Part shown: positions 1 through 64,000 of the stretch, one piece after another
Layout of the letters: every line of letters begins with the position of its first letter
Position numbering within the stretch: the first letter of the stretch is position 1
Assembly: GCA_964016885.1 (NCBI GenBank)
Contig: OZ024742.1
Span: forward strand, 266,910,001 to 266,974,000
Source of the DNA: Eledone cirrhosa
Lineage: Eukaryota
Length of the DNA: 64,000 nt
Direction: 5' to 3'
Position numbers and translations under genes: made by a program
Notes under the pieces: generated by a model
The model's input: only the letters and a program-made list of their open reading frames with translations
Told to the model about the DNA's origin: nothing
The model's database searches: none

Positions 1-678
1 GGAGCTATGTCGAACAGTTCCTGTCGCATGTAGGACCGATCAGGTTATCGACTGGGTCCATTGTGCAGATGATCTCGCCGTCTTCCTTCGAGGAGGAAGG
101 GCAGGCGGTTTTCATCTGCCTGGTGGCCATGGCGAAAGAGATTGTGTGGTGGACAAGGTTGAAAGGGTTGAAGACCGACACTTTCCTCTTCGGCGAATCC
201 CTGATTAACTTTTTCAAGTTTCACTTGAAGAGGAAAATGAGGGTGGAGAGGCAAGTGTGGTCTTCTAGCAAGTTTGTTGAAAGGTGGGTGAATGTAGCGA
301 AAATGGTCCGAGTTAACGGGACCACTCTGAATATACGCTTGTAGTTTGAGGAATGGGAAACCATTGAGAGAAGGCGCTTGCCCTGGTGGTCAGAGTGGCC
401 GTGGTCTTTTGTGTGGTTTTCGCCACGAGTAACCCTCGGAGGTTTCCCCTCCGTTGGGGAATTTTTCATTGTTTCAATTTTCATTTTTATTGTTTATATA
501 TATATATATATGTTTCTATGTCTATTTTTTTTTCTTTTCTTATATAAATAATAAAAATCTTTACACGCACAAAACCCACATCGTACCGTCCTGTACCGTC
601 CGGTGTCGTCTGTAATGTTTTTCTTGATGTCAGCCCTTGTGGCCAATAAAGAAATCATTATTATTATTATTATTATTT
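1..678 (+). mobile_element. 3' end of Tx1/L1-like LINE (ORF2 C-terminus, 3' UTR, (ATT)n tail)
   Basis: ORF ending at 344 (AVFICLVAMAKEIVWWTRLKG...ERWVNVAKM) is homologous to the copies at 5.5-6.3 kb and 26.7-27.6 kb; AATAAA and an (ATT)n tail at about 646-678. Confidence 0.8.
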
Positions 679-819
679 AATTTTTAAACTTTTAACCTTT
701 AAAGGTTTAACTTTTACACCTTTAAATAACTTTTATTTCCATTTTTAATTGTATCTTATCTATCTATTTTACCTAGTTATTATTGGTTTGGGAAATCCTA
801 TGGATGCATCATGCGCAAG

Positions 820-1040
820 GACATAGAAATAATCGAGTTGGATATCCAATCGCGTGGTTAAACCACTAGGAGTGAAGGACCCAAGCCTTTGTCAGGGCAT
901 TCTTCTAGGAGAAAGTAACTTAGGAAACTGGGATAACTCTGACATAAAAACAGCGGCTCAGTAGTTACTGCTGATGTTGATATTTTCTTCTTTTCGGGTT
1001 ATAGCTACTGTCGCTCAGAGAGTGGGATTGGCTCAGTGCA
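820..1040 (+). repeat. Dispersed repeat, copy 1 (LINE 3' UTR or SINE-like)
   Basis: About 220 bp similar to 2149-2370 (gacatagaaata...gagtgggattggctcagtgca). Confidence 0.75.
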
Positions 1041-1730
1041 CAGACTGAGTGTAACAGCAATGGTATGCTTCTGTTGCAGATGTATGAGGAGGTAGATCTG
1101 TGTATTACCAACACCATCTTTCAGCAAAAGAATAAGTTTAATACAACATGGATGCACCCTGAAGAATTCTAGGATACCGAAACAACTCTTTTATAGAGAG
1201 TTAGTTAAAGGAAAACGACCTCCACCTAAACCAAAATAGAGGTATAAGGATTCGTTGAAAGTCTCCTTGAAAGACGCTAACATCTCTGCTGGTACATGGG
1301 AAAGCGTAGCTGCAGATCGTAGTAAATGGAGGAAAATTATACTTGAGAGGAAAGTTGCTTTTGAAGCATCTCAATTGCATACGAAAAAGTAAACAGGGAT
1401 GTCAGGAAAGGCATTGCTGTTACATTTCCAGACAGCAATGGTCCTCCCATGGAACTGACATGCAACATCTGTGCAAAGCTCTGCCTCAGCAAAGCTGGAC
1501 TCAAAAGTCATCTTCGCAGTTATAAAGTGAGACCAGTAGTTGACTACCAGGCTGCTGTTGGAGATGCTAGTCATCATATCTGTCAACCATGTGGAAAAGA
1601 GTGTAGATCAGCAGCACAGCTGAAACGACATGAAAAAGTACATGATCAACCACAGTCGGCTATTGCCATTGAATATTTTTATCATGGTTGTCAACTCTGT
1701 GCAAGATATTTTAAAACAGTAGGCTAAAAA
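1041..1730 (+). mobile_element. Internally deleted RTE/BovB-like LINE with C-terminal C2H2 zinc fingers
   Basis: APE fragment CNSNGMLLLQM...ITNTIFQQKNKFNTTWMHP joined directly to the RTE C-terminus RIPKQLFYRELVKGKR...WESVAADRSKWR, followed by CxxC..H motifs (ORF 1449-1727). Confidence 0.75.
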
Positions 1731-2148
1731 GCCACATCCGATCGCATAACCGTTAATTATGAAATTATATATATATATGATAGAAAACACGAGGAAGTGT
1801 CGTTTACATATGAAAAATATTTATTGCGTATCGACATGTTACGCGCGTTTCACAGAGGATTGGCCCAATGGGACCCATAGGAGTTATGGACTCGACTTCA
1901 GTATCGATCTGCTCCTCAGACTGGTGATGCAACTCTGTCTGTGCATAGAATGTTTGATTTGGTACCTACACCAGTATTTCACCCTACTACCTATACATAT
2001 ATATATATATTTCTTTTTTATCGTGTGATGATCATATTCCATAACGAGGTGACAACCATCATGTATGTATGTAGGTATGTATGTATGTATGTATGTAAGT
2101 ATATGTGTATATGTATATGCATGTGTGTATGTGTATGTATATGCGCGG

Positions 2149-2447
2149 GGACATAGAAATAGTCGGGCTGGATACCCGATTCCGCGGTTAAACCACTGGG
2201 AGTGAAGGACCCCTAGCCTTTGTTAGGGCATTATTCTAGGAGAAGGCAACTCAGGAAACTGGGACGACTCTGATATAAAACCTGTGGCTCAGTAATTACC
2301 GATGATGTTGATCTTTTCTTCTTTTCGGGTTATAGCTACTGTCGCTCAGAGAGTGGGATTGGCTCAGTGCACCGACTTTCCTCACTTTAAAAAAATTCTT
2401 CACGCACAGGCATTGCACGATAAAATTAATTAATAATTATTAATAAT
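2149..2447 (+). repeat. Dispersed repeat, copy 2, with (TAA)n-like tail
   Basis: Similar to 820-1040; ends in aattaattaataattattaataat. Confidence 0.7.
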
Positions 2448-2513
2448 GGTATATCGTGCGATCGCTATACTCGATAACAAGGGGGCAGCCATCATATATG
2501 TATGTATGTATGT

Positions 2514-3367
2514 CTCTTTCTCTTAATTTCGAGTACATTTTTTTTGACCGGCCACCTTCCTGGTGGCAAGGTTGTAAAAGAAAAGAAATTGTCATCCCTT
2601 GAATCGCAAGAATGTTTTGCAAATTTTGAAGGTGCCATCTATCGCAGCCATTTGTAGACTATGAATTAGGGAGCTGCGCTCTTTGTCCGCAAATCCAAGT
2701 TCAGTCATACTTTGGTCCAAGCGGGTTGGTATATAACCCGTAGCTCCAATAATGATGGGTATGAAGCTAAAGGTGTATCTTGGATACTGGATTTGTAAAC
2801 TCCTCATCAATGGTCCGTAGATGTCCTCCTTCTCCTGTATTTTTCTGACAACGTTTACATCAAGTGGGCAGCTGATCTCCACAACAGATTGTGTGGTCCC
2901 AAACAACAATATCAGGCCGGTTGTGCTTTAATTTGGTGGCAGTTTTTATTTTCAGGTTCCACCAGTATTCCTTAGTGCCATCTGTCTCAATATATTCTTC
3001 CTCGTTTGTTGTTAATTTTGTTTTCCGAAGTGCGTTCCAGATGGTTCAAGCTATCCCATCGTGTCTCATGGGAGGTAGTAGCGAGATGACATTCTTTCGC
3101 AGCTGGCAACAATGTGGCTTACATCCTCGATCTTTGTTTTACATAGCCTACATTTATTGTCTGCTGCTGGCCTTCCTCTTTTGTGCAGCAGATATTTGGT
3201 AGGGAGTTCTTGTTCCTATATTGCATAGAGAGATATCCCTCAAGGTGTGATATCATAAACTTGTCGGAACTCCACGCCAGGCTTTTTGAGTGGTTTATCC
3301 CCTCTATGGTCTGTGTTTTACGCCTCAAGTATCCATGCACAACTTTTTCTGAAAATTGGTCAATTTT
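2514..3367 (-). mobile_element. 5'-truncated R4/Dong-like non-LTR retrotransposon (CCHC plus restriction-like endonuclease), frameshifted
   Basis: Across frames: HGYLRRK..., CRLCK...H..ASC, MRHD, HNRPD, VVEISCP...PIIIGATG. Flanked on both sides by (TATG)n. Confidence 0.85.
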
Positions 3368-3467
3368 TATGTATGTATGTATGTATGTATGTATGTATGT
3401 ATGTATGTATGTATGTATGTATGTATGTATTTATGTATGTATGTATGTATGTATGTATGTATGTATG
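3368..3467. repeat. (TATG)n microsatellite separating the two R4/Dong-like elements
   Basis: About 25 tandem TATG units. Confidence 0.95.
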
Positions 3468-5329
3468 TTCTTCTGGTTTTATAATTTCACAAATTTTTTC
3501 CCAATAGAAAGAGACTCGGTTTCTAACATAGACACAAGACTCTCTCATTGGAATTTACACAACATCAACTACGTAGAATATGTATGTCTGCATGTGTAGA
3601 TATGGATGTTATTGTATGTGTGGATGTGGATGTTTTGAGTTGTATGTGTGTATGTGTATATGCTTTGCATCTGTACATGTGTATATGCAGTTATTAGATG
3701 CAAAATGTTTGGAATGTTTTACATATTTTTACTATTCCATTAATAGATTGTACTTGTAATTTCCTACCTAGTTGTGTTCTTTCTGTTCCTGTGAAGCCTA
3801 GCTTCTCAAGATTTGTATTGCGGTAGTTACTAATATACCCCAGTGACCCAATAATTACAGGTATAAATCTGAAGGTGTAATCAGGGTGGAGTATCTTCAG
3901 ATTTCTCATCAGCTCTGCATAAATATTCACCTTTTCGCTAATCTTTGATATTATATTGGCATCTGCTGGGCAGCTAATTTCCACTACTGTGCATGCTTTC
4001 TTCTCCCTGTTTCATATCATAATATCTGGTCTGTTATGCCTGCATCTTATTGGGGCTTTTACTGGAACATTCCACCAGTACTCTTTCATATTATGTACAT
4101 GGATGTCTTCCACATTGCTGTAGCTTTTAATGAGTTTATCATCGGGGCTATCTTTTTTACGAACTGCATTGTACAGTCTTTTGGCCACTACATCATGCCT
4201 CATAGGTAGATAGTACCGCGATGACATCTTTGGACAGCTGCTGATGACATGGTTGATATCCTCGATGTTAGTTCTGCAGAGTCTGCACTTGTTATCACAT
4301 CTAGGTGTTTTGCCTGCTTCCCTATCTCTTTTATGAATCAGGTATTTCGTGTTAATCTCCTGTTCTTGGATTGCAAAAGCGTATCCTTTAAAGTGGGAGC
4401 CAATATAGCGGTTGTTGGTCCAAGATAGACTACTTTCCTTATCTATCTTACTCTCACTCTGGAGCTTCCTGGCAACATATCCATGCATGATTTTTTGCTG
4501 ATAAGCATGCAGTTTCTCATCCATGGATTCACTGCGATACTGCTGAGCGACTTCCCTGGGTGTGAGTTTTTGATTATCACACAGGGAATATCTCTCGAGG
4601 AGTTCCTTCCCAACTCTCATGATCTTATCTGTTTCATCCAGATAGACTTGCTCGAGAAACGGGCTCCTACGCTTCGAGCTTCGTAGATGTTTTCGAGGAG
4701 ATATGATGCGACATTCAAATGTTGTCTGGACTGATATTAGGCCTCTGCCTCCCTGCTTACGTTTCAAGTAAAGGCGGTCTATGTCACTGTTGATGTGGAA
4801 GTTTCCAGTGTTGTTTAGTATTTTTCGAGTTCCAACATCAACTGCTCGGATTTTGTCTATCGTCCAATTGAGTATTCCAAACGTTGGTGTTAGGACAGGC
4901 ACATCAAACACATTGAGAGCCACTGTTTTGTTTTGCGCAGAGAGTTCCGATGACCAGATCTTTCTTAATCGGGTGCAGTATTCCCTGGTTACGCGTTCTT
5001 TATTACAGATACCATTATAGGATATGTTCTCATCTATCCCCAGGTATCTGTAGCAGTCCTCATCAGATATCGGTGAAACAGTTAGGCCATTGATGACAAT
5101 GTTGCTAGATTGGGTTATTGTTTTTCCCCGCTTTACAGTCATGTATGAGCATTTATATTGGCCAAACTCCATTCCTATATCCTTTGAGAACGTTGTAACC
5201 AGGTCAAGATTTTTCTTTATCCCATTCATGTTCTTGGCATAGAGTGTCAGATCGTCCACAAAGAAATTATGGGTTAGGTTCGTATTTCTGCCCTCCTGTG
5301 AGCCAATGATGTATCCCTCACATTTCTCC
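3468..5329 (-). mobile_element. 5'-truncated R4/Dong-like LINE (RT C-half, CCHC, REL endonuclease)
   Basis: FFVDDLTLYA, FSKDIGMEFG..KC, YRYLG, RLYLKRKQGGRGL, AIQEQEINT, CRLC..HVISSC, MRHD and RPD in 4012-5259; frameshift into EISCP...PVIIGSLG (3694-3984). Confidence 0.9.
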
Positions 5330-5441
5330 TATGTATGTATGTATGTATGTATGTATGTATGTATGTATGTATGTATGTATGTATGTATGTATGTATGTAT
5401 GTATGTATGTATGTATGTATGTATTATGTACGTATGCATGC

Positions 5442-5500
<59 letters not shown>

Positions 5501-5509
5501 CATCCATCC
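5330..5509. repeat. Compound (TATG)n/(TATC)n/(CATC)n microsatellite
   Basis: Visible tandem units. Confidence 0.95.
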
Positions 5510-6362
5510 GGCGATCAGTGGAGACTCCACTTCGTCATTCTATAGAGGGTTGATCCGCAGCAAGTGCGACGACGCGCTCGGAGAAACTCTAGGCGTAGAG
5601 AAAGACGAGCTGGCCAGTCTGTTCGGTAGGACCTTCCGCCCGGGACCGATAGATAACTTCCAACTACCGAGGAGCTCTACCAGTTCGAGACAAGGTCTAC
5701 AGACATGGGCGCCCGGGCAGGGACCCTTAGAAAAAGATCTGTCCAAGATGCGTGCGAGACGAAGAAACCGTCGTGCACGCATTCATACACTGCCCGGGCG
5801 TTACCAACCTGTGGGCTTATGTAGAACGACTATTGTCGCGGGTGGGACCAATCCGGTTGACCACCGAGTCCATTGTAATGATCAAACCGCCACCCTCCTT
5901 CAAAAACGAAGGAGAGGCGGTTTTCCTTTGTGTGACCGGTATGGCGAAAGAGGTTGTATGGTGGACGAGGTTAAAAGGGCTGAGGTCAGATACCTTTCTC
6001 TCCGGCCAACAACTGATTCTTTTTTTCAAATACTACTTTGGAAGAAGAACCAGGATGGAGAGAGAGGTGCTGTACCCCAGCAAGTTTTATGAAAGGTGGG
6101 TGAAAGTGGCGAGAATGGCCCGGGTGGATGGGCCTTCTCTCTATATCAGCCTGTAGGTTGAGGAAATAGAGGAAGAGAGGAAAGGGTTGCACATTTTTTC
6201 GGGGGTACGTGTTACCCATATGAAATGTCTCTACCTATTGGGGAAAATGGATTAATTTTTAAATTACATTTGTGATAGCATTTTACACGTTTTTATTGTA
6301 TGTAAACTTCCTCTTTAGTATTTGTCCCCTTCTTTTGTGCCCCTGTGGCTACTAAAGAAACA
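5510..6362 (+). mobile_element. 5'-truncated Tx1-like LINE with 17-bp TSD
   Basis: CPRC..EETVVHAFIHC zinc motif and WWTRLKG C-terminus; TSD tatctatccatccatcc at 5493-5509 and 6363-6379. Confidence 0.85.
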
Positions 6363-6504
6363 TATCTATCCATCCATCCATTTATCCATCTATTGTATTT
6401 TTGAAATTACTCTGTTGTTACTACGAATTACGTCATCAGCGACACTCTCGTATCAAGATGTGTTGTGCTGGATTTCTAGCTGCTCTGACAACGACGAATG
6501 TTCC

Positions 6505-6745
6505 AATTGATATGATCAACAGAAAAACCTGCTCGTGAAAAGAAGGAGTAAGTATCTGAGAACATTCCACAGAATCGCGTACCTTAACGTGAGTTCTCGG
6601 GGAGAATCAGCGTGGTATAGTGTGTAAGAGGCTGGTCTTTTGCAATACTCGAACAACGCGCTTTTAATAGATGAATAGACTAAAGCAACATGAAGTAAAA
6701 TGTCTAGCTAAAGGGTATGACGCGATGCAAATAATCGAAATTACC
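6505..6745 (-). mobile_element. Diverged SINE-like repeat (second family)
   Basis: Similar to 39500-39740 (cctg(c/t)tcgtgaaa ... gttct..gggaga.t(c/t)agc ... caac(a/g)tgaa.taaa.tgtc). Confidence 0.55.
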
Positions 6746-6938
6746 ATCTTCATTTGTATCAAAGATGAATCTCAGCATGACAATATGGAGACTTAACCTC
6801 TGCGTTGAATCGCTTTTCTCTCTTGCTTGTGAAATCTAACGTAGAAACAGATAAAGCATGCACATACTCACACACGCTCTTTAACTCTCTAACTCTTTCT
6901 CGTTGTCTCTAACACACATTCTCTCACACCAACTCTAA

Positions 6939-7530
6939 TCTCTATATATAAAACTGAGGATGTCTATCTGTGTGTGTATGAGTTTCAATCCCTAAAACTA
7001 GAGAACCACCCAACCGACTGTTTTTAAACTTTACACATGTAATAATTATGTGTCAGGGAGTGTTCTGAGCAAAAAGAAATTTCAAATTTTCAATGCCCTA
7101 TGGACCGCATTAGGCGACTTAGCGATCTCTCTCTATAATTCTTAGTCTTTCTCTTTTTAGATAGATACATACATATAACGTCGCGCCCTTATAATATCTG
7201 TCTGTATGTCTGACTGTCTGCATTACGTCACTTCCTATAATTCGCTCTGCGTTCAGAAGCGCCCTTATAATATCTGTCTGTATGTCTGGCTGTCTTCTAC
7301 CTCCGGTTATTCTGCCACCCATGCTCAAGACAAATCTCACACTCATTCTCCAAAGAGTTGGTAAGTGCACACAACTTCTTCCGCACGTTTTAAGCCACAG
7401 TGTTGCTTACTTACATACCACCAGACCCTTACTTCTTTGCCAGCCGTGCTTGTGGCAATACTAAGCTTAGCTAAGGCGGTTATATATTTCACAATACCTT
7501 ATCCCGTGCAACGCCGGGTACCACTGCTAG
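6939..7530 (+). mobile_element. Non-autonomous Helitron
   Basis: A|TC 5' end (TCTCTATATATAAAAC), subterminal hairpin cccgtgcaacgccggg, CTAG|T 3' end, no TSD; the 5' part recurs at 32.2-33.1 kb. Confidence 0.85.
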
Positions 7531-7547
7531 TATAGGTATATATTTTA

Positions 7548-7580
<33 letters not shown>

Positions 7581-8000
7581 TATGTATATATATGTATATA
7601 TATATATATATGTACACACACACATATATGCATATAAACATACACAGATACATGCATAGTAGATACATATTAGTGCTTGGTTGTGTAATAAACACACCAA
7701 AACTGCACTGAATTGCACTGTTATTAATATTGACTTTACGCGGATGACAATTTTGATAAGCTGGTAACTTCGGCGAAACTTCGATATAAACAGTCATTGC
7801 TAATAACATATATTTTAAGTATATATTTAAAAATATATATTCATGCTCCATCACTCCCGTATGTATGTATATGAATAGACAAAATATATATATACACACA
7901 CATATATATGTACATGTATGTCTATATACATAAATGTATGTGTATATATATATAAATACCGGTACTGGCATTGATAAATATGGTGGGTCCGTAAACTCCT

Positions 8001-8268
<268 letters not shown>

Positions 8269-8642
8269 AAGTGTAAAATAATTACGGCTAATCAGATATT
8301 TAAATATAGCACGTGCTATTGCCGTTTACTAAAGAAGCTGATAAAAATACACACATATCAGCGAAGAAAAAGAAACCAGAAACTATTGAACTATTTACAT
8401 AGAAATGTACTTGTCCATCACAAACAGCACGAACGGCAAAACTATCTCATTATAATGTCGCTTGGTTTGTAATTAAATTTCTTTTTTGAGGAAAATATTG
8501 ACGAAACGTTCTGAACCTAATAGCAAGTGTCTCTCCTTTCCTCTCTCTCTCTTTCTCCCTCTGCCTCACACATTTTCTCCCCCTCCTCTTTCTGCCCCCT
8601 CTCTTTCTATATATACAGACATGTATATGAATGAATGTATTG

Positions 8643-8708
<66 letters not shown>

Positions 8709-9141
8709 ATCTATACACACATATATTTATATTCTTATGGATTTGTTAAGAACAAATTCAGTATGATATATTTATTCTGTATTTAAAAAGCAGTGTTAAA
8801 TTCCTTGTTTTCGCTGGTAATTACTTTACATCGGTTCTTTTTCGGTTACTACTGAATATATATATATATAATTAGAATTGGTACTCTGAAATAGCGATAT
8901 ATATATGAATGTATATATAGTGTATTTTGCAATACACTGTATGCTTAATTAAAAGTATTTTGAAGACCTTACGCTATTGTTTTAAAGTAGTGACTATCTC
9001 ACTTACTTCTTTTTTCAGCAAACAAGGGGAGATAAGCTGACAGAGCTCTGTTTCGTACTGTTGGTACTTATCAAAGCCTAGCACTTCCCTTGCCTGCTGA
9101 AAATTATGAATGTTGGATTCTTATAGAATTCCAGTAATAAT

Positions 9142-9960
9142 CAGTTCCTGATTATACAGAGCGGTTGCCGGTCCAGCAAAAATTGAAAATTAGAACTGGT
9201 GCTCTGAAATAGCGATATATATATGAATGTATATATAGTGTATTTAGTGTATTGCATATAGTGTATTGCAAAATACACTATATATACATTCATATATATA
9301 TCGCTATTTCAGAGCACCAATTCTAATTTTCAATTTTTGCTGGACCGGCAATCGCTCTGTATAATCAGGTACTGGCAGGTATGGAGTTGGTATTGGTAGT
9401 CTGCCTGATTGTTGTTTGTCGGTTGGTGGATGATGGACACGATATATACACAATAACAATCGATCGATTGCTACTCTGTGTTAGTGTATTGTTATTGTTT
9501 CATTTGTTTACATCAGCCATCTAGTCTCACTTCTCTCGGATCGGTTATTTATTTGTGGTCCGAAGCGTTTGATCTAAAGTGCTTCCTTGATTCTTTAAGT
9601 GCCGACGTTGCGTTCCGTCGCTAACACCGTGACAATGGGCCTCCGTCTTTGTTTCCGCATTTGATTATGTGATTCCAGAAAGACGAGGCCCTGGTGTTGA
9701 TGTGCTCCTTGATCAGGACATGTAGTGGCCGGATGGTGGTACCGATGTAGAAGTCGTTACACTTGTCACATTCTACCTTTTATACGACGTACGTGCGTAA
9801 ACAACAGTTCGTTTAGCGCATCGGACAGTTGCTGAGGGAACACGCCTCAACCAATTTCTCGGGTTTCCTGGAGAGGCATCTCCGTAGGGAGTGCAGCGAC
9901 ATCCACTTGGCCCGCTTGGGCGCCTCCCCACGGAGGTGCTTGGGAATTAACTATAATGTA
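9142..9960 (-). mobile_element. Penelope-like element 3' fragment (GIY-YIG endonuclease) with fold-back terminus
   Basis: Minus strand at about 9600-9810 reads ...VECDKCNDFYIGTTIRPLHVLIKEH..., a GIY-YIG motif; terminal sequence is inverted at 9142-9374. Confidence 0.75.
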
Positions 9961-10536
9961 ATTAATTAGTTGAACGAAAATGACAGAGGTTATTAAAATC
10001 ATAAAGGTAATAATAATAAATATATACATACACACATCTATATACATACATACAATACATACGCTAAAACACACGCCATGCATGCATATACATGAACGTA
10101 CATATAAACACGCGCACGCGTACGTAAACCGGCGCGACACATATACCCGCACACATACGAACGTATACACCAAATATACATATGAATATGTGTGTGTGTG
10201 TGTGTATAAATATAATTATATATACATATATAAATATACACGTATACATGCGTATATAACGCACACACAGACATACCTACAAGCAAATACACATATGTTC
10301 ACCAAACGTGCATATACGTAAACCCTATGTACACATATACACACCACACAAACAAACTTATATATACCCATATATACCCATATATACCCATATATACCCA
10401 TATATACACATATACATACATATATGTGTGTATAAAAAAATACCAACATACATATACATATATACATATATATATACATATACACACTCACCCGCATATA
10501 CAAACATACAACAACTCATACGCATACCCAACGAAT

Positions 10537-10621
<85 letters not shown>

Positions 10622-11140
10622 CATACACATATACACATATATACTTATATACATATATACATAAATACATATACATATATAATTATACATATATATGTAC
10701 ATACGTACAGGTATACATACATATACATAAAGACCCACAATATATTAATATCTATATAAATCCACACACGCAAATACATACACATACGCATACACGCATA
10801 CCCATACACCCACACGCACCCCGACACACACGCACATACACACGCACATATATATACATATATATATATAATTATATACATATATATACATATATATACA
10901 ATAAACACATAAACATACATTTGTACAAATATTTATATTTATGTGTTTATTGTATACATATGTATATATGTATATATATATATATATCCAATAGCTTTTT
11001 TTAGTTATTGCTCGCACCAACCTGAGATATATGATTTTTAATGCGACGAAATATCAATGATGGTTGGCAAATCACTGACGAAGGACTAATTTTATCATAT
11101 GTAACCCATGTGCAACCACGCAGTATTCTTCTTTCTTCTC

Positions 11141-11254
<114 letters not shown>

Positions 11255-11509
11255 GTTAAAACTTAGACGGGAACAAAAACAGAGAGGCAGTACAAATAAG
11301 AGTTTATTAGGTTCACGCTTTTGATATATGTGTGTGTGTGTGGGGGGTGCATGTATGTGTGGATGTATGGGCATGAGTGTGTGTGTGGATATATGGGTAT
11401 GCGTGTGTGTGTGGATGTATGGGTATACGTGTGTGCGTATGTATGTGTATTATATTTGATTATTTGCTTGTGTGGATTTATATAGATATTTATATATTGT
11501 GGGTGTTTA

Positions 11510-13720
11510 TGAATGTTTTTTGTTCAAATCTGACACCAGTTTCTAAGTCGCCAAATTATACTGGAACATAACAAAACAAAGAGAACAAGAGTAATGAAAA
11601 ACCCTGTCTCATACCGCTTGTGAAACCAATGGGTTCAGAACATTCACAATTTGACATAATTGATACTTTCATGCGCTAATGACATTAAGACATACAGCGT
11701 ATTGTCAGGTATTGACAGTGTCAAAGGCTTTGACCAAGTCAACAAAAACCATAATCAACTCCTGGTTCTTCTCACGATCATTTCCTGCAACCTGGCGAAG
11801 GGAGAAGATCTTGTTAACAGTACCACGACCTGTGCAGCAACATCGTTTGTTTTCAGGGTAGATATCATCGACAAGTTTTGATGTAATACAGAGAAAGGAG
11901 ATGCCACAAGAGTTGTCACAGATGGGTTGATTACCCTTGTCCTTGGGATTGATTAAGAATGCATTTCTGAAGGACATGGTCGACCTTCCAGATTTTCAGA
12001 AATAGCCGGAGACGCTTACGAACCAGTTTTTGACCAGCATATTTTAAAATGTCAGGTGGAATGCCATCTTTACAAGCAGATTTATTGGATGACAGTTGTG
12101 TGATAGCGGCTTGTACTTTATTCAAGCTTAGATTGAATGCTAATTTGGATATCTTTGGCCTTTGGCTAATAGATAATATTGTATCTTCATCTGCGTTCGA
12201 CTCAGCATTTAAGTTATTTTAAAGTGTAATGTGCATCGAGAATATCTCAGCTTTTCCTGTGCATAGGGTTGTACCATCAGGGGATAGAACCGGATTTGGC
12301 CTGCTCACCCTCGGTTCATATACGGCCTTTAGATAATTATAAAAAGGCCCGCGAGTCATTTCTTTCAGCAGCTTCTTGTAGTTCAGTTACTTTAGCTGCT
12401 CATCAGGCATCCTTCATTTTTCTAAGTGAGGACTGTGCTTGCTGCTTACAAAGGCTTTCGTTTTAGTTGAGCTTTTATCTCCAATTCAAAGCTGCTGTAG
12501 GCTTTGTATCTTGTCGATAAGGTTCTGGATATGTGAGCTACTTTTATCCAACCAATTCTGGTGTTTTCTCATATAAAATCCTAGGATATCTATGGAGGTT
12601 GCATAGGTGGCACCTTTGAGCGATTTCGAAGGAGCCTCAATGTCCTCACAAATCTTGACAGAGTCGAGGGATGAGCCAATTTTTGTTGAACGTTACAACC
12701 TCCTATCAGTGTATCTCAAAGCACCCATATCATCCTTGGGTGAAATAGTGGCTCTTGAAGACGCCATTTCTTGGGAAGATTAAATTAAACCTTACTGCGA
12801 GAAGAGTGAAGAGAGCGAGTGATTTTGAAATCTTTTCAGTCTTTCTTTTGTTTGATGACAGTCACTTATGTGCCTCTTTAGGATGCGACCAATTATCTTA
12901 TGATTTGCAGGCTGTTGAAAAAACCATTAGTAATGATAAGATCAAATTCTTTGCAGATTAAAAGCATCCTGAGCCCATTTGAATTCATAGCTCCGACTCC
13001 ATTACACCGAAGGATGTCATGCTATGTTTGATAGTCATTTCCAACTCTAGCATTGGAATTTACCATTATGATGAGCTTGTCCTTGTATAGAACAATGGAG
13101 ACGATTGTGTGAAGCTAATCATAGAATGTTTTGATGCCCGGCTCAGATGAATAGAGAGTTGAGGTATAAAACTCACTAGTTTAACAGACGTGTTGTTTGC
13201 TAGATTTAGAGAAAGAGTAATGATACGATTACTGCAACCGTTTTGAATGCTGTTAGCGATTTAGAAATGTCAGATCTAATGATAAAACCAAATCAGATTG
13301 ACGGTAGTATACTTCACTTCTTCCAGATCAGAAAACTATATACTCCTACCTTTTCCATTTAGGATGTGCTAGGGTTCGAGTCTCAGTTATGGAACAAATA
13401 TCGATATTATATCTATTGAGTGCATTGCAGACGAGGGCTGATCTTCTTTCCATACTTGAACTACTCCCCCGAAGTACTCTAGCATTCTTGGAACAAAAAG
13501 CTGAATGCTTTGTTTAGTTTCGACCGCATATTAGGATAACCAGACAGCCGCGACTGAGCGCCAAGTTAAAAGATTGAGCAAGCATTTTTGGGGGGATCTT
13601 TTTACCGTTCTCTCCCTGTGTAGGAAGAGCAGTGCTTTGCCTAAAAATCCTGCTTCGTCACTATCAATGGAGACGAACAGCACAACTTGCTCATATTTAG
13701 TGCATGAACAGGCCATCACC
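11510..13720 (-). mobile_element. Degenerate RTE/BovB-like LINE (APE and N-half of RT)
   Basis: ERRSALV..LNRYNIDICSITETR near 13.4 kb; DGIPPDILK, CDNSCGISFL, RGTVNKIFSLRQ..FVDLVKAFDTV; many stops and frameshifts. Confidence 0.85.
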
Positions 13721-13824
13721 TAGTAGTCGACATTGTGTAGAGATCAAGCTAAGGACTTCCTGTAATAATCTTTACTTTTCCCCGTCATTTTTGTTCTGTC
13801 GTTAGTAGGTTATATGTTAATAAT

Positions 13825-14009
13825 TGTTTCTACTTTAGGCACAAGGCCAGCAATTACCCAGTGCATTACTGGTACTTTATTTTATCGACCCCGTAAGGAT
13901 GAAAGGCAAAGTCAACCTCGGCGGGATTTGAACTCAGATCGTAAAGGGACGTAACTATGCTGGAAAGCATGGCGTCCGACCCTCTACCGATACTTCCAAT
14001 CCACCACCC
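13825..14009 (-). mobile_element. tRNA-derived SINE with 19-bp TSD
   Basis: B-box GAGTTCAAATCC; TSD taggttatatgttaataat at 13806-13824 and 14010-14028; near-identical to 29289-29475. Confidence 0.9.
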
Positions 14010-14447
14010 TAGGTTATATGTTAATAATGAGATATAAAATAGACAGATCTGGTAGAGTTGTTGAACTACACACCTACACACATAAATGAATAGTTTATAA
14101 TGGTGAAGGCAGCTACTTACTGGAAGTGTTGATAACAAAGAATTGTGCAAAGATTTGCCACAAAAGCAGTGAATAACATATCTCAGGTATTGGATGGCCA
14201 TTGACACTCAAGAATTCCTCCAATATTTGATGGGTTTTGCTTTTCATCCCGCAAAGCGTTCGAAAAATAGCCCTCTTCACCAAGTCAGCTTGGTGGGGTT
14301 GCTGGTTTAGTCACCGATGACCTGGCTATGAGACAAATTGTACTGGGCTACATGCTAACAGTAGTGCGCATGGGTTATTTGAACCCCACCCCCATTCATG
14401 CACGCATACACACACACACAGACACACACACACACACATATATATAT

Positions 14448-14490
<43 letters not shown>

Positions 14491-16663
14491 GAGAGAGAGA
14501 GAAACAGAATTAATGATTTGCTCGTTTACAATCTTTAAACACTAAAACATGTTCAAAATGAAATTAATAAAATGTAAACTGATTTGAGTGGCATCTGCTG
14601 AAGTGAAATTAAATCGAACAACACGAATTAATTACCATCAATAATATTCTTAATTTAATTATTTCTTAATTAAGATTGACGCTTCATAACAAGTATACTG
14701 ACGTATTCTGCTCAGGGTCACGTCCGATTCGGAACAGCAATAGTGTATGCGTTAGAGCGATGCACTCTCTACAAACAATAGCAATAATGAAGATTTAATT
14801 AATTAAGAGATAAGAGTAAAACAGAGTTGCCTAGGGAGACATTGGAAAACCTGTACCAAAATATTAATACACAAATAAACAGGAGTAAATTTATAAGTAA
14901 CATTTGAAGGTGACCTCATTCAAATAAAAGTTTCTTCAATAAGTACAAAATGCAGTAGACGTAATGCGGCACCCAGTTGAACATCATCACCAGCTTCTTG
15001 GCTGACGTTAGTAGAGCTCACTATGTTGCAAACGTTTGGTGTAGGTTTCCATCGACCAATCCTTGACGTCAAGAAAAAGAAAAAGTCACGAGTTCTGTAC
15101 CCCGCCCTGATTAACAAAACAAAAAATGTATATTGCATTCACTAACTTGCTATACACCGACAGAATATTCTCTATGTATTTCACTGTTCATAACACAGGA
15201 AAGTAACAATCTTTTCCATGATCTATTCTATGAATTAATTGTTGCCGATGGCAGATCATTGCTAGTTTCTTGGTTTAGCAGCTGCACATGTGGAATGCTC
15301 ATTTTAGTTAATTACGTGGGAATAAGCAGATGAGGATATATTGGATTGCTGGATGATAATACGTTATTGTTGTGCTTTTGTTACTTATGAGGATGATGAT
15401 GTTCATGTTAGTGACAATGATGTTGTTGCTACAATTTAGTCCAGCGTTCAGGTCAACTCTGATCTAGCAGATATATAATTCAGGATATATTATAATACAA
15501 GAGCTATATTGTCTCATGAGCTCTTTGTTTCGAGGGTGTTACAGTGTTGTTTGGTGGTGATATCGCTGCACATTATAGCATTTTGAGAAACCATGCTTCC
15601 GTGTTGAGTGTTTCGACAGCTTTTCAAGCTACGTTCATCGTCTTATCTGGGGGGAAGACATTTGGTGTTCAAATCGTACTATGGCTAGAGATAGAAGTAT
15701 CATTTTAAAGTCACTCTAATGTCGATAGGGTATTTGATTAGGGATAAAAAAGTCTGAATCATTTTTAAACATAACGATAACACAAGGATTTGGTAATGCA
15801 TAATAGAGTGAACGAACGCATATGAAGAAAATTTAGTTTTGAAATAGGTAGAATGTATGTTAGCTGCTTTAATATTAGAGCCATTGTTTTAGTATAGCAA
15901 GAGGCTTTATATACATTTTATTTTGAGGAAAGAAGAAAGTCTAACTATATGTAACCACCTTAAAATACAAAGTTAACTGTGTAAGTATGTCATTAAATAA
16001 TCGTAGAGCTAGATGCTGCCAACATGTAATTCTACGATGATATTAATTATTTATGAAACTAGAATGACAAGATGAAAACAAATTGTGTGTATAATTGCAG
16101 AAAGGTCATCGGCTTCTATTGTATAAATGTCAGAAGAATCGATTTAAGCGTATTTATTTATTTCTATAGTTGCTTATCTTTACTGTTTGAAAAAAACATT
16201 CTATTCCTATAACACGGATAATGAATCATAACCCCTCCTATATCAAACACACATGCTATTTTATAAAATGCACGGAATGAGCAAACGGGGAAATTTCAAC
16301 GTGGTCGCTAGACATTTTTGAAATAGCAGTCATATCTCCTCAAATCGTATCTTACCCTTATATATAGGGCGGCGTGTATATATTCTTGGCCACAACTAAA
16401 ACGATTTTGATCACAGATGAGCATATTTCAATGCACAAGGCTTAACTGTGGCTAAAAAACTACAACATGTAACAGCAATGTCTGTGTGCATGTGCATATA
16501 AGTAAGATTAAGATTTTGCATATTGTCATAGAGGAGATGAAATATAAAACATAATTATACTAAATCATGAATAAATACTCAAACCACGTTATAAACAACA
16601 TGTACCAAAAAAATAAAAATAAATGGCAGTTGTTAAATCTTCTTATATTCTGTTTATTTCTAG

Positions 16664-16990
16664 CATTATCATTGATTCAAGATGGCGCTGATTTGAGCAA
16701 AATAATTTGTCAGGGAGAAAACATACCAGAATTTACGACGCTAGCATTATTAGCACCAATTTCTGAAGATGAGCCTGAACTTGAAGTAGTTTGTAGTCAA
16801 TCATCATGTGAAACATCTAGTTGGTGGGCTTCCAGACTACAAATTGAATTAAGCATCAACGAAACATCTTTCAAAACCCGCTTCACCTTCTCGTCTGATA
16901 CGTGTTCAGTTTCTAAACAATTCAGTTGTTTTCTAAAGATGATGTTAATTGATTCTGTATTGGAAGATTCGAAAAGGTTTACCATCATAG
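16664..16990 (+). CDS. Exon encoding a V-like Ig domain of a putative Ig-Ig-chitin-binding protein
   Basis: Acceptor tttatttctag, donor G|gtaagg, 327 bp, phase 1-1, no stops. IICQG...VVCSQSSC...WASRLQI...TCSVSKQFSCFL. The upstream in-frame ATG at 16600 gives a signal-peptide-like stretch. Confidence 0.75.
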
Positions 16991-17230
16991 GTAAGGAGTT
17001 AAGAGCTACAATGACATTCCTATTTTATATTAATTTTGTCAATAACATTTTAATACATTTTCTGTACAATTATTTGAAGATGTACTATTGCTGTTTATAA
17101 CGATGATTTGCATGTCATCTCTAATATATGACGCCAGTTAAATTACCATTATCAACATCAACATTACTATCCCTTCATTATTATCATCATCCCCACCACC
17201 ACACCTATAATGCTCATTGTTAACAACATC

Positions 17231-17266
<36 letters not shown>

Positions 17267-17674
17267 ATATGTGGTTGACGGCTTTTACATGAATATGTAT
17301 GTTGTGTGTACATATATATTTATTTACATATATGTAAGCATCTGCGTATATGTATTTAGTATGCATTTAGTATGCATGTATCTGTATAATCGTTTACATG
17401 TATTTATGCATATTTATATAATTGTGCGAACATGTGTGAATATATCTGTATAGATATTTCTTTCCTTCTGCCAATCCCTCCAAACTTTTCCTTCTTTTTC
17501 ACTAAACCCGTACACACCTACCATCTCATTAAGCACCTGCCTTCCACTGAGCTGTTAAGAGTTTATGGGTAAGTCCATTACCATCATCCTCTTCACACAG
17601 TTCCCCTCCCTCCACCTCTACCAACCTGTCCACTTAATTACCCTTCCTTAGTTAAATTGCCCTCTTCCACGGCG

Positions 17675-17810
<136 letters not shown>

Positions 17811-17862
17811 CTCATTTACTCATTTACCTGTTCCAGCTGAGGCCATGTTGGGAGGAAAAGAC

Positions 17863-18039
17863 TCAGGACTCCGACGGCTGAGGTCCGGCCGTTTCGGCGG
17901 CTAGATCTAACTTTGGAAACGGCCGGACCTCAGCCGTCGGAGTCCTGATTATTTTCCTATTACCCACTCTACTACCCTAAGTATCGAGTACTCTGGTGCG
18001 TTATGGTCAACCTGGTTCCTTACCACACTTCCTTCGTTA

Positions 18040-18040
<1 letters not shown>
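17863..18040 (+). mobile_element. Penelope pseudo-LTR fragment with a 33-bp perfect inverted repeat
   Basis: 17916-18040 matches the reverse complement of about 21480-21600; arms at 17863-17895 and 17916-17948. Confidence 0.7.
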
Positions 18041-18092
<52 letters not shown>

Positions 18093-18119
18093 ATAATAAT
18101 AAATTTGAAGACTAAAATC

Positions 18120-18700
18120 CAAAGAGGGCTCGATAAGGATAAATATATATAAAATATATAAGAACCGTAGAGAAAATATTTATTAAAATAACAGATTAAA
18201 GTTTAAGCAAAAAATCGCTGCTTTCACCCTTAACGGGATCTTCTGAAACTAACAAAGTCAATCTGTAAACGCAGAAGTGGATATTTCAAAAAACGTTGCA
18301 ACCGGAGGAAGACAGGCAGACGATACTTTGGTTCGTGGAAACGTTCGCTATGCAAATAAGTAATGGTATAAACAAAACATATACTTAGCTCCCACATCCA
18401 GACGTAAAATATCCACGTATAAATCGTACTATCCGTTAGGATATAACGAGGGGCTGTAATACAGGAAAGTTTTGTGCAATTTATGTTTACAAGCCGAAAT
18501 TGCCTCAGATTTTTTGTTTAAGGTGTGGTCTGTGGCGTAGAGTTTTTCCAGGGCCTCAGCGGCGCAGAGGTCACATGGTCTTTTATTTCCGTTATACGAT
18601 CTAGCCCTAGCTAGGATCTCCCAGTGTAACTTATATTGGGTGTGGTTGTCTTTTAGACTCCAGATATAAGCTGAAAGTGACCTATCATTGCACATCTTAC
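18120..18700 (-). mobile_element. Penelope-like element 3' end (C-terminal part of the GIY-YIG region and pLTR)
   Basis: LSAYIWSLKD..YKLHWEIL..ARSY..CDLC.AE..LNKKSE..SACKH; degenerate hammerhead core at 18215-18250; pLTR recurs at 36.7-37.0 kb. Confidence 0.8.
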
Positions 18701-18984
18701 AGAGGGTCAAAGGCAAAACGATGGCCACTGACGTCGTCTGAGCTTTTAGTTGTGTATTTGAGAATTCATCGGTTTCCAATCAAGTAGCGTGAGGAAATTT
18801 GGCTTAGTGTTAGAGGTCATTACCTCCCTCCCTCAGCATGCCCCTTCGTCAGTCACCCGCGTTTCTCAGTGATAGAGGTCATCACCACCCTCCTCCGCAT
18901 GGCCTGTGTGTGGCCATAGCTGAGTCATCGAGAAGCAGACGCTAAGATCAACACCTTTTCATCAAAGCAGATATTATTTTACCT

Positions 18985-19012
18985 ACCCAGGCAACGCTGG
19001 GTACTGCTGCTA

Positions 19013-19013
<1 letters not shown>
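18985..19013 (+). mobile_element. Helitron 3' terminus
   Basis: Hairpin acccaggcaacgctgggt followed by CTAG|T; 5' end not located. Confidence 0.6.
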
Positions 19014-19083
<70 letters not shown>

Positions 19084-19397
19084 CAACTGAAAAATCAACT
19101 TATAATTTTAACTATGATTCTTATATTATTTTACCATTATGTCAACACATCTTCCAACCCTTGCCCCTTCATCCCTTCATCTTTCTTCGCTAGTCCTCTT
19201 CTTTCTCTTTTCTTTTTTCTCTTTGCTCTTATTTGCTTCCTCTTTCTTATTTTCCTTTTATCCCCCCCTTCCCCTGAGTAATAAGGCTCAGTATTCAATA
19301 ATACAAAGAATATTTAAACTCTACTTCGGTATTGAATACTCATTCTGACATTCATCAATAACACACTGATATATGTATATATATATATGTGTGTGTG

Positions 19398-19460
<63 letters not shown>

Positions 19461-19716
19461 GTGTGTGTGTATGTATATATGCATACTAAATATAAACAAT
19501 TTGCATCTGAAAAGGAAGGATATTAGAGATTTAATAGTTCATTTTCTCTCCATTATCATTTATACCTCATGTACACATTCCGTTGCTAGTTAATAACAAA
19601 GACATACAAGATATTCTAACGAACAAGTCATAAGATATTTATATAAATATACAATTGCGAAATGTCAGCAAATATGTAACTTATAAATTTGACACGAGAA
19701 CAGGTATTAATTCTCG

Positions 19717-19795
<79 letters not shown>

Positions 19796-21323
19796 CAGAT
19801 TCCAACACCACACGGAAAAAAACATATTAATATAGACAGAAACATACGCACATAAACACACACACACATATATATATACAGACATACTCATTCATCAATG
19901 CATGCACGTATATACACTTATAAACACACACCTACAGATAGACACACAAACATACGCACAATGGCATACACACACAAATACACACACGCTTATTTAGAAA
20001 TATATACATGTATACGCATGTACACACAGACACACATAAAAACGCACATTCACTCACGGATAAAGATACTTACGCGAACATACACACACTACATACAGGA
20101 GGAATAACACACATGCTCTGTGCGGTTCTCACAATCATGACAGTGACTGACGTCAAAAAAATATAATTGTACATAAACAGAAACAGACAAATATGATAAT
20201 ATGCACACACTACAGAAACATAAAAACAAACACTTGGACACAAACATACAGAGATACATATAGATCCTGACAGACACTCACGCATAACAACGCGGACATA
20301 CGCACACATATACGGTGAACCCGAACTGAATACCTGCAAATTACACAACACACACATATATAGACACACATATAGATTCATACATAGACAAACCAACATC
20401 ATTAATCATATAGAAACACACACACATACATAAAATCGCAAATCAGACATACAAATATATTTACGCATCGAGATAGATTTCCACACACATTGACACAAAG
20501 AAATACAAACAGTGTCCCACACACTAAAGACATAACCCAATGACTGACCCTTACGTTATCCCTGCTACCGTTTATCCATTGTCTTTTGTGGAATTTTATT
20601 ATACCCCTTTAAAATAGACTACTTGCAATTCCGCATACTTTCAGTTCTTTCATACTACTGATTTACACCTTATTCTTCTACAGCCTACTACCACTGGAAT
20701 ACTACAAAATATGCTAAATTTAATTTATTCATAGCTTTTCTTGCATAGCATTTCTTGCATAGCACTTCTTTCCATAACTCACAACTCACGTACGGAGACC
20801 CTATTCAAAACAATCACACTGCTTTAGCAATACACATTTATGTAACATACTCAAAATAATCTATATCGTACACAGGGACACTTTCGGGTGCACATACAAA
20901 CAGACACCTTAGGCGCGCTAATGTACACATAGATAGATCGATATATATTGACACACATATTCACACACCTACATATAAATACACTTACATATATATGCAG
21001 CTGCCCATAATTCATAACCAGAGACACACACAGAGCCGCACCATTTTCCACATATATTCCTGCAGCAACAATAACACCTTTAGTATATGCAGCAGATGTA
21101 CTTCAACTGTACACAACAATGTACACAACAGCGCCACTAACTGATCCATACACTCATCCATCACTAGCGCATACACGTTCAAGTTTGAAAATATCAATAC
21201 ATTCATGTCCACATCTCCCGTCTCAATGCCATACTACTCCCTAACCCTCCATTTTTTATTTTCATTTATGCAAACCATACTCGAAGACGCGCGTACTCGA
21301 GTTTGCAAATTTGTTGTGGAAAT

Positions 21324-21394
<71 letters not shown>

Positions 21395-21426
21395 ACCGAT
21401 TGTGTTGTTATTTCTGTTTACCTTTT

Positions 21427-21457
<31 letters not shown>

Positions 21458-21479
21458 AATATATATATGTGTGTGTGTG

Positions 21480-23270
21480 TAACAAAGAAAGTGTGGTAAT
21501 AAACCAGGTGGACCATAACGCACCAGAGTACTCAATACTTAGGCTAGTAGAGTAGGTAATATGAACAGAGTCAGGGTTTCGACGGCTGAGATCCGGCTTC
21601 TCAACAGCTAAATATTTGTTGTTTTTCTTGTCTGTCACTGGGAGTGGTCAATGATGGTTGGGATATCATGTACATGGTTAAATTCCTTCATAGGTGGTGT
21701 TCCTAACCATATAGCTTGAGGAAAATTCCCGTCCTTAGGTGTCGACAATAAAAGGAGTGACCGTGATTATTCCACTTGTCCTTGAAGTTCGTTGAGGTTG
21801 CTCCTATGTATCTATACATCTCATTGGGGGTAGCGACCTGCACTAGTAAACTAGATTTTTCACCAGGCATTTGTTGTCAAGCGGGCAAGAGACGGGCTTT
21901 CTGCAGTTACAATTTGGTCGACAGCTGTGTATTTACTACGGGATTTCCAATGGATAGGCTGGAGCGGCCGGTACCTATGACTTGCATAGGATCCCTGAGT
22001 AAATTAGTGTTATTCGGGGTAGTTCCGTGCCTAATACTCACCCTGACCGGGGATGCTGGCTGTCCCGAGAACCAGTTGTCACTAGTCTAAACGTCCTAAG
22101 ACTATTACTGTTGATACTAGCTAAGTGCCGGGCTATGCTTCTCGGGATGAATTATTATAGTTTCACCGTGTGCCTGTTAAATCTTTTTATGGTACCTGTG
22201 GGTCTTTGGGAAGCATTTATCCAGCGCCCTAAAGAACAAATGGGCCAGGTTAGTCTGCTAGACCCACAGATTGTGGTGGATTGTATCAGGTCATTGTTCT
22301 ATGTCTAGATCTAGTGTGGGTTGAGATCGCTTCAGGCCGTTGGGGAATACCGCCCCGAACATAGCTGCTGCCCCGCTGCGTGGTAAGGTTCCTAAATGCT
22401 GTCCGGTCTCCGTATGTAGGGCGATCTTGGCCCTCACTAGTGTTTCCACGCTGGAGCATTGCACTGTCTACCCCAGTTTGTGTCCTGTGGTCGGAGATTC
22501 ACGGGTCATGGTGGCTTGTAGCGGCGTTAGTCCATTCCTGTACATTACGTTTATTCGCATGGCAGGGCATATGCGCAGTTCCTGTCGGCGCGATGGTGCT
22601 TAGATCCTAATGATAAAATAGTTCTAGGTCCCGAGGGTTTTGATGCAATAGCCTCTACCCTCTTTGTATTTAATGTGCTTCCTCCCTTCCCTAGAATAGT
22701 TGTCGAGTGCCCTTAGAGTGCATCCCTATTATAACCCCTAATGTTATAACTAATATTATAGCCATGGGGCGCCTTAGCTAAAACTGTATTGTAGTATTCA
22801 GCATTATCATTGACGATCTCTTGGCTGGCAGATAAATTGTAAATGCTGTTCAAGACACTTCTAACCACAGCCTTGATAACTGATCTAGGGTGGTTAGAAT
22901 TAGGGTTAACATATACGAGCTTTTCATTCGATTTGTGGTAGAGGTAGTAGGGTTTAGTATTAAGGATTATGATGGTATCTTAAAAGTTAACAATTTTCCT
23001 ATTAGGGTCTACTTTATTCTAGGTGTTAAATTTCGAAAAAATTACTAAATCCTCGTCTTCATTCTCTCCATCATATTAATAGTATGGTCAGAGACTATGA
23101 AGAGGACATCATCCCGGTATAAACCACTGCCGAGATTGGGGATTTCTTCTTTAATTTGCATGAGTATGAACATCTCAACCAGGTCCGGTACCTGCGCGGA
23201 GTCACTGGAGCCTATAGTGATATCAGTGTTGTTGGCTCTATGACTCCTTGTCAAGAGGTCTCCACCTATA
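21480..23270 (-). mobile_element. Degenerate Penelope-like element (RT, GIY-YIG, pLTR)
   Basis: ITIGSSDSAQVPDLV...GLYRDD; YVNPNSNHPRSVIK; YRYIGATSTNFKDKWNNH; hammerhead-like ctgttga...gccgtcGAAAc at 21570-21610. Confidence 0.85.
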
Positions 23271-25709
23271 ATGGCGCTACTAAGGAATCCAAATGACTTG
23301 ATGATATTGCGTTGAAGCTACATTTGACCAACAGATAGTGGCATTTATAAACCCCTTTGTTGATGTTGTGAGGCGCTGCTTATTCTTATTCATATGTAAT
23401 CTGTGCTTTGAGAGAGCAACACTAAATATCAGTCTGGTGCATATCAATGAATCGAAACAACAGAAGTAAGCTTTATTTCTTCCTTATATTATTCTTTTTT
23501 TTTCTGTTCAACTTCTAGCTGTCTGATTAGGTTATATCTGTTGCATAACGGTTATCACTGAAATATATATAACAGCGACTATAAATAAACGTGAATTATA
23601 ACATGTTGACTATAAACATGATTATAATTATACTCCAGATTAAACAGATCCACTTGTGTACTTCGTCGAAGCTGTACCCTGCACACTAAAGTGTCGGTGT
23701 TAAACTAACACATACTCTAATTATTATTTCACTCCACCTGAGTCACCCATCCGTAGGATGTGGTGGAGGGCGTTCTGCTTCGACCGGGTAACACCTAATG
23801 TTACCAACCCACACAATGTTTAAATCAAGGAGAAATCCTTCTTGGTTATAGGCTGTTGGAGGAGTTTGAAAATGATATTATGAACATCATTTCAAAACTT
23901 GAATTCTCTAGTAGCAATTTCCGCGGTCTGGAGTTCCTGAGGAGTTTAAATAGTAGGAGCCACTAAACTAAGAGAGTTGGCGTATTCAGTCAGCATATTG
24001 CCGGCTGTATTCTTATCTGTAAGTTGATATATGTATATTGAACAATATTGTTGTTTTTGCTGGTGTTGTTGTTGTCATATTACTACTGCTACAACTAATT
24101 ATCTGTTGTTTTGAATGAGTACATTTTTAGCCAATAACGGCCCAGATATTTTGTGGGACAGAATCCATTTGTCATTTGCTATTCTCCTAATATAATTCAT
24201 ATCTGTATTGATTTATCTACACCTATCTTACCCTTTTCTCCCTCTTCCATCTCTTTCTCCTAACCTTCACCTTCGTAAATCCTTCATTATTCTTCCTCTT
24301 TATTTCTTCATCTACTTATGTCCTTTTATCTAAAATAATATTCTCCGTGTATCTCTCATGCATCTTTCATGTGTTTCTTATTCTCTTTCTTTTTCTTTTA
24401 CCGTATCTTTTTTTTCTTTTTTTACTTTTTACTTTTTCCTTTAATTTTAGCTTGCCTTCTATATATCTTGATGTGTGAACAATTCTTTTTCAATTTGTTG
24501 TGTCTACATATGAATTTTTAAGTAGTTGGATTTAATTTAATTTGATAGAAAGAGTCAAATATTAGCGATCCTAGACTGATATGTAACACATACAAAGAAA
24601 CACGTGTCAGTGTTATGTAATTAATGTTATTCCCACTCTTCTTGAATCTGATGTTTTAAATAATGATTTTGTAAATGTCAGCAATATTATATATATGAGA
24701 AAAGTAAACGAAAAACACAATAGACGATGAAGTACAATGAAGATTTATATTATTTAGTTTCACGCTTAATAAAGTAGGAAAAGCCTAAACGTTTTAATCA
24801 GAAAATAGAAAGACAGAGGAAAATCAGCAGGAGTAGAAACGAAAAACAGTTCTTCGAGGAAAAGCGGGTCTGTTCATTTCACCATCTATTGGAAAATATG
24901 GTCCAGAAATTTCAGTTGGCCGTTATTTGAAATATTGTGATCAAAAGCGTCTTATATAGTTCTGAAATAAAAAAAAAAGACTTATTTATTTAGAGTGGGT
25001 ATGTATGTGTATAAGTTCATAAGTAGGTGTGTGTGTGTGTGTGCGTGTGTGTGTGTGTGCACGCACGTGTGTATTTGTTGTTTAGCTGTACAAGCTCTGA
25101 GGATATGTTTGTGTATAGATTTCAGAGAGAGGGGGGGGAAGAGAGAGGGAAAAGAGAGGGGGAGAGAGAAGGAGAAAAAGAGAGAGGGGGAGAAAGAGAG
25201 GGGGAGAGAGAAGGAGAGGAGAAAGATAGATAGAAAGAGAGAGAGAAAGAGGGGGAGAGAGAAAGGGAGAGAGTGTGTGTGAGCATGCATGTTGTTGGTC
25301 TGTATAAAGCTTTGAGGCTGTGTTTTTGTGACCGTAACAAAGCTGTAGGAAACTCGATGGCTAGGGAGATGTGCGACATTAGGACGGGGGATGTAGGTAT
25401 TAATGTAGGGATGTTTTCATGCCTCCATCTTAAATTATATATATACATATACACTTGTTTTGAAATATATATTATTTGATTATCCGTGTTGAAATCCTTC
25501 ACCGTACACAATGGCTGGATGATACACAAACATCTCATATCTCATTGATATTAACATCTGTCTGACGACAACGTGTTAGACGTACGTAATCACATAATTT
25601 CTGTCTAACGCCCCTGAAATGTACATGACGGATGCTATATAATATGAAATAAACTAAAGTATGGAAATATAGAACCTCTTCTTTGTATTTATTAAGACAC
25701 ACACACACA

Positions 25710-25752
<43 letters not shown>

Positions 25753-25781
25753 ACATACACACAAACACAGAGAGAGAGAGT

Positions 25782-25861
<80 letters not shown>

Positions 25862-26128
25862 AATAGTGTTTTCGCAATCAATCGATTCTCAGGCGGAATT
25901 TAAACCATTTTTATTTGTTTTACGCGGGTTTCTTAGAAAGGAAATGTAAAGATACGGTTTCTCAAATATTCTCAGTTAAGTAAGATTCCCGTATAGGGAA
26001 GTAACTCCCTATATCAAATATCCAGCATGAAACAAAACATTTGCCCCAACGCCATATTTCTAAATCTGTGTTAATAATATATGAAATCCTTATTGAAATA
26101 TGATTTTCTTTCCATATTACTGGAGCAG

Positions 26129-26449
26129 CACCTCCGAAGAAAGCCTTATTAAAATATAAAAAAGGAATATCAGCAAATTGGCAAACTGATCTGGAGTGTA
26201 TAATTATCGGAGCGAAACCCTCAAAAGTCTGGCTGGAAACACAACAGATTTCGATGGCCAACTTTAGTGAGTATAGAACAAATGTGAATCCAGATATTCA
26301 GAAAGATGGATGCTTTTATCAAAGTTCCTACCGTTTTGACGTAAAATTTCCTACAAATTTCAACTTATCGACTATTCGGTGTGCTATGAATTTCACCTCA
26401 AACTACAAAACATTTTTTACTAATGAAAACGAATTGAAATTGATACCAG
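26129..26449 (+). CDS. Exon encoding a second (C2/I-like) Ig domain of the same putative gene
   Basis: Pyrimidine tract and cag acceptor (alternative gag three bases upstream), donor G|gtatgt, 321 bp, phase 1-1, open. [16 protein letters not shown]...[14 protein letters not shown]...STIRCAM. Confidence 0.75.
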
Positions 26450-26468
26450 GTATGTATATTCCTACGAA

Positions 26469-26533
<65 letters not shown>

Positions 26534-26626
26534 GCACATCAATCCATCCATTCATCCATCCATTTACCTACATACCTACCTACCGATCTATCGACCTACG
26601 TACATGCCTATCTATCTATCTATCTG

Positions 26627-26729
<103 letters not shown>

Positions 26730-26736
26730 GCACATC

Positions 26737-27664
26737 TCACAGTCCTCTGTCAAGCGGGCACAGAAATCAGTGGAGACTCCACTTCGATATTCTATAGAGG
26801 GTTCGTACTTTACAAGTGCAACGACTTGCTCAGGGAGACTGTAGGCGTCGAAGACGACGAGCTCACCAGTCTGTTCAGTAGGGCTTTCCGCCTGGGACGT
26901 ATGGACAACTCCCAGAGGTCGCTGGCCTGGCAGTGCTACCGAGGAGCTCTACCTGTTCGAGATAAGATCTACAGGCACGGACGCCCCGGCAGGGATCCTT
27001 CCAAGAGGACGTGTCCAAGATGCGAGCAGGACATTGAAACCGTCTTGCACGCAATTGTACACTGTCCCGGCGTAAGCGACCTGTGGAACTATGTAGAACA
27101 ACTGCTGTCGCGTATGGGACAAATACAGTTGACTTCCGAGTCCATAGTAAGGATCAAACCGCCAGCCTGTTTCAAAAACGAAAGAGAAGCGGTTTTCCTC
27201 TGTACAGTGGCTATGGTGAAAGAGGTTATATGGTGGACGAGATTGAGAGGACTGATGACAGATGCCTTTCTCTCCGGACAACAATTGATTCCCTTCTTTA
27301 AGTATCACGTTAGAAGGAGAATCAGAGTGGAGAGAGAGACACTGCACCCCAGTAAATTTACTGAAAGGTGGGTGAATGAAGCGAAAATGGCCCGAGTGAT
27401 TGGGCTCTCTCTGTTTATAAGCCTGTAAGTTAAAGAAGATAGCAAAAGGAATAAGGTAGCACTTTCACAACACGCTCCTGAAGTTGAGGGTTGTTCTATC
27501 GATGGGGTATTAAACAACCCATTTGAGGCGTTTCCCCCTATTGGGGATTTCTATTGTTATAATTGTTTGTTTCAATATGTTTACACGACTGTGTGTAAAA
27601 TCCCCGGCATGTGTCTTTGTATTGTTCCATTTTCTTGTGCGCCCTTGTAGCAAATAAGATAATA
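26737..27664 (+). mobile_element. 5'-truncated Tx1-like LINE with 15-bp TSD
   Basis: Open ORF2 C-terminus (LAWQCYRGALPV...CPRC..ETVLHAIVHC...WWTRLRG); TSD atctatctgcacatc at 26722-26736 and 27665-27679. Confidence 0.9.
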
Positions 27665-27804
27665 ATCTATCTGCACATCCATCCATTCATCCATCCATTC
27701 ACCTACATAACTACCTACCGATCTATCGACCTACATACATGCCTATCTATCTATCTATCTATATATCTATCTATCTATCTATCTATCAGTGTGTGTGTGT
27801 GTGT

Positions 27805-27841
<37 letters not shown>

Positions 27842-28924
27842 TGTGTGTGTGTGTGTGTGTGTGTTTACATTATATATAACATATGTGTGCTCTATGAGAG
27901 GGTAGTAGAAATGTAAAATGTTTACATGATGTAAGATCGGTTCACTTAGCTTTCTTATTTGCGTTTGACAAATATACGTTTACTTTCGTTAGTTCGTTAG
28001 ATACATTGCATTAAGACGAGACTTTTAATGTTTTGAAAGCAACCTACTAAAGGTTGTGTGAGGTTTTGCATATAGGGTCCGGTACCGACCAGCTGAAAAA
28101 CCGAGAGTTTGTATATTGTTAGTTGTACTAAAATGTGACCATGGACAATGAACGTAACTTTGACATATCCCAACTCTTCCAGCTGAAAATACTGTTGGCA
28201 CCTCACCCACTAAGAATACATTCATAGCTTGAAAGCTAGCTTACCCTGCCTTTATGAAATGGATGGAGTAGTCTCTAATAACAGGACTTGCCTAAGATGC
28301 CATATATAAATATCGAAGTAACATTCTGTAGTGCTTTATCTACGCATTGGGGTTTGGGTGCGTATATCTATATATTAATTTCACCAATGTCATTATTCCG
28401 TGTGTCATAATTCTCGATTATCATTGGTTCATAGGTTTCAAACGACTCCGCCCACTTCAACGACGCCAAACTTAAATTAATATGCATAATTCCAATGAGG
28501 GAGTGAGAGGGGAGAGAGAGGCAAAGTTAACGCTGTGTTTGGATACACTATGTATATGTGTCAGTGTAGAGACATGTGTGTGATGTGTGTGGAAATAAGA
28601 GGGGAGGGAAAGCAATAACTATTAACATGTGTGCGTGTGTATGTACGTGCGCGTATGTTTATGTGTGTGTGCGTGCGTGCAGCATTCCACAGAACATAAA
28701 AACTATCAACATGTGTGAGTGTGTGCGTGTGTATAAGTTTGCGTGCGTGTGCGGGTTTCCATGCGTGTATGTGTGTATACATGCGGTATCCCACAATCGC
28801 CACACAGTTTATCTGTCTGTGTGCCTGTCTGTTAGTCTAACATACACAGAATTGTGAAGGGAGTAAATAGGAACCTTTTATTTACATTGACGGACATCTT
28901 TTATATTAATTATCTATATCTATA

Positions 28925-29271
28925 TCTACATATAATATAAAATATTGGAACTTCCATCATCCTTTTGAGAAACGTGGAACAACCACGTCTATGCAATGAT
29001 ACACGTTTTACAGTCAGGCAGAAGATGAACCATCTCCTAGAGGTTACTATTCTAGGTGGAAGCACTTAGAATTGTTTATATACTATGCACAAACGGTACA
29101 ACGAAGAATCTGCTATATCTGGAAGATTTTGTTTACTGTTTTTTGTATCACACAGACACCACGGACTCGCCTCATACTGTAACCAGACAAACATCCAATA
29201 CGGTCATTTTCTCTTTTACCTGTTTTCTCTTATCATCTGTTTACCCGGGCGAAGCTCGGTACATCAGCTAG
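28925..29271 (+). mobile_element. Short non-autonomous Helitron
   Basis: A|TCTACATATAATATAAAA 5' end; hairpin ccgggcgaagctcgg and CTAG|T 3' end. Confidence 0.7.
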
Positions 29272-29288
29272 TATTATATAGTTTTCAG

Positions 29289-29475
29289 AAGGGCGGTGAA
29301 TTGGCAGTATCGGCAGAGGGTCGGACGCCATGCTTTCCAGCATAGTTACGTCCCTTTACGATCTGAGTTCAAATCCTGCCGAGGATGACTTTGCCTTTCA
29401 TCCTTACGGGGTCGATAAAATAAAGTACCAGTAATGCACTGGGTAATTGCTGGCCTTGTGCCTAAAGTAGAAACA
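29289..29475 (+). mobile_element. tRNA-derived SINE with 16-bp TSD (partial or diverged copies at about 29811-29896, 34111-34155, 34995-35178, 52253-52305)
   Basis: B-box GAGTTCAAATCC; core gcctttcatccttacggggtcgataaa; TSD attatatagttttcag at 29273-29288 and 29476-29491. Confidence 0.9.
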
Positions 29476-30628
29476 ATTATATAGTTTTCAGTTTTCATTT
29501 CGAAAACGCAGAAAATATGAAATTTGAAAATTCATCTTTACATTTCTAAGTACAAATATTTCTGTAAGTATATATATAGTTGTAGACATTTCACTGATAT
29601 CAATACAATCATGTCTCAATTTCTTTTCTTTGTTATAAACTGAGTCCCTCTGCTTATTTTATATATATATATATTACAAACTGTAATGTTACACATTTAT
29701 CAACTGCGATGTATTAATCGGTTTGATCGATGTTCTCTTCGGTACTTAGATATTTCAGTCAGTCATGCAAAGAACGCGCTGGAGAAACGTTTGGACCTAA
29801 ATAACGGACTCTTGCCTTTCATCCTTACGAGGTCGATAAAATAAAACCAGTGATGCACTGGGTTAATCGCTGGCTTTGTGCTAAAAGTAGAAACTCTATT
29901 TATCTATCTATTTATCTATCTGTAGCGATAACTACGCAGTTTCTACAGACAGATAGGATATCGTATTTTGAATTAGGTGAATAGGAAAGACGTATAACAA
30001 CTGAGACCATCCTTGTAATTTCCTGGCTGAAGCTCCCTTTAGAAGTGTTTAGATCATAAAAAACAAGCAGGGGGAGAGATTCCTTATAGCCTGACCTGAT
30101 CGAAAAGTTTTAGACAAAGTCCAGCTGAACTGAACTTTGTCTATAAGTCAGCGTGGCGAAAACAGTGGACATATTTCGATCTCATTAGAGATATTTACTC
30201 AGCAATATGAGTTGACTAGAATGTCACCAAAAAGAATCTAAAGAAAGTATCACGCACTCATTAGAATGAATATAGAATTAGTTTATACATTTGTTACAAT
30301 ATAAACAAAAACACCAAAATTTGGGGATGTCTCTGATTTTGATATATAAGTCATTTTTCCCATTCAACCATAGTATAACAAATCCTTTGCATATTTAGCT
30401 TGTTTAGTTTATATCCTATTACATTTTTATTTAATCTTCTTCAATCTTCTTTTACCATTTATCATATTGCTCAAATTAGCATCAATAATAACATCGACAA
30501 CTGATGCTCAGTGAAGAGGTAGTGACCATATGCTACTCGTCTTTGTTATAAATAAACACCGATTTATGCACGATAAATCGTCTGATATATGTAGATTACA
30601 TACATTCACTTTCCTAAATGCCTTAGAG

Positions 30629-30940
30629 ATCCAATTCAATATCTAGTATTAGGAATCGATAGGGGATCGTTGATCCATCTCATCTGTCCATTAGTCATTG
30701 AAGGGAATCTAAAATTGTCTGAAATATCCAATGAGTCATTAGAAATGATATGCCACTGGTATCCAAGAGAAAGTATATACATATCAAATAAAACAAAGTT
30801 TTGATTTAATGAGATATAGCAAATCAACGACGAATGAACGACGAAGAGTCCCCTGATTCTTCAAAATTGAAATGATAAAAGTATTTTCACTCCCGTCACA
30901 GCTGTGAATTTATTGCTGTGGTTGTTATTTAAAGCTAGGT
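30629..30940 (+). pseudogene. Possible decayed Ig-domain exon
   Basis: After an AG, reads DPIQYLVLGIDRGSLIHLICPLVIEGNLKLSEISNESLEMICHW, echoing the C...L..IS.E..LE..C pattern of exon 1, then stops and frameshifts. Confidence 0.3.
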
Positions 30941-32224
30941 AGCCAAAGTTGTGGAAACCCAAACATACGGTTGCTGTACCAAGAGCCCTAACAACCTTGC
31001 AAGCGGCAATTCTAATATAATTATAACCAAATTACTATTTTAGAAAAACTCACAAAATACAATACAGCCATATGCCGTAAAGAGAGAAATTTACAATTCT
31101 TCTTCAACCTTCCAGAAATAAATATAATTCGATTATAATTTCATTATAATTCAGTTATAACACTTTGAAGAGGAACAAAATAAACGAAGCGTTAGAAACT
31201 TTTTGTTACGGCACAAAATATTAATTGTATTAGTTAAAACTTTATTGAAGTTTTCTGCTGACACACTCTCAATATTCACTTCAAGTTCCATTTCAAGTTA
31301 ACGAGTGTCATCAGAGTTCTAGAAAACTTGATTTCAATTCCTGCTAGATGCCAACATGAATATATTATACTGCCTTTTGAAAAGGCATGATCGGCATGAC
31401 TTCGTATTTTTTTCACTTCTATCAAAACTACAGAACATAATAATTCAGAAATTATATTAAATGTTAATCATTTCACAGTTTTTCTGGATTCACTGAGCGA
31501 ATGCATAGTCCTCTTTTCTGCATGAATAGGCGGAGGAGAGACACACCACTTCTGCTAGATAGGATTCTAGCCTATTACTGACAAAAGAAAGGATTTAAAC
31601 TTAGCAATGGAAAAAAATAAAGCGCTATTATTTATTAGTGCTCTAAATGATTCTAGCAGTTACAGTTACCAAACGTGTTGATTAAAAAAAAAGAGATTGG
31701 GAAAGCCAATTCTGTCAATTCAAGTATACAACTATCGTATTGAAATGAAAGTACATTCAGGCTCACCAAGAATGTGAATACTGGACAAATAGCAACTCAC
31801 TAAACATGTAAAAATATTTCCGGTGCTCATGTCTGTCACACATTACATCTGATAGGATTTTCGAGAAATGTTTTATCATTTATTCAGGAGGGGTGGGCAG
31901 TGTCCATGACACTTTTGTCATGGCTTCGGAGATTGTCGGGTGGGAGAGAGGGAAATAGGTGTTCTCAAACGAGAGAACTTGCCAGAATTCTTGCAGCAGA
32001 GTTGAATTCGTTAAAGTCGCCAAAGGGCCAGGAGGTGGTGTTAAATCGGGTTACCACTACCACCTACTTAGAGGGGAATTTGAGCTGGAAACGCAAAGCA
32101 CCGGAAAAATACTGCAAGGCATCTGGTTGATGCTCTAACAATTACAGAAATCGCCTGTCCTGGATTGGTAATTTATTTTATCTAACTCTAAAATTTTAAA
32201 AGTAAATTTTACGTCACAGAATTT

Positions 32225-33120
32225 TATGATAGAACGCAAGGCGTTTTATATGAAGCTCCAACGTCTTTACGATTCTGACTTATTATCTCCTTATAATATA
32301 TAACCAGCAATTTCTCTGTCTGTCTGTCTGTCCGACAGTGGAAACACGTGCGCGCGTGCGAATGTTTTTTGCGCACGCGTAGAGAGAGAGTGAGAGTGAA
32401 AGAAAGAGACAGACTACAAGAGGGGGATAGCGGGAGAGAGAGAGACGCTGGAAGAGGGGAAGGAAAGCTATATGTCTTGCTGTCTGCATTACGATACATA
32501 TATATATACACACACACACACTGATCGCGTCATAATGACGTAATGCAGACAGCCAGACATACAGACAGATATCATAAGGGCGCAACGTTATATCTATGTA
32601 TCTATCTAAAAAGAAAAACTAAGACTTATAGAGAGAGATCGCTAAATCGCCTAATGCGGTCCCTAGAGCATTGAAAATGTGAGATATTCTTTGCTCAAAA
32701 CACTCACAGGACACTAAGTATTACATGTGTAAAGTTTGAAAACAATCGGTTGGGTGGTTCTCAAGTTTTAGTGAGCTGACAGACAGACAGACATTCTCTG
32801 TTTTAGACATATAGACTAGCAGAAAACCGCCCAGCGAGTGGTTTTCTGCTAGTCTATATATATAAAACAGAGGATGTCTGTCTGTGTGTCTGTTTCCCTA
32901 AAACTCGAGAAGTACCCAACCGTTATTTTTCAAACTTTGCACATGTAACTCGTATGGCCCTAGGGACCGCATTAGGCGATTTAGCGATCTCTTTCTCTTT
33001 CTCTTAGTCTTTCTCTTTTTAGATAGATACATAGATATGACGTCGCGCCTTCATAATATCTGTCTGTATGTCTGACTGTCTGCATTACGTCATTATGACG
33101 CGATCAGTGTGTGTGTGTAT
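32225..33120. mobile_element. Head-to-head inverted pair of Helitron 5' segments
   Basis: Both arms match 6939-7230; they diverge from a central palindrome at 32809-32859. Confidence 0.8.
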
Positions 33121-34517
33121 CTGTTAGAACACGAAAAGTGTGAAACACAGAATGTTCACTTTTTGTGTTCTAACATATATGCCTAGCTTCTTTAAAAATT
33201 TTTCGGGGATAGCCGTGGTGGTGGTGATCGTATGTCATTGGCTAATTTTCAACCAATCAGAGTACCTCTCTCTATATCTCTTCCACTGTTACTTACGCCT
33301 GTTTCTCTCTATCTGTTCCGTCTCTATATATATCTCTTACTCTTTCGCTTTGCACTCCTCCCCTTCAATACCATCTCTCCCCCTCTCTATATATTTGTTA
33401 CTCTATCGCTGCACGCTCCTCTCCTTCAATATATCAATTACACACGCTTTACACTCCTTTATCCCCAGCGCCCCTATATATACACCCCCCTCTCCCGCAT
33501 CTATATTTTAATGTACCGTTGCACCGTGAATATATGTGTCTATATATATATACATATATATTGTATATACACATTCATGTATGTGTATACACATTCATGT
33601 ATGTATATACACAGGTTTTATGTGTGTATTGTAAATTTGTACTGTTAAAACACGAAACTAACATTCGATTGACACTTTGATTACCTGTACAGGCAATAGT
33701 TATTAGAATGCTGTTGAAGTGTGTATATATTTTTGGGGGACATCCTGTATATACACACATTATATATAATACAATAAACAGATAAATACACACATATATA
33801 TATGAGCTTATTTAATTATAAATATTGTGAATTTTTAACTCAGTTCAATTATATATATAAATGGCTTCTACAGGACTAGACTGTTTCATTCGAAAGAAAT
33901 CATCATAATATTGAGAGGGGGGACTAGATAAAATATTTCAAATCAAATGTGTATAAGTTATAAGTTAAAATGTATAAATAGAGACGATAGTGGAGGTATA
34001 TCTGTTTAGTGGAACAGTAGACGATAGAATTAAATACAGACGATAATCTCCCTTTAATGAAACAGCAGACGATAGAATTAAGGCAATTTAAATTTTAAGC
34101 ATTTGCATTTTTGCCTTTCATCGTTACGGGGTCGATAAAATAAAGTACCAGTAATACATTGTCACTAGACGACTTTCAAATTGAATTGTTGGTTCCATTT
34201 CTTTAGTATTTTCAATTGTAGTTATCTACTTAAAAAGCGTTACACGGTTAGAGACATAATTCGTAAGTTATATCTTCCCTATTAAACCATTGCATTATTT
34301 CGCCTACAATAGAACAAAAATGAAATGTTCTTTAAAGAAACAGGAATATAACTTTATAAAAAAAAAAGTTGCATCCGCTTCTTTTATCATTGATAATTTT
34401 TTCGTTTTAATATTAATTGTTTTTTGTAGTTGTTTATATTAAAAATCTTACTGTAATATTTACTTAAACGAAGGCAAACATCTAAACTTATAGATTAATC
34501 TTGAGCGAAGGACTAGA

Positions 34518-34616
<99 letters not shown>

Positions 34617-35730
34617 GAAGAATGATAAAATTTCAAGCAAAGAGTTTAATTAGGTATATTTTGTAATATTATTAACTAATTATTATAATTAACGCGCATA
34701 TTTTGCTATCCTCAAACACGTTTACACATGGCATGAAATATAACTAATCCGAGATGGCTAGGTTTCATCTTCTAACTGGATAAACGAAATCCATTATGTC
34801 TTGACAACAACATGAGGTAACATTATGTTATTCACAGACACACTTTGTACACTGTTCCATATCAGAATGTATTTCCTTCGTCACATTCACAAACAGTATT
34901 GAAAATATGTTCTTCGGCAAATAAAAATGTTTTGTTCATAATATTTCAACTAGCGATTGCTCTACTCCACGCACGACCACCATAAATTAATGACCAGCTC
35001 AACACAAGTATTGGTAGAGCGTCAGATACCATGCTTTGCAGTATTGTTATGGTCCTTTGCATTCTAAGTTCAAATCCTGCCGAGGTTAACTTCGACTTTC
35101 ATACTTACTAATTCGATAAAATAAAGTACCAGTAATGGACTGCCGTAATGGATTTGTGCCGAAAAATAGAAACACTATTAATGTGCAATAAGAGCAAAAT
35201 ATAACGACATTGCTCAATTATTTTATCTAATGTTGTAATAACACAAGGAAATGTTGTTTGTGTATTTTTTTTTATATTTGCTCATAGGCTTTTACAATTT
35301 CGCTCAGCCAACAACTATTAAAAAGTGAGTTGCTTAAGATAACAATTTAATCACAAATTGTTGCTATCTTTTAATACACTCCAACAAGTCATCAAATTAT
35401 GTACAATAAAAACAAATCTTATTAATTTGCTCAGGGAATATAAAGAAAATGTATATACACTGATAATTGCAAATGTATGTAAATATTTTGTTTTTGTATT
35501 GTATATTTTATGTTTTCTATTATGTATAATATATTGATTTAATATTGATTGTTTTTTGTAGTTGTTTATATTAAAAGTCTGAAAATATTTTTATACATCT
35601 TACACTAATATTTATAAGATAATTTATAATAACAATTACATAATCTAATTACATTACAACGATAATTTATTATTAATATATATCCTGTTTAACTAGAGTT
35701 ATTACAAGCGTTGCCTTAAAAAAATATTAA

Positions 35731-36687
35731 ACTAGACATGAAAAATGCGCAAGCTCAAAAGTGCCACAGAATGTTATAATAAACCTTCAAAAGTGTGGGA
35801 CTAGAGTTGTTGCTAAAAAATATTGTAATCATTATATATCGTACATTCTGTGGCATCCTTTATAAAAATAGCTTAAACCAACGAAGCCTTTATTTTTACG
35901 CTATTTCACTTAGTTAATTCTTAGAGTGTAACATATAAAAATAAATACATCTATGTTTAATGTAATAACAGCTATAAATAATTACGTAATATTATTATCA
36001 TATACTCATAGTAACAAAATAATTGTGTTGAAACTTAATATGATGCTTATATGAACGATCAAATCTATAATGATAATTTCTTAAATATACTAATAGTAAA
36101 ATAATTTAGTTATCTATTGTTACATTTTCATAGAACTATAATATTAACAATCGTATTGCATTATCAAATTTTTATCACTACAAACTTTCATATTGGAATT
36201 ACCTTAAGCCACTTATTATTACTTCGCTTTCGTACTTTTACAGCTGTAGATATTGCGCTGTATCTTATATCTAATATCAATATCTCGTGGTAATTTGCAT
36301 GAAGTGTAAAATAGGTTTATTAATAACTTTAATATGAAATGTATTATACAGGGCTGCGGAGTCGGTCAAAAATTGACTGGCTCCAACTCAGGATCCGATA
36401 CTCCATTATTTCCTAAATTTCAGCTCCGCAGCTCTGTTATTATATTAATTAATTTATTTTATAGTTGTAAATCATATTTTTATATGTTACACTCTAAGAA
36501 TTAACTAAGTGAAATAGCGTAAAAATAAAGGCTTCGTTGGTTTAAGCTATTTTTATAAAGGATGCCACAGAATGTACGATATATAATGATTACAATATTT
36601 TTTAGCAACAACTCTAGTCCCACACTTTTGAAGGTTTATTATAACATTCTGTGGCACTTTTGAGCTTGCGCATTTTTCATGTCTAGT
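35731..36687. repeat. Foldback/MITE-like unit with about 213-bp inverted arms
   Basis: 35731-35943 is the reverse complement of 36475-36687; no mismatch seen by eye. Confidence 0.85.
36349..36436. mobile_element. Tiny MITE with CAGGGCTGCGGAG-type TIRs and about 8-bp TSD
   Basis: cagggctgcggag...ctccgcagctctg flanked by gtattata and ttattata. Confidence 0.7.
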
Positions 36688-36704
36688 ATATATATTCTTA
36701 TGCC

Positions 36705-37039
36705 AGGGAACGTCTTCACGAACCAAAGTATCGTCTTCCTGTTTTCCAGATTGATTTTTTTTTAGTTTAAGAAGATCCCGTTAAGGTTGAAAGCAGCGAT
36801 TCTTTGCTTAAACATGAATATGTTATTTGAAAAACTTTAATATGTTATTTGAAAAACTTTAATCTGTTATTTTAATATATATATATATAATTATATTTTC
36901 ATGGACAGATAGTTTTGCATACACAATAACAAAATATAAAGAAACGTATTTATTTCACGAGGCTCGATAAGGATAAATATATATCAAATATATAAGAACC
37001 CTAGAGCAAATCCCGAGCAACGCCGGGCCATTATGCTAG
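36705..37039 (+). mobile_element. Penelope pLTR pieces followed by a Helitron 3' end
   Basis: 36707-36875 matches the reverse complement of about 18180-18345; 36958-37006 matches 18125-18172; cccgagcaacgccggg and CTAG|T at 37012-37039. Confidence 0.65.
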
Positions 37040-38489
37040 TAAATGTATAAAGATGCCTTTATCAGGATTTAAACTCTAATCTATCACAAGAAATTTGGAT
37101 TTAATTAATGACCGAGCCATACATGCTTTTGTTATGTAGGGTCTTACATCCAGGTCCACAGCTATCATGGATATGAAACGTTATGCAACGCATCGTACAT
37201 CTTATTAATTAATCAAATACGTTAGAGTGTATGTTTGCCTATTTTGTAAATCGAAACCTGAATCAGAGCCGGAATAGTTTGAAATCCTATTTCATCAGTT
37301 CTTTCTTCTCCCTTTCTTGACAGATAAAAAAACATATTTTAGAGTAAGATTACATACATTGATTCGAGTATGAAATTACCAATTGATTGAATCAAATAAA
37401 GTGAGTCTAAGAATCAATATCAGAAGGCTACATTCACCTCAACGTAATTACTTGATTTCCGGTTCCAAATACCATTCGGACAGACTCCTTTGTTCTTTCT
37501 ACATTGGTATAAGAGCAGATATTTATTGTGCAAAAGTATATTCGATTGAATGAATCTGAGTATATGACTGGTATTTAGTTTATTGACTTGAAGAAAAATG
37601 GAAGGCAATATCTATCACAAGTGAAATTTGAACGTAATGTGAAAATTACACAAGCCTAGTGATCTCAATTTTTAACAGCCGCACTAACGTCTTCGTTACT
37701 TAATCAATAATTTCAAAGTTTTCCTTCCCTCGACTACGCACAACATCGGAGAAAGTACTCCATTACTAATCTTTCGGCTACTTACTAAATTTTATATCAA
37801 CCTAGTGTGTAATAACATTCAAGTTTAGTATATGTAAAAATCTGAATATTTTATCATGGATTTGAAGATATGAAGTGTATATCTTCAGATTGAAGTGGTA
37901 TATATTATATGGTCTCTGAAGAAGCAAGTGCCCAAGTGAGGCCCAGTTTGTTTTATGAGCTGAAAGTGTGAACCCTTCACTCAACTCTCGCCAATTATGA
38001 AATATTTTAACACATTAAACCATATAGAATCTATTTATCGTTAAACTGATAAATCCGTAGACACGATACTGCACCAGCGGCAATATACGATCTACACAGC
38101 CGATGTTTAAAAGGTCGAGATATCGGGTAATTCAGCGACAAGCAAGTCTTTAGCCTACTTAAAAGAGACGACGCGAAAAGTGCGATTAATAATGTAATAT
38201 ATCACTTTGATCAGAGAGATCACCTTCCCTGGAGTCTATTTGCAAATATGAAACTTCAACTATGACAAAGTATTCTGTGAAAGTATTAGGATAAATATAT
38301 TGAAAATGTTCTGTATTACATATGAGGTACGAAGATCGATAATGCAATTGATATTATGCACCCCCCCCACACACATATGTATACATATAGATATATACGT
38401 GTATAGATTTATAAACGTACATATTCGTGTATGTGTGTATGCATGTATGCATATATACATATGCATATATACATATACATATATATGTA

Positions 38490-38571
<82 letters not shown>

Positions 38572-38676
38572 CTCACATGTATATTTTCATGTATGTATGT
38601 GTGCATGTGTGTGTTTGTGTTTTTTTAATTTCCATTGTAAAAACAGAAATATTTATGACAATATCTACAATTTCAG

Positions 38677-38895
38677 AAGATTACTGCGCTGATGGGCGTA
38701 TCTTCAAAGTCTACCCGTTTGATGCCTGCAGTGAATCGTTCGTGCATTGTGCAAATAACTATAGCTACATTGCAAATTGCCCAGACCATCATTGCATTGA
38801 TGCAGATATCGGAATATGTGTAATGTGTGACTGTGATCAGAGAAATTCAGTAACTGGAACATATGAGAAAAACAAATCAACTTTACGATACGAAG
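38677..38895 (+). CDS. Exon encoding a chitin-binding peritrophin-A (CBM14/ChtBD2) domain
   Basis: Acceptor tttcag, donor G|gtatgt, 219 bp, phase 1-1. Cys spacing C-x13-C-x6-C-x9-C-x12-C-x4-C in YCADGRIFKVYPFDACSESFVHCANNYSYIANCPDHHCIDADIGICVMCDC. Confidence 0.8.
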
Positions 38896-39110
38896 GTATG
38901 TGAACAAATCGCTGATTATTTTATTTGACATAGCGTACGTAAAGATAAAAGCAAGAACAGGTAAATATACATCAGAGATTATGTTAAATCATTGAATTTG
39001 AGCCATTGTTATACAGACGAGACGAATATAACTGAATATAAATAACAAAGCTATACATGCAACCATATATACGCACACATATAAACATATATACATATAT
39101 GTGTGTATAC

Positions 39111-39147
<37 letters not shown>

Positions 39148-39177
39148 CACATATATATATACATATTTATATATATA

Positions 39178-39218
<41 letters not shown>

Positions 39219-39499
39219 CTGTGTGTGTGTGTATATAAGTGCACACACACAAATATATATACACATATATATATATCAACAGATAAAGTTGTTTGAACAA
39301 AAATAGCTGGTTTATATGTCCTTGGCGTAAAGCAGAGGATGATGCATTGGAAACAAAATCTCTTGAACAACCAATCTCTCTATGGATAGATTCTCTACAT
39401 CAATATATGCTACGATTATTGGTATAACATTTATATCACTATATTGGTGTTAAATGTATTATTGTGTTGGGTCTCCGTCTGTTTCGATGATGACTGTTT

Positions 39500-39740
39500 C
39501 ATAACAATAGAAGAGCCTGTTCGTGAAATTAACTTATAAATGACGAATCATTCCAGTTCTTAGGGAGATTTAGCTTGGCACACCGTTTGAGAGAGATGGC
39601 ACTTTAAATTACAGGCACAGCTCACTACTGAATGAACTGGATCAACGTGAAATAAAGTGTCAAGGATACAACGTATCGTTGGGATATGAGTTGTTAACCA
39701 TACCTTCGTGAGTCAAACACCTTAAACATTAAGCTATGGG
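39500..39740 (-). mobile_element. Diverged SINE-like repeat (same family as 6505-6745)
   Basis: Shared blocks cctgttcgtgaaa, gggaga.ttagc and caacgtgaaataaagtgtc. Confidence 0.55.
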
Positions 39741-40375
39741 ACTTCACCACGAGAACGTATTTCCGTTAGAACTGAAGCAAGGCAAAAGCAATACTATATA
39801 GAATAAAGATTTTTTTTTTGTTTTAATTAAGAAAGAAAATATGTTAATTATATGCTTAAATTATCTTTCTTGAATAATATCTATTTCATTGAATGCGTCA
39901 TAACAATGAACTTGGTGTGGGTGTGAGCGTATAATATAGGTATGCGTTCCAAGATTTAGTGGAAATCATCTCATGGTTCAGAAACAATTGATGTAGGGCC
40001 TGTTAATCTAGCGCATCCCCGGTGAGTGGCGGTTCGAGAATCAGGACATTATGATTTTGTCTACAATACCTCGTGTTCTGCTCCATGTCAAACATACGAG
40101 TATCAAAATGAAATAATTTTCGAACAAAGTTCTTTTCGTGGTCGTACTGTTATATATATATATATAAATGTAAGTATGTATGTATATGAAATTTCGTTTC
40201 ATTCTATTACAACTTATATATATATATATATATATAAATTTGTTTTGCGAGATTTTTTATATGAAATCGTGTGTCGAAACAAATATTGTTGTACTTGGGC
40301 CGGGTCATATTGTTGTAATACTATTGCCAGAAATAATAACAGAACACACTCACTGTTTGGTTGGTTTTCGCTTCT

Positions 40376-40800
40376 GCATCTTTTATATCTCCATAGTTAA
40401 TTCATTTGGCCATCAATGTTTATCATTGACTGACAAACGGTCAAAAATACAGATATAAATATATATATATATAGTCTAACAAAGTTCTTTCGTTGCACAT
40501 CCCAACATCATCAGTAGTACTATTCTTTTGATGTTGTGCATGGAGCTAAATCTGATTTTAAAGTTCTGCACATATGGTTACCTGGGAAGCGTTTGTCTAT
40601 TAGAGCTGGAAATCTGTCGATATTAGATTTGACACCCAGTAAGCAGGGTGTCGTGAAACAGGTAGTATTTCGGCTTCTATTTCTCTTTAGGTGAGTTCGT
40701 TTAGAAATATAATCAATTTTCACCATAATCTCTGTTGCTTCTAGGGCATTGTTGTAGAGGAGGGTTGTTTGATGAGAGGTTGGACTTTTAAAAAAACTAT
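40376..40800 (-). mobile_element. Penelope-like fragment with a hammerhead-containing pLTR
   Basis: RNRSRNTTCFTTPCLLGVKSNIDRFPALIDKRFP resembles the PLE linker; CTGATGA-stem-GAAA at 40471-40523. Confidence 0.7.
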
Positions 40801-40859
40801 TGGGAAATGACAGTCACCAACGTTTATGTAGAATAATCTGAGATTAAGTTCTGTAAAGT

Positions 40860-41290
40860 GTGTAGTAGTTATTTCTTAGATCCAGAGTTTGCTCTAAAAA
40901 TGTACAGTACTCAAGTTAGCGTCTATAGCAATTTTAATCCAAATGAACTAAAGCATTGTATAATATATTTTCTTAATCTGTCTTGTGTGTGTCCGATTTC
41001 CATAAACGTTTTAGATCGAGCACTAGATTTCACCAATAGAATCGAACCCACAGACAGTGAAGACTGTAAAATTCTAATGCATGCAAAGAGAACGATACAT
41101 TTCGGCAAGACTACAGAAAGAGTAAAAAAAACAACCCAACTGGGTATTTCGTCGTTAGTATGGGCACGTATAACGGAGAGGAGGTTTGCGATCTGTTTGG
41201 CGTATAAATACTAAATAAGCTAGGTGACTTTTACACATCTACATCGAGACGACATCGCAGCGATTGTTAGCAATACAAATATATACACCA
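40860..41290 (+). mobile_element. Degenerate Penelope-like RT fragment
   Basis: PISINVLDRALDF...ILMHAKR...FVVSMGTYNGEEVCDLFG...LHRDD. Confidence 0.75.
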
Positions 41291-41812
41291 ACAAACGTCT
41301 CTATTTAAACAGAATTATTCTTGCATTAACCTTACAGCGATATCAGATACCACTATTAGAGCTGCAACGCATCCCCCAGCATCCACCATTGTCTACGTCG
41401 ACGGGATATCAAGTGTTCTGAAGGAGCCAGTTGTTCAACATCTGCGTTTCAATTATAGTTTGGTGGTATTCACAGCCACGAAAGCATTTGTTAATGCAAC
41501 AAGTCAAGTGGTTAATGAAAACGTTCGCACTTTCCACATTATTACGTTGATGGCCATTTTCAGTAGTTTGTACCCTCGCATATACACTCCCCTGAATACA
41601 TACGGAGACACACGCAATTATATATATATAACTTTGATAACTTCGATAGGTTTCGGCCAGTATTGGCCCTGGCCATGTCTAACTTAATAGCACCACCTAG
41701 CGAACTCTTTCAAATCAGCAGTTCAACACCATGGCCCACTCAAGTAGAGAGTTATTGTTTACGGAGACATATCCCGGTGTAGCAGGTTTATCCGGGATTT
41801 GAAGGAATTTGT

Positions 41813-42461
<649 letters not shown>

Positions 42462-42978
42462 ATTAAATATAATTATCTCGCTACATATACATATTTTAAT
42501 ACTACATAACATTTTTGTTACTACACAACAGCTTTACTTCTGCTTGGATTGTTTAATTTAATTATGTATCTGATCCACTCTCACCGCATGCATCAACGAA
42601 ACTTTGTATATGTATATTACACAAGTTGCTTCACAATTTTCACCTTATATTCTACCCATGCATTCCTGACTGCTGAATATCTTCATCCTATTACACCTAT
42701 ATTTTGCCATATTATGCTGTATATGCTTAATACCTTTGCTTTCTTTACCATATTATTCTTTGTATGCTTAATACTTCTACATTCTTATTGTCTATATGCC
42801 TATATACCACTAATGTCCTCATTTGCGAGTAACCTTCTTTTATACTATTTATTATACCCATTGCTACAGACCACAACATCATCACTCTCTTTGAATATTG
42901 ATAGCAACAATAATATCAACGTATCTGTAAAATTGTTCTGTAGAATAGGAATTTGATTATGTGTTTAAACTTTGCCAA

Positions 42979-43025
42979 TGCTACGATGATTCCAAACGAC
43001 TGTTTGGAAGAAACGATTGTCAGCA
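42979..43025 (+). ncRNA. Degenerate minimal type-I hammerhead ribozyme (PLE-type)
   Basis: tgct-ACGATGA-ttccaaac(gact)gtttggaa-GAAAC-gatt-GTC-agca followed by AATAAA; the core deviates from CTGATGA. Confidence 0.55.
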
Positions 43026-43588
43026 ATAAAATGTATTAAACATAGATTTGATTGTTCTGTACTTTATATATATATATATAAATTATTAATACAATAACAG
43101 AGATAGTTTAAAGCTAATCTCTGACTGGTAACCATCTCACTCAACAAACATTAGGTTATATTTTAATATAAACCCAATTTAAGTGTTTGGGGTGCTAACA
43201 ATATGTATTATGTGGAAAAGCCAGTTGTATTATTTTATGAGATATAATTAAAGTTAAAATATATCTCTCATTCCAAACAATTGTTTCATTATAAGTTTTC
43301 TTCAAATTCAGAGAATATTTCCAGTTTATGTAGAAGCCTAATATACATTCATGTAAGAATATATTTAGGTGGGAGCTTATAAATCATCAGTGGAAGCCCA
43401 TTAAACTTTGATATAAGAAAAACATTTCTTACCACAGTTAAAAATCGTGTCTGTTAAGTTGCTCCTTCCCGCATCGAATGACCGGTAAATTTGAAATTCC
43501 AGCAGTTTTTGACTGAGGAAGTATTATAGCGTCACTAAGCGGGAAGGGGAGACAACTACGATCCACGAAAGGAGGAAAGAAAAAATAT

Positions 43589-44085
43589 ACACGCGGGTTA
43601 ATCAGTTTTTTCGAAAACATTATCAATCCAACGTGTTAAGAACTCAATTGAAATTAAAAAAATAAATATATGCGTGTATAAATTACACACGCATATAGAT
43701 ATTTTCTTAGGCTAAAATCAGAGGTTGTACCTGAATAAGAAACCGCATCTCGTAATCGTAGTAAATACGGAAAGTTATGCTTTAAAGGGCAAATGGGAAT
43801 GTAAATCTCCGGCCGAATTAAGAGTAAAATATAAAACACACGCGGGTTAATTAGTTATTTCAAAACTAATATCAATTCCTCGTGTAAAGAACTCAATTAA
43901 TTTAAAAAAATGAATGTATGCATGTAATTATATACATAGGCATATATATATTTTCTTAGGCTAAAAAACAGAGAAGTTACAACCAATAAAAACCACAATA
44001 TCGCACAACAGTAATAAATACGGAAAGTCAAATTTATAAGGTACCTGGAAATAAACACCTCTGGCCAATCAAGAGTAAAATATTA
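43589..44085 (+). repeat. Diverged tandem duplication of a unit of about 248 bp
   Basis: acacgcgggttaat...aagaactcaatt...ttttcttaggctaaaa...aaatacggaaagt...aagagtaaaatat occurs twice. Confidence 0.85.
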
Positions 44086-44218
44086 ATATGATAATAATGG
44101 AGCTGCGGCGCTGCAAATGGGTTACATATGAAAAAGTTTGTCCTCATCAGTGGCCATCCAACCGTCGTAGGCATTTCGTCGCATTAAAGGCCATATACCT
44201 CAGGTTATGTGTGTGTGT

Positions 44219-44284
<66 letters not shown>

Positions 44285-45021
44285 GTGTGTGCGTGTGTGC
44301 TTGTGCGTGCGTGTGTGTGTTAATATATATTTTCACACGCACACACATATATATCATTTAAATATAATCTATATGCATGTATACACATCTACCTTCCTAC
44401 ATTAATGTTTTTGTAATCCTTATATTTTCATCTTGTATTTTAGCAATGTCATTTAACCTCTCCTGATTTAGTCCTTTACATATATTCTTCTTATTAAACT
44501 TGATTTCCAAACGGAGATCGTCTTATGTTATTTCATATTCCCGTTATACGTTTTCCTCGTGCAACTCGTATCTTTATGAAATACACCAAAATATAGTAAT
44601 TCAATTATACCTAGCTATATATTTCAATGTAATTTCTGTCAACACTCAGTTCGTATCTCTTAGTCTCCAACAACTACCTGCAATCACACCTGCGCATATA
44701 TCTACAACATACATCTATGACTTGATTACTTAAGTTGTTTTCGCATTTCGTGTTAACTCCACTCCTTATAGTGAAAATATACTCTTCAGCCCTTAGTATG
44801 CTATCATTTATTCTATTCCTAACACAATTTGTTGAGAAACTGTCACATTGCTACAGTTTTATAAACTTACTAATATTCATATAACTTATGTATATCTAAA
44901 ACTTCAAATCGGATTTATGACATTCCAAATAAATGTGTAATAACAATACAGTAGCCAACCAATGAAATATACAGCGTCAGACACCAACCAAAGGACTCAA
45001 CAACCGAAAGAGCAGTTACTG

Positions 45022-45088
<67 letters not shown>

Positions 45089-45550
45089 TATATTTATTTA
45101 TTTATATTTCCCTTAAGCCATTATTGTTTGTTTGGGTATGGTTGTTGTTGTTATTCCATTGGTTCTTTCTCTTCAACTTAGGTCTTCTTAGTTCTATCTC
45201 AGTTGGTTCTCTGATTTGCCTACCTGTTGAGTCATTTCTATGCTTAGAAAGAATGAATGGAATAACAACAACCATACCCAAACAAACAATACTGACTTAA
45301 GGGAAATATAAATAAATAAATAAATAAATAAATAAATATATAGACAAGTGCAATAACAACAAACATAAATAAACACACACTAGTGAACAAAGATAGAATA
45401 CAAAAACAAAAACACATACACTGAAACGCGAACACAGACACCAAACATTATACAGACCCGCAAACGCATGCGCAGAGACAGATACAAGAATAAATGAATA
45501 AATAAATAAAATAAAAATGGCGTAGACATTACAATACAATCGGAGGAAAC

Positions 45551-45604
45551 ATAATAGTACCACTGATGATGTCGTAGATGTGCGACGAAAGAACTTTGAT
45601 AAAC

Positions 45605-45635
<31 letters not shown>

Positions 45636-45705
45636 TTTTAACCGCTGGTCAATCAATGATAAACATTGATTGCCAAATAAATTAACTATGGAGATATAAA
45701 AGATA
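45551..45705 (+). ncRNA. Penelope pLTR with hammerhead-like core
   Basis: CTGATGA (45563-45569)-t-gtcgta(gatg)tgcgac-GAAA; inverted homologue of 40376-40523. Confidence 0.6.
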
Positions 45706-46049
45706 CGTATACATACATATATATACACATACATATATATATATAATTGTAATCTATTGACTTCAGTAACCTTTAGTGAATTTATAATGAAACTTCTAAG
45801 TTTCATGCGAAGGTCACGCGCTTAAAGCGGGATGAAGGGTTGTATCATCTATACAAATTTATCGAAAAAGACTCGAACCAATGGTTCAAAGGGTGAACAG
45901 TTTGAGAGGTATAATACGACTTTGGGAAACACCAGAATTTATAGAATTGCATTTTTGAAGGATTTGGTTTGCTAGTTCCAAACAATGGAAGCTGAATCTT
46001 ATGTGATCTTGCTGTCCATAGATTTGACTCTTAAATTTGACTACTTAAA

Positions 46050-48960
46050 CAGCACTGGTCGTCACTGTTTGGAGAAAGAACGCATACGTGTTTGTGTATG
46101 TTCAGCGGGTCCTGTCAACTGGTCGGGCTGAATCCCCAAGCGAGATCCACCAGGTACCCAACCACCTTGCTCGGGGTCTACCCCTGGGTCTCCTTCCGGC
46201 TGGTTTTGCTCGTTAAATCTGTCCAGCGATTCTTTCTTGAAACATTCTAACCACATACCCATAGTAACGGAGCTGTGATCAGTCATTTTTGAGAAGTAAC
46301 GGCTCTACCTGTAGTGACTATTTGATCTTCGAGCTACTCCAAAGAACCTTCGGAGTAAACGGATTTCGGCTGCTGGTATTTGCGATCGTATTCTTCCGGC
46401 ATTAACCAAGATGCATGACCATAGGTAAGGGTTGGCGCGAATACCGAATTGAAGATAGTGAGTTTGGCTTTTACGCCTACCTCCCTTCTTATGATTACTG
46501 AATGCTGAATCTGGCGTATTACTGCACCAGTTCCTGCAATTCTTGCATTTAATCCAGCCTCCTGCCTTCTATCACCCGTGAACACGGCCCAGAGATACTT
46601 GAACGTCTCTACCTGCTTCAGTGGAAGTCCATTCACATGCTTAGTGAATGCAGGCTTCGTTGAGAAGATGAGTGCCTCAGTTTTTGCCGGACTAATTTTC
46701 ATTCCAGCCACGTAGCACTCGGCATCACACCTATCGAATTCAAGTCGAAGATGACCTTCTTTCGAGTTAAGTAACAGAAGGTCATCTGCAAATTCCAGCA
46801 GAGTGATTTTACTCCCGGCAGTCATGATACTACTTCCAACCCGGGTGTGAATGTTAATCCTGTCCATGTAAATAATAAACTGGAGAGGTGACATTAAGCA
46901 CCCTTGGCGGTGTATGACACCAACATTGAATAGTTTTGATTTAGTACCATTTATCCGAACACAAATACTCGGGTATTCGTATAGAGACATCACGGCAACA
47001 GGAATCTGACCATCGATCCCATACTCGACAACACAAGAACATAACTATTGATAATTGTCATACGGTTCCCCGAAGACCTGCCGCAGTGTGATTAAATGCT
47101 CTGCTGTGCTGCGTCCACGCTAGCTTGGACTCGACAATCTCCATGCATCTCTTTGCCAAGCACTTAACATAGATTTTACCGGAGAGGCTTAACAGGGAGA
47201 TCTCTTTATAATTGGAACAATCTCTCTTGTTTTCCCTTTTGAAAATTGTGATTATCATTCCAATGGTGACTTTTCAGAGATTCAGGCCACCCGGCACCTT
47301 TATGTAAGGCTTTTAACATCTCGGGCCATAATTCATCTTCACCAACAGTTTTGTCACATTTGAGCTCTTTAATTGCTCTTGTAATCTCATCCTCCGAGAG
47401 ATAGTCACCGCTACCAGTTGTACCTCGTGTACACCAGAAGATAGTGTTGTGATCATGTTCACGAGACCAGCAAAGTGTTCTCTCCACCACGAGGATACAA
47501 TTCTCTGAAGAGAAGAGAATCCCGGGTGCGTTCTTGATAGCAAGAGTGGAGGACAGTTTCTTATTACGAAGTCGGTTGATGGTCTGCCAGAAGACTTTAG
47601 TTGGTGATTTGAAGTCGGATTCCAGCTTAACACCAAAGACCTCCCTACTGAAGCTGTTAAATGTTGCGGACAAAGGAGGCTTCCTGTGGCGCCGGATGGC
47701 AGGAGGGCCCAAAGACTTTACTTTGGTCACCTTTACTGTCTCTGCCGCGATTCCTCGTGTCTGCTTGTGAAAGAAGGAGGACTTATTTCCAAGCCAAGCT
47801 TTGTAAAACTCCTTCTTTGCTTAGATGGCATCTCTGACCTCATTATTGAACCAAGGGGTCCTCCTGCTATCCGTTGCTACAGCAAACCTCTTTTCTTCGC
47901 AACATTTAACAACATCAGTTGAAGCTACTGAGCTGAACAATCTCCATTTTGTCTCAACGTCCTCAGTTTGCTCAAGGAGTTCTTTGAATTTGTATGCAAT
48001 AGTATCTGCATACCTGATACGGACTTCTTTATCCCCCAATGCTTCTCACTTTATCCTGTAGGTCGCCCTGGAACTGCCAGTTTCGTATGCTTCTTTAGCT
48101 TTAGTTGCAAATTGCAGATAATTAAATGATGATCGGTTGACAGGTCAGCCCTTCCCTTAACACCAACATCCAGCTCAGAATCAAACAGATCAGAGTCAAT
48201 AACAGAATCAATGATTGATCTCTGTCCCTTATACCATGTATATCTATGGATGTCTCAGTGCTGTAAGAAGTTCATAATAGAGAGTCCATTGCTAGAACAG
48301 AAGTCTAGTATGGCCTCACAATTCGTATTTAGATAGGGGTCCCCATTCCTTTCGATATCAGGTCGTCATTGCCAACATGTGCATTGAAGTCTCCAATCAG
48401 GATATATGACTCAGTCTTAAGTACATCTAACGCTTCAGTACATCTAAACTTGCATCACCCACAGAGACCTATCTTTCCGCCTAAGCTTCAAGAGGCGAAT
48501 GCTCTCCCCTAATGTGATCCAGTCCATAACACACGCTAACAGCCGGGGGCTTGTGAGTATTTCAAATCCCACCTGTACAGTTATTTCTTGCGCCCCACCT
48601 GAATAGTTGAATTTCCATCCTCCATCCAATTCTACAGTATACGAGGTACGGTATTTTGTTGAGGGATCCCCGACTATATCTAGCCGGTAGCATCTGGACT
48701 CCACCACTACCACCTGCTCGTTACCTGTAAGGATTGTGATGTTACAGGTTGCAATTGTCAAGGTTTTCTCACTTCCGGACCCTCTTTGGGGATACGCAAT
48801 CTTTGTGCATTCATCCCACGCCTCTCAGTATTGGTCGCAGGCCCATCGCCAGATTTTTGCGGCATGAAATGGAGAGCGCAATTTCTTTTCTAATGGCCAC
48901 CCTACCTACGGCCTGAACGTGTCCCTTGTTAACCCGCGCGAAGAACGACGTGGTATGTTT
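46050..48960 (-). mobile_element. Near full-length degenerate RTE-clade LINE
   Basis: APE start TIATCNITILTG.E; IFKRENKRDCSNYKEISLLS; RQGCLMSPLQFIIYMD; LEFADDL; FKYLWAVF; many disablements. Confidence 0.9.
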
Positions 48961-51129
48961 CTTTTTTATTTCCTCCTCATATTGCAGTTTCAGTTTCAGT
49001 GGTCTTCGTGTCAGTCACACATTCTGTTACTTTGTTAAACCCACGAAGACTAGGCTTTTTTGGAGGCGGCCTTTACTCGCCACGTCGTAGCTAAGTCACT
49101 TGCTTGTGAGGGTTTTCTTGGGAGCGACAGGTGTCAACCATTGATCTATCTCCCCTAGTAGTTTACTGTTATTGGTCGGAGTTGCTTATTCGTCCGGCAG
49201 TTGCCCGTTTATATCGCAACTAGTCATCATATCTGGTGACCGTATCGCTATCAACCGCCTGCGACCCGTTCTCTATCAGAACAGCTCTGCCGAGAAATAT
49301 GGAGTTAGTTCTGCAAATGAAGGGAGAGATCTGGTGGAGAAAAGACTTTTTGGGCGAATACACTTTACTTTTTGAGGCGGGAAAACCTGCAACATAAGAA
49401 AAGAAAGATAAACTCTCCGTAAATGTCTCTTTCAATAGGCAGCACATATATCACACTCACACATTCACACACGTACACAATCAAACACACACGCACACAC
49501 ACATATACACACGCATACACACACACATACTAACACACACAAATCACAGATATATGCTTTGATAACAGAAAGCTTATGTCTATATATGTTTGTATATGGA
49601 CTGACTATGGTGTGAAGACCTGAAATACTATAAATCAGAGTAGTACGTGATTCATAGTGAGATACAGAGTATTCATACTATTGAAGTAAAGGTCCAACCG
49701 TGACCTGGGGAAGTTCCCGCTTACAACATCTCCACGTGTCTTCACGTAAGCTTTCTGTTAATAACAATCCCTCAAAAGGATTGGAGAGGTTACAAGCTGA
49801 AATCGTCTGGGCTCGCTGTTAGACATTTACCTTTTAGATGAATAATTTTGAGATGTCCCTACAATGAAATTGTCTCTGGAACCTAACATAGTTTAGCGTC
49901 ATCGTGTAGCAACAGTAAAAAGAAAGGGAGAAGGTTGACTAAATGTAATGTTCATACTCCTGAACCACTATCGAAGAGATTCTGACCTCCAGAGGCAAAT
50001 ATGAATTAACCTTGCGTTCAGATTTCTGGCAGAAATCTTATTAACTACGCGCAATGTTGACATCTTAGAATATATATTGTATTGATATCATAATGTTGTT
50101 GGTTATTGTTAATCGGAGATAAAGCAATATTTTATCGATGATTCATTTCCCTACTGTCTTTTCAAAAGGCTATTATTAATATTTTATTAGATGGCAAACT
50201 TCTTAAATATTGCCAAGCTTCATGAACAGTTTAATAACTTTTTTCGAGAAATTATTCGCCAAGGTTAATAAATCAAAATGAATCTGTCACATATTGTCTG
50301 TTTGTTTCTGCGTTCGTTTGCGTGTTTGTTGGCGCAGTAAATCTTAGAATAGAGAATTACGCGCAGTTCATAGATAGAAGGTTGGTTGTAAAGGAATAAC
50401 CTCCCACTCGTGATATTGAATAAATAAGTAATAACATTGTATGTTCAACGTATATGCAAAATAGAATGAAGTTCCCATTCAATGTCTAAAGAATAATACA
50501 TAAACTTAGGATAAAAATTGGTTTACTCCAATGTCAATAGAAAAGGCAATTATTTAAAGGCTTAGGAATATCATCGATTAACTTGATCAGTAATATATCA
50601 CTGGTACATATCTTATCAAATATAAGCGTGGACTTCATCCCTGAGGGGTTTGATATAAGTGTATAAATTATCTAACGTATTTTATCCTGCGAAATAGGTG
50701 TAGTATAGTAAGGAGAACTGAATTTGAAAGAAAAAACTGACCTACACGGCTAATGTCAAAGTAAATTAATCACGGTTTAGGATGACTGCATATAAAATAA
50801 TCTCTTTATATATATAATTACTGGTTTTCCATACTTGCAAGGAAACTGTGCCAGTTACCAGCTGTCAGAAGTGAGACGAATATATTTGACGTCTCTATTA
50901 AAAAATGAAGAAAAATGTGAATGTAACGGTTTATATGTGTTCTTAAAGGGCTACAAGGTTTCTTCTAATATTAATCTTAAATCCCATCATATGTATGTAT
51001 GTATGTTTGTATGTATGTATGTATGTATGTATGTATGTATGTATGTATGTATGTATGTATGTATGTGCGTTTGTGTGCGTATGTGTGTGTATGAATGTGT
51101 GTATGTATGTATGTATGTGAGAGTGTATG

Positions 51130-51163
<34 letters not shown>

Positions 51164-51229
51164 TGTATGTATGTATGTATGTATGTATGTGAGAGTGTAT
51201 TTATGTAATTTTTGAGAGAGAAGGCTACT

Positions 51230-52050
51230 CTGAAAAACCTGCGGTTAATGGAACTATCGATCATCCTGCATCTGCTTGTCATTGGACTCTGGCTGTTGAT
51301 ACTCTGGCTGTTGACACAAGCACATATCACTTTGATCCCCTTGTGCAGATATCTCTTCAAAACCCTGTGGCGATGGGGAAGCAGCGACGTATACAGCCCT
51401 AACAAGTTGGAGTTAAGCAGTTGCTAATCTACACGCAGGCGGCTTAATGCTTATCTAACGTCGTTTTCGGAATAGTAACTGTATTGGGTGAAAACTGCTC
51501 ACTCGAATTTTAGGTGATGTCTGGAAACGGTGGCCAAAATATTGTCTATATCACCATCAAGTTGGTTAGCTGCCTGAGATTGACGACTGTTCATACCAGC
51601 AGGAATAACAAGATGAAGAAAAGTAATTTTCAAAAGAATTGAATTGCATTGAATGTTAGAACACTTCTTGACAGAGAATCATCCACAAATCCAGAACGTA
51701 GAACTGCTATTGTTGGCAGAGAACTGAGCAAGCAAAATATTGATATAGCTGCACTCTCCGAAATTCGTCTTAGTGGGGAAGGTCATCTATCAGAGAGGAG
51801 TGCTGGCTATACGTTCTTCTGGAAAGGAAAACCAAATGAGTAGAAAAGGAATGAGGAGAAAGTTTTGTTTTCCGGACAGAGGTCATTAAGTTACTGGGGC
51901 AACCGCAACACATAAGTGATCGAATTATGCACCCTAGACTTCCTCTTTAAAGGGGACGTTTCATAATTGTCATTTCAGTGTATGTCCCTACCCTGCATAA
52001 TAACCAGGAATCAATCATAGCTTTTACCAAGATTTACGAGTGTGTATAAC
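51230..52050 (+). mobile_element. 5' fragment of RTE/BovB-like LINE (UTR and APE)
   Basis: NVRTLLDRESSTNPERRTAIVGRELSKQNIDIAALSEIRLSGEG..YTFFWKG. Confidence 0.85.
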
Positions 52051-52399
52051 AAGGGCTATCAAAGTGGGTGGTATCACCCCCTTCACCCCGGGGGAATTGA
52101 GAAGGTCCAGGGGGCGCTGGGTGGTGGTGGTGGCGGTAACAGTATATGGTGGTGGTAACAGTATATTAAATATCAAATGATACATATTATATATAAATAT
52201 AGTAAAATAAAAAATATATATTTATTTATACATAGTATATATCATATTATATACCAGTAATGTACTGGGTAATTTGCTGGCCGTGTGCCAAAGGTAGAAA
52301 CAATTATTTATTATATATAAACTAACGATTTTATTTATTATATATTATTTACAATTTGCGTCTAGGCAGGTCTCTCTGGAAATATACGGGGGGGGGGGG

Positions 52400-53870
52400 G
52401 GGGCTGAGGGTTTTATGTGGCTGGGAGGTGGGTGGTGGCATTTTCTGTTGTGGGTGTTTTTGTCATGTGTGGAGTCCTGTTCGTATGTCTTCTATTTTTG
52501 TGTTTTTTCGGTTCAGGCTTTGATTCGTTTTTCGCAACAGTAAGACGAGAGCTCTGTCTGTAAGTGTGTTTGTGTCTGTGTGCTTAGGATTGTGATTGTG
52601 TCAATGTGTGTATTTGGGGGAGGGGTAAGAGCTTTCCTCGTTTTCCCCCTTCTTTTGGTTTTTGGTGCTGATGGTGGTGGTACTGGTTCGACTGGTGTTG
52701 CTGCTGTTTGTGGGGCTGCCGGTGTAGGTGTTAGTGGAGCTTTCCGTCTCGGCACTGGCGTTGGCAGTAACGGAGGTTTGCGGCCCTCTGCATTTTTGAG
52801 CTGAGGACAGAAGGGTCACAAATGTGTTGCTTTCCCGCAGACGAAGCAGTCTGACCCTCTACCCTTCAATGATCAACTGTATTGTGGACCCTTCCTGAAG
52901 GCGCACATCATCCGGATGTTGTTTAGTTGTTCCGATTTGGAAAAGAATCTCCAAATCCATCCCAGACCAGTCATCTCTCTCCTTCTTTCTCACGTCTATG
53001 AGGGTACTGTCGGTACCCTCCTTGATCAGGTACCCCAGGAGCCACCATAGGTTCAATCCTGGTGGGGTGCTGTTCTTTTGCCCATGTGGGACGGGTACAT
53101 CACAAAGCGATCCGTTCTGCAGGGGGCCACCGAATGTTTTATAGCAATGGCCTCGAATTTGAACAGCACCGTGATGGTGCCGAACTATTTGGCTCTTGGT
53201 TTGTATTCAATGTAATTGTTTATGCATTATGCATTTCAGTGCAGCTTTGACTTCCGCTTGGCTGGCGAGTTCCGCCTTGCGACTCTGCACCAAAATACAT
53301 CGATATTACAAAGTCTTCCTTTGAGTTGCTGCTATTGTTTTGTCTGGGATGGTTAGGTTGGCCGAGGATTTTTCTCGCCTTATCAGCTTCTTCACATGGG
53401 ACAACTACTGTGCCTTGTACGAAATACCAACTGGGAAAAATGTTTGGTTTTTTGCTGTCGCAGCTGCGAATGAGTTGTTGTTGTTGTTGCTAGTGGGCAC
53501 AATTTTTCCTTTTTCTCTTCGTTTTTGTTGGTGTTGTCGTTAACGTTGTTGTCATTTTTGTTGCTGCTGCTGGTGGTGTCATTGTTCACATTGCTCTTGT
53601 TGGTAGTGTTGTAATTGTTTCTGTTGCCGATGTTGTTGTTGTTATCGATGTGCAGTTGCTTGTGTTGTTGGTGTGGCTGTCTTCGACGCAGCATGTTGCT
53701 GTGCTGTTTATATTGTTTCTCTTCTCAAAGGAGGTCGTAGTAAAGACGGTGTTCCTCCCGTCAACGCCTGCACCACTGTCACAAGACAGCAGACTTGATG
53801 TTGGGAGGCCTGGCTCCGAACATGTTTTTTAAAGCACATTTTCGTTTTGGATAGCCGAGGGTGATGAAGG
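52400..53870 (-). mobile_element. Degenerate Tx1-like ORF1 (gag-like)
   Basis: Asn-rich N-terminus, zinc knuckle CFVCGKATHL*PFC and Pro/Thr-rich tail; same layout as ORF1 at 62-63.9 kb. Confidence 0.7.
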
Positions 53871-54096
53871 CAAGAAAGGCTGGGTTGTTTGTTTAGGTCT
53901 CCTTTTTAGGGTTTTCTACATCCCCAGCATATACGAATGTGGCCTAAAGCGGGTGCTTTCTCATGCAAGCAGGATTCGATCTCCTTTGCTGCTTCAACTG
54001 AGTGTCGACGGCCATCACACTTGCACAGCCAAGCTTGCTGAGGCGCTGTATGTTATTATACGTTCAGGGAAATTTAACAATCAACGTCATATTTCT

Positions 54097-57000
54097 TGTG
54101 TTACCTTGCGTCTCTCTGGTCCACGTGCGAGTACTGTCCGCTTGCGTCTGTCTTCACCGCCTGGTCCCACGAGTCGCCCCCGTCCTCTTGTCAGGCGTCC
54201 CCCAACTTCCGGCAATCCCCCTCCCACGGCAGCTCTACACCCTCCGGCAGCTCTACACCCTCCGGCTATCACGCGGTAGCCTCACACGACCCCTGATCTC
54301 AAGGATCAACCCCCCCCCCCATCACACTGCTCCAGCTCTAAATCCGCCATCCAGCTAGGTTGGCGGCGGCTCCGTTGCGATCTCCGCACTGTTGGGGCGG
54401 CACTTTCATTTTCCTCTTCCTCGGAGTCCGTCACCACAACGACTCTACGGACGTCCAAGACGTGACGTGGCATTCCGTCCACAGACACGTTGTTTTGGGG
54501 ATTTATGGCGGTTACCATTCCCTTTCCCCATTGAGATGTACAACGCACGTTCGGGGGCTTGACCCATACCTCCTCGCCCACTCGTACGAATGCGCTCTCT
54601 CTCTCCACCGGCTGCTGTGGTACAGTGCACGGGTGTCGCCATTCATATCCGTATATTGCTCTGTACAGCACCGACTCCTCGGCTTCTCCGACCCGCGGAG
54701 ACATGTTGTACCAGAACACTGCCTCAGTTGGCGAAATATGCCCCTTTCCGCCATGGCCCTTGATCGTGCGATGATGTCTCTCCACGATCCCATTTCTGCT
54801 CGCCCTGTATGCTGCTCTGAAGAAGCGGTTTACCTTCCACTAGTCAAGCATTTCCCTCAGCGCCTCCGAGCGAAACGCCGTGCTGTTGTCCATCAGCAAT
54901 TCATCCACAGGGCCCCGCTCCATAATATCTCTCTCAGCGTCCGCACTATATCCTCCAAAGTCCCTGGCTTCATTTCCCTCCATATCGCCATCCGCCCCGG
55001 CCCACAATCGACTATCGAAAGATACGTTCGTTGTCGGTAGTGTGTCACGTCCACCGCTAATCGCTTCCAGTTGTGCTCCACCTGGATGCTTCCAGTCTCG
55101 TGCACACCCGGGGCAGGGACGATAGACTGGTATCTGTCGCAACCTCCGACCACTCTCTGGACACTCTGTCTGCTAACATCAAAGTCAATTCTTCTGCCTA
55201 GGAACAGGGTCCTATCCACCCCCATGTGGTGCATGGTGTGCAGTCCCCTCAACTCCGAATCACTCAGCTGACATACTGCCGTTATCCCCTTCTCTGCGTC
55301 CTCCGGCGTTTCCAAACAGGCTTTCTTCACCCTGGTTAATACGTCTGCCCTGTTTTTCTCTTAGGGCACAAAAACCACACTCAACTCCAGGCCGAACTCA
55401 GTGGACAGCTCTCCCAGAGTTCCCAGGCGGCGCTTTATCAATATTTCTGCTGCCCCTCTCGTTCGCACCCTCCTCTCACTGGTAAACACTGATCTCACCC
55501 ATCCGAGTACAGTGGCCGAGTCAGTGCGGATTTCTATGGTGCGCAGCCCCCATCTCTGGGCGAGATTCACCCCTCTAGGCACAACATCCAGTTCGGCCAC
55601 GTTGATGTGGCTGTAGTATCCTACTTCCTGAGGCAGGCTGCGTCCTCGACCTCGACGCCCCCTATCTCCAGTGTGACCCCAAGTGCTATGCTGTTGGCAT
55701 CACACCATATGGTGCCGCTCTGCGATTTGGGGATGTTCCAGCGTCGTTTCACTTGGTCATCCGCCTTTACCCTCTCCACGATTCCCTGCATTATGGCCAT
55801 TGTCCTCTCTCCAGCCCTGTCAGCCCAGCTCACTCCGTCTGCTCGTCTCTTGACATAGCTGCATGCCGTCCGGAGCCACCCTGCGATCGGATAGTAGACC
55901 ACCACACATTGAGAAGAATTCCCGTCTATTCATATCGGAGCCCAGTTCCGGGACTTCGTTACCCCTCCGAGTGTGCCCGTCTTATCCCTTTGCAACCTGA
56001 GTCCTAGCGCGGCTTCTCCTTCCATCACCTCCAGCGGTTTCGCGGTCAGCCCGAACCTTCCCAAGTGGCCTGAACTTCTTCTGCTGACACCACCGTCTCG
56101 TCCACCAAGATGTCGTCGTTGATGAGTTGGTGGCCCTATTCACCTTGTCCGCTTTCTCCAGAATGGCCTTGAGGACCGTCGCCATGATTTCTGGCGCAGA
56201 GTTCAATCCGAAGTCAAGCCTGGTCCGGCAGAATGTCTGGCCCTTATACCTGACCAGCTGATATTTCCACAGCTTCTGATCCACGTGTAACTGAAGATAT
56301 GCCGACTTTAAGTCGACAATCGTGGAGGCCCCCGTCATCCGCCTCCACTCTTGCAAAGTTTCCCCGCAAACATCCGTGACCTCACCGCCTGTGTGGAATG
56401 ACACGTGTTCGTTCAGCTCACGAAAGTCCAGCACCGGCCTAACCTTGTTCTTCGTTGGCTACACCACTGCCATCAGCGGCAACACTCTACGCTTCACCTC
56501 CTCCTACCAAGGAAGCAGTATATCCTCCTTGATCCATCTCTGTACCTCTCCCTCAAGCTCGCTTCTGGCATTTCCTTTCACAGTATGCTGATAGCAGCCC
56601 ACTCTGTTCTTTAGCATTGGTGGCTCTTTCTTCCAGTACCACTCAACTACCCACCGCTGCTCATCGAACACCGCCCTGAAATCCTTGTCCTGTATAGTAT
56701 TTTATTCGTGGATCGCCCTGTTCTTCGTGGATTCTCCCAGCACGCTCACAGCACATGATGTCCTCTCGTTACCAAACCTCACTCCGACTTCAGTCACTGT
56801 AACACTTCCAAGGCAGCCAATCGTGTCCATGCCCATTACTACATCGATTACATCCACCACCTGGTTAAGCACGATCGCCCGAAGCCTAATTTTTCTTCCC
56901 CGTACCACCATCGACACCTCGCTGGTACCTCTGTATCTAATCTCCCTTTCGTCGACTGCCCTTATACTGCTCATCACGCTCCCCCCTTTTAACCACCTCC

Positions 57001-58148
57001 GTGATTACTAGTGCTGTCGTGAAACCCGTGTTCACGAGTGCTCGCGATGGCTTCCCTCCCACCAAAACTTCCACTACGGGCAGCGACTGCAAAGGCGCCT
57101 CTACTCGCCCTCAGGGGTGGCTACCGGCGCATTAGACCCCTTAGACCATTTCCCTGGTCGTAATTATTTGCGATGTGGCCTGGTCGCTTGCAGCGATAGC
57201 AGACTATAGCTGGCTACGGCTCTCTGCAGTCCATTGCCATGTGCAGGCCCTGGCACCAGAAGCACCGGCCTCCGAACGCACGCGGAAGACTATTCACAGC
57301 GGCTGGTCTCATTTCGTCATACGTCGTTCGCTGTCCACTGCCATGGGCTTCCGTCACTGCCAGCGCTTCAATACTCCACCTCGTGTCCTATGTTATTACG
57401 CGGGCATGTGCGATGAGCTCGCTCATGCTCATCTCTCTGTTGCCGGGCAGCTGTTGGAGCGTCACGGAGATTTCGTCGGGGAACCCGTTCATAAAAGCCA
57501 ACCGCACGGCGCATTCGCGTTCTACCGCGAATCCGGTCAACGTAGCCAACCGCCGTAACTCTGTCGCGAACACTGCCACGTGCCCTCCCTGCCATCTCGC
57601 TCTGCCTAGCTTGCAAAAGCAGCGTACGGCCCCTCGGTGAACGCTTCCTTAAGTCGCTGTACTATCCTCTCCGCGTTCAGTAGGTCGTCCTCGTCCATCT
57701 CAAGGTACAGTGCTAGGGCATCCCCGTCAAGATATAGAGCGATCAAACCAGCAACGTTGTCAATGTCTTGCAGCGAGGCGACCAATGTGACCTTTCTCAA
57801 CCAGGCCACAACATATCCCTCGCCGTTAAAAGCCTTGATCATCTCGCTATACAATCTCAGTTTCGCTGCCATCTCCCCTGCGAGATCGGAAAAAAATCAA
57901 CAACGATACCCCACGAAAGAGTGTGGGGCTGCCGCGAGATAGTGGGAGGGGGGTTGCCGGAAGGTGGGGGATGCCTGACCGGAAGCAGGAGGACGGGGGC
58001 GACTCGAAGGACCAGGCGGTCAACAGGGGCATCTTAGCCATAGGCCCTCGAAGGTGACCGACGTGTGAAGGCAGATGCAAGTGGACCAGAGAGACGCAAG
58101 GTAAGCCCGAATGCCTCCGGCTACAAGCTGGTCAGACGTCAGGCTACA
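54097..58148 (-). mobile_element. Ty3/Gypsy retrotransposon (gag-PR-RT-RH-IN), disrupted, with inverted terminal repeats
   Basis: gag knuckle CYRCKRPGHIA; protease ALVNTG; RT LDFRELN...VDLKSAYLQ; RNase H WCDA...AEL...TDS; integrase HHMGVDRT...LAVDVTH...DNSTAF...ERHHRTIK. TG...CA ends and TTTCT TSD. Confidence 0.9.
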
Positions 58149-58245
58149 TTTCTTTTGGCTCATTCTAGAATGCATGTGCGTGTGTGCCTACGTGAGTGTT
58201 TGTGTGCCTATATGAGTGTTTGTGTGTGGTTGTGTGTGTATGTAT

Positions 58246-58325
<80 letters not shown>

Positions 58326-58795
58326 ATGCGTAGAAGCTATAGATTTGATCGCGTCTGAAATACATTTTTGTCATAAAGAGTAAGCTTGGTCATTGAGATG
58401 CAGTTTCTGCAATGTCATATAGACCAAATCATGAGAGACTATTATGAGGAAACGTAAGAGATACTTTGTTATCACATCCCAGAGTTTGTTTCGTGTTTTC
58501 AGATCAATTCTAAAGAAGCTGAGGTCAGTTGCTCGGCAACTTGAAATTATCTGATTAAACTATCACTCCATGTGCACACAACACAGAATCAGTGGAAAAA
58601 CACACCCTTAACACACTTGAGGCAATCCATATTTACCTAATCCTCACACATTTTCTACATCGTTGTTTTGTAAAAACATTGAACTTCGCTAAAGAAAAAT
58701 ATTTACCCGTAAAGCAATATAAACCTACATACCTTATGAAAGTTTTGTCTTGGCTTCGTGTCAAAATTCATTTTTTTCCTGAAATTCTTTAATAG

Positions 58796-58863
58796 CTTCT
58801 TTCGCAGCGAACAATGATTCCGAAAATAGAGATGGAAATAGAGGAGTTAAGTACTTTCTGTGA
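58796..58863 (+). CDS. Candidate terminal exon of the Ig-Ig-CBM14 gene
   Basis: Pyrimidine tract and aatag acceptor; phase-1 reading ASFAANNDSENRDGNRGVKYFL*; a hydrophobic stretch continues in frame to 58941. Confidence 0.3.
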
Positions 58864-59106
58864 AATTTCAGTTCTTCCTTCAAGCTATTTCTTTATTCGC
58901 TGCTGTATATTATATCATTATATCGAGTTACTTCATGTTGAGCATCATTTACTTCAGCTGGTGTTGTCATGTAAGATTCATTACAGCGAAAGTTTGTAAA
59001 CAAATTTTTGCTATAAGTAGACACACGAATATGCAGTCAAACCTATACACACATATAAACATATGATCACATGTTCACACACACACACACACACACACAC
59101 ACATCC

Positions 59107-59176
<70 letters not shown>

Positions 59177-59220
59177 GGGTGTGTATATATATACACGTGT
59201 GTGTGTATATATAGAGAGAG

Positions 59221-59260
<40 letters not shown>

Positions 59261-59566
59261 GTTCATATACATATATACATATATAGTTTTTAGTTTATTC
59301 AATAATTTCAATTATTTTGTGTGTTACTGGAGGTAGTACCAACATTAGAACTCAATAATAAAGCAGGTGTATAAAATAAATGTAACAAGACGAAGTTTCT
59401 CATGAATCTTTTTATTGATTATCGACCAATTACGTACGTTTCCAAGATGAATGGCTCAAGTTCCATATTTGTGTCATAGATCTGACTCCAGGATCAATCA
59501 ACTCATCAGACATGTTAATAAAGCTAAAACCCAAATTTCATCTGAAGGCATCCAGCATCGTATGGG

Positions 59567-59599
<33 letters not shown>

Positions 59600-59730
59600 T
59601 ACATATATAGATATATATACACAGCGGCTCTTGTACCAATTATAGCGAATCTGATGTTAGGATGTATGGTGGTGTTGTGTGTTCTTACTTGTGGATTACT
59701 CAATGGTGCAAGTGAATAACAGTGTTCATT

Positions 59731-59741
59731 ATGATGATGAA

Positions 59742-59781
<40 letters not shown>
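59731..59781. repeat. (ATG/CAT)n trinucleotide repeat
   Basis: Visible tandem units. Confidence 0.9.
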
Positions 59782-61319
59782 TGCTGGTTCTTTAGGTAAG
59801 TTATTTACCCCGATCACGTAGAAAATGAAATATAAAAACGACAATATCACAAAACCTCTATGTTGCTAATTTATCAAATACAACTTTCGTCGAAGTTATA
59901 CGACAAAACACGAAAAAGAAATAACCAGAGTTTAATTGTGTGATATCGGGGATGATGTGTCTGCTTGCAAAGGTATTATAAATGTATTTACTAAACTTCT
60001 GTTAATGGGATGATATTCGCTGGCCTTGCTGAGAGAGAAAGAGAGAGAGATAGAGGGGGGGGGGGGGGTAAAGTGAGAGAGAGCCCTAAAGGGTCAGTGT
60101 GCGAGATAGTTGACCACTACATCTTAACTATTAGGTAGGGACTCTGTAACTACTTGCATTGACTGGGAGTAGGCTATTTATGAGTATTCCATTGTTGCGT
60201 CAGAGGGATATAAGGATAAGCAGATGGCCGTTTGATATGTCAAAATCTTAGACGTATTGGCAATTCGACAGCAACGTTACAATGGAAACTTATCAATGAG
60301 TCCACCAAAAGTCAACTTCTCGGTGGCCACTTGGCAGTGAAAGAAATTGAATTGAGGAGATTATCTACTGATTGCTACATATATACATCATATACACACG
60401 GGCATTTAGCGGGGTGTTGTGCGCATATAAGTGGCTGTATGATTGCGTGTGTTTAATTTCACCGCACGCGCACTCCCTGCCATGCTCTTGTGTTCTAGTA
60501 CCCATGCATGCGTATGTGTGTGTGTGTGTGTGTGCGTGTGTGTGTTTACGTGTGTGTCTGAGAGCATGTACACTCCGTGTTAGTGTCTGTGTGTGCGTAT
60601 ACACGAATGCGAGCCCGACCGTGCATGTGTGTGTGCGTGACTTTGTTGTGTGTATGTGTGTGTGTGGGGTTGTAGGTGTGTGTGCATATTTGTGTGCATG
60701 TGAATGCGTAAATGTATAGCCCATCGATACTAGTCGATACTAACCCCCCATATTATTAGTCGTGTACGACAAAAGCAACAACAACTACACCATCGGTGAC
60801 GAAATCTAGAAGAAAGAAAGAAAAAAAAATAGAAACGCTGAAAGTAAGAGAGGAACATTTAAGGGTAAATGGATCAGGATGCCAGCTAAGATCAGAGTTT
60901 TACCGACCGAAGCGTTCCTCGTGTGAGTACACCAGAGGGGAGTGGTTGTGTTGAGTGCTATTGGAATTAGATTGTGATTATTTCCTTGCTGATGATTTAA
61001 GGACGGCGACATCAGACAATCTCAACAGCGACAATAACGACAATAAGAACAGCAGTAAGCACCGCCACCACCACCACAACCACCAACACCACCATTTGTG
61101 AGGACTCTGCCCCAAGAACTTCTCAGCAATAAATGAGTGAAGAAGAAGATATACATATATATTTTTGGTCCTTAGCCTAATGGCAATGAAATCACCGAAT
61201 TCGAGAGATAAGTATCTCGACTCCTCGCTGGCGCTTATATGTACTTTTTTGTATCTAAGCGTAATTTACCCAGTACGTATATATTTATATATATACACAC
61301 ACACACGCATACACAAAAA

Positions 61320-61610
61320 TCGGTCGATGCGATCGGTGCAAACTCCACCTTGGCGTTCTATAGAACGAAATTAACTAACCAATCTCTTCGGGAGAACTTT
61401 CGGGCCGGGGCCTATGGACAACTTCCAGAAATCCTTGGCCTGGCAGTGCTACCGGGAGCTTTGCCAGTTCGGGATAAACTCTACAGGCATGGAAGTGCCT
61501 TCAGCCGGGTTGTCCGAGATGCGCGCAGGGCGACGAAACCGTCATGCACGCACTCGTCCAGTGTACGAGCATTGCTGACTTGTGGGTTTATGTCGAACAC
61601 CTGCTGTCGC
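61320..61610 (+). mobile_element. Tx1-like ORF2 C-terminal fragment
   Basis: AIGANSTLAFY, FGPGPMDNFQKSLAWQCY.GALPVRDKLYRHG, then ETV.HALVQC..W.YVE; homologous to the 26737 copy. Confidence 0.75.
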
Positions 61611-61620
61611 TAGTGGCCGT

Positions 61621-63960
61621 CTATGCCCCGACAGGGGCATAGACGGCCACTAGCCTGAAAGCTTGCCCGTCTCCGCTGGTCACGTCTAGCACCACCAGCT
61701 TACCCTCTGGGTCCAGGAAGATGGCCCGTATGGCGAGATCCAAACCTCTCCGAAAAAGCACAGCAACTCCTGCCCCCGATCCAGGACGGCTGGGAGATGC
61801 GTACACATCGTAGCCGCCGAAGATCGGTTCGAAGGCCCGTGCTTCGGAGATTCTGGTCTCGCTGATGGCCACTACATCTATGTTTAGTGACCTGAGGGCG
61901 TTGAGCAGGTGACCCTGCTTCCATGACGACCCCAAGCCACGCGCATTTATGCTGCCTATTCTGAGTGAGGTCATGTTTAAAATAGAATGGAAAAGATGGG
62001 AAAGACCACTTACCGTACTTTTGGTAGAGGAGGGATGGTTTTTACATCCCTTTTCACTTGATCGTCTGGTGAAGGGACCGTTGAATCGTCCCTTCGGCTG
62101 GTCGTCGGCTCTTCTAAGAGAATGTCTGAATATACTCTTCGATTGATGGTTCCTCCTAGGTCCCTGAAATCACCAACTGCGTTGGGGAATTTCGGTTTAA
62201 TGTTTGTGTATTGTTTCTGTGCTATTTTTAGCAGTCTTATGTTAGTTGGCGTTTTGATTGGTGCTGGTATTATGTAGTCGTGTTGTGAAATGTCTATGTG
62301 TTCAATTATGTAAGTCATTAGTTTCTTGTTGTGTGTATTTATTGCCGTGCATTTGTTTTTCTGGGGGTGGGGTGTGGTTCTGTTTTTTTCTTGTTGTTGT
62401 TGCTGGGTGTGTGTGTTTTGTTGTTGTGTTTGCGATGTTGGTGCTTGTGGTGGTGGTGTTGAAGGTGTTGTTGGCGGTGGGGTTGTCGCCGGTGGTGATG
62501 GTGGTGCTAGTGTGGGTGGTGATGGTGTGTTGGTGGTGTTGCTGCTGTGGGTCTCTTTGCAGTAGACTTTACCCTTTTCTCATTTCTTTCCTCCCTTTTC
62601 AAAGGCGACGATGCGCTGCTTCTGCGTTTGTGCCTTCTTACGACATTTTGCCATCTCTCTCCCCCCTCACACTCCATGTCTGATTCTGTGAGGTCGGGGA
62701 GGGGTACCAGCTCCACTCTTTCATTTGTTGTTGTTGGTGATGTTTGCACTGGAGTCTCTGTTGCAGCTGCATTTGGTATTGCTGTTGTTGTTGTTAATAT
62801 TTCCACTGCTGCTGCTGTTTTTGATTTCCGTGGAGTGGGTATGGGTGCCACGGACCTATCGTTCCTGGTTGCCGCTTGTCCTGTTGCTGGTAGCCGTGGA
62901 GCCGGTTTCGGAAGGAGGGGGGGGGGGTCTCCTTTCTCATGGTCTTCTCGTTGCAGAAGGCCCTGAGGTGAGTCTTCGATCCACAGCGAAAGCATTTCGG
63001 GCGTTTTCTTTCAACACTTATGGGCAGTTGAGTGCCGTTATCGAAGTCTATCACATCCGGGATAGCTTCGATGCACTCCTGGTTGGTTTGGATTAGCATC
63101 TCAATGGAGGTGCCGACCCAATCTTCTCTTAATTTTTTCTGTACTTGCAGTACAGTTGTTTTGTCCTCGATTCCGACGAGGATAGACGCGGCCAGCCAAG
63201 AAGGGGCCATTCCGGGGGGGACGTGGGTCAGTTTGACCTTCACAATTTTTAGCCCGCAGTAGGAGGGCACCAACACCATTTCCTCGCTCCTTAGGGTCAC
63301 TACGGATTGGGCCTTTGCCTCCTGGGGTGTGGCAAAAAGTACATCTACAGTGGCATATTTTTTTCCTGGGGTGATGTGCGTTTTCCGCCGCCACACAGAC
63401 CCCAAGGCTTTTTGTATTTGAGCCTCTGTGGCTCTTTCCACCCTACGGGATTTTGTACTTACTGTACGATACGTGACCGTACAGTGCTGTTGGGTTTCGA
63501 AAAATTTTTCCGCTGCCTTGCAGATTACTCGGTGTCCAGTCTTTGTCACCATCTTCTTCGCTTCCTCTAATTCCTCATTTGTTATGAGGATTGTTTCCAA
63601 GTTTTTCGCAATACCTGCAAATGAGATTGCTTTTTCTTTGCTGCTGTTGTTGTTGTCGTCAGAGCTGCTGTTACTTTTGTTGTTGCTGCAGGTACTACGA
63701 CTACTGCCTCCGCCGCTGTTGCTGTGGTTGTTGTTGGTGTTGCTGCTGCTAATGCTGTTGTTGTTTATGCTGCTGGTGATGCTGTTGCGGCTGCTACTGT
63801 TGTTTTCATTGTCACTGTTGCTGTTGTTATTACGGCTGCTACTGCTATTATTCCTGACGTCAGACGTCAGACGTATTTCCCGCACACCTGTTTCGTCGCT
63901 GTCGTCGTCGTCGTGGAGAAACCTTGCACGCTTTGCACGAGACTTTTCTTTTCTTTCGTC
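61621..63960 (-). mobile_element. 5' half of Tx1-like LINE: ORF1 (frameshifted) and start of ORF2 APE
   Basis: ORF1 62794-63885 with an Asn/Ser tract and CFRCGSKTHLRAFC; ORF2 from 61974 reads MTSLRIGSINARGL...DVVAISET...GVAVLF...VAVYAP, truncated at a hairpin. Confidence 0.85.
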
Positions 63961-64000
63961 GCTTGCGAAAGAGAAGGGAGGGAGAGAGACACATTTAAAG

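Follow-up and report, generated by a model that had tools for sequence, protein, structure and literature searches.

LTR retrotransposons that complete the standard strand transfers of reverse transcription end in identical direct repeats (PMC6894440). Since identical direct repeats are the expected outcome, a unit combining a reverse transcriptase (RT) and a DDE integrase with inverted LTRs inside a target-site duplication (TSD) would not be expected to multiply in the usual manner, and we found no such unit in the literature searched for one. Inverted termini are described in two other groups. DIRS-1-like tyrosine-recombinase elements carry an RT and non-identical inverted terminal repeats (PMC7192593), and Ginger1 transposons have terminal inverted repeats (TIRs) of 40-270 bp, which Bao et al. 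proposed to have arisen from two LTRs in opposite orientation (PMC2836005). Integrated HIV-1 proviruses have asymmetric LTRs in 26 of 88 cases, with rare inversions too, and the asymmetry is ascribed to plus-strand strong-stop transfer between co-packaged genomes (PMC9278108).

The window analyzed here, a 64,000-nucleotide stretch of Eledone cirrhosa DNA (contig OZ024742.1), contains a 4,052-bp decayed gag-protease-RT-RNase H-integrase element on the minus strand, lying between two TG...CA repeats of 227 and 190 nt. These repeats are inverted, and the whole unit sits inside a TTTCT duplication (plus strand, 54092-54096 and 58149-58153). Repeat A (57922-58148, minus strand, 227 nt, TGTA...CACA) is the 5' LTR in normal orientation, while repeat B (54097-54286, plus strand, 190 nt, TGTG...CACA) is the LTR at the 3' end of the element, reversed relative to the coding strand. 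This anatomy, a gag-pol unit with DDE integrase, inverted TG...CA repeats and TTTCT flanks at these positions, is as an earlier sequence-only reading had described it; the inner end of B at 54286 also stands, but that of A is at 57922 rather than 57923.

The inverted end repeats are real. BLASTN of the element region against the whole window aligned, on opposite strands, 54153-54227 with 57942-58023 (82 columns, 82.9% identity, E 1e-18) and 54101-54128 with 58077-58104 (28 columns, 96.4%, E 3e-6), and returned no further non-microsatellite match longer than 25 nt. A global alignment of A (minus) and B (plus) has 149 aligned columns, 131 of them identical, and 119 gap columns; it scored 130.5, and none of 500 shuffles exceeded 41. 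With the repeats placed in direct orientation, the score was -15 (shuffle mean -37, maximum -8), and neither BLASTN nor global alignment found a direct repeat pair bounding the element. The inverted homology first noticed from the sequence alone is thus confirmed by both methods. As for the TSD, a 5-mer is expected to match by chance at 0.0017-0.0027 per boundary pair, and of 15 candidate TG/CA pairs close to the ends, one had a 5-bp match; the chance origin that had been raised for the duplication therefore has a probability of at most about 3-4%. The ORF interrupted in the flank was used to look for the empty site, and none of 232 candidates matched it at E<=10.

The two repeats differ from each other in a structured manner. 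The outer ends had been said to differ over roughly 45 bp: the difference is real, but it consists of a 40-nt block found only in A, directly after the common TGT. Four further indels lie inside the repeats. In all, A has 40-nt, 46-nt and net 7-nt blocks that are missing from B, which lacks the 40-nt head and has 16-nt and 38-39-nt blocks of its own, the latter a tandem duplication. Between these five indels of 7-46 nt, the aligned blocks differ by about 8% (10 of about 130 columns), the longest perfect block being 24 nt. Neither repeat is a palindrome by itself (self scores 24, shuffle maximum 26), folding each one separately gave z-scores of -0.98 and 0.95, and both strands of both repeats are free of poly(A) and TATA motifs. 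A misassembly that put together pieces of two copies, or built in a reversed LTR contig, is highly improbable. Microsatellites and repeats abound in the window, and A and B look like different variants, as such a join would produce; however, there is no N in the window, A and B have no long identical stretch, and the junctions fall exactly at LTR ends that are bracketed by the 5-bp duplication.

The coding region is a pseudogene, all of it on the minus strand. Downstream of the leader, gag (57140-57872) encodes two CCHC-type knuckles and has a frameshift near 57615 and two stops. The aspartic protease (56701-57095; Asp_protease_2 and gag-asp_proteas in relatives) has a changed catalytic Asp position, a frameshift near 56970 and a stop near 56703. 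The RT and DUF7047 region (55716-56700; RVT_1 E 0.0034, DUF7047 E 2e-11) is interrupted by stops at 56506 and 56461 and by frameshifts near 56117, in the region of the active-site motif, and near 56067, 55969 and 55905. RNase H (55330-55715), which matches Pfam RVT_3 rather than RT_RNaseH, has a frameshift near 55620 and a stop at 55363. The integrase (54306-55260), delimited by tblastn to family proteins and matching rve and Integrase_H2C2 in intact relatives, retains its D,D,E core residues; the last Cys of its zinc-finger region is changed, the GPY/F motif of the C-terminal domain is not evident, and the frame is broken by a frameshift near 54925 and a stop at 54842. The stretch 54287-54320 comprises a G11 run over the pol end, the stop codon (54306-54308), a short hairpin (54294-54308), a GGGG tract and a 3-nt spacer, and would be the polypurine-tract junction. 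At the other end, the leader and primer-binding-site position (57873-57921) start with CTC. No TGG follows the LTR directly in the window copy or in two relatives described below (0 of 3), the window contains no tRNA gene, and Rfam gave two chance matches and nothing meaningful.

In pol, 31 of 276 conserved columns are changed, against a background of 2.7%, from which we roughly estimate an expected LTR divergence of 6-8%. The divergence of the aligned blocks is close to this value, which makes A and B equally old; because they are separated by five indels, they nevertheless look like sister LTR variants rather than twins. This bears on the possibility that a normal insertion was altered afterwards, the 3' LTR being either inverted in place, as had been suggested, or overwritten through gene conversion by a sister variant's reversed solo LTR, in both cases by way of short homologies at the LTR ends. 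Such an event would keep the TSD, the block divergence would fit twin LTRs, and the head-tail complementarity reported below would offer a substrate. A plain flip nonetheless fits poorly, since it leaves the repeat indels unexplained when the conserved RT and RNase H-integrase stretches have no gap of at least 3 codons. Conversion as well as inversion would require both break points to hit 3-4-nt homologies at the exact LTR ends, and we consider a change after insertion decidedly unlikely.

The element belongs to a widespread, unnamed invertebrate clade of molluscs and crustaceans marked by DUF7047 (PF23088), a domain of which we found no mention in the literature searched. Named homologues among the matches listed come from Aplysia, Plakobranchus, Elysia, Argonauta, Acanthosepion, Octopus bimaculoides, Palaemon and Petrolisthes, the closest proteins being about 60% identical over the element; among relatives with a name, an Argonauta hians match (GAB1600005.1) is the nearest. 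The clade is large, the RNase H piece matching 594 clusters at 50% identity. Both RT and RNase H are divergent in it. RT scores 20-27 bits in intact relatives, below the RVT_1 cut-off of 29.6, and PF17917 and PF17919 occur in none of the 120 homologues listed. Against the PDB, the RT profile gave weak matches that are by name retroviral or foamy-type, with no chain named Ty3 RT among the 28 sequences returned at E<=1, and its Atlas look-alikes (0.89-0.92) include unnamed Euglenozoa clusters, a mollusc RVT_1 cluster and Peptidase_A17 (BEL) clusters. The Gag of a relative, by comparison, resembles Retrotrans_gag/Ty3_capsid clusters at 0.92-0.94, and Pfam Retrotrans_gag is matched weakly (E 0.018) in one of five relatives. 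The original "Gypsy" label is therefore partly supported, by Gag and domain order but not by the RT profile.

Like Ty3/Gypsy elements (Metaviridae), the window element has the order gag(CCHC)-PR-RT-RNase H-IN, a DDE integrase, a length of about 4 kb, TG...CA repeats, a 5-bp TSD (4-6 bp expected) and a G-tract before the 3' repeat. Unlike them, its repeats are inverted and non-identical instead of direct, it has no TGG primer site beside the LTR and no evident GPY/F motif, and its RNase H is of the RVT_3 type. Elements of the Cigr-1 clade of Gypsy are similar to it in size and LTR length. We mention this clade as a lead only, the MolGy clades being equally possible. In Octopus bimaculoides, Thomas-Bulle et al. 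described seven Cigr-1 families, three of which were found by LTRharvest and thus have direct LTRs (PMC6238403).

DIRS and Ginger had rightly been named as contrast groups, and the element is neither. Although, like DIRS-1-like elements, it has an RT and non-identical inverted ends, it encodes a DDE integrase and a protease and is flanked by a 5-bp TSD. A tyrosine recombinase has no match and no room in it, PF00589 is in none of the 120 homologues listed, and an internal complementary region (ICR) matching the outer ends was not found (best local scores 15-21, shuffle means 16-20). With Ginger1 and Ginger2/Tdd it has in common a Gypsy-type integrase and TGT termini, and its repeats are within the Ginger1 size range, but they are imperfect, the TSD is TTTCT rather than a 4-bp CCGG/CCGT, and there is no OTU or Ulp1 domain. 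Moreover, Ginger1 has a single transposase ORF and no RT, in contrast to the RT, RNase H, protease and gag present here.

Which of the two repeats is reversed can be judged from relatives. A GTDB scan gave 46 pattern matches, reducing to three loci, of which L003, a short decayed fragment, was left out; plasmids and phages gave no match. L001 and L002 are 39% (in pol) and 44% identical to the window element, respectively, and branch far from it. L001 is a k141 contig of 3,934 bp that begins and ends with the same 141 nt; on one strand it has, in order, the end of pol, one pyrimidine-rich LTR candidate of about 146 nt, the leader and gag. Since such a loop is what identical direct LTRs longer than k produce in assembly, this distant relative probably has direct LTRs, although a tandem array or a 1-LTR circle could also yield this loop. 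L002, with an LTR candidate of 162 nt, has the same pyrimidine-rich strand after pol and agrees with L001 on orientation. On the coding strand, the purine fraction is 0.36 for A and 0.35 and 0.33 for the L001 and L002 LTRs, against 0.66 for B. Alignments of A or B with these LTRs gave no signal (scores 11-18), and the two LTRs aligned with each other at 73 (shuffle maximum 74), so the orientation call rests on strand composition and junction motifs. By comparison, then, the polarity of A matches that of the relatives, and B appears to be the flipped repeat. The order of stop, hairpin, short G-rich tract and TG is common to the window copy, L001 and L002, as is the CTC after the LTR, which indicates that the break points are LTR ends and not random sites; reversed B sits exactly at the native hairpin/G-tract junction. 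We also considered the hairpin as a 15-bp insertion with its own duplication and rejected this, the hairpin being in the same place in L001 and L002. Read-through proteins that might show LTR orientation did not turn up: none of the proteins listed (120 of 162 matches) covered more than 72% of a query made of the pol end plus repeat, and when 371 proteins were compared with the repeats by their heads and tails, all matches were short and compositional.

The idea of palindromic-LTR remnants survives in one form, as complementary halves of a compound LTR, neither repeat being palindromic alone. The direct LTR of the family would be a palindromic compound of about 417 nt, reversed B coming first and A second, its loop formed by the 40-nt head of A, and a one-LTR circle or cDNA opened at a CA/TG site in that loop would have left one arm at each end. 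This accounts, with no extra steps, for reversed B beside the G-tract and A beside the leader, and it explains the partnerless head of A and the bulge differences between the arms. It is nonetheless very unlikely: the LTR candidates of L001 and L002 are short, pyrimidine-rich over their full length and simple rather than compound, A is by itself as long as a complete LTR and has both of its ends, and the model requires an integrase site inside the loop that is not visible in a single copy.

Our preferred reading, to which we give a probability of about 50%, is a single error of reverse transcription in an ordinary direct-LTR element of the DUF7047 clade: the 3' LTR was attached the wrong way round, the product integrated as one unit, and the window element is the resulting copy, now dead. 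The particle would have held RNAs of two sister LTR variants. A sense-strand LTR copy of variant B, namely plus-strand strong-stop DNA, would have paired, through its 3' tail, with the LTR head just behind the polypurine tract and served there as primer for the minus strand, fixing B in reverse at exactly the polypurine-tract junction, and the normal second jump would have supplied A. Both outer ends would then be LTR starts presenting CA-3', allowing integrase to insert the molecule with a 5-bp duplication; the inserted copy, unable to repeat the normal first strand transfer, would have decayed. Consistent with this, the tail of B pairs with the head of A at -18.1 kcal/mol (none of 1000 shuffles as good; alignment p=0.004), while the tail of A does not pair with its own head (176 of 1000 shuffles as good). 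The head of A is not a unique landing site, since the B tail pairs better with 7 of 1,276 other windows of the element. Plus-strand strong-stop DNA normally has a 3' copy of the primer site, which this model needs to be absent, and for priming by the B tail we found no direct precedent in the literature searched. That the sister variants differed by five indels with little extra substitution is an assumed premise. Like the HIV-1 asymmetric or inverted proviruses, the element would be an integrated one-off product of reverse transcription with unequal LTRs; the asymmetric HIV-1 LTRs described in PMC9278108 stay direct and differ by deletions rather than by a flip.

Set against a one-off error is a subfamily that propagates with inverted LTRs while keeping gag-pol, its ends being rebuilt or reused differently. 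This could proceed through an A/B panhandle in single-stranded cDNA, through sense LTR copies provided in trans by direct-LTR helpers, or through integrase cut-and-paste on the inverted ends, the last as proposed for the origin of Ginger1, whose TIRs Bao et al. derive from opposite-facing LTRs (PMC2836005). The exact TG...CA ends, TSD and native inner junctions would all be expected of a working design. The near-perfect blocks between the bulges resemble a maintained stem: on the minus-strand copy, whose duplex is the more stable (-139 versus -130 kcal/mol), six of seven transitions give G-T pairs (one-sided p about 0.06, post hoc). Furthermore, LTR finders that rely on direct repeats would overlook such a family. 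However, panhandle repair should equalize the outer ends, which is where the difference is greatest, and there is no ICR; ends that were never homogenized should have diverged beyond the age of the copy, which they have not; standard strand transfers make direct LTRs; and the likely direct-LTR architecture of L001, together with the lack of a second copy within the window, weakens the family with unusual replication that had been envisaged. We therefore regard this subfamily as unlikely. More broadly, an integrase-encoding lineage whose propagating form has inverted LTRs or a loop-opened compound palindromic LTR is a tentative possibility, rather unlikely on the present evidence.

If the element arose as a single accident, it preserves a rare trace of faulty strand transfer and shows in nature the layout from which Bao et al. 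derive the Ginger1 TIRs, with opposite LTRs around an integrase (PMC2836005). If instead it represents a family, this would mean a new mode of replication, an undescribed kind of element and a blind spot of annotation tools. A lineage with inverted or palindromic LTRs would, if true, require non-standard rebuilding of its ends, and would be a real intermediate between LTR retrotransposons and Ginger-like TIR transposons.

The unit at 54097–58148 is bounded by two repeats in opposite orientation: repeat B (54097–54286, plus strand) on the left and repeat A, the element's 5′ LTR (57922–58148, minus strand), on the right, each running from TG to CA as the sequence-only reading had claimed. The inverted terminal homology put forward in that reading is borne out by BLASTN against the window, with inverted blocks of 82 columns (82.9%, E = 1e-18) and 28 columns (96.4%, E = 3e-6), and by global alignment, the inverted score being 130.5 versus a maximum of 41 among 500 shuffles. 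This inverted alignment contains 131 identical columns out of 149 aligned, with 119 gap columns, whereas the score in direct orientation does not rise above the shuffle maximum. TTTCT, also pointed out previously, adjoins the element at both ends. Since a random 5-mer would match at a boundary pair with a computed probability of 0.0017–0.0027, and 1 of the 15 TG/CA boundary pairs tried near the element ends has a 5-bp flank match, the probability of a chance match is at most about 3–4%. There are no N bases in the window, and a misassembly creating the opposed repeats is highly improbable. BLASTN found no second copy of the element in the 64-kb window.

The element is inserted into the beginning of a degenerate non-LTR sequence that resembles an ORF1 (52400–54096 and 58149–58163, minus) and is 35% similar to 62900–63360. 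An ATG at 58161–58163 (minus) starts a frame running 10 codons across the target site, for which a homologue search gave no confirmation. Elsewhere in this microsatellite-rich window (roughly 37% GC), a 963-bp AT-rich unit (35728–36690), with 216-nt inverted arms that are 99.5% identical and separated by 531 nt, is MITE- or foldback-like. Three non-LTR retrotransposon remnants lie on the minus strand: 61300–64000, probably L1/Tx1-like (zinc-knuckle ORF1-like region; Exo_endo_phos at 61624–62169, E = 3e-6), and two RT remnants at 4015–5328 (RVT_1, E = 1e-5, with zf-RVT) and 46337–47044 (RVT_1, E = 3.5e-10).

As for the coding region, its minus-strand domain order is gag (with two CCHC-type knuckles), protease, RT, the clade-marking domain DUF7047, RNase H and integrase. 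It is a pseudogene, with five in-frame stops and seven frameshifts in pol, two stops and one frameshift in gag, and damage that also affects the catalytic position of the protease and the active-site region of RT. The window copy covers 276 columns that at least 90% of 60 relatives conserve, and it departs from them at 31 (about 5 of these being frameshift edges or frame misassignments), whereas intact relatives depart at 2.7% on average. If roughly 2.2 replacement sites per codon are assumed, as we did, this corresponds to 3–4% neutral drift, and twin LTRs are therefore expected to be 6–8% apart. The divergence in five anchored A/B blocks, 10 mismatches in ~130 columns (7.7%; two A positions counted twice), agrees with this expectation. 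Only A has the 40-nt head, a block of 46 nt and a further net 7 nt, while blocks of 16 nt and 38–39 nt are present only in B. In contrast, the window copy shows no gaps of three codons or more versus four relatives in the conserved RT and RNase H–integrase stretches, its gaps being confined to linkers and frameshifts. Because twin-level mismatches are combined with large indels that these gap-poor coding stretches lack, A and B are of the same age and had probably already differed when the element inserted.

A protein search with the RT piece gave 135 proteins. The best 120 of these are 54–76% identical over the matched part and mostly 900–1,230 aa long, on contigs of about 4 kb; their named hosts are Aplysia, Plakobranchus, Argonauta, Palaemon, Petrolisthes and Trinorchestia, and none carries a phage-integrase or RT_RNaseH label. 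Searching with the integrase end added Elysia, Acanthosepion, Oratosquilla and Octopus bimaculoides. RT is under the RVT_1 cut-off in all five relatives considered, the RNase H of relatives matches RVT_3, and the RT profile weakly matches 28 PDB sequences (E ≤ 1), all named retroviral or foamy-type. Among the RT–RNase H look-alikes are unnamed Euglenozoa clusters as well as mollusc and BEL-type ones, and Gag look-alikes bear Retrotrans_gag and Ty3_capsid labels. Judged by its domain order and these Gag look-alikes, the element works like Gypsy, its RT being at most a candidate member. A tree of a 231-aa RNase H–integrase piece, with 75 rows selected from 175 that were left after dereplication of 232 full-length hits, places the window copy inside a 24-member group with support, where it loosely adjoins the Argonauta protein (84/85). 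These neighbours, together with the GC content and the microsatellites of the window, would fit a cephalopod-like invertebrate. Cigr-1 is presumably similar in size to the window element. Cigr-1-clade families with LTRharvest copies are reported in O. bimaculoides (Thomas-Bulle et al., PMC6238403) and Cigr was recovered in annelids (Filee et al., PMC8556966). One frame of reversed B (54165–54305, minus) shows ~38% over 52 residues to the family RT thumb region (E ~0.15), a likeness that is probably compositional.

A GTDB scan returned three loci, all labelled bacterial, which are evidently the same eukaryotic element despite this label. Two of them, L001 and L002 (CAYLZS010000363.1 and CAYLZS010000154.1), are eukaryotic LTR retrotransposon contigs within a supposedly bacterial genome and are probable host contamination of that assembly; both branch far from the window copy in the tree. 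L001 (3,934 bp, gag and pol intact) has identical first and last 141 nt and reads, on one strand, from the pol end through one LTR candidate (~146 nt) and a leader into gag. With k=141 in the assembly, such a loop is expected when the two direct LTRs are identical and exceed k in length; a tandem array or a one-LTR circle could also give it, but inverted LTRs could not. L002 has the same strand polarity after pol. We regard a subfamily propagating with inverted LTRs, the layout seen in the window element, as unlikely.

L001, L002 and the window element have a common 3′ junction, consisting of a stop, a short hairpin, a short G-rich tract and TG. Over this distance, no LTR match is found between the window element and the two loci. 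On the coding strand, the purine fraction of the LTR candidates, whose boundaries in L001 and L002 we inferred, is 0.35 in L001, 0.33 in L002 and 0.36 in A, versus 0.66 in the window 3′ repeat. Because of the shared junction motifs and the pyrimidine-rich LTR strand in L001, L002 and A, B is the reversed repeat. The reversed segment is delimited precisely by the native G-tract on one side and the TSD on the other. A flip or conversion of one LTR later on is rather improbable. A splice-donor-like motif occurs on the antisense strand of both repeats (~58098–58106, plus; 54099–54106, minus), that of B now running along the element's coding strand.

The B tail is partly complementary to the A head (alignment p = 0.004; −18.1 kcal/mol, with 0 of 1000 shuffles as good). 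Against this, 7 of the 1,276 further windows give stronger pairing with the B tail, and A's own tail shows no pairing with A's head. On the minus-strand copy, six of the seven A/B transitions would form G–T pairs, which hints weakly, and only post hoc, that a stem was maintained. We give little credence to a compound palindromic LTR opened within its loop, and a propagating design of either kind, inverted or palindromic, is less likely than not.

Standard reverse transcription yields identical direct LTRs (PMC6894440). We propose, with a probability of about 0.5, that a mis-primed reverse-transcription intermediate explains the inverted layout, because known chemistry covers the exact LTR-end junctions, the TSD, the unequal LTRs and their equal age. 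In this scheme, the LTR of a sister variant, copied in sense orientation, would anneal through its tail to the stretch behind the polypurine tract, where it would prime the minus strand; LTR A would then be supplied by the normal second jump, and integrase would use the two LTR-start ends of the product.

DIRS-1 and Ginger1 match this layout only partially. DIRS-1 likewise has non-identical inverted repeats but requires a tyrosine recombinase and an internal complementary region (PMC7192593), neither of which is present in the window element; DIRS identity is ruled out on this basis. Ginger1 has 40–270-bp TIRs starting with TGT, a 4-bp CCGG/CCGT TSD and no RT (PMC2836005), whereas the window element carries RT and has TTTCT as TSD. 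The Ginger1 TIRs were suggested to derive from two opposite-orientation LTRs around integrase (PMC2836005), which is the layout of the window element, and Ginger TIR ends resemble LTR ends (Benachenhou et al., PMC3601003). Our literature search, with most subscription papers and Repbase Reports outside its scope, found no described retrotransposon with inverted LTRs and integrase, and no mention of DUF7047.

Directly 3′ of the LTR, CTC rather than TGG is found in L001 (~240–260), L002 (2960–2990) and the window (57904–57930). By eye, a small hairpin spans the LTR/leader boundary in the window and L002. Reverse transcription in the DUF7047 clade may be primed unconventionally. A 12-nt stretch starting with TGG lies mid-LTR inside A (58003–58014, minus), lacks a preceding CA and has two differences in B; it may resemble the complement of the tRNA-Tyr 3′ end. 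The inverted-repeat structure is real and unusual, its host is a dead copy from a poorly described LTR clade, and the inverted layout is most likely a one-off event.
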